Assembly: GCA_013265495.1 (NCBI GenBank)
Contig: MU057991.1
Location: 124,001 to 188,000 of the forward strand
Direction of reading: 5' to 3'
Length of the DNA: 64,000 nucleotides
From: Vicugna vicugna
Lineage: Eukaryota
Position numbers and translations under genes: made by a program. Below, piece after piece: positions 1 to 64,000 of the stretch (the stretch's first letter is position 1; each line of letters starts with the position of its first letter). The notes below the pieces were generated by a model. The model worked only from the letters and a program-made list of their open reading frames with translations, was not told the DNA's origin and did not search any database.

Positions 1-654
1 GAATAAACGGTGACTCGGTGGCCGGAGGTCCTGACTCTCAGGTCCCCTCCTGTTTCAGCAGGGCTCCCATCACCGCCGTCCCCCCCCCCAGCCTGCACCT
101 TCAGCCAGTGCCAGCTTCTGCTCTGTACATTAATCCCCTCTTTCTCAGAACTGTGCTTTTCTAGAAAGTCTAAAATAAAACCTCTGTCCCCCATGTGCCC
201 CCCATTCCTTTTTATCTCTGCTTCTCCCAGCAGTTCTTGCCCACCTCCCACTCAGACACGCCCTCAGAAGCTCCCCGGCAGGGTGTGTCTCACTGCTTCT
301 GGGGTAACTGCTCGCTGATTTGTAAAGTGGGGACAGGCAGTAGATACACAGACAGGAGAGGACAGATTCTGCACCCTGGGTCCTTGGTCCCCCTCCCCTG
401 CTCCAGCGTGGCGGCTTTCCACAGTCACTCTGGAGGCTATCTGTTTGTCCCCCCATCACTTGTGTACGTTCTCTATCTCACAATTTTGCTAAAGGGACAC
501 GCTTGCAGTGCTTCATTTATTCTTCTATTGCACAGTTTTAGGAGAAAAAAAATAGGGAGGGAGGAGTCTAGGCAGATCCCTTACTGCTACATGAAACCCA
601 AGGCCCTAAACGTCATTTGAGATCATTCACACCAAATACCTCCATCATGGCTCG

Positions 655-825
655 ATCAGTGACTCCAAACAATGCCAACACATGGGGATTTGTAAGAAAT
701 ACTGATTTTTGGAATCCACCCCCACAGAGTCCCTGATGTAACCGTCCTGGGGTGGCGGCTGATACACAGTCTTTTTATTATAAAGCTCTCTGGATAATTC
801 TGAAGCCAGCCAATTTGGGACCTAA
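655..825. mobile_element. MER5-like hAT-Charlie DNA transposon fragment
   Basis: Resembles the recalled MER5 consensus (ccacccccacagag..ctgat..ctggggtgg..tttttattataaagctctctggataattctga). Boundaries approximate. Confidence 0.55.
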
Positions 826-859
826 CAATCACGGGGTTAAAACCCCTTTTTCAACAAGA

Positions 860-960
860 AATTTTTTCTTTAATTGAAGTATAGTCAGTTTACAATGTTG
901 TCTCAATTTCTGGTGTGCAGCACAATGTTTCAGTCACACATGAATACACACACACATATA
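860..960 (-). mobile_element. L1 3' end fragment
   Basis: T-tract then ttaattgaagtatagtcagtttacaatgttg, the reverse complement of the artiodactyl-type L1 tail found repeatedly in this window. Confidence 0.75.
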
Positions 961-1321
961 AAAAGCCTATGGATTTACATGTGAGCTGTCATGAGCAATA
1001 ATCTCACTGCAGTCTAAACCCTCATTTCTTTTGTTCCTTGAACACCTGTTACAATGTTCTAGCTGTGTGGTAAAACAGTCAGAAGAATGCAAAGATTAGC
1101 TAACGCAAGCTAATTTTGAAATCAAACTTTTCGATGTGAAGTGCATTACTGGCTGCTTGTTTAATTATTAACACCAAAATAAAGATAAAAACCGTTCTGT
1201 GTCCAAAGGAGTACAAGCAGCAGGTTAAACCGCTCATATACATACAGGACCAGAGAAATCACACAAACACAGCTTGTCACAAAGCTCAAAGACACAAAAG
1301 CAAACAAAAAAACTGACCTTA

Positions 1322-1946
1322 TGTGAGAGCTGGCAGATGGCTAGACATGAGCAGAGAAAGGGGGACACAGAACAAATGGCAGGAACTGGGCAGAAAGGAG
1401 GGGCGAATACAGGAAACCATACATCATGTGAGCACCAGGGCAGAGAAAAGCTGGAACCTCTGGGCTGATAAACGGTCACACATTTTGGGGTGAAGAGCAG
1501 CCTGAAGGCTGACAAAGAAAGGTGGGAAAAGGCAGGAATCTCCAATGTCCCGATGTAACCTTTTGCTCATTCTGCCCTCATTTCAATAAAATTAGCCTGC
1601 AGATCAGAAGTCCCCATCATGCACCGATGCCGGGACACTTCCGATCCAGACTAAATAAGGACAAAAATCCCTCTTCCCCTTGGGAAGGTGGAGCTGGGGT
1701 GATAATCAGGGAATATGACCCGAAACCCTTCCCTCCCCAATGAACATTCTGCTCATTCATTTTTACATTCTATGTAACCAACTTGCCAAAGAAACTCGGG
1801 GCAGCTGCTCACCTGAGTCTGCCCGCTCCCCTCTTGAGAGAGTGTGCCGTCCATCCCTTAAGAAATCCCCACCTGACTTTCTTAACCTCTGTGTCCTGTC
1901 TCTGGATTCTTTCTCTGACGGGGCAAGAACCTAGTCACTGGCAACA
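1322..1946 (+). mobile_element. Solo ERV1-class LTR
   Basis: Starts TG (tgtgagagc) and ends CA (ggcaaca), flanked by a 4-bp target-site duplication ctta (1318-1321 and 1947-1950); U5-like 3' end (ttctttctctgacggggcaagaacc). Confidence 0.8.
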
Positions 1947-2138
1947 CTTATAGCAAGTTTGCTCTTATTACACATTTTCAAAAACAGTCACATATTAGGT
2001 CAAACAATTAAGGTTACAAAAATATGGCATACTAACTTCATATGACATTCAAGCTTCAGACAGAAAAAAAGTTCTTTAGAAATAAAACTACAAAACATCT
2101 CGTCAATGAAGACAGTTTAAAACCTCTTTTAAGATATA

Positions 2139-2410
2139 GGGGGTGAGAAGGGATTTCAAAATGTAAAATAGATAAACAAGATTATCCTGTAGAGCACAGG
2201 GAAATATATACAAGATCTTATGGTAGCTCACAGAGAAAAAAAATGTGACAATGAATATATACATGTTCATATATAACTGAAAAATTGTGCTCTACACTGG
2301 AATTGGACACAACATTGTAAAATGATTATAAATCAATAAAAAATAAAATAAATATTTTAAATTTAAAATTCAAAAATAAAATAAAATAAAATAAAATAAA
2401 ATAAAATAAA
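2139..2410 (+). mobile_element. L1 3' end with (AAAAT)n tail
   Basis: L1 3'UTR motifs (gataaacaagattatcctgtagagcacagggaaatatatacaagatctt; gacacaacattgtaaaatgattataaatcaataaa) followed by an A-rich tail that has become (AAAAT)n at about 2375-2410. Confidence 0.85.
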
Positions 2411-2516
2411 AGGTATAAGACACGGTCATCTTAAAAGGAGAACATTTCCGATCCACGTCTTACACAGCATAATCCGAAAAGCAGACCTGCCAGTCACTGA
2501 CAGCGCAGGGCCTTAC

Positions 2517-2634
2517 CCGTCCAGCCGGTATAAGCAGAGCAGTCGTGGGGATCAGCCGTCTTCAGTCCTTCTTCCATCTGCTGCAGGAGATCTTTGATTT
2601 TGGTCTGGATCCGTTTTGTGAAATGATGAATGAT
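2517..2634 (-). CDS. LANCL2: LanC-like protein 2, internal coding exon (equivalent to human exon 2)
   Basis: Minus strand reads IIHHFTKRIQTKIKDLLQQMEEGLKTADPHDCSAYTGWT+G, nearly identical to recalled human LANCL2 IIHNFIRRIQTKIKDLLQQMEEGLKTADPHDCSAYTGWTG. Canonical acceptor (ttctcag, AG at 2636-2635) and donor (gtaagg from 2516); 118 nt, phase 0 to phase 1, no disruptions. Downstream exons lie left of the window. Confidence 0.97.
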
Positions 2635-5155
2635 CTGAGAACCGAAAGCAGACAGACATTTCAATCGCACGGGACTAGGAGAATGCTGTAGTAAGTACTT
2701 CCACTAACAGTCTAAGTTGTACCAAACAGACAGAAATTACGTTACCTGGCCCGTTTCAATGTTTCATTGATTGGAGGGAGGCGACCTTGGTTGTACAGGG
2801 TAAGTCTTAAAATGAGATTAACACCCTGAATGAACTGTTAGTCATCAGTAGAATGACGGAAAATAAGTTGCAGAAACAAAATTAAAAAAAAAAAAGGGGG
2901 GGTGGGGAAGAAGTGGATTTGACCACACAAACAGTGTAACTTAAGTTAAAGAACATAAGGATGGTTTAAAAGGTAATGATAAGGGGGAAATATTTGCAAA
3001 TATAAAATATTATAAATAAAAGAAACCTATCAATCCATCTAAAATTATCAAGTGTCCCATTAAAAAAAAATCAGAGGACAAACATGCAAAAATGTCCAGT
3101 CACTTAGCAATTAATGAAATGCAGAAAACCACAAGTACCATGGCCTGCCTATCAGAGAAACAAATTAAACATTAAAAAATGTGGAGTCCCAAGGCGGCTA
3201 GGAGCCAAGGAAACAGGCATTTCTGTTCAGTGCCAGGGATGTTTCTCAAGGGAAATTTGCCAACATTCTTAAACACGTAGCTGACGGTGTGTCCAGATCT
3301 CTGCCTTTGATGACTTTTGAAAATTCCACCTGCTTCGTCGGTATCTGCCATGCAGTCAGACCTCCAGCTGTGACTGTGACATTGTCTCTCCCTTTAATTC
3401 TGCCTTTTTATCCCTTTGCGCTTGCATTCCTGTTATTTGGCATAGGAAAATTCAGGACTGTTACGTTTTCCTGACAGATTTTATCGTAAAGAAATGTCCC
3501 CTCTGTGGGACTACAGGGGAAATGTTCTCAGTACTGCATAATTCAGGCTTTCGGGGCAGATTTTATTGAAAATCTGGGATTCTGGACTAAAAGCAACCGT
3601 AAGAATTAGGTTACAATTGTATACACAGTGAAAGCTCCAGAGAGGTTTATTTAACCCTGGACGGATGTGTCTACACTGCAAAGTGGGATGAGAGCCTGGA
3701 CCAGGGATGTATTTCTGAGAATTGAAAGCAAATGGGCCTGTCTTTTTCAGAGAGATTTATTTATTCCAAAGACAGATATTTCCAGTGAAACTCTCAAAAA
3801 GGGAGAGAGAGAGAGTTGCCCCTTTCCCCTTTATTAAAAGCAGAGGAAACGTATTTTTCTTCATCCCTTGCCTACAATACAGGGTTTGTGCATGCAGAAT
3901 ATTTGACCTGACTTCCACTGCCCCACAGGTGGGACCTGGGACCCAGGGAACCACTCACTGGTTATTTTCCGTCTGGTAAATAACAAGACATCTCTGATGC
4001 AGAAACCTCTGGTGTACATTCAAGAAAAAATTAACAAGTGCAAAGATTAAAGTCCTCCACTGGGGCGACGTCAGCATCAAGGCGCTGCACCGCATCCCCT
4101 GCTTCGTCCTCCCATTTTTAACAGAAAGCAGGCATTACCCATGGACACGGATGCCCGCCTCCGTGTGAGCCGTGGAGCCCAGCACCTCACCCCACGGGAC
4201 CCACGGCAAGTCTAGCGCCGGGTGATGAGCAGACAGACTTCAGTACCAGCTGTGAAACCTCCAGGACGCTGAACCGGTGCCAGCCCCTCTCAGCTACAGC
4301 CTGGGGGTGCAGGCAGCACAGTGACCCAGGCAGTCACCTTCAGATGACAGAGCCTGTGTGGAAGCCCAGATTTCCAGAGAAGGACCAGCACTCCGCTGGA
4401 GGGAAGGAACCGGAGTTCGGATGGAGCGTGCTGGTGGAATAGCTTGTCTCCACCAGCACCACCTGGGGTTACAGGCAGGGCGCCCAGCTAAACAGATGGC
4501 CCGGGGTTTGTCCTGCAGGGCACAGGGAAGGCCCGGTTTCTAAATCTGCGCGGGACTCTGCTGAAGAGATTCCTTTCTCTCATTTCTGACCATGCACCCA
4601 GAGCACTGCAGACGGAGTCCACAGCCGGGGAGGGGGAGCAAATTGGAAGAGCACATGAGACGCCCCGAGGGCATCGAAGGACCGCAGCTCCTGCTGGTGT
4701 GTTCTGGGCTCCACCAGGTGCGTGAAAACTCCAGGAGATGTGGCATCACCCCAGGATCACAATAACCCCCCAATAACCAAACCCGAACACGAAAATCTAA
4801 TATTTACACAATAAAGGATTCAAAACAGCTGTTTTAAGGAAACTGATCTACAAAACAAACACACACACACAAAGATGATTCAATGATATAAAAAAAAGTA
4901 CACAATCAAAATGAGAAATATAACAAATAAATATAAAATCATTGAGAAAAAAACAAAAATTCTGGAGCTTAAGAATTTAATGAAGTGGAAAATGTAACAG
5001 AGAGCATCAAAAAGTAGAGCAGATCAAATAGAAGACAGAATCAGTGAGACGGGGACTTTGAAATAATCCAGTCTCTAGAGAAAAGAAGGAAAAAGAAGGA
5101 AAAAGAGTGAAGACGCATACCTGATCAACGAGACGTCTTCAAAAGAACAAAATCC

Positions 5156-5360
5156 AGTATAATATTGTTTATCTATTCTATAAGATTATACTGTGCAGCA
5201 CAGGGAAATATACACAAGATCTTATGGTGGCTCACAGAGAAAAAAACGTGACAATGAATATATGTATGTTCGTGTATAACTGAAACATTGTGCTCTACGC
5301 TGGAATTTGACACAACATTGTAAAATGATTATGAATCAATAAAAAATGTAAAAAAAAAAA
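5156..5360 (+). mobile_element. Young 5'-truncated, 5'-inverted L1 nested in the older L1
   Basis: 15-bp TSD aaaagaacaaaatcc (5141-5155) / aaaagagcaaaatcc (5361-5375), poly(A) tail, body similar to the L1 tail at 2160-2340, first ~25 nt inverted. Confidence 0.85.
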
Positions 5361-7150
5361 AAAAGAGCAAAATCCGAATCATTAGAGTTCCAGAAGGGAA
5401 AGTAAGGAGGAAAGAGGACGGAACACTTATTTAAAGAAATAACACTTGAGAACTTTGCAAACCTGGGAAGAGATTTGGACACAGACTTCGTGAAGCTAAT
5501 AAACAGATTATCCCATTATCTCAACCCAAATGTCCCCTCTAAGACACGTTATAATAAAATGGTCAGAAATCAAACACAAAAAGAGAAACCTAAAGGCACC
5601 AAGAGAAAAGAGGACTATAACCTACAAAGGAACCCAAAGTGGGGTGTCAGTGAATTTCTCAGCAGAAATCTTACAGCTCGGGAGAGAGTGGGATGATATA
5701 TTCAAAATGATGAGAGAGAAAAAAAAAAAGCCAACCAAAAATACTCCATCTGGTAACGCTATCCTTCAGAAAAGAAAGAGAAATACAGATTAAAAAAAAA
5801 ATGCTGATGTAATTCATCACCAACAGAACTGCCTAACAAGAAATGCTGAAAGTTCTTAAAGCTGAAATGAAGGAGGCTAACTAGTAACATGAAACATACA
5901 CACTGATGAAGATAAAGTCAAAAAACTCTGCAATATGGAGTGTGTTAACACTTAACTCTAGTACAAAGGTTGGAACAAGAGAACCAAGAATGACTTGAGC
6001 TACTGTAATTTGCTAATGAGTACAGAACACAAAGAGGCAAACTGTGACACAAACACATAAGAGGAAAGAGTGAAAGAGTATATACGTTTTGCATGTGATT
6101 GAAGCTAAGCTGTTATCAGAGTAAAATGGACTGTTGCATCTTTAAGATATTTTATGTTAAGTCTCGTGATGACCACAAAGCAAAAAAATCTGAGTGGACT
6201 CACAGAAAATGAAGACGAGGAAATCAGAAGTGCACAATGGTGGGAAATCACAAATTCATAAAGGAATGCAGAAAGAGTCAAAAAGGAAAGGAATTAATTG
6301 GAAATAGACACATGCACTCAACAGCAGAGCAGCCAAACATACTAAGCAAATAACAACAGAGCTAAAGGGGGAAACAGACAATACACAATTAACACGGGAC
6401 TTCAGTACCATTCTGTCCACAATGGACAGGTCATCCAGACAGAAAATCAACACGGAAACACTGGGCTTGCATCATCCGTTAGACCAAGTGGTCCCAAGAG
6501 ACATGCGTAAGCCGTTCCATCCAACAACAGAATACACAGCAGAATTCTGTACACACAGAGCGCTCTGAAGGATGGATCACACGGCAGGGCACAGAAGACG
6601 TCTCAGCAAATTTAAAAGGCTGAAATCATACCACGTATCTTTCCTGATACCGGTTTGAAAGTGGAAAATCAACAGGAGGAACGTGGAAAACACACATATA
6701 CGAGGAATTTAAATAACACACTCCTGAACCACCAACGAGGCAAAGAAGTCACAAGGGAAAGCAAACAACATATTGAATCAAATGATAACAGAACACATAC
6801 CAAAATTACGGGGTGCTGCAAAAGCAGTTCCAAGAGGGAAGTTTATAGTGATAAACGCCTACAGTGAGGAAAAAAGAAAGATCTTCACTAAATAACCTGG
6901 CTTTACACGTCAAAGGACTAGAAAAAGAACAAACCAACCCCAAAGTTAGCAGAAGAAAGGAAATAACAAAGACCACAGAAGTACATGAAACAGAAACCAG
7001 AGACACAATAGAAAAGATCAAACTTAAGAGCTGTTTTTTAAAACGATTAAAAACACCTGACAAACCTTTACGTAGATTAAGAAAAAGAGGAAACTCAATA
7101 AATAAAAACAGAAGTGAAAAAAGAGACATGACAGTGATCCCACAGAAACA

Positions 7151-7342
7151 CAGCTGACCCTTGAACAGCACAGATGTGAAACGCATGGGTCCACTCATAT
7201 GCAAACATTTTTCAGTAATAAATACTACAGTGCTGCATGGTCCATGGTTGGTTGAATTCAGGGATGTGGAGGAACCAAGAATACAGAGGACCAACTACAC
7301 ATTATATGTGGATTAACCCCCGAGTTGTTTAAGAGACAACTG
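7151..7342. mobile_element. Tigger2-family (TcMar) MITE inserted in L1 ORF2
   Basis: Terminal inverted repeats cagctgacccttgaac ... ttgtttaagagacaactg; it interrupts the L1 sequence acagaaa|caaag. Confidence 0.8.
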
Positions 7343-8929
7343 TGCAAAGTATTATGAGAGACCATTACGAACAGTTATATACAAGATGGATAACCTAGAA
7401 AAAATAAATTCCTAGAAACATACAACTAATCAAGGCCAAATCAGGAAGAAATAGGAAATACGAGCAGGCCAGTAGTGGAGGAGATCGAATCAGTAATCCA
7501 AAACCTCCCGAAAAAGAAAATCCGACAAAATGGGTTTCTGAACGCTTTTCCCCTAAGATCAGAACCAAGACAAGGATGCCCACTCTGACCACTCTTGTTC
7601 AACATGGTACTAGAAGTCCTGGCTAGAATACAATCAGGCAAAATAAAGAAATTCAAGGTATCTGACTCAGAAAGGAAGCAGTGAAACATTCTAGATCTAT
7701 AGACATGTTTTTTTTTTTCTTTTATCAATTTCTGCACCCAGTCCCCAGAGCCAGCTGAGATCTGCCAGGGTCAAAGACATGCCCCTCGAGCTCATGCGAG
7801 CCCTCAACCCACTGTGTTCTCCCAGCCCAGGGAGATGGGGAGTGGCCATCCACACCGCCACCCTCCCAGGCAGCAGACACATCTCAGGCCACCCTGTCCA
7901 CCACCCAGCTCACTGCACCTTTGCTCAAACTCAGCGCCCCTAAAACCAAAGACCCATTATCTCGGGGCCTGTGTCACCTTCCAGCCCTCACTCAGCTGCC
8001 ACCTCTCAGACATATCCTACCCACCCTTCCTCTTTCCCAGGGCGTCCTGCCCCGTCTCGTGGTAAGACCTCCGAGGCCATTTCAGCCATCACCAGAAGCC
8101 AGGGGCACAGCACAGGCCCAGCAGGGAAAGGACCCCAGGTGCTGGATGGACAGATGCCCTGTCCTTGGCCCTTGGTACCCAGTGAATTCCCACCCAGTGT
8201 CCACACAGTGTCTCTGCCACCTGTCCCTGCCTTTTATTCCCTATCGGGCAAATTCAAGGCCATATTAGTTCCTGCCGGCCTCTTACCAATGCCTTTTACC
8301 TCACTGGCTTCCCTGCCTGATTCAAATCAACATTCTCATGTGAGGCTTCTCCATGCTTTTAGGATGCGGGGTAAAGAGACTACCATTTAAGGTCACCAAC
8401 AATAATCATTTTTCAACCTTATTTTCCACTAAGGCTTCCCGTCAACCCTGAGGTCCAGGAAGTGGATCTGCCAGCTCCATCCCTTCCTGACACTCCAGTG
8501 CAGGGAGCACCCCTTGTGAGCAGCTCAGCCCAGCACAACAAACCTTCTTCACAGTATCTGTGAACCCAAGATCAAGAGAACCATCTCTTCTCAGAACAGT
8601 GTGCATGGAGGGCACAGATCAGATGCCCCACCTTTCTCACATCATGGCATGTAACAAAAATTGTATTTGCACAACACACTACAGTTAAAATGAGGGCTCC
8701 TCAGAGCCCGAGGCGCTGGCCTGGAGCTGGGGCCACCTGGTCACAAGGAGCTCTCTCCATCGCTGCCACCCACCCATCTCGGCCAGCCGGCTCAGAAGCT
8801 CTGCCGGGAGAACCACACAGCCAGCACCTCCGGCTCCGGGCAATCCCCTGTGTGGTGACGAGGAGCCTGGGCCACATTTCACACCACGTGGCACCTACTG
8901 AGTAGTTCAAGCTCTGAAACGTCAACGGG

Positions 8930-9120
8930 AGGTAAACAACAGGCACATACTGTAGAGCGCAAGGAGCTATGTTCAAGATCTTATAGTAACGTACGGGGAA
9001 AAAGAATTTGAAAATGGATCGCCTGTGCGTGCATGGATGACTGAGGCATCGCGCTGTGCGCCAGAGATTGACACGACATTGCAAACTGCCTGGACTTCAA
9101 TAAAAATGTGTTTTTTTAAA
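8930..9120 (+). mobile_element. L1 3' end fragment
   Basis: Diverged copy of the same L1 tail (taaacaacaggcacatactgtagagc...gacacgacattgcaaactgcctggacttcaataaaaa). Confidence 0.75.
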
Positions 9121-9639
9121 AGCATGTGCTCAGATTTTTCTTTTAATGTTAATGGGGTAACTTTTTAAAATACCTTTTTAAAAAAAAGCCAACACTGGTC
9201 CAACAGACTCAGGAGACTGGTTAAACTGATCAAAGTGGCCCTAGTTTTTCTGAGCAGTTGAAGTCTCCTTGTCCCTCTGCAGTACACCACGGCCACAAAG
9301 TGGACTCGCTCCCACCACCTTCAACGTCACCTACAGGCCAGGGCCTGACTCTCAGCTGCTCCCCCAAAGCGGAGCGCCTTCCCCAGGTGGTGGCCTGTCC
9401 GCTTCGGCTGCCTTTTGTGGCAAGGTCCCCTGACCTTACCTCTGCAAAGCAGGAGGAAGCCCTGGGACCTCCCTGACGGGGTGAGTGGGGGCCTAGTGGC
9501 ACCAGCCGGAGGAAAGGCCTGCCGTCCACTCCTGAGCCCAGATCCCAGCTCACCAGTGGGCCTCCCAGACCCCCGTCCCCACGCCCAAGCCCCAGGACGG
9601 TCTCTTCCAAACACACGCTCGATTCCTCTAAAAGGTGTA

Positions 9640-9671
<32 letters not shown>

Positions 9672-9672
9672 A
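9640..9672. repeat. (AAT)n microsatellite
   Basis: Direct run of aat units. Confidence 0.9.
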
Positions 9673-12600
9673 ATGAAAAAATAAACCTATATACCTTCCC
9701 CTCCAAACAAAACGAAGAACTGGCTGGCAGACTGAGCTTGCCCAAAATACGCAAGAAAACTAAAAATCTGTTGCCACTACTACAAAATGCCACCATATGG
9801 AAACTCAAGAGAACACACTGGCCTGAAACCTGCTCACCTGCAAGGTTACCGCGAGCAGTTGCCTCTTAGGTGAGAAAGTGCTGTGTCAATTTTAACAGCC
9901 ACCGGCTCAAGGCTAACCCGCACTGAGCAACTGGGATGGGAGGAAATGTTACACTGGGATTCTATGCAGACTCGAGGCCACAGGGCTTTTTCACGTCCTT
10001 ACGTCCCTCCTAGGATGACCTGACTGCCTTTTTCAGGTGAGATCTCCTTACAATGGGCCCTGAAGACCTCCAGATTGTTAGGCTGCAGTCTCCTTCCTCG
10101 ATCTGAGTGGCTCACTGTGCCTGGTAACTGAGACGTAAGACCCCAGGGGGGTCATCACATAGTTGTCAAGGATTTTGTCTCAGAGGCGAATGGAGGGGGA
10201 GCAAGAGCTAGGGGACCCCAGATCACTTTCAAACATTCCCACTTGTCCTCACGGCCACCCCATGACGTGGATGGGACAGTGGATGGGACAGCTGAAGCCA
10301 GGTGGCCAGGAAACCCACCCAAAGCTGAAGAGCTGGAAGCTGCAGTCGGTGACAAAGCCAGGCCTGTCCAAGTCCCAAGCTGGGTAGAGAGCTGTTGAGT
10401 GCAGGTGCGGAAGACGGACGGGACTTGGGCCCAGGCCTTCTCATCTGTCACCGCAAGCACCATCCAGCAATCCACTTCCCATCCCTGGCCGGAGTCTACG
10501 CAGGGAGAAAACCAGAGGAACAGGGGACCCTCTTGGTGCTCAAAGGCAGGACCCCGTGAGAGAGCTGCCTGGCAAACATCTTCCCATGTTACAGATGGAG
10601 GGCCGGGCTCTCCCTGGAAGTCAGAACGTGGGGCCCAGCAAGCCCCAGGTCAGGAAGGGGGGCAGCAGCGCCTCTGCCCTGGTGAGGCCACCGACGCAGC
10701 CATTCACCAGGGAGGTGCCGAGGCTGGTGGCAAAAGCATGCACAGTCTGACAGCAGAAAGGCCAGGGCCCGATCCCAGCTGCAGAAAAATCAGCAAAGTG
10801 GCCCTGGCAAGTACCACCCTCTGCAAGGACCTCACCTTCTCCCACCTGCAATGTGGGGACAGGTGTGGCTCCAAGGGACACCGCGCAGACAGTGACGGTT
10901 CCTCCCCCAAGCACGGAGGCGCTCCGCACGAGAGAAGCGGAGGGGTCACCCGTGCTTCTGGGCCCTGCCTCCTCCGCGCCAGCCCCGACGGTGCACCCCC
11001 GGACTCCAGCTTACTCAGCAGGTGCGCACAACAGGTGCTGGGCTGCCGAGGCATTCAACGTAGAAGTCACCATCCCCTTTTTAGAAACGGGACACAGAGG
11101 GCAAGGCTCACTAAGGTCATCATGTCATTAGGAAGTGGCCGTCACTGGGAACCTGCCTGAGGCAAAGCCAGAGCCGGCCCACAGCACCACTCTCGGGACC
11201 GGGACCGGCTGCCTGGGAGCAGGCCCGCTGCCCTGCCCGGCACACAGCAGGAGGCAGGGGCTGTGGGCCCACTCCCCGGCCCCAGGAGGAGCTGGCCGCC
11301 ACCACAGGGCAGCAGGGGTGTTCTAAGTGCGCTCAAACGCATGACCTCATTTAGAATGAATTCTGTTTGAAAGGTTCAAACCAAAAGACCTGGCCAGCAA
11401 GGCGGGTCGGGTGGTGCCAGGTCTAGAGACGACATTGCAGGAGGAAGGGCAGAGAGTCTCCAGCCTCAAACAAGGGAAGCCCTTCCCCCCAGGCCCCTGT
11501 GCTGCCTCCGCCTCCACCCTCCCTGCCCTCGGCTGCACTGCATCCGTCCATCTTTGAGGCCAAGTAGCCGCCAAGCCCCATGGCGTCTGACCTTCCCCCC
11601 AACTCCTGCCTCAGCTTGCTGGGGTCCCCCTTCGGGTGCAGCCCAGCGCCTGCCAGCACATTCCACCTTGGACGCTGGCCTCTGTTCCCTGGACAGATAG
11701 CAAGCCTTCCGTCCTTTTATGTAAGGAATCCACGAACTGGCAATCAGAACAGGAAAGCAAGGCCTCTGACACACTCACCTGTGCAACAGGCACCCCTGTG
11801 AACACAGAGAGAGAGAAAGAGGGTGCAGCATCCTGATGCAAGGATGCCTTCCCACATGCCCTGGACGGTTCCCAGAGGACTCCCAGTCACCTCCTAAGGC
11901 CACCGGCACGTACTTCATTAGAGTAGGTTCCTTCATCTTCTAAAACACTAACCCACATTTTCATCAGACAAATACAGCCTCAGAAGCGAGGTGAGGGGCA
12001 AGAAGCCCGCGCTCTGACATTCCTCCTGACCAAAATGACCCGGATCGTGTTTGCTGGAACCCACAAGTATGCAAGATCTGTCCACGGCGGGCACTTCTGT
12101 TTCTAGTAACACCACCTCACTATTTCCACCTCGCTGCCACCACCACTTCAGGTGCCCTGTCTTTTTTTTTTTTTTTTTAACTCAACGATCTTAACACGTT
12201 ACCTTCCTAATTCAAGGCAAGACACAGCTTTGCACATTTAGCACAAGAAACACGTCTCGGTACTTGAAAGAACCGCAATCTGAGGCCAGACTGTCTCACT
12301 CACGTCCTACAACAGTTCAGGTGACTCTGGAGCATCCATCCTCACAAACCACCACACTCAGCAGGCAGCACAGTTCCGTAAGCCGCCAACTGTGACACTG
12401 CCGACTCATCGTGCTGGTTCTGCCACACTTGCCAACCTGCCATGTTACAAGCGGGTCCCAGCGATGCTCTATTACCCCAGGACGACCGCTCATGAAGCCC
12501 TCACCTACTCACCTATTTTGTCATCTTCCTGGTTTTTCTACAACGAGCAGAAATTAACTCAATGATCGGGGGGAAAATAAAGCTAAGGAAAATAGCCTTG

Positions 12601-14849
12601 TCCATTTCATTTGACGACACAGAAACAGCCCAAGAGCAAACAGTAGTTCTCCAGACAATCGTTTGAGTCGTCCACGCTCTCAGAGATCAGCGCACCAACA
12701 GTCCTCAGATGGACTCAGCGCTAAGGCTGTGACATTTTTGTCTCCTGGAAACTGACATATTCAAGACCTTGCAAGTCATTCTTGACTTTTCTCCCAAGAG
12801 AACAAAACACCAGAAAAAAAAGCTGACATGTCAGAATGGCTTTGCTCCCTCCCCACTCACGTCCTGCACACGCATCTTTCGGTCCTCTGCTATCCAAGGG
12901 CCATGAGGTCCTAGCTATGTGCCCCAGCACACCCTCACCGCACCAGCCCCTGCTTTATCCTCCTCAGTGGGGTCCCACTGCTCTCAAGGTAAATTCCAGA
13001 CCCCCTCAGCCCTGGGTTCTGGCCGCCTGTTTGCCTCTCTCTGCTTTAGACACACCGATCTTCCTTCAGTCCCAAGCACTCTCTCTGCCGGAAAAGCTCT
13101 CCCTTTTCTCTTTTACCTATCTAGCCCCTACATGCTCTCCGATCCCAGCTGAAGGCCCCCAAGTCTCGCTCGCCAGGTCACAGTGTCCCTCTGTCCTCGG
13201 CCCTTGTAAGCTTCCCCAAGCTTATGACATTGGTTATGACCTCTCTCCCACTAACCTCACCGCAAACTCCGCTGAGCACTGGGGGCACAGTCCGCACGCT
13301 AATGTTTGTTGAATAAATCAATCCAGAAGTCACAAAATAAATGATGCAAAGCAAGTAAGAATTACTGGAGAGTTGAGAATTGGAGTCTTTAAAACGTGTT
13401 TTATTACTGAAATAAACAATGGTCCTTAACTTAAAAAAAATCAGAAAACAGAGACACCAAAGTTTAACCAAAACACAAAAACAAATAAACAAACAAAAAC
13501 CCTACTGCTGACCCTAATCCAAAGATTTTGCTGTTGACATGCTGCTGCAAATCCTTCCAGGATTTTTTTCTACCAAGAGCAGCATTACTTCTTTCCTCGC
13601 TATCAAAATGCAAGATTGCAGGGTCTGCCAAGTGATGCTGCATTAATAGAGATGGGTTGACATTTTAAAAAACGATGTCATCTGAATGGAAGTAACAATG
13701 CACCCAAATCATTGCTACAGGAGCCATCCCATTCTCCACACCACATCCCAGATGAGAGGCAGTCCTCCGTAGAAACCGGCTTCAGAATTTCAGGGGGGAA
13801 ACAGGATGAAAGGTGAAGGGTGGAGGGAGTATGTAAGAAGAGGGTCGAGCAAATCACTCTCAAACCCCCAATCTAAACTGCTTCCTAGCAAAGGGCCAAT
13901 TTTTTGAGTTGTAAGCTATGGAAACAAAGCAAAGGAGTGACTTCGTGGCTTGATTCTTAAAACCCAGCTGTTACAACTCTGCTCTCTGAGGACCCAGCAG
14001 GGTGAAATGGTGTCACCAGGTCACCACCCCAACTCCAAGAAGAGATGCACTGGAGCCTGGGCAAGTAAATGTCCCTGCGTTTCAGGAGCCCTCGGGAAAT
14101 GCTCACTCACTGGGCTTGCAAACAGGAGCATCCCTGGGCTCTGCTGCCCCGCAGGGAAGACGCGAGCCCAGCTCTGCCTCTCCACTGCTCCGCAGTCTGG
14201 GGCGAGCAGCCTGGCCTCCAGAAGCCTCAGTTTCCTCGTCTATGAAGTGGGACTATGCTCGCCCCTCCCCGCTGGATTGCTAGGGGCACTGGAATAGGTC
14301 TATGCACTGTGCCTGACACACAGGAGGCACTCGAATCCAGGCCAGCATGATCTAGCTCTCCTCCACCGCTTGCGGTCAGATCTAACGAGCCACTGGTCTT
14401 GATGGACTGATCTCGTGTCAGTGAACATTATTTCATATAAACTAACTGAAAAGAAGACTTGTGACCACTACCAGAAGAAAGAGAGCGTCCACAGGACAAC
14501 AGGTCCAAGCCTGAAGCGACTGCACGCAAGGCTGGCTGCCCCTCCGTGTCTCTGCGCTGCCACCGCCAAGAAGGTGTCACTGTGTGAAGTGGACACGCAG
14601 AACCAGAGACTTAACCAGTACTGTTTCCAAGAAAACAGAGAGAAGTAAAAGGGTGAGGAAGAGAGAAATTCAAAGGCTCCGGTGACTCACTGGGACTTTG
14701 ATCCAAAGGCTCCAGAGCTCTCACGACAAGGATGAACCACACACCTAAAGGTGTGCGGTCAGAAACACAGAACTGAGCGGTCCTTGCTAAACCCCCAGGG
14801 CAGGGCAGAAACGCGCACCCCAGGTGCCACCCACTTCCTGAAGGAGGGT

Positions 14850-15780
14850 CCCCAGCATTTCTGGGTCCCAGCCTCTGCGCAAACAGCACGTGGCCGCCCC
14901 GCTCTGAGCACGGGCCCTGCCCCTAAGCCTCTCCTTGCCGAGGCGATCCATGCCGGTTCTCGGCTGTCATCCCCTTCAAGGGTCGGCTGCTGCCGTCTGG
15001 GCACGGATGCCGCCCCTTCCAGGCGGGACAAAGGAAACCCATCCGGCCACCGCCTGGATGGGGAGGCGGATGCAAAGCGCGCGGCCCCGTGAGAGGCTGG
15101 GACCCACACAGGGGGAAGGGTCCCCGGGCTCCCGGGGGTCGGGCAGGCCCTGCGGGCGCGCGGGGACGCTTAGTCCCTCGGCGCCCCCCGCCCTGCTCCC
15201 GGGACCCCCGGGACGCCCCGCCCGCGCGCCCACGTGCCGCCGCCCCACCCCCCCGNNNNNNNNNNNNNNNNNNNNNNNNNNNNNNNNNNNNNNNNNNNNN
15301 NNNNNNNNNNNNNNNNNNNNNNNNNNNNNNNNNNNNNNNNNNNNNNNNNNNNNNNNNNNNNNNNNNNNNNNNNNNNNNNNNNNNNNNNNNNNNNNNNNNN
15401 NNNNNNNNNNNNNNNNNNNNNNNNNNNNNNNNNNNNNNNNNNNNNNNNNNNNNNNNNNNNNNNNNNNNNNNNNNNNNNNNNNNNNNNNNNNNNNNNNNNN
15501 NNNNNNNNNNNNNNNNNNNNNCGCGCGCGCGGGGTCGGGGGCCGGGGGTGCTCGCTCCCCTGTGGGCCCCCCGACCCCCGACCCCGCGCCACCGGCCAGA
15601 TCACGCGGCCCTCGGCCGCACACGCGGAGCCCCCGCCGGCGTCACCGCCCGGGACACGCGCCCCCGGTCAGCGCGCCGCGCCCAGGCACGACCTTCCACG
15701 CAGAAAACCCCGAGGACTCAGACACGAAACCGACACCGCTACGCAACACGTTCAGTGACGCTGCAGGACGTCAAGCCACA
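14850..15780. promoter_or_regulatory. CpG island 1 (contains a 266-N gap); candidate LANCL2 exon 1/promoter
   Basis: Very high GC and CpG density on both sides of gap 15256-15521; GC boxes (ccccgccc) and an E-box cacgtg near 15231. Confidence 0.7.
15256..15521. other. Assembly gap (266 N)
   Basis: Run of N. Confidence 1.
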
Positions 15781-17009
15781 CAGCGAAATCAGGGGTGCTT
15801 CTACACACGGACAGCAAACTACCTGGAAAAAGAAAGAAAACGATCCCATGACAACAGCATCAAAAACAACAAAATACTCAGGAAGACGTTTTGCCAGGGA
15901 GGTGAATGCTGCAAACTGTAAGGCTCAGATGAAAGAAACTGGGGACACAAGCAAATGCAAAGCCACCCTGCGTGCCGGGATCAGGAGAATTAACGCGCAC
16001 GGCTGTCAATAAACGTGCACAGTTGTCTGATTCCCCTTCCAGCTGTTTCCTAACTTTCTGCCTCCAAGTTAGCAATTTAAGCCTCCGATTTCTCGCTCTT
16101 TGGATTCTCCCGTTAATCAGATGCACAGTGATTTTCATGGGACGAAGAAACCCTGGACAACGACCTCTATAACCTGGCGTGGTGGAACCCGTAAGGCAGA
16201 ACCCAGCTCACGTCCACTCCCCGCAGCCCGCCTCCGTGGGACCAGAATCCTGGTTGTGTTCACAGCAGCAACGCATCCAGCCCCAGGACACCGCCTTGCT
16301 TTCCCCAGCGGCAGCCACCACACAGTTGTGACCAACCACACACAAGTGCAAGTCCTCTGCGGGCTCTTGGAAGGTTCCCGTATTTCCTGATAAAAGAGAA
16401 GGACGCAGCTGGCGCTCCCTTCTTTTTCCTCCCTTCATCCTGGTGTAAATTGGACTAGAAATCGGGAACTGTAGCAGCCCTCTTGTAACACAAGAAATAG
16501 GAGAAAAACCAACGTAACTGCACAAATTGCAATTATTTCAACCCTGATTAGGCTGAAAGCAATCAGCGCCAACAGCTGCCTACTTCCAGACTTCCTGTTA
16601 CACAGGAAAAACCATCCAAGATCCTCTCAACTTGAGTCTTGTTTACTGTAGCTGCATGCAGGCCTAACGCACATTTATGTACAGATTTAGCTCTGGCGTG
16701 ATGACTTTATTGCAAAGCATATACTGTATTCCTCATAAATGTTCCTGGAGCAGAGTTCTAAGGCTTACGGTTACTTGCTCTAATTCCTTTTAACACTCGC
16801 CAAAATTGCACTGTAAAAATAACTTCTCTGCCTTTGCTTTCCAGTCTCTCTTCCAGTTCCTAATTTTCTAACCCTCGCTCGTAAAAGAGACTTCTAATTT
16901 GTTTATATTGGAACCAAAGTCTCATGAAACAAAGTAAGAAAATTTATTATGCTGTGATTGCTTTCGGAGAAATTTTAACTGGTTCATCTTACTTAACGAT
17001 GGTATTACT

Positions 17010-17190
17010 ATAAAGAGAATAATTATTGGGCATTTATATGCGTGGCACTACGTGCTCTACGCAATATCTCAATTAATGTTCACAAGCCGAAGGATTCTCT
17101 GATTTTTAGGTGGGAAACCTGAGACTAGCCCAAGGTCACATGACAACAGAGACAGCTCTTGGAGCTGTGACTGGACCATGGAATCCCAAA
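17010..17190 (-). mobile_element. MIR SINE fragment
   Basis: MIR-core-like text gggaaacctgagactagcccaaggtcacatgac, preceded by catttatatgcgtggcact. Confidence 0.55.
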
Positions 17191-18099
17191 GGCCCCCCAT
17201 GCTGAGCACTGGCTGAAAATCTTGGCTCGATTCTCCATTTACAGTTGACCTTTAGATTTTGGAAAGGTTTATAGCTTTCACTCAATCACATGGTCTGAAT
17301 ACAATACGGAAACACTTGAGGGGAAAGAATGTGGATAATTACCAAATTTTTAGTCTAATATTACATTATTTTATTCAGTTATTCTTCTGAAGAATAAATA
17401 ATTCTCTCCATGTGCCAGGCACTGTTACTGGGCCCTCGACAGTTCCTGGTCTAACGGGACAAACAGAAATGTAATTATGATGTCACACCGTAAATGCCAG
17501 AAGGGCCACGTGTAACCTGGAACATGCCGGGAAAGGCGTCTCTACAGCCTGGAGCTGCTGGGAATGTGGTGTGTCTTGGAACACGGGCTTCGAGTCACCC
17601 TTGCAGAAGGCATTCAGGGAATTTCCTGGGTTTGTTCTCAACTCCTGCTCCTGCAGGCAGGCCAGGGTGTAGGCAGGGCGCTCAGAAGGGTGAAGAGGAG
17701 ACGGAAGGGCATTAACCACCTGCGGGAGCCAGGGAAGGGGCTTCCGTAGGACCCAAGAGACCTCTCCGTGACTAGGAGAACCTCAGTGGGGCCCTCTGTG
17801 GGGTAAAAGGCCAGGAACCTTGGCTCCTCAAGCTGGAAAACGCTGCAGAGCTTGCTCGGCACAGCTGTGTGTGTGTGGACAGCTGTCCCCTGAGCTCCTT
17901 GACAGGGACACACGTCCCCTGTCCAGGTGTCATCAAACAACCCACGGCCGAGGCACAAGCATGATCCCCATCTCACCGGTGACAGACACGAGGCACAGAC
18001 TTGCCCAAAACGATACAAACCACAAGTGGTACCCAGGCAGCCAGCCCCAGACTTCGAGCTTGTAACCACCATGCTGAGGACTTTGGGGGGGGGGTCAGG

Positions 18100-18625
18100 T
18101 GAGCCTCGAGAGATGTCCGCGCCCTAATGCCTGGAATCTGAAACGTGTCACAGACTTAAAGTAGGGGGCGTGTCCCAGGGCATCCAAGCGGGGCCAGTCT
18201 AACCACGAGTCCCTCCTCTGCCTGGAGTCAAAGGATGTGGCCGCAGGTGCTGGCAGAGAGCTCTGCAGTGAGAGGCCGGCTCTTGTGTGGCTGCAGGGCC
18301 ACGTGGAAGCCTGACAAGGACTCAGGCAGCCCCTGGGAGCAAAGAGAAGCCCCAGCCTTCAGCAGCAAGGGGACAGGGGCCACCTGCTGCACCCCAGGCC
18401 CTGAGTTCCCCGCCCACCTGAGACAGGAGCTGCTCATCCCAGCGCCTCCAGAAGGGAGCCCTGCCCTGCCGGCACCTTGACTGTGGCCTGTGAGCCTCCA
18501 GGCAGACGGACCAGCCACACGGCCCCCGGGCCCCTGACTCACATAACTGTGAGCACATACACGGGGGCTGTTTGAAGCAGATAAGTTTGTAGTAATTTTT
18601 TATGGGAGGAACGGGAAAATAACAC
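18100..18625 (+). mobile_element. MLT1 (ERVL-MaLR) LTR remnant
   Basis: MLT1-type motifs (cctaatgcctggaatctgaaacgtgtcac; ggccacgtggaagcc; gccggcaccttgactgtggcctgtgag; tgtttgaagcagataagtttgtagtaatttttt). Boundaries approximate. Confidence 0.65.
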
Positions 18626-21600
18626 AACTTGCTTATTTAACCCTTTGAATGGCTTCTGTGTGGCGGAGCAAGGTCATCTCCCCGGACAAGTCTGAGAATC
18701 CGAGAAACCCGCGTCGGACACGCGGCTTCCAGGGGGGTCAGGAGTCTGCAGGTGGCAGGTGCCCCACTCTGCGCTGAGGCACGAAGAGCGAGCGGTCCTT
18801 TCTGAAGAGATAAAGTATGGAATAAGCAACGATTCTTTCTCAAATACTGACGTTTTAATGTATTTTTTCCATGAAAGTTGTGTTTGAGGAAATACAACTG
18901 CCAAATACAAACATACAGAAATCTTTAAAAAGATTAACAAGTAACTTTAAAAAAATCATGATCTTAACCTTGAAGAGAGAAGAGTGGAAACTCTCAAAAT
19001 AGGGGTTTAACATGCACATTTAAATAACTCCTAAAGCAAAAGGTACAGTTCTGAACAGGTATTCCTGAGTCAAACTTCCAAGTATGAGTAGTATTGTCAA
19101 TGGACCAGGAGAGCTTGTGAATGCAGTCATTCACTACACTCCTCATGAATGTCGGCACTTGGGGGACAGTTCACCTAATTCAATTCTGATAACTTGCAAT
19201 GTTTTCATCCCTGTGTTACAGACAAAGAACCTCAAGTCAACCAGTATAACTTGCCGACATTTTTTAAGATAATTCAAAAACTGACCCAACTTTTGCGTAT
19301 GTGATGATACAGGGCATGCACACCAGGATACGTGCGCGTGTACCGACACCGGCCAGGAACTCTTTCACGGGGAAGGGTTCGCGAACCTCTCTCCTGCGGG
19401 GCACTCCGTAACCTCGGCTCTCCCAGGGCAAGACACTTTGGAAGGGTTCACACATATGAGGAAGGCGCGCTTGGTTTTCTAAGACTCTGTCTGCAAACAA
19501 AAATGAGTAAGTACCCTGACCACGGCCTCAAAGTCAACCACTGAGGGAGAAAAGAGGGAAGCGCTGTGCGCGCCGATGGTGAAGGATGAGACGGTGGCGT
19601 GACTCCTCCCTTGGCTACTAGCGCTTTCAGGCAGCAGGAGAAGGGTGCTCACCCAGACCAAGTGGGCGCCGAGGAAATGCCGTTTGTCGGCTTAGATGTT
19701 TGAAAATTGTTCATTCTCTTAAAAAATAAATGTGTGTTTACATAATCGGGTCTGTCCTCTTCTCCTTATTTCAAGCGCAGTAATACTATGAACAGAAAAT
19801 GCTCTAGATTACGTATTCAAAACACACGTGACTGTCCAATTTTGATGTGTGTATTTTATATCTCAAAAATTAACTGATAACGTGCAGTGTGCACTCTCTA
19901 GCGGATATATATGCTAACCACAAGAAAGTTTACAATCGCAGTAAAGAACCAAGGACAACTGCTAAGTGACAGTGCATTGGTAAGCTGATCCCCAGGGCTC
20001 AAAGCACATGCTTATTGTTAACACAGGGACAGTGGGACTTTGCGGTCAAGCTGTACTTATTTTTGGAAAGCTGTCAGTGAAAAGTTAGGCTTTATTTTGA
20101 TTACACAATCGCTGCATGGTATTAGCTAAAATCTGTGGAAGAGAAGCACTTTCGGAGAAGGAAACTCAGTTTGCTGTATTCAATTCTATTCAAGTAAAAT
20201 TTGCTCAAAACCTGCTTTGGCCCGAGCAGACTGCCAGGTGGCCCTGAGAGGACAAGCCTCACCTGCGACACCCATAAGGAATATCACACAGTCTTACTTT
20301 AGTTTAGAATATTGTCCAGAGGACCTAGATCATGACCCTACATAACATTCTAGACACACAAGGGATTTTAAAAATAAAATGATGCTGTTAAATAATATAT
20401 AAAAACAATTCCAATAAAACAGTAAGAGTTTTTTACTTCAGTACGTTTATTCTTCATTCAACAAACACTTACTCAGTATCTACTATGTCCTGGCTTGGTA
20501 TCAAGTGTGAAGATTTTTTTTTAATAACAATAATTCAAGCATCAGTAAGAAAAAAAAATCCTGTCTCAAAGAGTACAGTTAAGTGGGGAACAGAAACAAA
20601 AAAGAATTACAGTAGGCGCTCACCAATCACGGATTAAGCCTTCAGAGCTCCTGTTTGAGGTTTCAAGCATAAGCACGTGATTCTGAAGACCCACGTCACC
20701 ATACACAATTCTCAGTGACGCTGAGGACCAAACGGAAACAGAAGGTGAGCTGACAGAGCTGTGGGCAGACAGTTGAGCTGACCTGCCAACATCCAATAAC
20801 CCTTCTGCACCCTCACCGCCAGCCGTGGCAGTGCCCCCACTGCAGAGACGGTGACAGCGAGGAACATACGCGGGGTGGGACTTAGAAATCTGCTGACAAC
20901 CCGTGGACACGCGCATGCAAGCACTGCCCGTCGGACTGCATTCTCCTCAGATGGCAAAGGCGCAAGAACAAGCCGTCTCTAAGGAGACAGGATGTGTAAT
21001 TTTTTTTATATTCCACGAAAGAAATAAACCTCTATGGAATTTTTCATTATCACATTTTATACTCTAATAATAAAAGACAAGACAGATAATAATGCTGACA
21101 GATATATAATAATGCTAACAGCTACCACTGACTGACCTCTTCACCTGCTCACCATGTGTCAGTAACTGCGGAACAAGGTGCTAATTGTATCAGGCACTGT
21201 TTTGTGTGCTGCAAATGGACTTAACTCAAACACCCTAATGAGGAAGGGGTTGTATTACAACGTTATTACCATATGCTTTCAATCAATATCTTACACCAAT
21301 ATTATATTAAGAACTTCAATTACCTTTCCAACTTAACCCTTTGCTATAAGCTGATGAGATAAACGCTATTATCCTATGTTAACGGGTATTGTTCTAAGTG
21401 TTTGCGTGTATTAACTAACATAACTGCCATAACCTATCGGGAAGGTACCGTCATCGCCCAAAGTCTATAGCAAACAGGTGGCAGAAAAGCAGACATCCAA
21501 CCCAGGCCTGGCCAAGTTCTCTGTGGCTCTGCGCCACACTTACTGCCGAGCGGCAGGAAACGCTGATTTACAGCGTTCTGTGGTCTCCCCTCCATCATCT

Positions 21601-22506
21601 TCCCGTCACCTCCTACGTCAACATTTTCCATACTGGGAACTGAAAACTGGCTGGAGCTGAAGTTCACATTAACAGGGACATCCAACAAGCTGTCGGCGGT
21701 GCTCACCCACATAACGCACACATGGACCCTCCGCGGGCCTGGGGACCCTTTCAGACCCAAATGCAGGTTGTGGTTCACTGGGTGCAGGGTGGAAGCTGCC
21801 TGCATCTTCCAACAGGCTTTCAGGGAAGGCTGAAGTGTTCGGTCCCCAAATCTCACTCTGAGGACAAAGCCTGCAGACTGTATTCCCTCCCTCAGCCCCA
21901 CTTTAGCTCATTTTGAATGCAGGAAAAATTGCATTTCTCTGGGCTATTGAAAAGTGCAATATTTCCTTATGTTTCCATGACATATTATGACATTAAACAA
22001 ATTCTGAAGTGCAAAAACTTTGAAACAGAAATATAGAAAATCAGGTGAAGAAGGATAAAATGGAGCATTTCCAACAGCCCGAGATTATGCCAAATTACAG
22101 ATCCCAAGTGAAACTTTTCTTAATCTTCGCTATTGTGTGGAAAAGGTTTATAATCCTTAGGCCCCATCAAGTCCTTCAGAATTGGCTCCAGTCCACTTTT
22201 CCTGCCTCATGACCGCCCAGTGTCATTCACGTGCCCCCCTCACCCTGGCATATCTCACTCCTTGCCACCCCCTTCAAGCTGCACCCTGTCTCTGCTCTGG
22301 CAAAGCACCCCCCCCCGTCAGATTCATTCACAGAGGCCACTGGACGGAGGTGGCTCTCACGCCCTGGCAGCCCACGTAAGCAAACCAAAATCTGGGCCTG
22401 TGGACGCCTCAGGGTTAGGAAACTGAAACACTAAGGACAACCGATCACAGACCAACAGCTCGGCTTTAAGCTGCAGGCTTAAAAGTGCTTCCACACTTTT
22501 TCCATA

Positions 22507-22720
22507 CAGATGATCCTTGAATAACACAGGTATGAATTGCGAGGGTCCGTTTGTATGTGGACCTTTTTCAATAGTAAATACTACAGTAATACACAAACCC
22601 TGGTTGGCTGACTCCCCAGATAAAAAGAATCTCAGAACAGAGGACCCACCCATGCAGAGTTCAGTTAGAGTTAAGTTTTCCACTGTCCGGAGGGCTGGTG
22701 CCCCCACCCCTACACTGCTC
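22507..22720. mobile_element. Tigger2-family MITE (second copy, right end degenerate)
   Basis: TA then cagatgatccttgaataacacaggtatgaattgcgagggtcc...aatagtaaatactacagt, homologous to 7151-7342. Confidence 0.75.
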
Positions 22721-22779
22721 CCCGCTCCTGTCGGAGAAGTGCCCCCGACCACGTCCGGCTTGGCGCGGCCTGATTCAAA

Positions 22780-23900
22780 TCGACCTGTGCTCACAAACCT
22801 CTTAAAATCTGTAACATGCCCAAGTTTATCTTTTAAAAGCTCTGCTGTCAGAAGAGGAAATCAAAGGAGGCCCTTGACGGCCCCCAGGAGGCCTCCTCAT
22901 CAATCAGGCCAAGTTTAATGAGGCTAATTTGCAAACAAATTAGCCTTACTTCGATTATCTGCAGTAGAAATGAGGACTGTAGAGGGAAAAAAAACTGTGT
23001 TTCAGTAGAAAATTACAGCAGAGCCTTGTGCACATCAGATTCTAGTCCTGTTCACCGTCTTTCAGGATTGCTCTCCACCTGTAAACTGGACGGGAGCCTG
23101 AAGTCCCACTTCTCCAAACAGCTGGCTATGTTTCACCAAACTAACATTCTGAATTTTCTCCTACTTTCTGATTTGAAATCGTAAGAACAAAGCTGCCCTT
23201 GAACCTCCCTGAAGGGACCGTATCAAGTCCTCATCACAACCCAGATGGCAGCCAAACTCCAGGGCCTTGACCCTTGGGTCCACATCCCTCAGTTAAAGAG
23301 GCTCCTCCGGACTCTGGGAACTGCACACCAGCTGGAGATCTCAAACGAAACCTGAGCCGGGAGGTTCCTCCCGGAAGCAGACGATGTCTCCCCAGATCCC
23401 AGAACGAGGACTTCATCTCCGATACAGAAACCGTTACTCCTTTTGCCTTTGCGCTGCCTGTTTTTTCCGTGAACGCACCAGGAGACGCTGCTCCCCAGCT
23501 CCGGGAACCATCACTAAATCGACTGCTAAGGCCACAGCAGCACAACAGTCCCCAGGCTTTCTTGCTAAGGTGGTTCTGGGTAACAGACCTGCTTCAGATC
23601 GCTGGCTGGCTAAACAAGGCGCGTGCGCCCCAGCAATGCCTCCGGCTACACCCGGATCAACACCTCTGCCACCACAGCCAATACAGGAAACCAGTAAGCA
23701 AGCTACTCAGGGCGATGCGCCTGCAGGCACATTCTTCGATTTATCCGACACCTGCCGGTCTGGTTCACGAGGGTGGGGCCCTGGCTAAGGACTGTTCTTC
23801 ACCTCTTGGTAATTATCTTCCTAACCGTCGACATCATGGTCTCCCTGGTGGTCCGTGTCCTCTCAAGGGTCTCAAATGAATATTCACGGCCACCAACAGC
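22780..23900. mobile_element. ERV1 internal-region remnant (MER4-group-like)
   Basis: Contains agattctagtcctgttcaccgtctttc and gcaaacaaattagccttact, typical of recalled non-autonomous ERV1 internal sequences; no intact retroviral ORF. Confidence 0.5.
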
Positions 23901-24920
23901 ACAGCAGGAGGTCTCACTGCTCTTGGAGAAACAGAACCAAGCAAACGAGATGAACGGCAAAAACAGCTCTTACACCCAATTTGAGGGCACCCTCTCATTC
24001 ATGAATACTGTGAAGTTAATCAAAACAAGGAGGCCACTTAGCTAAGGTGGCTCTAAGGCCTTTCCAACCTACCCACGCACACCAAAACCCAAACCTGTAA
24101 ATGCCCCAAGGTTACAAAATCAAAACCTGAGGACGACCAGTCACAGCCAACTGGGCCTCGAGCTACAGCAGCTGGATTCCTGATCCTGAGAAACTATGTG
24201 AGATCGTAGGTGTTTATTAAATTACTAAGCTGGGGAACCATTTACTACACAGCAATAGACGGCTAGTAACAGGGGCTTCTCCCCGAGTGCCCTCTTGGCC
24301 CCAGGAGTGGGGCTGCTCCTCATGTCAGCCACTCCTGTGGTCTCCAGAGTTCTCCTTACTTCTCACAGGCAGTCGCTCATTCATCCAATCACTATGGCTA
24401 GAGTAATTCTTTATATTAAACCTTCCCTGTCAAATCCCTGTGTGGTTTCCTATCTCCTGGTGATAAAGCGAAGGGAGCTGATGCTGCTGATCAGAGAAGC
24501 ACACTCAGAAACGCTGGTGTAGACTAACCAGGATTCAGATCCTCAAGTCCACGGCCACGACAGAAACAAGTAAAAAGAAGGGAAGAAACGGCCAACAGTG
24601 CCAACTTTAGATACCTTTCATGATTAAAAAAAAACAAACCCTGGTTCACTGCTTTTCATAATACTTGGACCAACGTTGTCAAAATGTTACAGAAGCTTAC
24701 TTATGGAAACGTACCTCAGTGAAGCAGACTTGAGCTGCATTTAGAACTGGAGGTGAATTGCATTCATTGTTTACACCACACATACTCACCACTAACCTAA
24801 AGAAACCAACAAATGACTTCAATACTGAGTAATAAAGTTATCAGGTTGGGAGATTTTAGTTAGCCTTTTCTCACATCACCATTGGTAAAATTATTCAATG
24901 CCTACTTTACAGATTACCCT

Positions 24921-25299
24921 CTGAATTGGTTTCCTGGGGTGCTGAAACAAACTGGGTGGCTTAAAAATAACACAAATATAGTCTCTCAGTTCTGGAGCCC
25001 GTAAGCCCAAAATCAAGGCGCTGGCAGGGCCGTGCTCCCTGAGACTCTGGCTAGCTTCCAGTGTTTGCTGGCAATCTCTGGCGCTCCCTGGCTTGCAGAT
25101 GCACCACTCCAATCTCTGCCTCCATCATTTCATAGCCTTCTCCCTTCTCCCTGTGCCGTATCGGATCAACAGCCCACCCTACGCCAGCATGAAAGTAACT
25201 AACTACACTTAACATAACTATTCTAAAACAAGGTCACATTCTGAAGTTCCGGTGGTTAGAACGTCGTCCTTTTGGGAGACACAATTCAGCCTATTAACA
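24921..25299 (-). mobile_element. MLT1 (MaLR) LTR
   Basis: aaactgggtggcttaaaaataac...ctcagttctggagcccgtaagcccaaaatcaagg...aaggtcacattctgaagttcc...ggagacacaattcagcc, the reverse orientation of an MLT1 LTR. Confidence 0.8.
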
Positions 25300-26379
25300 C
25301 CCTCATTTCCATGAAACTTCATGTTTATCAAAACAAATGCATACTTGGTAACAACTATCTTTATGACGTTCTTACTATTTTAAGAATTAAAAATGTAATA
25401 CTCTGCCAATCATCATCTATACAGAAGACAGTGGAACTTAATTCACATTCATTTTATCTTACGATTTTCCGAAACCTAAGAAGTATTCTTGCCATCTCTT
25501 AAAATCAGAAGTCCCTCTCTCCCTTTAATGGGCTCTCATTTTCAAGTTCAAGAATATGGAAGAAAAGTAAAAAACAAAAGAACATTTCCTTTAGCACATA
25601 ATCACAACCACTGGCAAGGGTCCCCACCTGACTCATTCTAATTGTTTAGATGCACGGAGCCATCACAATACTCGCTTGTGGTTCAATTTTCTTTTCCCGA
25701 AGCCACTTTAGTATATGGTTGAGATCAAAGCCACATTTACCAGATATAAAGGGTAAAAAGAAAAATATGTAAATTCAGAACAAGTGTTTATCTTCCGTGA
25801 GGCAGAAAATGAAACTCAACTGTTTCCACCTCTTTACTGTTCTCGGGGAGACTGAAATAGTGGTCAGGAGTTCCTCTCACTCATTTTCAACTAAACATTG
25901 CAGCAACCTCCTTACTCTCAGGACAGTATTTGGACAGTGACTGACAGTATGAATGACGGGTTTAAAAATACTGACTGTAAAGAATTTGAACAAAGTCACA
26001 AACGTAACCGAAGGTATGTGAAAACAGAAGAAAATCGGGAAAACCAGTATTGACAATGTTGAATTCTAAACCGTTTAAGCATTGACTTTTCAAGGGGAAG
26101 AAAAAGTTGCATTTACTGGGGGCCTACTAGGTACTACATAATGCAGTTTGTCGAGCCGTTTAGACTTCACCTAATTCAGTTACCGACATCCCTGTGAGCT
26201 GGGGACTGTTCTCCACTGAATCACACACAAGAAAAGAGATGTTCAAAGAAGTCACTTGCCTATAAGATTCCATATTCGGAACAACAGCTCTTTCAAAATT
26301 TCCTTCTAAATTCGGGCGAACGTACACGTTTCCAAAGACAAAGTACGTGGGGAGCCGGGGAGGTAGAGGGAGAGTGGGA

Positions 26380-27380
26380 ACGGAGAGCAGCGGGAAGACG
26401 GAAACCTCACGAGGAAACGTGCTTCCACCCAGCACGAAGGCAGCTGCGCACCAGCACAGGCCCACGGGTTCCCTCCCGGCCGCCTTCCCCCCCACGGGAA
26501 CGTTCATCCGGACGCCCCGCGTCCGACCCCGGGGCGCAGGGGTCGGAGCCGTCAGGGCGACCCGACTGCGCAGGAACAACGCGAATTCCCAGCGCGGGGG
26601 CCCGGGGCCAGGCGGCAGGACGGCGGCCGGCGGCGGTAAGGCAGCCGCGCGTCAGCGACCCCGGCGCCCGGCCCGCACTCCCGAGCGCCCAGGCCCGAGG
26701 CGCCAGGACGCGCCCACCGGGAGGAAAGCGGCGACAAGACACACGGCCACAGCCTCCCAGGGCCCCGTCGCCCGGGAAGGACCGCAGCGCCGCGCCGGCG
26801 AAAGGCGCGCAGAAGCGCCCGGTGCCCGGAGCCCCCGCCGCGGGGCCCAGGCCGCACCCCGGGCGCAGCGCGCGGCGCGGACGGGTGACGCGCGCGGCGC
26901 GCGTGGGTGACGTCGGCGCGAGCGGTGACGTCAGCGCGGCGAGGGGGGCGGCGGGTGGACGCTACCACCGCCGGCGCCCCCCGCCCCCNNNNNNNNNNNN
27001 NNNNNNNNNNNNNNNNNNNNNNNNNNNNNNNNNNNNNNNNNNNNNNNNNNNNNNNNNNNNNNNNNNNNNNNNNNNNNNNNNNNNNNNNNNNNNNNNNNNN
27101 NNNNNNNNNNNNNNNNNNNNNNNNNNNNNNNNNNNNNNNNNNNNNNNNNNNNNNNNNNNNNNNNNNNNNNNNNNNNNNNNNNNNNNNNNNNNNNNNNNNN
27201 NNNNNNNNNNNNNNNNGAGGGGGGCTGCGGCGGGCTGGGCGCCCCGGCGGGTCCCCTCCGCGGACGCTGCTCCGGCCGCCGGCGGCGCCGCGCGGACGGC
27301 GTCTCCGGGGAGGGCGGGTCCCGGGCCTCCGCCGGGGGAGGGGGCGGGGGAGGAGCCACCGCCTCGCTCTCCCCTTTTGC
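26380..27380. promoter_or_regulatory. CpG island 2 (contains a 228-N gap) with clustered CRE/ATF sites
   Basis: Extreme CpG density; TGACG at 26886, TGACGTCG at 26908 and perfect TGACGTCA at 26926-26933; GC boxes on both sides of the gap. Confidence 0.8.
26989..27216. other. Assembly gap (228 N)
   Basis: Run of N. Confidence 1.
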
Positions 27381-28240
27381 AGCGTTTCTTCTCGGTCCCT
27401 TCATTTTCGTTGAACAGGTTATTTTTGGTAATAGCGGAGAATGTGATAACAGACTGAATCACCTACGTATTTCATTGACCCCGAAGTTCCTCCAACATGA
27501 ATTGCGCAGGAGCATAACGTGTTGTAATAAAAGGACATAAGCCACTAAGTCTGTGTTTATCTAGTCACAACATGGTTAGCAGCCTTTATTGGTTCTCTCT
27601 GTTCCTGTCATTTTTTAAGTCACTTGGAACCAAATAGCTCATGATTTCTCCTCCTCAAGGGAAATACCTTATTCCAGGGTTTTTTTCCTCCCATTTAAAC
27701 ATTGATTCCATTTAAATGCCGAATGCCGTATGGTACTAAGTGGTGACAAATGATAGTTTCTGTCCCGGGGATTCCAAGTTCGTGGGTGAGAAAGGTACGC
27801 AAGGTACGCATAGTGCAGCGTGATTCGGACACTTCCCTGGAACCCAGCAAGGTGTCCGTGAATGTCACAGAAGTGACCTGATGGGGCACAGCACCGAGCA
27901 CGGGAAAGGCTCCCTCCTCCTGTCCTGTTGTCGCCCCGAGCCGAGCAAGGATGCGCGTGTGAACCAGCCCCTACCTGCAGGAGGACCATGGGAAATTCCA
28001 CTGCAGGAGAAAATCGTTGCGAAGGGTGACTCAGCGTAAGTATCCTCAGCGCTCAAGGAAAGAGAACTGCTATCAGACGATGTGTTGAGGGCCCGCTCCG
28101 CTTTCCTGCTTCAGTCCTTTGTCCTCGGGGCCATCTCTCTGCCACCCTTAGTGAAGGACATTTCCTAACTGCTCCCGAATTCTGATGCCTTTACCATGTG
28201 AGAAACTCAGCCCCCTAAACACTGATCCTCACCTGTCTTA

Positions 28241-28730
28241 TGTTACTGAGCCCAGGCTTGTACTCTTGGCTGCGTGACACCCCAATAAATCCAAGGTCAA
28301 GTTGCTGGGGCAATGACTCATGCCTTTGTTCAGAAAGCCAGCTCACTTGAGAAGATGGTGGACTAGTGGCCAAAAGAACCGTTGTACAAGAGTTAGAATT
28401 CAGGCTTCTTTTACACGAAAAGAGGGATGGGGGGGTTGTGTGTATTTGTTGCAAACTTCTTAGGGTTGGAATCCTTTGTTCTTGAAGCTGTCCACCTGGC
28501 TCAGGTCATGATGTTCCTGTAGACCTCCAACAAGACAGATGTTATTCTCTGTTCTGCAGCTTTGTATCTCTATGAATGGAAAAGCGTTATACCTTTAATG
28601 GTCGGAGCCTTGAGAATGGGCTGCACTGTACATTTCAGGCTGCAGGCAGCGTTCTTAACTTGTAGCAAAAGCAATGGAATACAAAGGTTAAAGTAACAAA
28701 AAAAAATAGATCCAACATTGTTCTTTCATA
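28241..28730 (-). mobile_element. Solo ERV LTR (same family as 48245-48753)
   Basis: Begins tgttactgag; colinear with 48245-48753 over about 350 nt (agaattcaggcttcttttaca; caagacagatgt; tgaatggaaaag; catttcaggct). Orientation inferred. Confidence 0.7.
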
Positions 28731-28909
28731 TGGCACTTAGGAGCCATCCCGCTCCCATCTCAGGGACTTTACCGGACAAAATAACACACAGCACATTTTC
28801 CCCAAAGCCTGAGTTATTTAGATCGTTACACACATGGAGGTGTGACAGAAACTGCCACTTCAGGCTTTGCTACGTTAAGCCTGGTGACCTTTGATCTCTC
28901 TCTACCCCT

Positions 28910-29364
28910 TGTTGACTGAAAAAAAAATGCATGACTTAAAAGTGGAGGGTTATGTTTTATTGGCGGCCTTCCTGAGGACTACAGCCTGGGAGGGCAGCCT
29001 CTCAGATTGCTCTGAGAAACTGTTTCAAAGAGGTAAAGAAGGAGTCAGGATAATCAGGTGCTTTTGCTGGAAAAAAACAAAAACAAAAAACTGTAGTTGA
29101 ATATCAAAACATCATGCTAATCACACATATAGAGCCCCCAGAGACGTGCAAGTTGATCATTTTTGTGGCATTTCTGTGTAGTGAAGATGCCCCTCGACGT
29201 TATCCTTTGATCTGCATCTTCGCTACCCAAGGCCAGTGTCCGGTTTTTCTGCATGAATTCCCCTCAGGGCGCTCGGCTGGGGTTGGCTGCAGTGCAGTGG
29301 ACTAAGGGCTTGATGGTGGGCATGAATGGCTGCTTACTGAATGGCAGGCAGCATTATGTCCACA
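28910..29364 (-). mobile_element. Solo ERV1-class LTR
   Basis: tgttgactgaaaaaaa ... tgtccaca ends; ttttatt (AATAAA on the minus strand) near the start; gaggactacagcctgggaggg..ctctcagattgctctgagaaactg motif. Confidence 0.6.
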
Positions 29365-29499
29365 GCTGGTGCGAGGTTAAGACAGGTTTTCTCATTCTTG
29401 TTTAAAATCTGGTGGATAGCTGTGGACGACTCTGGCAAGCACAGAAACATGCTTGAAAGATAATCCATATTTTCAAATGGCCCTTCCTTATGCAGATTA

Positions 29500-29715
29500 T
29501 TTTGGTTTTGAAAATAGTCATTCTTTATAAAAGTATGTTTATCTAGAACATATAATTTATGTTAATATGTTGATAGTAAGTATTTAAAATTTTTTCATTT
29601 TAATTTCTAATTTGGTATATATTGATAGATACGGCCCAGACAAAATTTCTCTTGGGTCCTCAGTAATTATTAAGAATGTAATGTGGTTCTGAGACCCCAA
29701 ATTTGAGAACTACTG
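29500..29715. mobile_element. hAT-Charlie (MER3/MER33-like) fragment
   Basis: Ends gtcctcagtaattattaagaatgtaatgtggttctgagaccccaaatttgagaactactg, a typical Charlie-MITE terminus. Confidence 0.65.
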
Positions 29716-29958
29716 CCTTCAGCAAGCTGTTCCGTCAGCCATGTTCTTTGAAAGTCTATGAGTCAAAATGTGTAACTTCATACCATTCCGTACTCACTTT
29801 CAACACGGGATCAAAATCCATCATGATGTCTCATTTGATTTCTAGATCTCTAGGGGAATCAGTGAGAGGATTTAAGTTGTGCTAGGCTAACACATAGGTG
29901 AGATTTCTGCTCCCAGAAGTTGGTTAGATCACAGGAAAGACTGAGAAGGAGCAAGAGA

Positions 29959-30137
29959 GGGGCAAGGGTGTAGCTCAGTGTTAGAGCATGTGCTTAGCAG
30001 GCACGAGGCCCTGAGTTCAATCCCCAGCACCGCCTCTAAAAATAAATAAACCTAATTACTCCCTCCCACAGACAAAATAAAACAATTAAATAATACAATA
30101 ATTATTAAAGTTTTTAAATAAATACAAAATTTTTTAA
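29959..30137 (+). mobile_element. tRNA-Ala-derived SINE (camelid-type)
   Basis: tRNA-like head with A box (tagctcagtgttaga) and B box (gagttcaatcc), aaataaataaacctaattac body, A-rich tail, 13-bp TSD aaggagcaagaga (29946-29958) / aaggagcaggaga (30138-30150). Confidence 0.9.
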
Positions 30138-31732
30138 AAGGAGCAGGAGACATCAGTGAAGTCATAGCTCTGCAGGGCTCCCCAGGGCCCCCCACCTCTC
30201 AGGCAGGCCACCCCCCAAACTCCCAGCCCTCCGAGGAACACGAGTCCAGGGCCTAAGGAGGAATGAGGACCCAAACCTGCAACATGGCACTGTGAATCCA
30301 TGGTAACTGGCCGTCTCCCGGGAGTCCGAGGGCAGTGGCCGTGGTGAAGTCACCATCTCCGATGTGTCCTGCCTGAATGTGTGTCTGTGGGACAGCCCGC
30401 CTCTACTGTCCTTCCTGAACCGCCTCTGGACAAAGGCCACACCACCAGCAGAAGGCTCCCAGCACCAGCTCATCTGGAGTGCCCCCAAACGTAAGGGACA
30501 GAAAGGGTGACTCGGACAGGAGATCTCTGCTGGGGCTCAGCCGTCTCCAAGGTCTGGGGTCACTCAGGCAGTCAGTTTGCAAGGAATTTGTCTTCCGTTA
30601 CCTTTTGAGGGCAAGGCGCAACCACCTGCCCAGGGACAAAACCTCAGTGGATTGCAGACTTGGTGGAATTCCAAAAACAATGCGGGGAGGGGGCTCATCC
30701 CTGGCTCAACCCTGACGGGCACCGTTAAAGAGAATGCGGTCACACTGAAGGAAGAAGGGGCTTCACGGAGAACCATGCACCTCCCCGCCCTCACCGCAGA
30801 CCAGGCACAGCCTGTGGGGCGGCAGAGGCGGCCCGGGGCCCTGCGAAGCGAATACGGCCCTGGAGGAGCAGACTTCTCCATGAACACAGGAGACACACTC
30901 TGAAATATCCGCAAATCTTCCGCCAGGCAGAGAAGTGGGTTGCAGGTAATGACAGTGAAATGGGACTTACTACTGTTCATGAGAATGCCTTCATAATCTA
31001 GGGTGTCTGGCCTACCTGGTACACAGAGCAGGGGCAGAGATGCGATTTTCCCAGGAAAAAATACAGTATTTTTCACTCATGAGTATTACATGATACCTTT
31101 TCTACTTGGATGCTCTGTCTCCACCTTGTTAATTTTTCTTTACCTCTTCTCCGTGCAAAGAAACAGGCCTTTCCTGATGCAAACAGGACTTCCCCAGGAC
31201 AGCCTTCCTGTTCATACAGAAAGAGCTGACTTGCTGGCTAGTTAACAGCTGACCTCCTTAGCAGACAATGGCATGGAAAGTTCCCCCTCCTGCTCTGCAT
31301 CATGTGCTGTATGAACTGCCCAGAATCGTCAAGTCTATGAAGACAGGAACTAGACGAGTGATTTTGAGACAGGAGGAAAGAGGGCAGGGAAGTACCACGA
31401 AAAGACTGTCACAGGAACCAGCCCTCCAGGTTCCCGGGGTTGACAGGACTCAGCCAGACGGTGCTCCCTGGGACTCTGTCACGTGGTCACAGTCAGACGG
31501 GGGCTGGGGCTGGAGTCCCCCCTAAACTGCCCCTCACACGGGCCACCAGCTGGACCTCGTATGGGGCGGCAGCTGGGGCGTCTCCGTGCGGACGTCCCAC
31601 GTGGCCTGGGCGTCCTCAGAGCATGGTGGCTGTGTGCCAGAAGTGAGCGCGGCTCCTTTTCTGAGCCAGCTGTGGAGGTCTTGCACCCCCACGTTTTATC
31701 AGCAAGGCAGCGCCACAGGCCTAAGACAAAGG

Positions 31733-32097
31733 TGCCAGGGACTGAGTTGGGTCACCCCCAAAATCCGTATGTTGACACCCTGAATCCCAACGTGAGGATG
31801 TCTGGAGAGGAGGCCTTTGGGAGAGAATTACATTTAAACGAGGTCGCGAGGGTGGGGCCCTCGTGGTGGGATTAGGGCCCTTATGAGATGCCAGATGGCT
31901 GGTCCCCCCTCTCTCTGGCTCTGTCATGTGAACACACAGCAAGACGATGGCACCTCCAAGCCAAGGAGGAGGACTCTCAGCAGGACCCGAGCACACGGGC
32001 ACCTCGATCGCAGACTTCCAGCCTCCAGAGCTGTGACCGTGAGCGCTGCTGAGCCCCCGGTCTGTGTTGTGTAGTTGCAGCCGTCTGACCTACGACA
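31733..32097 (+). mobile_element. MLT1A/B-like MaLR LTR
   Basis: cccccaaaatccgtatgttga...gaggcctttgggag...gggtggggccctc...gggattagggcccttatgaga...gacttccagcctccagagctgtga. Confidence 0.8.
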
Positions 32098-35000
32098 GAA
32101 ACCCCAGCCCTGGATGGGAGGCGTGTGTGAGACCTTGCAGGCAGGCGTGTTTGAAAACCGCCTGGAACAGAATGGACGCAGACAGCAGCTCTGGGACACC
32201 GCAGGCCTCACGCTGGGGAGCCGGGGGCTGAGCCGCCTCTCAGGGCTCATGGATGATCAGCAGCGGAGCTACCCTGTGATCCACGCACCCCGTGACCGCA
32301 GCCCCCAGACCTTCCCCAGCATAGACGGCGGGGAGGCACTTGGTGGCCTCACCAGGGCGGCAGCACAGGACACCCTCACTCACCTTGAATCCCCAGCACG
32401 GAGCGCCCTGCCCAGCTGAACAGACGGCCTCGGGCCTCAGCACCAGCAGGTGCGGCCTGGGAGCCCCAGGCAGGCGGGGTCGCGCCGTCCCTCCCCGCGT
32501 CTGGCTTTGCGCCGCCTGTCGGGGCACAGAAGCCACTAAGTGGACACGGTGCCCCCGCTGCCCGGGGGCAGAGACGGCGCTGGCCGCAGAGGCTGGCCCT
32601 GGTGTAAGCAGCTGTGGGAAGGCATTTCTTCTCTGAGGGGCAGCGAGGGACGTGGGAAGGGGGACGGGCTGGGGCAGAGACGCGGGGATGCGGCTCAGAT
32701 GTGGGTGACAAGATACAGTGGGGCTGGGACGCAGCCAGACGTCCCCAGGCCGCTGCAGCCTCCCACTGCTGCTCCAGGCTGGCTCTGCGACGGGACGTCG
32801 GCCACGGGCGACAGGTGGCTGGCCCGGGGCCCGGCTCCCAGGGCCCCTCCCGCCCTCAGAACAAGACAGTGACGTCCATGGGCTTCCATCGGCCGTGCTG
32901 GACTGGGGTTCAGTAAACCGGCGTCGCTTGGGACGGCAGATGAGTGGACGTGCCCGGTGGGGAGCTGCGGCTGACACGCCGGGGCTCCCTGTCCCCGGGC
33001 AGCAGGACCCTGAGGAATGGACACAAAGGCCCACAGAGCCCCAGGGCCCCCACCGAGGGGTGGGCCTGGGGGGGCTGCTAACTGGGGAAACATGAAAAGG
33101 ACACAGGGAAGGGGACCTGAGACGAAGCGGGAAGGGATTCCCATAAGCAGGGGGCTGTCACCAGGAGGTCTCTCAAGAGCAAAGAATCACCCGAGTGATG
33201 GCTGTTTAAGGGGTTCCCGTATGCCTGGCAAGAAGCAAAGCCCTTGGCCGTCCAGGGCTGCGGCTGGGCCGTCAGACGTGCCCGCACAGCCGTTCACAAC
33301 TCATCGCATCAGCCGACCTCCCGGCAGCCTCTGAGGGGATGTCATCCCCTCTCTGCAGGAGGGGCCGGGGGATGGGAGAGACCCCAGAAGCCCAGGCTGG
33401 GGGGCATGAGTGTGGGTGCAGGGGAGAGCCTTGGCCATCTCGAGCTGGGACAGGGGCTCCTGGCTGATGGGCAGGCAGGCCCTGGACAACACGCAGTCCT
33501 TGCTTGGTCCAAAGACTCCGCAGGGCGCTGCCGCACATTATTAGAAAACAGGAACTGGAAACAGCTCGGGACTGGAGAGAAGACCCGCCTGGTGCGTGGA
33601 TGCTGTGACCCCCACCCCCCGAGGGCGGGGCTGAGGACAGCCAGCAGGAGAGGATCTCTTGCTGACCCACGCCTCCCCCTGTCTGGGCCTCAGGCCAGGC
33701 CCCGGCCGGAGGCAGGTGGTGGACGGCGGGGCCACCGTTCCGGGGTCACCTCCGCCAAGTCGCCAGCCTGCTCTGGGCTTCAGTCCCTCTAGTTACGCAA
33801 TGGAGCCAGGACACCCTGACAGTCGTGGCCAGGAACAAGCGGGGCAGTAACTGCAGGTGTCCCCTGCAGGTGCCTTTCCGAGGAGAAGGCAGCGTGACTG
33901 ATGTGTTTCACGGTCTGGATGGCTCCCCGGCGGGCAGACAGGCCGGAGCCCAGAGCTGCTTCCACGTGGCAGGATCCAGGGCCCGGGCTTGGCTGAGCCC
34001 AGAGCAGGTGTCAGGACAGGACCTGGGGCCTCAGTGCCTGTTCCCGGAGCGTCCACGGCTTCCCCAGCTACCTGTCCCCCCCGAACCCCAGATCCTGCGG
34101 CCACTTCCTATTGAATAGGAATGTCTCCTCTCCAGCTCTCCTCTTTCGGTTCAGCCCACATCCTCACTGGCTTCCCTCCTTGTTCAACGGGACCTCCTTC
34201 TCTTTCCCAAAGGCCTGATCCTCCAAATTAGATGGTGAACACGGTGTAGCTCAGCCCCGCACCGCTGGGCCTGCGGCCCCCGCCCCGGGAAAGCGCGGGG
34301 TCAGTCACTGGGACGGGCTGGGGTTTGGCGAGGATGTCAGCCTTCACGGTCCTGCAGACGGCAGGTGGCAGTGGTTCCTCGCAATGCGGGATTTGGAAAA
34401 AGATCTCTTAGTTTGCCAGCCAAGGAAGTCAGACAGGGTAGGGAGTGGGTAGGGAATCTGAGACCCCACTCTTACCCTTTGCCAAGACCCAGGCTGCGGA
34501 GGGGAAGGAAGGGGTTAAGGGAAGCTGAGGGAGGAAACGGGATGGAGCCAGTGTGGGTTTCTCTGTCCCAGATCCAGCTCTGAGGAGCCCTCACCGGCAT
34601 TGCCACCCTGGGAGCAGGCTCAGACCCCTGTCCATCACCTGCAAGTCTCAGGAGCCCGCCCCTCCCTTCCCCCTCCCACCCTGCACTCACCGTCCGGTAA
34701 GGCACTCACTGGGGAAGGTACTTTGGCAGTGTTAACCAAACTTATATACATTAAATATATATACCTTTTTGTATGTCACTTACATCCCAATAAACTGGGA
34801 TTTTTTTAAATGTCAAAATGTACGTATTATCAATTTCATTTGCAGGAAAGCATTCTAAGAAAAGAAGTCAACATGTCAACAGAGATACATGTTTAAAGAT
34901 ATTCATCTAGGAGTTATTTACGACAGTGAAAATTTGGTAATAAATGGTGTAAATGACACAGTGAAATACTACGCAGTCATTAAAATTTTTCTTGGCAGAG

Positions 35001-36891
35001 AATTTGCGTCCACACGGTAAGATGCCAAACACATTCGGGTGAGGTGAGGAGATCAAAAGCTTCTGGGCACTGAAATCAAATTTTGCATTATTTAAATGAG
35101 AGGGAGCGAGAAAAGGAAGGAAAGAATCAAGGTAACAAAAGCTCTTAAGCAAAATCTCGATATTGATTAGTTGTGAGATTATGAGTAATTCCTTTTTATG
35201 ATTAACATACATCATCAGATTTAAAAGTCTGTACTCACTAACATGAACGAGAAAACTATCTAAACACACTTACCAGCCTCATTTATTTGCCATCCTCACG
35301 CCTTAGATATGTTTTAAAGGAAACAAGCTCCAAAAATTTCAATTCAAAACATGAGATTTCAGACATACTCCTATAAAAAGAGAGGTGTTTAGGGGAAGTG
35401 GGTTTCCCTCCTGGACCCCACAAATCTCTGCTTTTATTAGTTTGAAAATGTTTAGTTATCAGCAATAGACAAGGAAGGGTCAGGAGGGGACCTCTGGGCC
35501 TGGGCAGAGTGAGTGGGGGACACGGGCCATCTGCTGACACAGGTTTCAGAGGGAGGTGGGGTGGCAGGGCTGGCTTCCCCAAGGATGGCCACCAGTCCCT
35601 GGCCCATCCTGCTCCTCAGAAACAGGCCATGTCCTCAGGGTGAGATTGGTCCGGGAAGGGGGAGCTTGTGGGAGGAGACCTGGCACCGTGGGCCTCACAA
35701 GTCCTCCATCTGACCCGCCAGGCCCTTCACGTGTCCAGGCTGTGCCCAGGCTGAGCCCCAGACAGCCCGTCCCTGCCCCTTTGACCTCCCCACATGATCA
35801 TCTAAGAACCCTGGTGAATCCGCCTGTTCCCGGCGTGGGCATCACCCCCGGACCAGTGAGGGTCACAGAAGCCGAGAACCTGGGTGTCAGGATCTGCTCT
35901 GTAGCAAGTTCTCTAAGGGCCTCCCGGGCCCCTTAGCGGGTGAAGAGCGCTGGTGGGAACTCCTACCCCTCCTCAGGGCCACCTCCTCCAGGGAGCCCTC
36001 CCTGACCTCTCGCCCACGAAGTCTGCTGCGGGCACAGACGGAGAGCCGGGCAGGGCCCGGCAGAGAGTGTCTAGACCACACTCGTGGGGACCTGCGTCCC
36101 CAAGTCTGCTCCTCCCACGGATGTGCACTCACTGGAGGAATCCTAGTTCACCTCGCGTCCCCACGGGGAACCTCCGAGGGGCTCTGCTCAGGGGGGGAAG
36201 TGCGTCACACGCGGGAATCCCTCCCTGCACCCCAGTCCCTCCCCCTGCCGAGGGAGTCCCTGCTGGGGGAGCAGCTGGGAGGTGGGACCCCAGGATTCAG
36301 GGGGAGGAACCACGTGGAGTCCAGATACACGTGTCTGACTCCACACCCGGCTCCTCAGGGAAGCAGCTTTCCCAGAGGTCACCCTCCTATTCTCAAAGAT
36401 TCCGCAGGGCTCTCCTGCAGAGCTGTCACCAGGGTTCACTCAGTGCCCGAGGGCGGCAGGGTCACCAGAAGGTTCTGCGTCTTCTCAGTCCTCTTCCCTG
36501 ACGCCGCAGCTGCCCAGCACAGCCCCTCTGTCCTCCTCCTTCATCTCTGTGATGACCCCCACCCCAGGCCAGCACCCAGGGCTCCACACAGACCCCTGAG
36601 AGGCCCCTCCCCGGCTCAGAGGACCCCACTCCCCTCCTCCCACCAGGCCCCGGGTGGGGGTGAGGACAGCGGCCCGCTTGCAGCCCCTGGACCCCCAGCC
36701 TCGGCCCCCCTCCCTCCTGCCCCCGTGCAGGACACAGCCTTCATCCCGGGGTCTCCACCTGCACCGCCTGCAGGAGGGGGTCTAGCTGGAATCCGGGCTG
36801 AGACTCGGGGACCTCTCCCTTCCTGTGTGGGATTTAGGACACGTGTATCTCTATAAAGTTATATGCAGACAACTGTTTCTCTTCAACCACC

Positions 36892-36897
36892 TTTATT
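36892..36897 (-). terminator. Candidate poly(A) signal for the cTAGE5-like ORF
   Basis: tttatt on plus = AATAAA on minus, at the distal end of an AT-rich 3'UTR-like tract (~36870-37520) embedded in GC-rich flanks. Confidence 0.55.
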
Positions 36898-37680
36898 GTA
36901 AAACAGTTACAGAAATTGGCAACCCTCTCACACTTCCCAGGCCTTCGAAACAGCGAACATTGTCCAGCATCTGACTTGTGGGTGTGTGTGTTTCGCATCA
37001 AAAGAAAACATGTTAATTGTCACACTTAGAAATGCTAAATGACAAACCATCTGAAACAAGACAAGGGAGGTGAACAAGAAATGACAACACAGCAAACAGT
37101 GGTTGCAAAAACTCAAACTTTTCTAATCTATGAATTTAGTACAGAACTGTTACGAACTTGGGACAAACTATAAATTAAGACTAAGCTAATAGAAATAATA
37201 CGTAGTTAGAATGGGATCCTCTTGCTTAAGTTTTTCTTTTTGTCCAGTTTCTTTTTTCCCCTTTTTTAATGATGTCTTTTGTTTTGGGGGGTTTTTTGTT
37301 TAGGTTTTGAAATGACCCCAAATTTGCTCAGGTCAATACCCAGCAGTTACCTCCACGTTGTCAACAGCGGCCTGATGTGCAGAGAATTCCCATCGTCTCA
37401 CACATCTCTAGCAGGACACACTGAGAGGATGCTTCAGGTCACAGGGGCATTTAATCTCCACCCAAATACAACACTATACGCTACATTCCTAAGGGTTTCA
37501 ATGGAGGAAGTGGGAACTTTAGAGAAAACATGGACATTTAAACACTCTCCCGGCGAGGGACAACGCCCCACTCCCAGGAGACACTGTGGCCTCGAGGCAC
37601 CACCAGGACAAACGAGGGAGCGCTGGATGGTCGCGCACCCCCTGGACACCCACACGGACGGGGTGCGGTGGTTGCAGGGC

Positions 37681-38229
37681 TCAGACCCGGGTCAGAGCGG
37701 GGGGCCGGCGGGGGGCGCTCAGCAGGTGCGCAGCCAGGGCCTCCAGGTGGGTGACTGTGTCCTGCAGGGCCCGCTCCCTCCTGGCGATCGCCTCCAGCAG
37801 CCTTGCTTTCTCCTCCTCCTTCTCTGTGACTCGCTGCCTCCATGTGGCGACGTACTGGGCCAGCAGCTCCCTGCATCGTGGACACATAGGCTGTTTCCCG
37901 GGGCGCGCTGGAGCTCGGGGGCCGGGGGGCTCCCGGCGCCCCTGGGGGGGCGGGGGCGCCGGGCTCCCGCCAGCCTTTCCCGCGGGGTCCCCGGCACCCT
38001 CAGCCCCTGGCACGGCGTCCCCGTCGTCGGGAGAGCGCCCCTCGCCTGGGGTCTCCCCGCTGTGGGAGGAGGACCATCTGTGTATCAGGAACAGCAGCCC
38101 TGCCACGCACACCAGGGCCCCCCAGGGGAGCACCGGGGTCAGGCTCTCCCAGAGCAGCAGCAGGGCGGCCCCCAGGCGCTCCAGCATCCGGGGGGACGGG
38201 GCCCAGGGGGCAGGGAGCAGGCCCCCCAT
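37681..38229 (-). CDS. Intronless cTAGE5/MIA2-related single-pass membrane protein, 182 aa (possible 221-aa form from ATG 38346); probable retrogene
   Basis: Uninterrupted ORF, Kozak gcagccATGG. MGGLLPAPWAPSPRMLERLGAALLLLWESLTP..LPWGALVCVAGLLFLIHRW aligns Met-to-Met with recalled cTAGE5 MEEPGATPQPYLGLLLEELRRVVAALPEGMRP..FPWELVICAAVVGFFAVLFFLWR. WRQRVTEKEEEKARLLEAIARRERALQDTVTHLEALAAHLL aligns without gaps to cTAGE5 [41 protein letters not shown] (11/41 identical by eye). Confidence 0.7.
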   Translation of the reverse strand: MGGLLPAPWAPSPRMLERLGAALLLLWESLTPVLPWGALVCVAGLLFLIHRWSSSHSGETPGEGRSPDDGDAVPGAEGAGDPAGKAGGSPAPPPPQGRREPPGPRAPARPGKQPMCPRCRELLAQYVATWRQRVTEKEEEKARLLEAIARRERALQDTVTHLEALAAHLLSAPRRPPALTRV

Positions 38230-39914
38230 GGCTGCCAGGGCCCCACAGCTCTCTGCCTCTGAGGCCAGGGTCCTCTGTGTCACCACTGGCCGCTCGGAAC
38301 CCTGCGGGGCGTTCCGTCTCCAGGTAAACAGGTCCCTGACGACCATCTGTTGGGCGGGGGAGGGGAGGCCAGCCGGGTTCTAGGAAATGGTTCCCCCAGC
38401 TGGGCTCTGGAGTTCGTGATGTCACTTGTCCAGGCACCGGGGGAGGGGGCAGGGCCGATCCCAGCCTGGAGCTGGGCCACTCGGCCCCCGCCTGGCCCCC
38501 AGGACACCCAGGGGGTCGGCGCAGGGCCAGGCCAGGACCCCTTCTGTGCACGAGGGCAGGTCTGGGCCGAGTGAGGGGGACCCCGTCCCTGGGGGAGGCC
38601 CGTTCTCCTGAGTGAAGGTCCCCAGCAGCGGGGAGGGCTGTGCCCCCACCCAGGGCCAGGGATCTGTCCCCTGAGGCTCCATCTGTGCTGTGAAGGGGGA
38701 GGTGGGGGACGGCCGTGGGGAAGGCCCTAAATGTTCAGTAAGAGAGCTGGAGTCCAGGCCCCGAAGCTCGGGGAAATGAGTGGGAACGGGCAGGGCTGAG
38801 AGCTTGCTGGCCTCAGTGCAGCCAGCTGGTCCCTGTTCATCCCTGGGCTCCTGGGAGGGGGCCTGTGATGCTGGCTACAGGCAAGGGCCACTTTCTCCTG
38901 GGGGAAATATTTCAACCAAGAGTCATAAATATGGTAATTCATCATGTTCACTCAGAGCTGCCAGAGCTGCAGGAGCAGTTAGCAGCGGATGATTTAAATT
39001 AGCATTGGCTGAGGCCCGGTTCCAGGTTCTGTGGACCAACCTGGATATGTGGGTCCCCCATGGCCTCACAGAGGGCTGGGAGCAGTGAGGACAGGGCCCT
39101 GTCATCACCTGTTGACCCCCAAAGTGCGGTGGATCCCGCATCCCCCAGAGACCCCTCTTCTCTTGCTGGCCCTACCAAGGGCTGCTCTAGGGCTGGCAGA
39201 GCCCCCCCCACCCCAAGGGGTGGTGCAGAGCAAGTGTCTGTCTTCCCCACAAGGACCTCCGCCCTCAGGGCCCCAGGCATCTCCTTGTGGTCAGAGAAGC
39301 AGGCAGGGAGGGAGTCAGGCCACCTGGCGCAGGGCGAGGGGGATGCTGAGCAAACAGCAAACATCTGGAGGCCACTGGGAGTCCCTCTGCTGCTGGTGGA
39401 AGTGAGACGTACAGTGGAGAGAAGGGAGCCCGAGGGGAGGATGGGGGGCTGGGTGGAGAGACCTGAACCCCAGTAAGGACACCCAAACGTGGGTGCACAG
39501 CGCAAAGTCAGAAGTGGGCTTAAAGGGAGTCCCGCTGGGAAAAATTCCAGCCACAAAGTGTAATAGAGACACTGACAGGTGGTTGCCCAGCGCGCAAATG
39601 AGGCTCTGCTTGTCTCTAGTGACATAAACACTTTTAACTAATAAAGCGGGAAAGAGAAAGTTCTTCCTCCCACAGAATCTCAGCTGACAAGGAGGGGACT
39701 GGCGAATCAGCATTTTCTGGAGGCAGTGTGGGGACAGGGAGGAAACAGGGAGGGAGGGGGGGATGGGGGGAGGATACAGGGGAAGGAGAGGAAAGAAGGT
39801 GGGGGGAGGGGAACGAGATGGGGACAGAGATATTGAGGGCTCGGGAGCATCAGAGGGACCCCAGATCTCATTCTTCTGTCCCACTCTGGCTGTTGCTCTA
39901 GAACCCAGGACATT

Positions 39915-40335
39915 TTTCTCTCTTTTTAAATTGAACTATGGTCAATTTACAATATTGTGTTAGTTTCAGGTGTGCAGCAAAGTAATTCAGTTACATGTAT
40001 TTTTTTCAGATTATTTTCCATTATAGGTTATTACAAGATATTGCAGATTGTTCTCTGTGTTACACAGTGATTCCTTAGTGCTTATCTGTTTTATATACAG
40101 CGGTGTGTATCTGTTAATCCCAAACTCCTAACTTATCTCTCCCCCGATTCACTCTCCCCTTTGGGAATCGTTAAGTTTGTTTTCTATGTCTGAGTCTGCT
40201 TCTGTTTTGTAAATAAATGCCTTTGTGTTATTTTTCAGATTCCACACATAAATGATATCACATGATACTTGTCTTTCTCTGATTTACTTCACTCAGTATG
40301 ATAATCTCTAGGTCCATCTATGTGGCTGCAAATGG
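39915..40335 (-). mobile_element. L1 3' end
   Basis: tttttaaattgaactatggtcaatttacaatattgtgttagtttcaggtgtgcagc...agattccacacataaatgatatc...tatgataatctctaggtccatc. Confidence 0.85.
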
Positions 40336-41199
40336 GAACCCCCCACCGCCAGCAGGAGGGGCGATCCCCTCCACCCCGTCCCCGCCGTGGTGTTGCCTTG
40401 CTTGGGGAACAGTGATGTTTGGATGTGGGACGTTTTGCGGCTCTCTATAAAAACTGCTTTGGCTTCAGTTTGCATCCAAGTCACCAGCTCCAGGGCAAGA
40501 GAAAAAACATACCCTACATGCCTTTGCACTCAAATCTTCCCAAAAGAGCAAATATTTGCCCAGGAAAACACCAGCTGCTCTTCTAAGGCCCCCTAAATGC
40601 CCAGCAGTGTGGGCGGTGCACTCTTGCAGGGACAGGAGGAGAGGGACCAGCAGGTCCTCGGCCAGGCGTGGCCCGGTGTGGCAGCGGCCCTATAGGTGCG
40701 GGCGGGGAGGGCCGTGCAGGGAATCCTCTTTGAAGGGTTTCTGTGCACCCCTGCATTATGGCCTGGGGTTTCATACCAGGAACCACACAGGCTCCAGGCG
40801 TCCTTAGTGGTTAGATACAGCCCCCCACCCTCGGGCTGGCACCCTCAGTACCTCGAACAGACAGTGCCCCGTGTGGGGAGAGGTCATAGGGCACTCCAGG
40901 GGCAGGGGCGGTGGTGCTGGGGGAGGAAGGGGGTGCAGTGAAGGGCGGGGAGCAGGGCCCCTCGCTCTGGGGTGAGGGTTCTTGAGGAGACCACAGAGCA
41001 TGGCACACACCATCTCCGCCCCACACCCCAAATTCCCAGGCCCGCCAGCACAGAGGCTGCTCTGCGCCCTCTCACGGCGGTTCTGCAGTGAGAACGCATC
41101 CAGCCCGCATCTGGCACCCCAGCCCCACCTCCCCTCCTGGGAAAGACCCTGTCTTCTCGGAAACTGCCCAGCAGCGCGAATTCAAGGCCCGCAGCCGGC

Positions 41200-41990
41200 C
41201 TGGCGGATCTGAAGCTCAGGTGCCTACCCGGCCAGCCGTGCGGGCCTGGGTTCAGTCCCCTAGCATGCCCACCCGCATCCCGGGCCCACGGCCGGTGCAA
41301 GCGGAGGCCGCGGAGCCCAGGCGGAGCCTCGCGCGGCGAGCAGGCGAGGGTGAGGAGGCCCTGGACGCGTGGCCCCGCCCACCGGCGGCAGCCCCGCCCC
41401 GCCTCCAGTGGGCGCAGCCTGCAGCTGAGGACGCACACGCGGTCACGCCCACAGCCCCGGCCCCCGCCCAGCTGTCCCCATCGGCCCCGCCCCCGTCCTG
41501 GCCCCGCCTTCGTCCTGGCCCCTCCCGGGAGACGCAGCCTTGAGAGGGCGCACGGCGCAAGCGCTGGGCGGGGGCCCCACGGCGTTGCCGTGGCTACAGG
41601 CGGCACGCTCCGCTGGGGCTGCCCTACACTTCCGGGGCGGGGCGCGGCCTCCGGAAGTGCGTAGCAGCCCGGGGCCATGGCGGCGCTCGCCGTGCTTTCA
41701 CTGCTGCTCGGCGCGGCGACCTGGCCGCCAGCCTGGGCCTCGCGCGTGGTTCTCGCCCGGCCAGCCGTCGGCCGGCATCCTGGCGGGGGCGGCGTCCCGC
41801 AGACGATAAAGGCGCGTCGGCGCCACCGGCGAGGCTGGTGGACAGGGACCGGGGAGGCGGCGGTGGCCGGGGCGGGGCTGTGGGGCAGGGGGGATCGGGG
41901 TCCCCTCGGCCTCGGGCGCCGGGGCTGGGTGGAGGGGCGAGCCGGGGTCGCCCTAGGCTGTCGCGGCTTCCCAGAGCCCCCGGGAAGGGC
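41200..41990. promoter_or_regulatory. CpG island 3: duplicated POFUT2 promoter, possibly bidirectional
   Basis: High CpG; several GC boxes (ccccgccc), X-box-like gttgccgtggctac (41584-41597), inverted ETS/GABP pair acttccgg (41628-41635) and ccggaagt (41651-41658) just upstream of the POFUT2-like ATG. Confidence 0.75.
41677..41805 (+). pseudogene. POFUT2: POFUT2 pseudogene exon 1 (signal peptide)
   Basis: MAALAVLSLLLGAATWPPAWAS then, after a ~2-nt deletion, FSPGQPSAGILAGAASRR; matches recalled human [44 protein letters not shown]. Donor mutated (cg|ataaag). Confidence 0.93.
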
Positions 41991-42417
41991 AGGCTGGGGT
42001 TCCCTCTTAGATGAAGCGGGGCCTTGCCCGGGGCTGGAAGAGCCCCAGAATCACATGTTGCAATGGGGTGGTTTATCAGCCTTGTGTGTCTGCAGCGAAA
42101 TTTCAGTTCCATCCAGATGTTGGTTCCTTCGGGAAACCTCAGGAATAAGCAAGAGTCAGTGCAGTTCAGCGGTTACTCAGGGCTTGACCCAAAACAGGGT
42201 GTGTGGGGTGTAGGGATGGTACATGGGCCCCTTCCTCTCGGGGCTGGCAGTCTTCAGGGATTAGAGGCCCCAGCGGAGGAGTCCATTCTCACCTGCAGTC
42301 AGGGAGGTGGTGGGAAAACTTAACAGAGAAGGGAGGGAAGTGACGGCGGTAAATCATGACAGAAGTCGGGACCCTTGCCTGGCTCTTGTGTGGGGGAGTC
42401 ATGCCTAGGATAGATAG

Positions 42418-42875
42418 GGCAGCGGTTCTCAAAGTGTGTCCGAGGGTCCCTGAGGTGCCAGACCGTTTTCATAGAAACGCCGGGATGTCACTTGCCTTAT
42501 GCGATCTCCCACTCTTACTGTGGGTCTTTCCAGAGACCACCTGGCCTGTGATACCGCAAAACAGGGAATGCAAAGGCAGATAGGAGAATCCAGCTCTCAC
42601 CAGTCAAAAAACGATCTGCAAAAATGACAATCACTGCTACTCTTGTCGCTAATGATTTTTGTTTTGAAAAATATACTTAATTTTTTAACAGTACTAATAA
42701 CATAATTGGTTATTATTGTTAAGTGAATTCATAAATATTTTTAACGTACTTTAACTTGAACTTCTAACAGAGAAACTTGATAGATTTAACCGACGTAAAC
42801 AGCAGCCTTTTGCATTCCTCACTAATTGTTAAGAGTGCACAGGGGTCTGTAGAGCAAGAAGTTTGAGAGCCCCTG
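42418..42875. mobile_element. hAT-Charlie MITE in the POFUT2-like intron 1
   Basis: Termini cagcggttctcaaagtgtg ... aagtttgagagcccctg. Confidence 0.65.
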
Positions 42876-43124
42876 GAGAACAGGTGCTCAGGTGCTAGTC
42901 AGGTGCTTAGCTGGTGTTAAACAGATGCCAAGATGTTTTCTGCATCTGCTCTCAGGCTCTTTGAGTAATGGGCCACCTGGAGATGGGTGGGCAGTGCCTC
43001 CACTTTACAAACCAGAAGCTGTTGAACTTGCTTGGAGTCTGGGCCAAGGGCTGTGGGGGAGGGAGCCAGGTATCTTGTGCAGAGGCCTGGCCCTGAAGGA
43101 CTGCTCTCCTGTGCTCCCTTCCAG

Positions 43125-43355
43125 GTACCTTCTGTGCGATGTCAACCCCTCCCACCCAGGGCTTCAGCCTCCGCAGGGACGTCTACACCGACATCCTCTC
43201 CCTCCTGAATACCCTGCTGAAGGTGGAGGAGTGGGCGCTGGTGCTGCCCCAGAGGCCTGACACCCACCAGGTCCGAATTCCCTGGTCGGACTTTTTTGAT
43301 CTTCCGAGTCTGAACAGAAGCATCCCCGTCACTGAGTACAGGCAGTTGACTGCAG
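43125..43355 (+). pseudogene. POFUT2: POFUT2 pseudogene exon 2
   Basis: YLLCDVNP [+4-nt frameshift] [31 protein letters not shown] [PWGRLYHW deleted] [35 protein letters not shown]. Acceptor ttccag and donor gtgagg intact; the catalytic Glu of PPEGFN reads Gln. Confidence 0.95.
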
Positions 43356-43844
43356 GTGAGGTGGTGGTCGTCTGACTGGGGCCAGATGATCGTTGTTCTG
43401 GTTCTGGTGTGAACGTCGGGCCGTCTTGCTTCGGGCCTGTTGGCTTAGCCTTTGCTCTGCGCGAGGGCCCTGCTCGTGTCTCCTGCACGTCCGGTGATCT
43501 TGGTCTTTGCGTAGTTTTTCTCAGGAAATAGATCTGAAGTGTCTGAGCTCTGTGTCCCCTCCCCTCTGAAAACCCTGGCTTCCTGGCTGAGATGGAGCAG
43601 TGACGAGGAGGCCGCTGCTGCAGAGGCTGGCCTTGTCCCAGCAGGACTCGCTCCCTGTGCAGACAGGGCTGTTCCCACCTGAAGGAAAGCACAGCGCGTG
43701 TGTCGCACGGACCACATGCTGGCTGAGACGTGTAACCACGCATCCAGTTTAATTTGGCCCTGCTCAAGCTTGTCATTTTAATTTTTTAAAGAGGAAAGGG
43801 TTGAAGAGTTTCTTTGAATAAAGGTATTTAGAGCTTATAATTGG

Positions 43845-44420
43845 TTTTTTTTTAATCGAAGTCTGGGTGATTTACAATGTTGTGTTGGTTTCAGGTGTAC
43901 AGCATAGTGATTGTAGTACGTATAAACAGTCTATTCTTTTTCAGATTCTTTTCCATTATTGGTTGCAAGATATTGGATATTGTTTCCTGTGTTATACAGT
44001 GTTGTTTTTCTGTTTTGCATATGGTAGTTTGTATCTGTTAATCCGAAACTCCTTATTTATCCCCTCTTCTTTCCGGTTCGGTAACTGTAAGTTTGTTTTC
44101 TAAGTCTGTGAGTCTGTTTTTGTTTCGTAGATGAGTTCATTTGTATCATTTTGAAAGAATTCCACATGTAAGTGGTATCATATGATGTTTCTTTTTCTGA
44201 CTTACTTCACTTAGTATGATAATCTCTAGGTCCATCCGTGTCGCTGTAAATGGCACGAATTCATTCCTTTTTATGACTGAGTAATAGTCTGTTGTATGTA
44301 AATACCACGTCTTCTTTATCCGGTTGTCTGTCGATGGCCACTTAGGTTGCTTCCGTGTCTTGGCCGTTGTAAACGGTGCAGCCGTGAACACTGCGGTGCA
44401 TGTGCCTTTCAGAGTTAGAG
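43845..44420 (-). mobile_element. L1 3' end
   Basis: Minus-strand ORF 44146-44391 reads MFTAAPFTTAKTRKQPKWPSTDNRIKKTWYLHTTDYYSVIKRNE..MDLEIIILSEVSQ, the L1 ORF2 C-terminus, followed by L1 3'UTR. Confidence 0.92.
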
Positions 44421-46136
44421 CTGCCCGTGGGGCACCCGGACTCGGGTTGGGTGGCCAGGTCTGTCCTAGGACAGCCGCTCAGCCGGACGCGGGGTGGAAG
44501 GCGCATCTCTGCAGGTGACGCTGCGTCTCGTGGTGAAACCGCCTCTGAGGAGCAGCCCCTGTTCCCACCCCGGCCCCCGCGGCCACTGCTCTTTCAGCCA
44601 CCCCGCTGCTTTCCAGAACTTTCCTGCTCCCAGCCAATGCCGGTGTTCGTCTCCCTCTTTAACATACCAGTGGAGTTGCCCACTTAGGGTTCTCTGCGTG
44701 GTCTTCCCACTGTTTGCCCCTTTCCCACTGCGTGATGCCCTTGGGGGTTGAGGCCCCGGGAGGTCACCGCCGAGGTCACCATGTCCTTTTGCAGTGATCT
44801 CTGCCCCCCTGTCAGAGCACTCATTGAGCCTGCCCGCTGGGGTGGCCTTTGACCGGTCCTAGGATTTTACAGACAGGAACCATTTTTGCACAATTTTGGA
44901 AGTAAAATGGAGGCTCACCCAGGACGGAGGCTGGGTCCATGGGGGTGAAGTGTGCTTTGCATGACGACCATCGAGCCATCGTCCCTGGGCAGCCACCAGG
45001 CCCGAGAGCTGTGATGAGGGACAAGTGGCTCTCTGGTCTGTTAATGTACGTTTCTTGATGTCGGAGTAGAATCAGCTTTAAAGTCTCTCTTGAAATGATT
45101 TTCTGTGATGCATCTTTTTAAATCTTTTGCCAATTTCTTTCTCTGCAGGAGTTTTAAGTTTTTATATATTTAAGTTCATTAACCTGTGTGTTCTTTAAAG
45201 GCTTCTAGGTTTATTTTTTTGTCTAATCTTTACCACCCCGGTATTCTTAAAAATTCTCTCACACCACTGCCCATTCTGCTTTTACAGTTTCAGTTTTCAT
45301 GTTTATCTCCGAGCCCCTGAGGGTTTGTTTGGGGTAAGTGTGGGCGCCCTGGGCACCCCGCCCACTTCCCCGTCAACACTCTGGGAGCCGGCCTCTCTCC
45401 GGATGCGTTGAGCCCCCGGGTCACCCAGGCCTGTGGGGACGTGGCTGGCTCTGGAGCGTCCCTCCTGCAGGTTCCGATTTCCCAGGGTGCTGATTATTCC
45501 ATAGCGGGCAGCCTTGTTGTGCGAGGAGGGGACTGGGCCTTCGCTGAGGATGGGGCCGGCTTCTGGCTGGAGAAGCAACATGGGAAGGAGAACCTAGGCT
45601 CTGTTTCATTCAGGCGATTTTTACAAACAGGAGTAAATGCTGACCTTTCCTCCTCTGTGGTATCCACGGTCTTACAGGTTTGCCCTTTCCCCAGTACCGT
45701 GGTGAGCTAAGTCACAGATGTTGGAACACCGAACCGCCCCTGCCTTCCTGGTATGAACTCCCTTTGTCACGTCTGTGACTCTCTCAATACCCTGCTGGGT
45801 TCTGTTCGCTCCTTTTGTTTGTTTGTTTGTAGGTTTGCGTTCGTTTGCACTAATGGGCACAGGGAGCCTGTGAGCTCGCCCAGGTCAGTGGCTGGGACAG
45901 GAGAGACCCTGTGAATGCTTAGAATCATTTAGGAATTAAAAGCCCTCAGAGCCTCTTAGAGAGTCAGCCTTGATTTGCCCAAATGCCCCCAGGTGACCCG
46001 ACAAGGTTTGCACGATCTCGGGATTCAGCCCTGAGTGTTCCCAGGCTCAGGGCCCTCCCATGTTGGCAGCGTCTGAACTCGTGAACAGAATCGTTTTGAA
46101 AGTGAAACTGTCTCTCTTCCTGTCGTTTATAAACAG

Positions 46137-46203
46137 ATGTGTGATGCTGGACCCAGCGGAGACCCTCCTGCACGACCACTCCTGCGGGACGGAGCGCTGG
46201 GAC
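46137..46203 (+). pseudogene. POFUT2: POFUT2 pseudogene exon 5
   Basis: CVMLDPAETLLHDHSCGTERWD versus recalled [22 protein letters not shown]; 67 nt; acceptor aaacag intact, donor mutated (atgagt). Confidence 0.9.
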
Positions 46204-48244
46204 ATGAGTGCTGCCTGCCAAGCGCCTGCACCCTCCTGTAGTTCTGCAAAACCCGAGACACTCGGCCCCTCTTGTTTTCAGCCTCGCGGCCTGAAGTTCA
46301 GAGGTTTTAGCAGCCGTGGTCGGGGGGTAACCCAGCTGCACACAAGGTTTTCCGGGGTGAGGGCTGGACAGGGCGGCCGCGTCTGCTCGGGCGTCCTTCC
46401 CCGTGGACGGTCAGCGGCTGGAGCTGGCCTCCCCTGGCTGGTCCTCCAGCTGTGAGTGGTGGGGCCTCTCCGCCTCGGTCCTCGGTGTTGGACTGAGACC
46501 CGCGCCGAGGGGGGCGCTGGCTCTGGGCCAGTGAGCGGCGGTGACGGAGGCGGGAGACAGGCCCTGTCGGCCTTGGCGTCGGGGACGCCTTACTTGTCAG
46601 GCATCTAGTTGGAAAGGTGTCACGATGAAGGGCGTTGCCCCACGTGAAGCAGCAGTTTAACTGGCTTGTCTGTCCCCCCGGGTCAGGCAGGAGCCCTAGG
46701 GAATGGATCTCATGTCCCCTCCCAGCTCGCGGGGTCTCCCGGCCTGGGGGGCGTGGAGAGGCCCGGTGTGTGCAGGGCACCCCGTCTGAGACCCCTGCTC
46801 CCTGGGCGCCTCCTGGGAGGGTGGTTTCAGTAGCCTGGAGGTGTGGTTGTCCTCACCGCGGACACAGCCGCTCTGTGGTCCCCGTCCAGCCCTCCCTGCT
46901 GACCCCCCAGCACCCCCACCTGCTGCCACCTTCTCTCAGCCAGCACCCAGCCCCTCGGGCCCAGGGGACTCTCGGGAGGGGAGGGGCGGCGGTGCCGCGT
47001 GGACCCGGTGTGGTCACGCTCCCTGTGACACTCCTCCCCCTCCGCAGACGGGCGGCGGCGTGTCTGGGCTGCCCGGGCCCCGGCTCGCTGTCCCGGCGTG
47101 TCTGCAGCTCCTCGGGCGGCTCCCGGGTGAGACCGGCCTGTCGAGGGCCTTGGAGGCACAGGAGGGAGCCAGGGACGCGCTTTGCAGCATGCGGCTAATG
47201 CCTCTAATGATTTCAGGTCCCGGGGCCGTTCTTCCCTGAAGATTAAGTGGAAACGTCCGTCTGCTAAGAGTCCGCCGGAGGAGGTGGAGCCCTGGGACTG
47301 CCTCTGCCTCAGAGCAGTGCAGACGGGGGCAGGTGTCCGGAGAGCGCGGGAGGCGTGTGGAGCGGCCCCTCAGCTCACCTGGGTGACGGTGATGGTAACG
47401 CAGAGCCTGGGCTGCTCCGAGGCCCCGGCAGGACCGAGCCGCCGGAGACGCGCCGGGTGAGGAGCTTCGTCTCCGGGCTCCCTCCTCCCTTTCCCTTCCG
47501 TGCTCCCCAGGGGAGCTTTCCAAGCCACGCGTCACCCCTTCAAGTTCCCCCAGGCACTTGAGAGGTGGCTTTGCTCTTCCGGTTTCCTGTGCTTTCTGTG
47601 AAAGAACTTCAGGCCCCTGCGTTTGGGGGGAGAGCATCTAAGTGTCACCAGCGTGTTCCCTAAGTGTTCTTTTCCAAAGCTGGTATTCCTGGACGGGACC
47701 CATGAGATTCCATGTATTCCTGGAGGGCGTCCCCACGCCTGGGCGTAAAGCAGCATTAATTGCCCCCCTTTGGCTGGGAATCTTAGACCCCAGGCCTGTG
47801 ACCCCGACTGCGGGCCCTCAGCCCCCCGGGCCGTTTCCCCAGGACCTCAGGAAGCCTCCTGGTGGCTGCCCTGCCAGCTCGGGCTTCCTGAAGTGCGCGT
47901 GCAGAGGAGACCCCCCGCCTAGTAGTGCGACCTTAGAAGGGCAGCAATTCGCAGCTCTCACGTAACAGTTCCCCTGTCCATCCAAAAACTGCTTCAAAGG
48001 TTCACGATGGCTTTAAAGTCTGGCTGCCTGTCACCAGCCTTCAGTGCAACAACCCGATCCCGGCCGAGTACCTAGAAAAGACGCTGAAGACGCCCTACAA
48101 CTGAGAAGTTTGTTCAGATGGGAAGGTGAATGCAGTTCCTTGGTTTTTAGTGGAAGCCGCTCCCCCTTTACCAACAGCGCCCTTCGGGGCTGACTCAGTG
48201 TCCCCATCACGCATCTCCGTCGTGACAGCCTCCTAACCTTAGTT

Positions 48245-48753
48245 GGTTACTGAGTCCAGCCTCGCCGCACGACAGGCCAGTCAGACTGGGAGATGAGGTG
48301 CTGGGGCGAGGAATAGCAAGTTTATTCAGAAAGCCGGCAGGCGGAGAAGATGGGGCCTGATGTCCTGGAGAACCACCTTCTCCACGTCAGAATCCAGGCT
48401 CCTTTTACAGTGAGAAAGGGGGGCGGCGTGGTTGGTCGTTGCAAGCTGCTTGGTGTCAGAGCCCTTTGTCCTTGCGGCTGTCCACGTGGGCCAGGTCCTG
48501 GTGTCCCTGTAAGCCCCCAGCAAGACAGATGTCCTCTGTTCTGCAACTTGTTATCTTCATGTGAATGGAAAAGTGCTAATACCCTCAAAGGTCTGAGCCT
48601 GGAGAATAGGCTCTCCTGTGCATTTCAGGCTAAAGGCAACGCTGTTTCGCAGAAGGCGCAGAGCCAGCGAGACTGAGCCTAGAAGACAGGGCACAGGGTT
48701 AAAGCTAACAGAATAGATCTGGTGTGGAGTCAGGTTGGTTCTATTCTGTTACA
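48245..48753 (-). mobile_element. Solo ERV LTR (same family as 28241-28730)
   Basis: gttactgagtccag ... ctattctgttaca ends; colinear with 28241-28730; tttatt at 48321 (AATAAA on minus). Confidence 0.75.
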
Positions 48754-50956
48754 CGCTGTGTGTTCATGCCCGTCCTCCCTGCTCCCCAGCCCCCCCTTCT
48801 CAGGAGACGTGCCCGGGGCTGGTTGCAGAGGGCCGTGCCTCGCCGCCCTGACGCCCCAGCCCCGCGAGCCGCGCGGGGCTGGCCGGGGTCAGGCCTGCCG
48901 GGTGCCCTCGGGTCGGGGGTGACTCGCTGCAGGCTCGCGTTCCTTCAGGGCGCCTGCCCGTGCGCGTGTTCAGGTTTCTGATGGGGGAGCCCTGGGGCTT
49001 GTGGGTGTAAAGTAGACACGTCGTGCATAAATAGCAGTCTTTCTGTTTGGGAAGCAATGACCCGCTGTTCCGGGGCTGGCCTCACGGGGCTTTGGGCACC
49101 TCTGGGCTCTGGAATCGCAGCAGGCCTTCTGATCCCACTGCGTCCTCTGCCTCTCCCCGGGCCTGGGGAGGCCCCCCTTTGGCCGTGAGGGCCTCAGGTC
49201 CTCTCGGGCAGGGCCAGATGGGTCCAGAGTTCGCCTGTGAGCCTGCAGACTGCACCTGAGACGCAAGCACGAGCCCCTCCTACCTGGGCCCTCCCACAGC
49301 CGCCCCGGTCTCTGCGGGGGCCTGTCCTATCCGGTCACTCCTGCCCCTTCCAGGCGAGCTCCCCCAGCCTTCCTCCTCCGTTTTCTTTCCTCGCTTTGGC
49401 TGGGAGACTGCTGCTCAGGTGACACAGGTGCTCCCTGATGGGGACCTCCAGGCGCTGGCTTTCAGTGTTTACAGGGAAGGTTTTATAACCTGGAACAGTA
49501 AAAGCAATGGGAAGCATCTTTTTTGGTCTCTCCATCATGTTAACAAAAGCCAGGAGAGTTGAGATTGAAATAAGGCAAAAATTAGAATCTAAACTTCTCG
49601 AGTCTGTCCTGGGCTGTGCCAGCCGCCCTGAGGAGGAGCCGGGCTCGGGAGGGACCGCGTCTCAAGATGGTCACCGAGGACTCATCTGTCACTGATGGGC
49701 TGTGATTATGTGCCCAGTCCTGCGTGTGTGGAGGGGGCAGCTGAGGACAGCTGTTCTTTGGGAAGCCCTCCCCAGAACGCGGTGGACCTCGTCTACCTGA
49801 GAGCCTCGCAGCCTGGACGACACCAGCTGGCTGCCCTGGTCCTGCCTTGGAAAGCGGCCACCCTGGGTAGTCGGGGTCACTGTTGAGGCTCGCCAGGAGC
49901 ACCCACCGCCTTCCTCACAGTTCACACCTTGTTCTTCCGAGGCCTCCTGCCCTGAGCCCACCAGTGGGGATTCTGCCCCGCCCCGCAGTGACTTCCCTTT
50001 CCTGTGGCAGCTGCCCCAAGTCTGTGTCAGATGCAGTAGCCGGGCCCCCCGGCTGAGGCTGTTTGGGGCAGCTCCACCCACGGCCTCTTACGTGCCTTTG
50101 AATCTGATGGCAGTGCTGCCGCTCCGCACCTGCCCGTCGGGTGTATGGTCCGTTCACTCGCTCACGCCCCCTGCCCGCTCAGTGGCCTCATACTGAGCAC
50201 CTTGCAGCCCCAGGCACGGGCTTGTTGGGGACACAGAGAGATGAACAGCAGGCCTCAGGGGCCCGGGGCCTGGAGACGGCTGAGAACGCTGCAGAGCCAA
50301 GCTGGGGGTGCGCAGAGGGGAGCCTGATGAGTTTCGGAGGGTGAGCCCTCTGCCGAGGGCCTCTGTGCCAGGGGGAGGGGTCAGCCCCCCGCTGTGGACC
50401 CTCATCTTATCCCTGGGCGCTCGGTCCAGTGAAGGCAGCCTGAGTGTGAAGATGGGGAGAGTGTAGGGGAGATGCGGCCCCGCCTACGGATCAAAGCCGC
50501 AGGGTCACTCAGACGTGGCGTGCCCTTCCTGGGGTGGGGAGCAGTCCGGCATGTCCCAGAAAGTCTATGGGGTGGTGAGCCACGCTGGCCAGCAGGAAGG
50601 GTGCTGTGCGACGACTCCTGGGGACAGGAGCTGGCTGCCTGGGAATGGGGTGGCTTCCTGACCTTGAAGAGCATGTGAGGTTGGCCTGGCGAACCGGAGG
50701 GCTGGAGGGCTGGGCCCCGCGTGGGAAGAGGCTGAGTGCAGGTGTCGGGCTGACGGGGTGCCCCAAGGCAGCCCTGCTCACAGCCACTGGGGCCGCCCGC
50801 CCTCCTGAGGCTGCCCTGACTGCAGGAGAGTGGCCCGGGCCCTGGTGTGAGTCGTGCCTCGACCTTGACGGTCAGTGCGTTAGAGGTGGCAAAGGTGCAG
50901 GTGCTCGGGTGTCCCCAGGCATGTCACTGACAGGCTGTTTGTCCTGTTTCCCAAAG

Positions 50957-51083
50957 GAAAGCCCCCGCCACCACATCAGGATCCTGGGTCTCTGCTACTA
51001 CTTGTGCCCGGCCTCCCCCAGCTCAGGACCGAGCCCGCCCACTGCTGCGTGGAGGTGGGCCTGGACGTGACCCGCACTGTCAC
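50957..51083 (+). pseudogene. ADCY1: ADCY1 pseudogene, exon-5-equivalent (C1a catalytic domain)
   Basis: ESPRHHIRILGLCYY [1-nt deletion] VPGLPQLRTEPAHCCVEVGLDVTRTVT versus recalled [43 protein letters not shown]. The metal-binding Asp of GDCY is Leu; acceptor aag; donor reads gggagc. Confidence 0.9.
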
Positions 51084-52348
51084 GGGAGCCCATGGGACAC
51101 GGGCCCGCCTGCCACCCCGGGGGGCCCTTGCAGGTCTGCGTCGTCCTGGCTTGTCTGTCCGAGGCGGGCCACCTGTTCTGCGCGCAGAGAACCAGGCCAC
51201 GCGGTGAGGGGAGGGGCGGGCAGCCCCACCGGATCTGCAAAGCCGTGCCTCTGCCATCCCCTCCTGTGCACTTTGCTGGGACTGCGTTTCTTGGTCCACG
51301 GTGATCCCAGGCGTTGTGTGCGTTAGGCAGGCGGAAAGGAGTGACTTTTACAGTTTAACCTGATGAGATGTTCAAGGGGTGGGTGGGGGAAGGGTTGGCT
51401 CCACGCCAACTGAGTTCCAGTTGAAAGGAATCACGTGTGCCTAGAAGCGGGCGGGTGACCAGGGCTCAGGTGCTCTCTGGAGAGAGGGCTGGATGGAGCG
51501 GGTGGGTATTTCTGGAACGCTGGGGGCCTGGCCTGCCCGTGTCTTAACCAGCCTTGTCTCCTCGCAGCTCTTGACTGGGATGAGGAGTTAGGGCGCCTTC
51601 CCTTTAGGGAAGGGAGATGTGGAGGGGGGAGGCTGAACTGGTGGGTGGAGCACAGACCCCCATCGCAGCCTCTCAGCAGCGTGGAGCGGTGGGTGCAGTT
51701 CAGCGGGACGGGGCTCCCGGGGGCTGGTGCAGTTGCCCATTTGGGAGCATGACAGCATAGCACGAGAACTGTGTGAGGAAGACACAGCAAAAGAATGCAC
51801 AGAGCATTCAGACAAAGCCTGCAGAGCTGGGGGCCCACGGCAGGCTCACTGTGCGTCCTTGTGAGGGGGCCGCAGCCGTCCGCATGCCTGCACGGGCTCC
51901 ATCTCCCCATCTGTAGAACGGGAGTGCCGGCCTCATGGCCAGCGGGGCTCTGAGTGAGCTCGGGCTGCAGAGCCCAGGGCGGGGGGACCGGCCTCCTGGC
52001 TGCTGTGTCCGCGGTCTGCGTGCTTCCTGGTGGTGCTGGCCGGTCCTTGGCCTTCAAGGTTCTGGGGAGATTCCTTCAGGACTCCTGGTGGTGCCCGTAG
52101 TGCTTGGACCTTCGTCCCCGACCCCGTGTCCTGCTCCCCAGTGCCAGCTTCTCTCCGTCAGGCCTTGAGTATTAGGGCAGACCCAAGGCAACTCCTTCTC
52201 TGCATCCAGGTCTGGTGCAGGAACAGCGCTCCCTAGGGCTGGAGCCAGCAGCCCCCAGACTGGGGCCAGACGCATTTCCCCAGAGGCCCGCCTTTCTCTC
52301 CGCTTCCCTCCCCCGCTCTGTCCGCCCCCGCCGGCCCCTCACCACGCC

Positions 52349-52406
52349 NNNNNNNNNNNNNNNNNNNNNNNNNNNNNNNNNNNNNNNNNNNNNNNNNNNN
52401 NNNNNN
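52349..52406. other. Assembly gap (58 N) with identical 23-bp flanks
   Basis: ccccgccggcccctcaccacgcc at 52326-52348 and 52407-52429. Confidence 0.95.
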
Positions 52407-53814
52407 CCCCGCCGGCCCCTCACCACGCCCCCCCCCCAGTCATTTCCTTCCCTGGTCACAGCCTCCAGCCCTTGGTGTGAGGACCGGGCCTTGGCACTGA
52501 GACCGACAGTGCGCACCAGCGGGGCTCGTGGGGTCCAGGGCTCAGGGTGCCGGCCCGCGTGCACCCCGCATGGGAGTGCTCGCGTCCTTAACACGGCTGC
52601 TGCTGTTGGGATGGTGAATAAACGGTGGATCAGGAGTGAAGCTGGCGTTCGTCAGTAACCCGCTGTGAAGAGGTCATGGGATGGTTTTGGAATCTTTGGG
52701 GATGTTCCTGCCTGGCCTTCCCGAGGTGGTCCGGCTCTGTCCCTTCTTCCGCTCCAGGACCTTCCTTCTCTGCCCTTCTCCTTGCTGCCCCCTTGCCCCG
52801 TCGTGGGCTTAAGTTGTGTCCTGCCCACATTCGTCATGTTCCGGATGGAGGATTCCCAGTCTAGTTACTTCATCATCATTTGAAGCCCCCCACTTCCTTT
52901 AGCCTTTCTAATTAGGTTTTTCTTTGGAGCTCAGCGAGCGGGCAGCTCGCAGGGCTGGGGCGGGCCAGGGGAACTGAGATCTCACTGCACGCCAGTCACT
53001 CATGGGGGTCTAGGACTGGGTCATACCCCAGGCCCTGGGAAGCAGGTGGCCGGGACGCCCCGTGAACGGGCCTCAGGTTAGCGGGCAGCAGACCCGTCCG
53101 GGCACAGCCACCTCCAGGCGCCCAGCGTGGAGGCTGGCCCTTACGTAGTAACCGCCGGGTGGGGTGGGGCTGGTCACGGCACGGCGGGTGCAGGTGAAGT
53201 GGGGCAGCACCAGCCAGGGCGGGAGGTGTCAGCTACCACCTGCCTTGTCCGTTGAGGAGACACCAAACCTAAGGATCCGTTGGTGGGTGCCGTGGCTGGA
53301 ACGCATTCCGTCTAGTGGCTAAGCCCCGTTTTAGTTTGCGGCAGTGCAGGGGGCCGCGTGGGAAGTCCCCACCTCCTGGGACAAGGCACAGGTGAGGAAC
53401 AGCGGGGGGCAGCACCTCCCGGGGTGTCTGCATCCCACACTCCAGGAGGATCCTAGGATGTCCACCAGGCCTCTGGTCAGTGGTATCAGCCTGGCCGTGT
53501 GGATAAGCCGTCTCCTCTGATGGAGCCTGACCCAGCTGTCATAGCAGAAGCGGATTGACGGGTCTGGGCAGGGGCGGCGTGGGTTTCCTGTGGTGTGGGA
53601 CCTGGGAGGGCTTCTGGGAGGCAGCGTCCGGGCTGGGCCTGCGTCATGTTGGAACAAGGTGGGACGCATGTGAATCAGCCCCGAGTCTTGGAGCAGGAGT
53701 TAGCTTCTGCCGTGAGCTCACAGGCTCGGGGCAGCTGGTGTGTTGTGGGTTTAGATCTGGTTGGACTACGAGCTCCTGCTGCTGGGAGGGACCCAAGGGT
53801 GCGTGTTCTGTGTC

Positions 53815-53840
53815 GTCATGGAAGCTGCCGGCCTGCCTGG
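53815..53840 (+). pseudogene. ADCY1: ADCY1 pseudogene, 3' remnant of exon-6-equivalent
   Basis: gtc atg gaa gct gcc ggc ctg cct gg = VMEAAGLP(G), identical to the recalled end of this exon and ending in the correct phase; followed by gggagc (degenerate donor); lies in the right order between the other ADCY1 exons. Confidence 0.75.
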
Positions 53841-56800
53841 GGGAGCCCGGGACCCTGAGGGCAGCCGTGGGGGATTCTAATCCGACCTTCTGTGTGGGGC
53901 CCCGGGGGAGCCTGGCCGTCTCGGCCCCCCACCGACACGGGAGAGGCTTGTGCTGGGCTGGCTCGGGCGCCCGACCCCATGCACCCCACGGAAAGAGGGC
54001 CAGTGGGCCCTGGAGGAGGGGACAGCGCAGGGACGCCGGCCTGGCCCGGGGCCATCCGGGGAGCTGACGGCCACGCCGCACTCTGCTTTCCGTCTGAGAC
54101 TCGGGGGAAGGTGTTTGGCTTCAGATCCCCACTAGGGAGGCTGCAGCCTTCCCTTAGACCGGGGACGCGCTGCTCAGCGGTCCGTGCGCTTCTGACGCTT
54201 TGTTGTTAAATCTGCCTCCTTTGCGCTCATTTTCTTCAAACCGTTTCTCAAAGCTGAGGCGTAGTTCACTGTAAACAAAAAACTGAAGTACAGAGGCTCC
54301 CCTTCCTGCACTAAGGAGTGGGCAGCAGGACACTGATGTGACCTCGGGACAGGGGGCCCTGAGGCACACGCGCAAGGTCCCGCCGCCCTGGTGTCCTTCC
54401 TTACAGTTCACAGGACGCAACATCACTGCTGCGGGGACCCGCGGTGGCTCCCAGGTGCCGGAGTTGAGCGTTAGGCGCCCGCACGCCCCCGTCTGCTTCT
54501 GCACACGTCCTGCGGACGTCAGGACAAAGCCGTGTGTCCCCTGCGCGGGCCCCTCTGCGCTTCGCCGCCTGCCTCTCCCTGCCCCCAGGCGGCCCGTTCC
54601 CACCCTGCAGGCCTGGTGTGCCCTGGGCGCATCTTTCTCCTCCCTCCCGGCCTGGCCTCGGGGAGGCGGCTGAAATAGGCGGCACCTTCCCGGCTCCCGA
54701 GGCCCCGAGCTGGCCAGGGACAGCGGCATCCGAGGCTGCCCGTCACGTGGAAGGAAGGCCCAGTGGGGTCACGGCCGCAGCCAGCATGGAAGTTAGAATC
54801 CAGCAAGAGACAAGGGGAGGTGGGGGCTCAAATTCTTACTTAAAGCCACGGCTGAAGCAGCCCCAGGAGGCCCTGGCCCTTCTGAGTGAGCTCAGAAACG
54901 ACCCTGGCTGCCTCTGACGTCCCCCTGAGGGGGCACTTGCAGCCACGGACCCCTCCCTGCCACAGCCCTTCCTGCCAGCCTCCACCCTTCAGCTCAGGGT
55001 CTCGGGGCTGCTGTCAGCACCCCCTCACTGTCTCCGCCCCTCGCCCTCCGGCAGCCAGAGCGACCCTGGCTGGCCTCACTCTGCTTCCTCACTGTCCCGC
55101 ACGAAGTGCAGACCCTTGGCAGGCCGGGAGGTGACAGGAGCTGAGGTGCTGCGCGGCCTGTCTGCCCTGCAGCCCCGCATTTTAGGGCCGGCGCAGGGTT
55201 CCCGCTGCCAGGCAGCCCCTCCCCGAGCCCTTCACCCGGCCAGGGCCTCTTTTCAGGTTCGGCCAACCGGCTGCGCTTGCCTCGCTCCACCCGCCAGCCC
55301 GCAGGAGGGGCTGCGTCACCCCTGCCCTGCTCTCTCCCTGGCTGCTGCCCTCCTCTCCTCCATCCCCCATTTCTAAAACATGATCCCCGCTCCGCCAAGG
55401 AATGCCGCCTGCCGGGAGCGCAGTGGTTCCCAGTGCGTGTTGTGCGCCGCTGCTGTTCCGGGGTGGGCGCTGGCAGTGGAGACAGCCCCCGGCCCTGTGG
55501 GGCTCACGGTCTTGGGGGGCCACAGGGAATGCAGGGGGGGTGGAGCACGACACGGCAGGGACTGTTAATCAACACGGGGCTGGGCTTGGGGTCCTGAGCC
55601 TGGGGGTCCTTTGTCATCTGTCAGGCCGGGTCCCCAAGGTGCTGAGATGCGAGGTCTGCTAGGGCCTGGGCAGGGATTTGGGATGGAGGGGTTGAATCTG
55701 GGAGGGTCACAGTTTCTCAGAGGCACTGAAACCCTGGAAACTCCATGCCGATTACAAGAAGGAGAGAAGGTGACGAAGGGCCAAGCCTGGGCCTGGGTCG
55801 CTGATGGCGGGGGAGCGGGGAGGCAGAGGACGAGCAGGGAGTGGTGGGGGCGGTTAGAGGGTGTGCCCCCGGGAGAGGCAGGGCGTCAGCTGCGCTCAGC
55901 GCTGCTCCTGTCGGCAGAGTGAGGGCTGGATGCCGGGTCAGGTGTATGGGGCCAGCGGTGGCCTCAGCAGGGGGTTCAGGGCACAGGGATGGCTTTCGGG
56001 GAGGCAGCACGGCAGGTCGCCCCGGCGGGGGAGCGGAGGGGAGCTGCCTGCCGAGTGGGGGCCAGGGGCTACCCAGCCCGCCCTCCCCGGTGCCTCTAGG
56101 GCCCTGGCACACCTGGCGGGCGCATCCCTCGGGGTCCTGCCCCGCCCTTGGGTCGGGACGGTCACGGGGCTGTTTATTAACCTTCAGAGATTGCCTGGCC
56201 CCTGGAGGTGACGTCCACCCCCAGGCTTCTCCCCGTTTCCTCACTCTGCCTCCCTTTAGGTTTGCTCGGTCTTGCTTTGTTCCTGGTGTGATTTTTCTCT
56301 TGCTTGCATCACCCACCAACCCATCCACCCACCCATCCATCCTCCACACCTCCTGCCATCCATCCATTCAGCGAACATTCACCTCCTACTCATTGGGTAT
56401 TCGGGGAGCGTGGCTGATCAGACAGATGGACGGGTGGACAGACGAGAGGGATGAATCCCTGCTGTGTCTTTACCTCAGCCTCTCATGCCGGACTCCTGAG
56501 ACTTGGTGCATGGGCTCATTCCCAAGGCCGTACGCCCTGGGTGGTGGCCTTGGAGAGGCCAAGGCCAGGGAGGGTGGAGCACCTGTCTGCCCCTCGCGTG
56601 GTGACAGCTTCCGGCTTCTTGGCAGCAGGAGACCGCACACCCCGCTCTGCTGCCCCAAGCGCGCGCGGCTCCTGCTCTGCCCCACGCTGGTGTGCTGGGT
56701 GCTCGTTCCACAGGCCGCCTTGAAGCAGGTGGAACTGGATCCTGAGCAAGTGCCCTCCCCCTGCTCCCAGGGGCCCTCAGGCAGGAGCCATGGTGGGAGC

Positions 56801-57931
56801 CCCCGCGTCCCCCACCCAGCTCCAGGGTGAGGTGTGGGGGCCCTCCTGGTCCCAGGTCTCATGTCTCCCCGCCCCTGCCGTTGTGGACAGGACAGTCTCA
56901 CTAGTAACGGGGCTGCTGGTGCCGTGGCCTTGGAGGTGGCAGACACTGGGCACCCCCATGCTCTGTCCCCGGGGAAGGAGAGCTCGCGTGGCTGGCTGTC
57001 TCCCCCCCAGCACGTGCTGGGGTGCGATCGCCCCGGGTGAGTGTGGGCAGCGCTCACTGGTGACGGAGCTCTGGCCACCTAGTGGCCTTGCTGCTCAGGA
57101 CCAGCCAGGCCTCATTTCTCTGCGGGTGCAGACAGGGACCCTGGGTGCCGTCCGTTCCCACCGCGTGCGTTTAGGGCCCCCTGCGCTCTCCTCTTTTCCA
57201 GGCCTGGAAGGCTCTGTGCTGAGCGCCCTGGCTGACGTTCCTGTCTCCCTGTGGGCCCTTCAGCTCAGTGACAGGAATGCGTCCATCTCTGTTGTGGAAG
57301 CAAAGACGGGAGGGACGGAGGGAGGGAGGGAGGACCAGTGAACGCATGAGCGGACACGTATGCGTTTCTAGAGACCGTTGGTGGCTGGCGCCCCTTTGCA
57401 GTTCAGGGCCAGGCCGATGGGGTGACCGTGTCCCAGGTGCTCTCAGGGCCAGCCGCAGGGGGACACTCACGTCTGCCTCAGTGCCCTGTGTGTCCCCCTC
57501 CCCACCCCCCCCCAGGCCCGCAAGGAATTGAGGAGACTGTGCAGTGATGTGAGGACCTGGCGCTCAGGCCGTGCTGGAGGGCGGGAGCTCAGGCCGCGTG
57601 TCTAGGTTACGTGGGGGCCGGTTCTGCTCAGGTTATGCCAACTGCGAATTTCCCCTTTTGTCACCAGAAAGGCCACTTGGGAGCAGGGGCCTGTTCCCGC
57701 CTGCCCCCGTTGTGTGGGGGCAGCGCGGGCCTGGGGTTGGGCCGGGTCCTCCCACCCTGTGGGTTTTGGGGACAGACTGCCCACTGGGGAGGGGCCTGGC
57801 TTCCCCCCGCACCTGGCCACCCTCTCCTTCCCCATCGTCTCTGCCACGTCCTGACACTTGCTTCTTGTCTCCCTGCGGCCCCTGCTGCCCTTAGCCTGAA
57901 TGCTTCCACATCTCTGCCTCCTTTTCTGTAG

Positions 57932-58071
57932 GGAGGTTCGCATCACACAGACCACCCTGGCGTGCCTGAGCGGTGACTCTGAGGTGGAGCCGGGCGATGG
58001 ACACCAGAGGAACAGTGTTCTGAAAAGTCACAACATCGAGACCTTTTATTGTGCCCTCGCATCGCCGAAAG
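57932..58071 (+). pseudogene. ADCY1: ADCY1 pseudogene, exon-7-equivalent
   Basis: EVRITQTTLACLSGDSEVEPGDGHQRNSVLKSHNIETF [2-nt deletion] IVPSHRRK versus recalled [47 protein letters not shown]. Acceptor cttttctgtag and donor gtaggt intact. Confidence 0.95.
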
Positions 58072-59284
58072 GTAGGTTCCAGAACCCCTCCCGTGCTGTG
58101 CCTTCTCAGAGACGGACGGCTCCTCCTTCCTCAGATCGCTGCTGCTCAGGCCTTGAGCTCAGTGCACACTGCGGGGTGTCCCCGCTAACCTTGTGTCCTG
58201 GGCCTGCGCTTTGCACTTGTGGGGAGGGCAGTGGGACGGAGCCTGGGGCCAGGGCCCTAACTCCTCCCGCACCTCCCACTGCCTCTCCTGCCGTCAGGTT
58301 TGAGGACCCCCTTCAGGAGGTCAGGGGCGGGGTGCCCTGTGGACTGAGGGGTCTGTGCACACAGAAGGCTTGTGACCATCCTGTGTGGGGCGCTGGAGGT
58401 CACTCTGCCCAGGGAAAGTGACCTGGACATGATCGAGGGTGACTGAGCCACTTCCAGGGACACAAGTAGGTCAGATACGAGGGAGAAGTTCAAGTTCTGC
58501 TGCCTGGGTGCTCCCCCGGGCCCTGGGACGCGCTGGTGCTTGTGTGACTTGGGGACCGTGGACGGGAGTGGCACTGGCCAGGGGAGTGAGATGGGGCTCA
58601 GAGGGGGACAGGCGGATAGTGAGCTGAGTCCTAAGGAAGGGGTGAGTGTCCGGGGGACCTGCAGGTGTGAGCATGGCCGGCAGGAGGGCGGGGGGAGAGG
58701 TCTGGGTGACCCGCCGGGGTCAACGTGGGCACAGGGGAGCGGAGGGCGGGGGCTGAGGACGGAGGCCTGTGGGCCACCTCAGGGATGCAGGGGGCTCTGA
58801 GCCAGGGAGGGAGCCTGGTGCCCTGCAAGGATGCCGCCCTGCCTGTCCTGCAGAATCGAACACCAGGTCGGCTGTGGCTGCAGTTTGGGGGTGAGCGGGG
58901 TGACGAGGTCTGTTCAAGGAGCTGCCCCTTCGGAGAAGCTTGGGGTGAGGAGGAGAGAGAAAAAGGTGAAAGGCACGAGGGGAGCCTGCGGGAAGGCCCC
59001 GGGCCCGTGGGTGACGCTCAGCAGCCTCGCGCTGACCCAGCCGGGCGCAGCCCGTGGGTCCGCCCCAGGACTCGGGGCGTCAGGCTGGCTTTCAGAGGCG
59101 CTGGGGCGTTGGGGAGCTGTGTGCTTGGAACCGGGGTGCCGGCTCCGCTGCCTGCTGTGTCTGGCGAGCAGTGGGCCTTGGGCAGCCGGCCGGGAGCTCC
59201 CTGCTCGTCACACTCGTGCCCCCTCCCGCCAGGCAGGACGTGTGTGTCCATCCCGGCGTCTCTCTTTGCCCCACATCTGCACTG

Positions 59285-59425
59285 ACACTTCCAGGGCTGG
59301 CTCCTCGGACATAAAACCGGCCCAGAGGATGAAGTTCAAGACCGTGCGCTCCCTGCCGCTGCCGGAAGGTGTTCCAGGCGGAGATCCTCTTCTCCAGCGT
59401 CCTGACCTGTGGGGACAGTGACAAG
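59285..59425 (+). pseudogene. ADCY1: ADCY1 pseudogene, exon-8-equivalent (C1b region)
   Basis: TLPGL [-1 nt] SDIKPAQRMKFKTVRSL [~14-nt deletion] CRKVFQAEILFSSVLTCGDSDK versus recalled IFPGLILSDIKPAKRMKFKTVCYLLVQLMHCRKMFKAEIPFSNVMTCEDDDK. Acceptor mutated (ctg), donor gtaggc intact. Confidence 0.93.
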
Positions 59426-61797
59426 GTAGGCAGCCCAGTGCCTGCGGGCCCGGCCCGCTCCGAGGCCCCACCCGTCTGTTCTCTCGGTGCCGTCCTGCTG
59501 CAGCCGGGCCCCCCGCGCGCTGCGGGCCCCCTGGCTCTCCTGTCGCCAGGTCCCCTTCCTTGGTTCAGTCCTGCTAGTTGATGGGGCATGGCCTCCAGCC
59601 CTTGACCGAGGTTCCTTTTGTGGGCGTCTCTGCAGGGAGACCTGGGTGCAGCATCGTTCATCTTCCTTCTTGTGCTGGTCACAGTCACCTCCGATCTTTT
59701 TTAGTGTTCTGCTGGGGTAGGGGTGGGGTCTGGGGTGAAATTCTGGAGCCCAGTGTGGGAAGCAGTGTTGTGGGGGGAGGTGGCCCTCAGTGTCCGCTTC
59801 CACCACACAGGCCTGGTGTCTGTAACCCGGGCCAACCGCCCTGAGCTGATCCCCTCCAGGGGAGACCCCAGCCCTCCGGGGCAGGACGGCCGTGCCCCCA
59901 GGGTTGGGGTGAAGCCTGTGCTCCCCGACTCTGTAAGAGCCTGGAGTGTCTTACGTTGGGGGACACAGGCTGTGAACACAAAGGGATGGGGGAGCTGATG
60001 TTTGATTGGCTATAAGTGAGGTAGGGGCCTTGGTACATGGAGGAGCGTGGATTTACGGCTCCAGTGAGATGGAGATGGGCTGAGACAGGCCGGCCTGAGC
60101 TGCGGGGAGGCGACCCTCTCCCAGGGCTGTCAGCTCTGCAAAGGTGGACACTCGTCAGCAAAGGGTGTGCCTTGTTGAGGGGTTGCAGGCGGACATGGGG
60201 GATCCCAGCAGTGGGGGCCTCGGTGGGCACCAGTGGGCACCGCATTTTCCCCACGTCCTCCTGTCCTCGGCATTCCAGCCCCTGCCTTCCCCTGATGCCT
60301 GTGCCTCCTGGACATTCTCGCTGTCCCCATCATTTGTGTCCTTGGGTCTGCATGTCAGTGACCAGCTGCCTGTGTCCCGAGATGGCCACCTCGCTCACTC
60401 TTGTTTCCTCTGCCGTGTGGGTTTTACTGCTTTGAAAAGGAGCTTCATCACCGCACCTTTAGCAGCTTTTCAGGAAGCAGCAAACTCCTGCTGGCTCTGC
60501 TGCAGCGCCTTATCCTAGACGGAGTTTTTGTGATTTTGCTTTTGAGCTCGTGTTTGGGATGACTTTATTTGAAAGTTCCTTAAGCGCTCTCACGATGGTG
60601 AGCTCCATCAAGATTGGCCTTTGCCCTGCCAGCCACGAGGGCGGCTGTGAACTAAATGCTTGGCTTGCGGTTTTGAAACAGGAAAAATGTGGGGCGAGGG
60701 GAGGGCCGTGTCCCAGGTCTCGGTCGAGTCCCCAGAACGCGCCCCACCAGGTGTGTGTCCGTGGCTGCGTCTGTGGCCACAGCTGCGTGAAGGCGGGTTC
60801 ATTCAGAGAGACGCACACTCCACAGACGGCGTGCGGCCGTCTCAGGGGGGAGCGTGGCCACGAGGTGCGGGGCGGTTAGTTTTATGGGCTCGGTAGCTTC
60901 ATATGCTGACAGGTGTTGGGGGGTTGCTCCAACTACTTTGGGGAAGGGGCTGGATTCCCAGGAATCAGCCGCTGCGCGCCCTCTGACCTTTGATGGGCAG
61001 CCTGGGAACTGTCCTGGCCCCGTGGGAGGGCCATTTACCGTGAGACTGTAGTTTAATGAGCGTGTATTGAAGCTGGAGGTCTGCTGGGAGCTGAATCTTC
61101 CGTCTCCTTGGTGCTGATGGCTGTGTCTTTCTTTTAATGTTTGTGCCCTGCCCCCTTCCCTCCGGTCTCCGTTTCCTGAAATCTCAGGTAGACACGCTGG
61201 CCCCAGGCGGCTGACGGGCAGACACACGCCTGAGGTGCCCCCGTGCAGAGCCGGGTCTGGGGCAGGCCAGCAGTGGCGCGTCCCCACTGCACGGCCTCCC
61301 GTGTTTGCTGTTTGCTGATGGAGCCTCGGGGCCTGGGGCTCAGCCAGAGGGCCTCGACCTCCCTGCCCGCCTTGCTCAGGCCCCGGGTTTTCCGTGAGAG
61401 CCCAGGACACATACAGGGCTCAGGAAACTGGTCGCCCCCGTGGCGACCCCTGCCCTGGACGCATCCCTGTGTCCTGACATCTCCGGCCCCGGTCATTTTC
61501 TTTCACCTTCTTGATTGCCGAGTTACGCGTTTCAGCGTGTGTGCGAGTTAATACGTGTACCCAGAATTTGTAAGAGGAGAACTTTCAGACGCTCTTGTTC
61601 GCAACATCGTCAGAGTAAAAACGGGTTTAAACGGTGTCTTCTTCCCACAGCGCCCCCACCCCCAGCCCTCTTGGCTGAACTTGGCCCCTCGGGGATGGAA
61701 CTGGGGGAGGGGGGTGGGGCGCACCATTGAAACACGCGTCCGAGGTGCAGAATCAGGATAAATAATAGTTAATACAATGTTTTAAAAAAGTCAAATG

Positions 61798-62008
61798 TGG
61801 GCGAGGGTGTAGCTCAGTGGTAGAGTGTGTGCTTAACACACATAATGTCCTGGGTTCAACCCCCGGTACTGCCATTAAAAACTCAAATAAAAGTAAATAA
61901 ATAAATCTAATTACTTCCCCCCAAAGAAGTTTGTTTTTTAAACTTTTTTTTATTGAGTTATAGTCATTTTACAATGTTGTGTCAAACCAAAGAAGTTTTT
62001 TTTTTTAA
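61798..62008 (+). mobile_element. tRNA-Ala-derived SINE with a short L1 tail nested in its 3' end
   Basis: gggcgagggtgtagctcagtggtagag..gggttcaaccccc head; tcaaatgt repeated on both sides; internal L1 tail (~61944-61986) flanked by ccaaagaagttt repeats. Confidence 0.8.
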
Positions 62009-63117
62009 TCAAATGTAATCCAAAAGAATCCACAAGGAACAAAAAAATCAAATTTTAGATAAGGCCAGGGCAGTCCAGAGCCATCCTGGAGCGGAGGCAA
62101 GGGCTGAGCGCCCCCAGGACTCCTCCGAGAGGAGGGCTGAGAAGACCTAGGGGTCCAGGCTTCTCTTGGGCAGAGCATGCTGACCGGCGAAAGGACCTGT
62201 GACCTCAGGATTCAGACTGTGTTTTATTAACCCGCACAGTTACGGTCTGTCTCTCCGTCTCTGGGGCTGAGCAGCATCCTTGGTGACCCCCTTGGACCTC
62301 AGCGCCAACAGCACCCACCCCTGCTCCTCCCAGGGCTCCTGAGGTCCGGGAGGAATTGCACACACTTCTCTGGCCGGGGTCTGCAGCCCCCTGCCCTGAC
62401 CCTGTGGTCCAGGACCCTGCAGGACCCTGCAGCTCCATGCGTCCCATCCCAGGAGGGCAGGCCTGGCTGCGTGCAGGGCCCTTCCCTCCCTCCTCTCATA
62501 CCAGTGTCGGGAGTCCCGTTTGGATTCCTGGAGTCCTGCGTGCCCTTCACCTGCCTGGCTTTGTGGCCTTCCCACCGTCCCCGGGAGCATGAGGGGCGGT
62601 GTCCCGGGTTTCGTCCTCGGCCCCTCTGTCCCCACAGTCTCCCACAGGCGCCCTGTGGGCTCGGGGCCCCCAGAACCCAGCTCTGGCTGGCCGCTTCCCG
62701 CCTTGGAAGAAGCCTTGCAGTGAGCTCTGGGGCAGTGGGTGCATGTGTGCCTCAGGGTCTGCTCCCCCAGTCATCGCTTCTGTCACCTTGAGCCCTCCCT
62801 GCAGGGTCCAGGGCCAAGCCCCATCTGGCTGGCTGGTATCTGCTGAGGGAGAAGTTTGGCGGGACGTACTGCAAAAGACTGATCATTTATTTCCAGGCGG
62901 AGACGGGGAGTGCCTTAGGTTTTGTCTTTTCACGTATTCAGTATGTTTCCACCTTTTGGAGGTGGAGTTGACAGACTGCTGGTGGCAGGCATGTGAGCCG
63001 TGGCATCGAGCACCTGCACAGGGACGTGCTGCTACCTGCGCCCGGTTCCCCATGGGGCTGCGGGCGCATCTCAGAGCTACGGTGTGACACCCACGCTAGG
63101 CGGCGGACCCTGGAGCG

Positions 63118-63119
<2 letters not shown>

Positions 63120-63164
<45 letters not shown>

Positions 63165-63165
63165 C
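63120..63165. repeat. (GT)n(GC)n microsatellite
   Basis: About 18 GT units followed by 4-5 GC units. Confidence 0.95.
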
Positions 63166-63637
63166 TCTGCCAGCTCATCACATGGTGGGTCCCTGTAACC
63201 ATCCGCACGTGACATTGCATACAGACATTGCCGTCACCGCCGAGGTCTCTCCCTGCTCAGGGTCACACCGCCTGCCTCCCCACCCTTGAGCCTGGCTCCC
63301 GCTGGTCTGCTCTCCCTGCCTGTGACTTTGTCACCTGAGGATGTTGTACAGATGGAACCACACGGTGTGTGACCTTTGGAACTCAGCCCGTTCATCACCC
63401 AGCTCTGTGCCCTGGGCCCTTCCAGGCTGCTGACCCCCACAGGCGTGGCTGGCCGGCCCGGCACGGGTGGGATGGCACGCATCCATTTGACCCCTCAGCT
63501 GCCAAAGGACATTTAGGTGTTTCCAGTTTGGACTGTTACATATACAGCTGCGTGAACCTGCAGGTGTGGGTTTGTATGTAGACGTTAATTTGCATGTTCT
63601 TGGATTGATGCTCAGGCGCGCCCTCATGGGTCATGGG

Positions 63638-63778
63638 TTTTATTTTTTTTAATTTATTAACTAGGAATGTTGATTGATTGATTGATTTACTTACTTAACT
63701 TAATGGAAGTACCGGGGATTGAACCCAGGACCTTGTACATGCTAAGCAGTTGCTCCACCACTGAGCTACGCCCTCCCC
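63638..63778 (-). mobile_element. tRNA-Ala-derived SINE, inserted into an old L1 remnant
   Basis: Reverse complement of the SINE head (ggggattgaacccagg..gctaagcagttgctccaccactgagctacgccctcccc). The surrounding ~63300-64000 resembles old L1 on the minus strand (ccagactgttttccagagtg; gtggctttgttttgtgtttccctg). Confidence 0.8.
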
Positions 63779-64000
63779 TACTTTTTTTTTTTTTAAAGAA
63801 ACATCCAGACTGTTTTCCAGAGTGACCGTCTCAGCTCACGTTCCCATCAGCAGTGCGTGCGTGACCCAGTAGTTTTCTCTGCTTGCTCACCAGCACTTGG
63901 TCCTTGTCACTGCCTTTTTTTTTTTTAACCATTACTGTTGTAATAAACGTGTGGGGACATCTGGTTGTGGCTTTGTTTTGTGTTTCCCTGTTGGCTAATG

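Follow-up and report, generated by a model that had tools for sequence, protein, structure and literature searches.

Does the 182-codon reading frame on the minus strand of this DNA encode a small cTAGE-like membrane protein that selection has kept, or is it what is left of a longer gene? An earlier note on the window (the whole stretch of 64,000 nucleotides of Vicugna vicugna DNA analyzed here) took the survival of the frame, called P0001 below, as a sign of selection. Our analysis suggests another answer. Since the frame is most likely not maintained by selection, we consider it probable that the locus is a transcribed, truncated cTAGE-like pseudogene or the exon of a long non-coding RNA. 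The rival that survives best is a lineage-specific, functional mini cTAGE-like membrane protein, selected in South American camelids, which might modulate the ER-exit-site machinery in reproductive tissue. We regard this rival as unlikely, and most of the evidence below bears on it.

P0001 runs on the minus strand from an ATG at 38229 to a TGA at 37683-37681 (37681-38229; 182 codons and the stop). Everything that had been read from its letters is present: the start context gcagccATGG (38226-38235), two hydrophobic stretches (LGAALLLLW at residues 19-27 and LPWGALVCVAGLLFLI at residues 34-49), a Gly/Pro-rich linker with the motif CPRC at residues 116-119, a helical C-terminal part, an AT-rich tract 3' of the stop and an AATAAA at 36897-36892. 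The frame is open upstream of the ATG as far as 38379, where an in-frame ATG at 38346 would give a form of 221 aa. In an AlphaFold2 model built on a 12-row alignment (mean pLDDT 65), helices are predicted at residues 13-30, 36-56 and 117-171, the last with a pLDDT of about 94, and residues 58-116 are disordered. The first two, hydrophobic helices (38062-38193) align to the N terminus of the family described below and would form its membrane-anchor region; the hydropathy maximum (2.07) falls at residues 31-49. The disordered linker (residues 57-116, 37882-38061) is read in the family frame in this genome, and the single long helix (37717-37881) is homologous to family coil 1. The strong Kozak context, together with the two hydrophobic helices and the confident 55-residue helix, favors a functional membrane protein.

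In the portion of Saito 2014 (PMC4164946) used here, human MIA2/cTAGE5 (804 aa) binds Sec12 through coil 1 (residues 61-300) and TANGO1 through coil 2 (301-650), and its residues 651-804 are proline rich; the domain facts quoted in the earlier note are found there. That coil 1 of the human protein binds Sec12 speaks for a modulator at ER exit sites. Against this, the helix of P0001 has about 55-60 residues and matches part of family coil 1, whereas the Sec12-binding coil 1 construct of cTAGE5 has 240 residues in the same portion of PMC4164946. Binding of Sec12 by the shorter helix would be a prediction from the alignment and the structural model.

An open frame is a poor guide in this region. 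The G+C content of the ORF is 74%, and 182 codons stay open in 1-4% of random sequences of matched composition. P0001 is overlapped by seven open frames of 121-329 aa, all six reading frames being covered, and the 64-kb window holds 13 ATG-ORFs of at least 182 aa. The earlier note had itself cautioned that GC-rich DNA readily keeps frames open, and the cheapness of open frames counts against a selected mini-protein. The G+C content by codon position (77/61/85%) is coding-like and counts in its favor. An antisense ATG-ORF of 316 aa (37312-38262, plus strand), to which Pfam assigns no family, is longer than P0001 and illustrates the ease with which frames stay open here. What lifts P0001 above chance is homology, not the openness of the frame: a chance ORF without relation to cTAGE is excluded by a profile comparison with hhalign (99.4%, E 8.6e-22).

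That comparison was made with profile A1, which consists of 12 full-length intronless cTAGE-like family members of about 490 aa. It covers 177 columns and places residues 1-177 of P0001 on residues 1-236 of the full-length member P0024, Met to Met. Because the profile matches in this way, the Met-to-Met homology to cTAGE5 proposed from the sequence holds at the level of the intronless family, with the anchor and part of coil 1 kept. A phmmer search with P0001 among 1.84 billion representatives gave seven matches, five of which are family members (P0002, P0003, P0006, P0007 and P0008; E 2e-24 to 8e-4, with 2e-13 for P0003 and 7e-10 for P0006). The other two (P0004 and P0005) match over 12-16 short stretches each and were dropped as low complexity. 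P0006 (502 aa) comes from transcript-sized contigs, and its cluster includes a deer hypothetical protein. By source name, the relatives of P0024 include a "CTAGE family, member 5-like protein [Camelus ferus]" (P0025, 93% identity), a "cTAGE family member 15-like" from Hippopotamus amphibius kiboko (P0027) and "Melanoma inhibitory activity protein 2." The ESM Atlas clusters nearest to the family are TGO1 (0.96) and the MIA2 family (0.95). The link from the family to MIA2 is made by these source names and ESM Atlas neighbors, our comparison itself reaching the intronless family and not curated MIA2, cTAGE5 or TANGO1. Judged by its sequence, P0001 is a member of a multi-copy, intronless cTAGE/MIA2-like family of camelids and, more widely, of laurasiatherians.

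The full-length proteins of this family (about 490 aa) are laid out as membrane anchor, linker, coil 1, spacer and coil 2. Their coding region is intronless: P0001 is contiguous, and the locus of P0024 (L001) matches residues 1-478 in one piece. Genome-wide, we found 41 family matches with P0006 as the query and 70 with P0035, uninterrupted and spread over many contigs, most of them with stops; at least two loci carry intact ORFs (L001, 488 aa; L010, 485 aa). Other searches added little. Pfam gave no family for P0001 and, among five relatives, none above the curated cut-off; the ESM Atlas gave no usable match to P0001; PDB searches by sequence and by profile returned generic coiled coils only (best E 0.05); and a metagenome scan with P0001 gave 595 pattern matches, 0 of them confirmed. 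A word-indexed search with P0001 returned P0002 alone and missed P0003 and P0006, which phmmer had seen, so that its silence is weak evidence. In exact protein look-ups, P0001, its 221-aa form and its second copy (see below) are absent from the records. This could be held against a mini-protein, but it says little, since the intact P0024 is absent too. A multi-exon MIA2 parent gene was not seen in this genome, the search with P0035 giving no ordered exon series; of two candidates for it, one (contig C11646) was spurious and the other (contig C10341) a decayed retrocopy.

How did the frame become so short? Compared with the sister short form L009 and the full-length members, P0001 retains the N terminus and coil 1, beyond which it ends, and stretches of about 47 and about 12 residues are absent from its linker. 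Family residues ~237-488 (spacer, coil 2 and tail) and about 59 linker residues are missing, and, as the earlier note had seen, the ORF contains neither coil 2 nor a proline-rich tail. The interval between coil 1 and the 3' UTR, about 800 nt of coding sequence in the full-length L003, is missing in the window; L009 lacks 627 nt, a gap contained within the wider one of the window. A tblastn search with residues 231-502 of P0006 found no match downstream of P0001. The TGA at 37681-37683 has an in-frame homologue, likewise TGA, in the sister copies L009 and L012. We rejected its identification with the ancestral stop of the family, which the alignment puts in a 32-nt piece deleted here. The retained blocks (N terminus, both linker parts and coil 1) are all in the family frame despite at least three deletions. 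That the frame is intact from the family Met through coil 1 after several deletions favors a selected protein, as does the open frame of 310 aa in the sister copy. That copy (C6935:1603000-1603731) has itself lost the family start codon, and its first Met corresponds to residue 15 of P0001. P0003 (154 aa), likely the L009 orthologue in a relative, ends early.

The alignments also bear on how the copy arose. Three blocks of the window, namely the 5' flank as far as 38834, coil 1 and the stretch 37691-36500 with the 3' UTR and sequence past the poly(A) site, match L009 at 80-85% and also align to L003, L005, L006, L008 and L012. The 5' leader and flank (38230-38834, minus strand) is thus homologous to other family loci, and the 3' UTR (36876-37680, minus strand) is common to the family. 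Since flanks and sequence past the poly(A) site align among the copies, the family copies have spread by DNA duplication. On these alignments, P0001 arose by DNA duplication of an older copy and not by fresh retroposition; the retrogene candidate of the earlier note becomes a DNA-level duplicate whose flanks are shared with L009 and other loci.

P0001 also lies in a younger duplication. The stretch 31416-38834 has a partner outside the window (C1196:205444-209807), with which it forms the two arms of an inverted segmental duplication. The two arms (loci L014 and L015) are about 44 kb apart, with a spacer of about 42.6 kb, and the identities of their blocks are 97.6%, 93.1% and 99.1%; about 2.8 kb of the window arm (32915-35681) have no counterpart in the other. 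These are the only two near-identical copies in the genome, the next closest being 85% identical. Over 1854 nt that include P0001, the arms differ by 17 substitutions and no indel (99.08% identity): 8 differences in the 549 nt of the ORF vs 9 in 1305 nt of flanks. Three of the differences in the ORF are non-synonymous (A21G, P102S and K112E) and five are synonymous, for a dN/dS of about 0.24 (one-sided binomial ~0.04, by hand calculation on 8 differences). The ratio favors a selected protein, although with so few events it gives a weak hint of constraint.

Deeper comparisons are less favorable. Against L009, its nearest paralogue, P0001 has a dN/dS of 0.70 in the N-terminal block (59 codons) and 0.88 in the coil (60 codons), which weighs against the rival; against other paralogues the values are 0.39-1.12 and 1.45-2.11, respectively. 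The family evolves fast, with a dN/dS of 0.57 between the intact full-length members L001 and L010, so that this measure separates live from dead copies poorly. By the same token, the range of 0.7-0.9 does not set P0001 sharply apart from live copies, a point that remains in favor of a functional protein.

P0002 is a 318-aa record without a start, from a close relative, and its coil is identical to that of P0001 at 55 of 58 residues. Its linker is read in the other two frames of the window, and it joins the coil frame only at ELLAQ; it has 43 extra residues and runs through the stop of the window. The same alignment includes 27 residues from an untranslated stretch further downstream, 25 of which are identical. 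RNA contigs of relatives from two studies (X5, 1194 nt; X6, 1265 nt) cover 36876-37634 and 37699-37991. They are shorter than the window by 25 and 26 nt, respectively, across 37699-37991, have 69 unlike letters in place of 64 nt around the stop, and match the window at 92-93% identity in the 3' UTR. Since the differences in linker length are no multiples of three and the window stop is not retained, the frame that joins anchor, linker and coil is not common to close relatives. The earlier note had listed frame disruption in close relatives among the findings that would speak against its claim; in P0002, X5 and X6 both the linker frame and the stop differ, and this is a point against a selected mini-protein.

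These RNA contigs also reveal that the locus is transcribed and polyadenylated in relatives. A poly-T loose end at 36876 on one X5 contig corresponds to a minus-strand poly(A) tail 16 nt past the AATAAA, placing the poly(A) addition site at about 36876. The runs that transcribe the locus in relatives include reproductive-tract RNA; transcription, reproductive tract included, is a further point for the mini-protein. The question is then which transcript is made. P0002 holds a piece that matches 41378-41103 of the window, and joining 41129 to 38059 (GAG|GTGGGG ... CCCACAG|CGGGGA) gives exactly the P0002 junction FPRRGAGRPQA. The spliced form would thus have an intron at 38060-41128 on the minus strand (GT at 41128-41127, AG at 38061-38060), which holds the ATG and the first 56 codons. 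Its upstream exon would lie at 41129 to about 41400 (minus strand), as indicated by the P0002 piece and by RNA contig coverage of 41129-41400; X5 RNA contig 22 stops matching at 41129, the exon edge. This exon sits at the edge of a CpG island (41200-41999; G+C 0.78-0.79, observed/expected CpG 0.77-0.89), which probably serves as promoter of the spliced transcript. The gene model of the relative splices the CpG-island exon into codon 57, and the spliced form therefore contains neither the ATG nor the anchor. Both this model and the absence of a CpG island from the 600 nt in front of the P0001 ATG argue against a mini-protein; the observed/expected CpG of the 5' leader and flank is 0.36-0.43.

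In favor of it, RNA contigs of relatives also fall on the ATG region (38206-38623), at low depth (8.7-10.5, vs 158-181 on the 3' exon) and with paralogue contigs mixed in. An unspliced or alternative-start RNA that includes the ATG may hence exist in relatives. The depths are those of contigs with paralogues summed and do not rank the spliced against the unspliced form; we infer that the spliced form predominates and that P0001 gives no protein product. Taken together, the evidence for selection on P0001 is weak. The step from frame survival to selection is unsupported on several counts: a dN/dS of 0.70-0.88 against L009, frames that differ in relatives, six open frames at the locus and a spliced model that skips the ATG.

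A second argument for selection had been the contrast between the intact frame and decayed neighbors, given as POFUT2 and ADCY1 exons. A POFUT-type O-fucosyltransferase first-exon fragment (Pfam O-FucT positions 6-76) is indeed found at 43097-43372 on the plus strand, and is the only relevant Pfam match among 547 of the 553 stop-to-stop frames of at least 60 aa in the window, the six left out spanning an N gap. ADCY1 exons were not found among these frames, and the 110 genome-wide matches of Guanylate_cyc include 0 on this contig. The genome has 41 Pfam O-FucT matches, 34 of which are first-exon pieces, on many contigs and with many 124-aa open frames on small contigs; some adjoin cTAGE-like copies (contigs C6935 and C6950). 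From its copy number and distribution, the O-FucT piece looks like part of a highly amplified duplication module. Since the neighbors are fragments of such a module, the comparison is unfair, and their decay is silent on selection at P0001. The CpG island at 41200-41999 has the upstream exon on one side (minus strand) and the POFUT-like exon on the other (plus strand); it is a candidate bidirectional promoter carried in the duplication. A repeat at ~39945-40540 and ~43740-44000, probably a common SINE-type element present twice, stands out in all runs by its very high contig depth, which reaches 390,000 in DNA run X15, and many joints link its two sites.

A more elaborate form of the membrane-protein reading would have South American camelids keep a 182-aa ER-membrane "mini-cTAGE," pared down through in-frame deletions to the anchor and 55 residues of the Sec12-binding coil, doubled by the inverted duplication, expressed in reproductive tissue and acting as a decoy or modulator of Sec12/cTAGE at ER exit sites; we hold this fuller version to be more doubtful still. 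The spliced transcript suggests another product, a small soluble coiled-coil protein or other short ORF. In this genome the spliced form, read in the old frame, contains a 68-aa ORF from Met115 (MCPRC...) in the frame of the coil, no coding block is better conserved between the window and P0002 than the coil, and RNA contig depth is highest on the 3' exon. However, P0002 uses another frame for the part of the linker that contains Met115, which therefore lacks conservation as a start; relatives have a different stop; and the untranslated stretch downstream is as conserved as the coil. We find such a product quite improbable. Least probable of all is an assembly artefact, with a locus truly single-copy or frameshifted and the second inverted copy or the exact linker frame in error, for although the linker is rich in homopolymers (C-runs of up to 8 bases) and the contig (271 kb) lies in a duplication-rich region with N gaps, the arms differ at 17 sites without an indel over 1854 nt, which is not what a simple collapsed or duplicated haplotype gives, and in DNA run X15 the window base at 37757 and at 38189 is kept at a depth (~44-45) that is the same as for single-copy contigs. 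Other differences in X15 (R14L, T158K and a 2-nt gap at 38249) were rejected as window specific, their depths indicating mostly paralogue contigs of 82% likeness. The N runs in the window lie at 15256-15521, 26989-27216 and 52349-52406.

The reading as a transcribed, truncated pseudogene or non-coding exon can be put as a sequence of events. P0001 is the front half of an internally deleted, DNA-duplicated intronless cTAGE/MIA2-like gene. The window copy and L009 have lost the coil-2 half, after which the window copy lost more, on both sides of the coil-2 gap and in the linker. About 4.4-7.4 kb around P0001 were later duplicated in inverted orientation. Transcripts would start at the CpG-island exon (41129 to ~41400), splice into codon 57 and end 16 nt past the AATAAA, and the 182-codon frame would be the remainder of the old coding frame in this lineage. 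As it stands, P0001 would then be an ordinary outcome, one truncated copy of a large, partly dead family. A mini-protein, if made after all, would amount to a naturally occurring separation-of-function variant of a factor that recruits Sec12, and a kept "mini-cTAGE" with dozens of sister copies would mark a cTAGE-type gene expansion outside primates.

The locus can be compared with several known systems. It resembles the ~490-aa laurasiatherian cTAGE-like genes in its 5' leader, 3' UTR and intronless coding region, and their proteins in its Met-to-Met homology, hydrophobic anchor, linker motifs and coil 1. It differs from these proteins (P0025, P0027 and P0024) in lacking residues ~237-488 and about 59 linker residues and in ending at a non-ancestral stop. 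Set against the published layout of human MIA2/cTAGE5, P0001 has the same order of a membrane anchor followed by a coiled coil; unlike it, P0001 has about 55-60 helical residues and neither coil 2 nor the proline-rich domain. The primate CTAGE genes offer another parallel, since in camelids too DNA-level duplication has multiplied an intronless cTAGE-type gene, and many of the numerous copies are dead. The differences are the camelid host, the ~490-aa size of the family proteins and the fact that P0001 is a deletion derivative. Primate CTAGE copies are longer than the ~490-aa camelid family and have kept the proline-rich tail. In the portion of PMC4949931 used here, which cites its reference 214, the CTAGE expansion is called primate specific and is traced to one retroposition in the haplorhine ancestor followed by DNA duplication; general background on the cTAGE family is given in the part of PMC7829582 consulted. 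Camelids (and, by source names, hippopotamus, deer and rhinoceros) also have many intronless cTAGE-like genes, some of them intact, although that portion of PMC4949931 calls the expansion primate specific. Finally, transcribed processed pseudogenes and retrocopies can acquire a new 5' exon and a promoter from a CpG island nearby, as described in the part of PMC4772013 used here. The P0001 locus resembles these cases in splicing an upstream CpG-island exon into its body and in using its own polyadenylation signal. It differs from them in that the acceptor lies inside the old coding region, so that neither the start codon nor the anchor survives the addition of the borrowed exon. The locus would thus illustrate how an old retrocopy can be captured by a duplicated CpG-island promoter and lose its own start codon through splicing.
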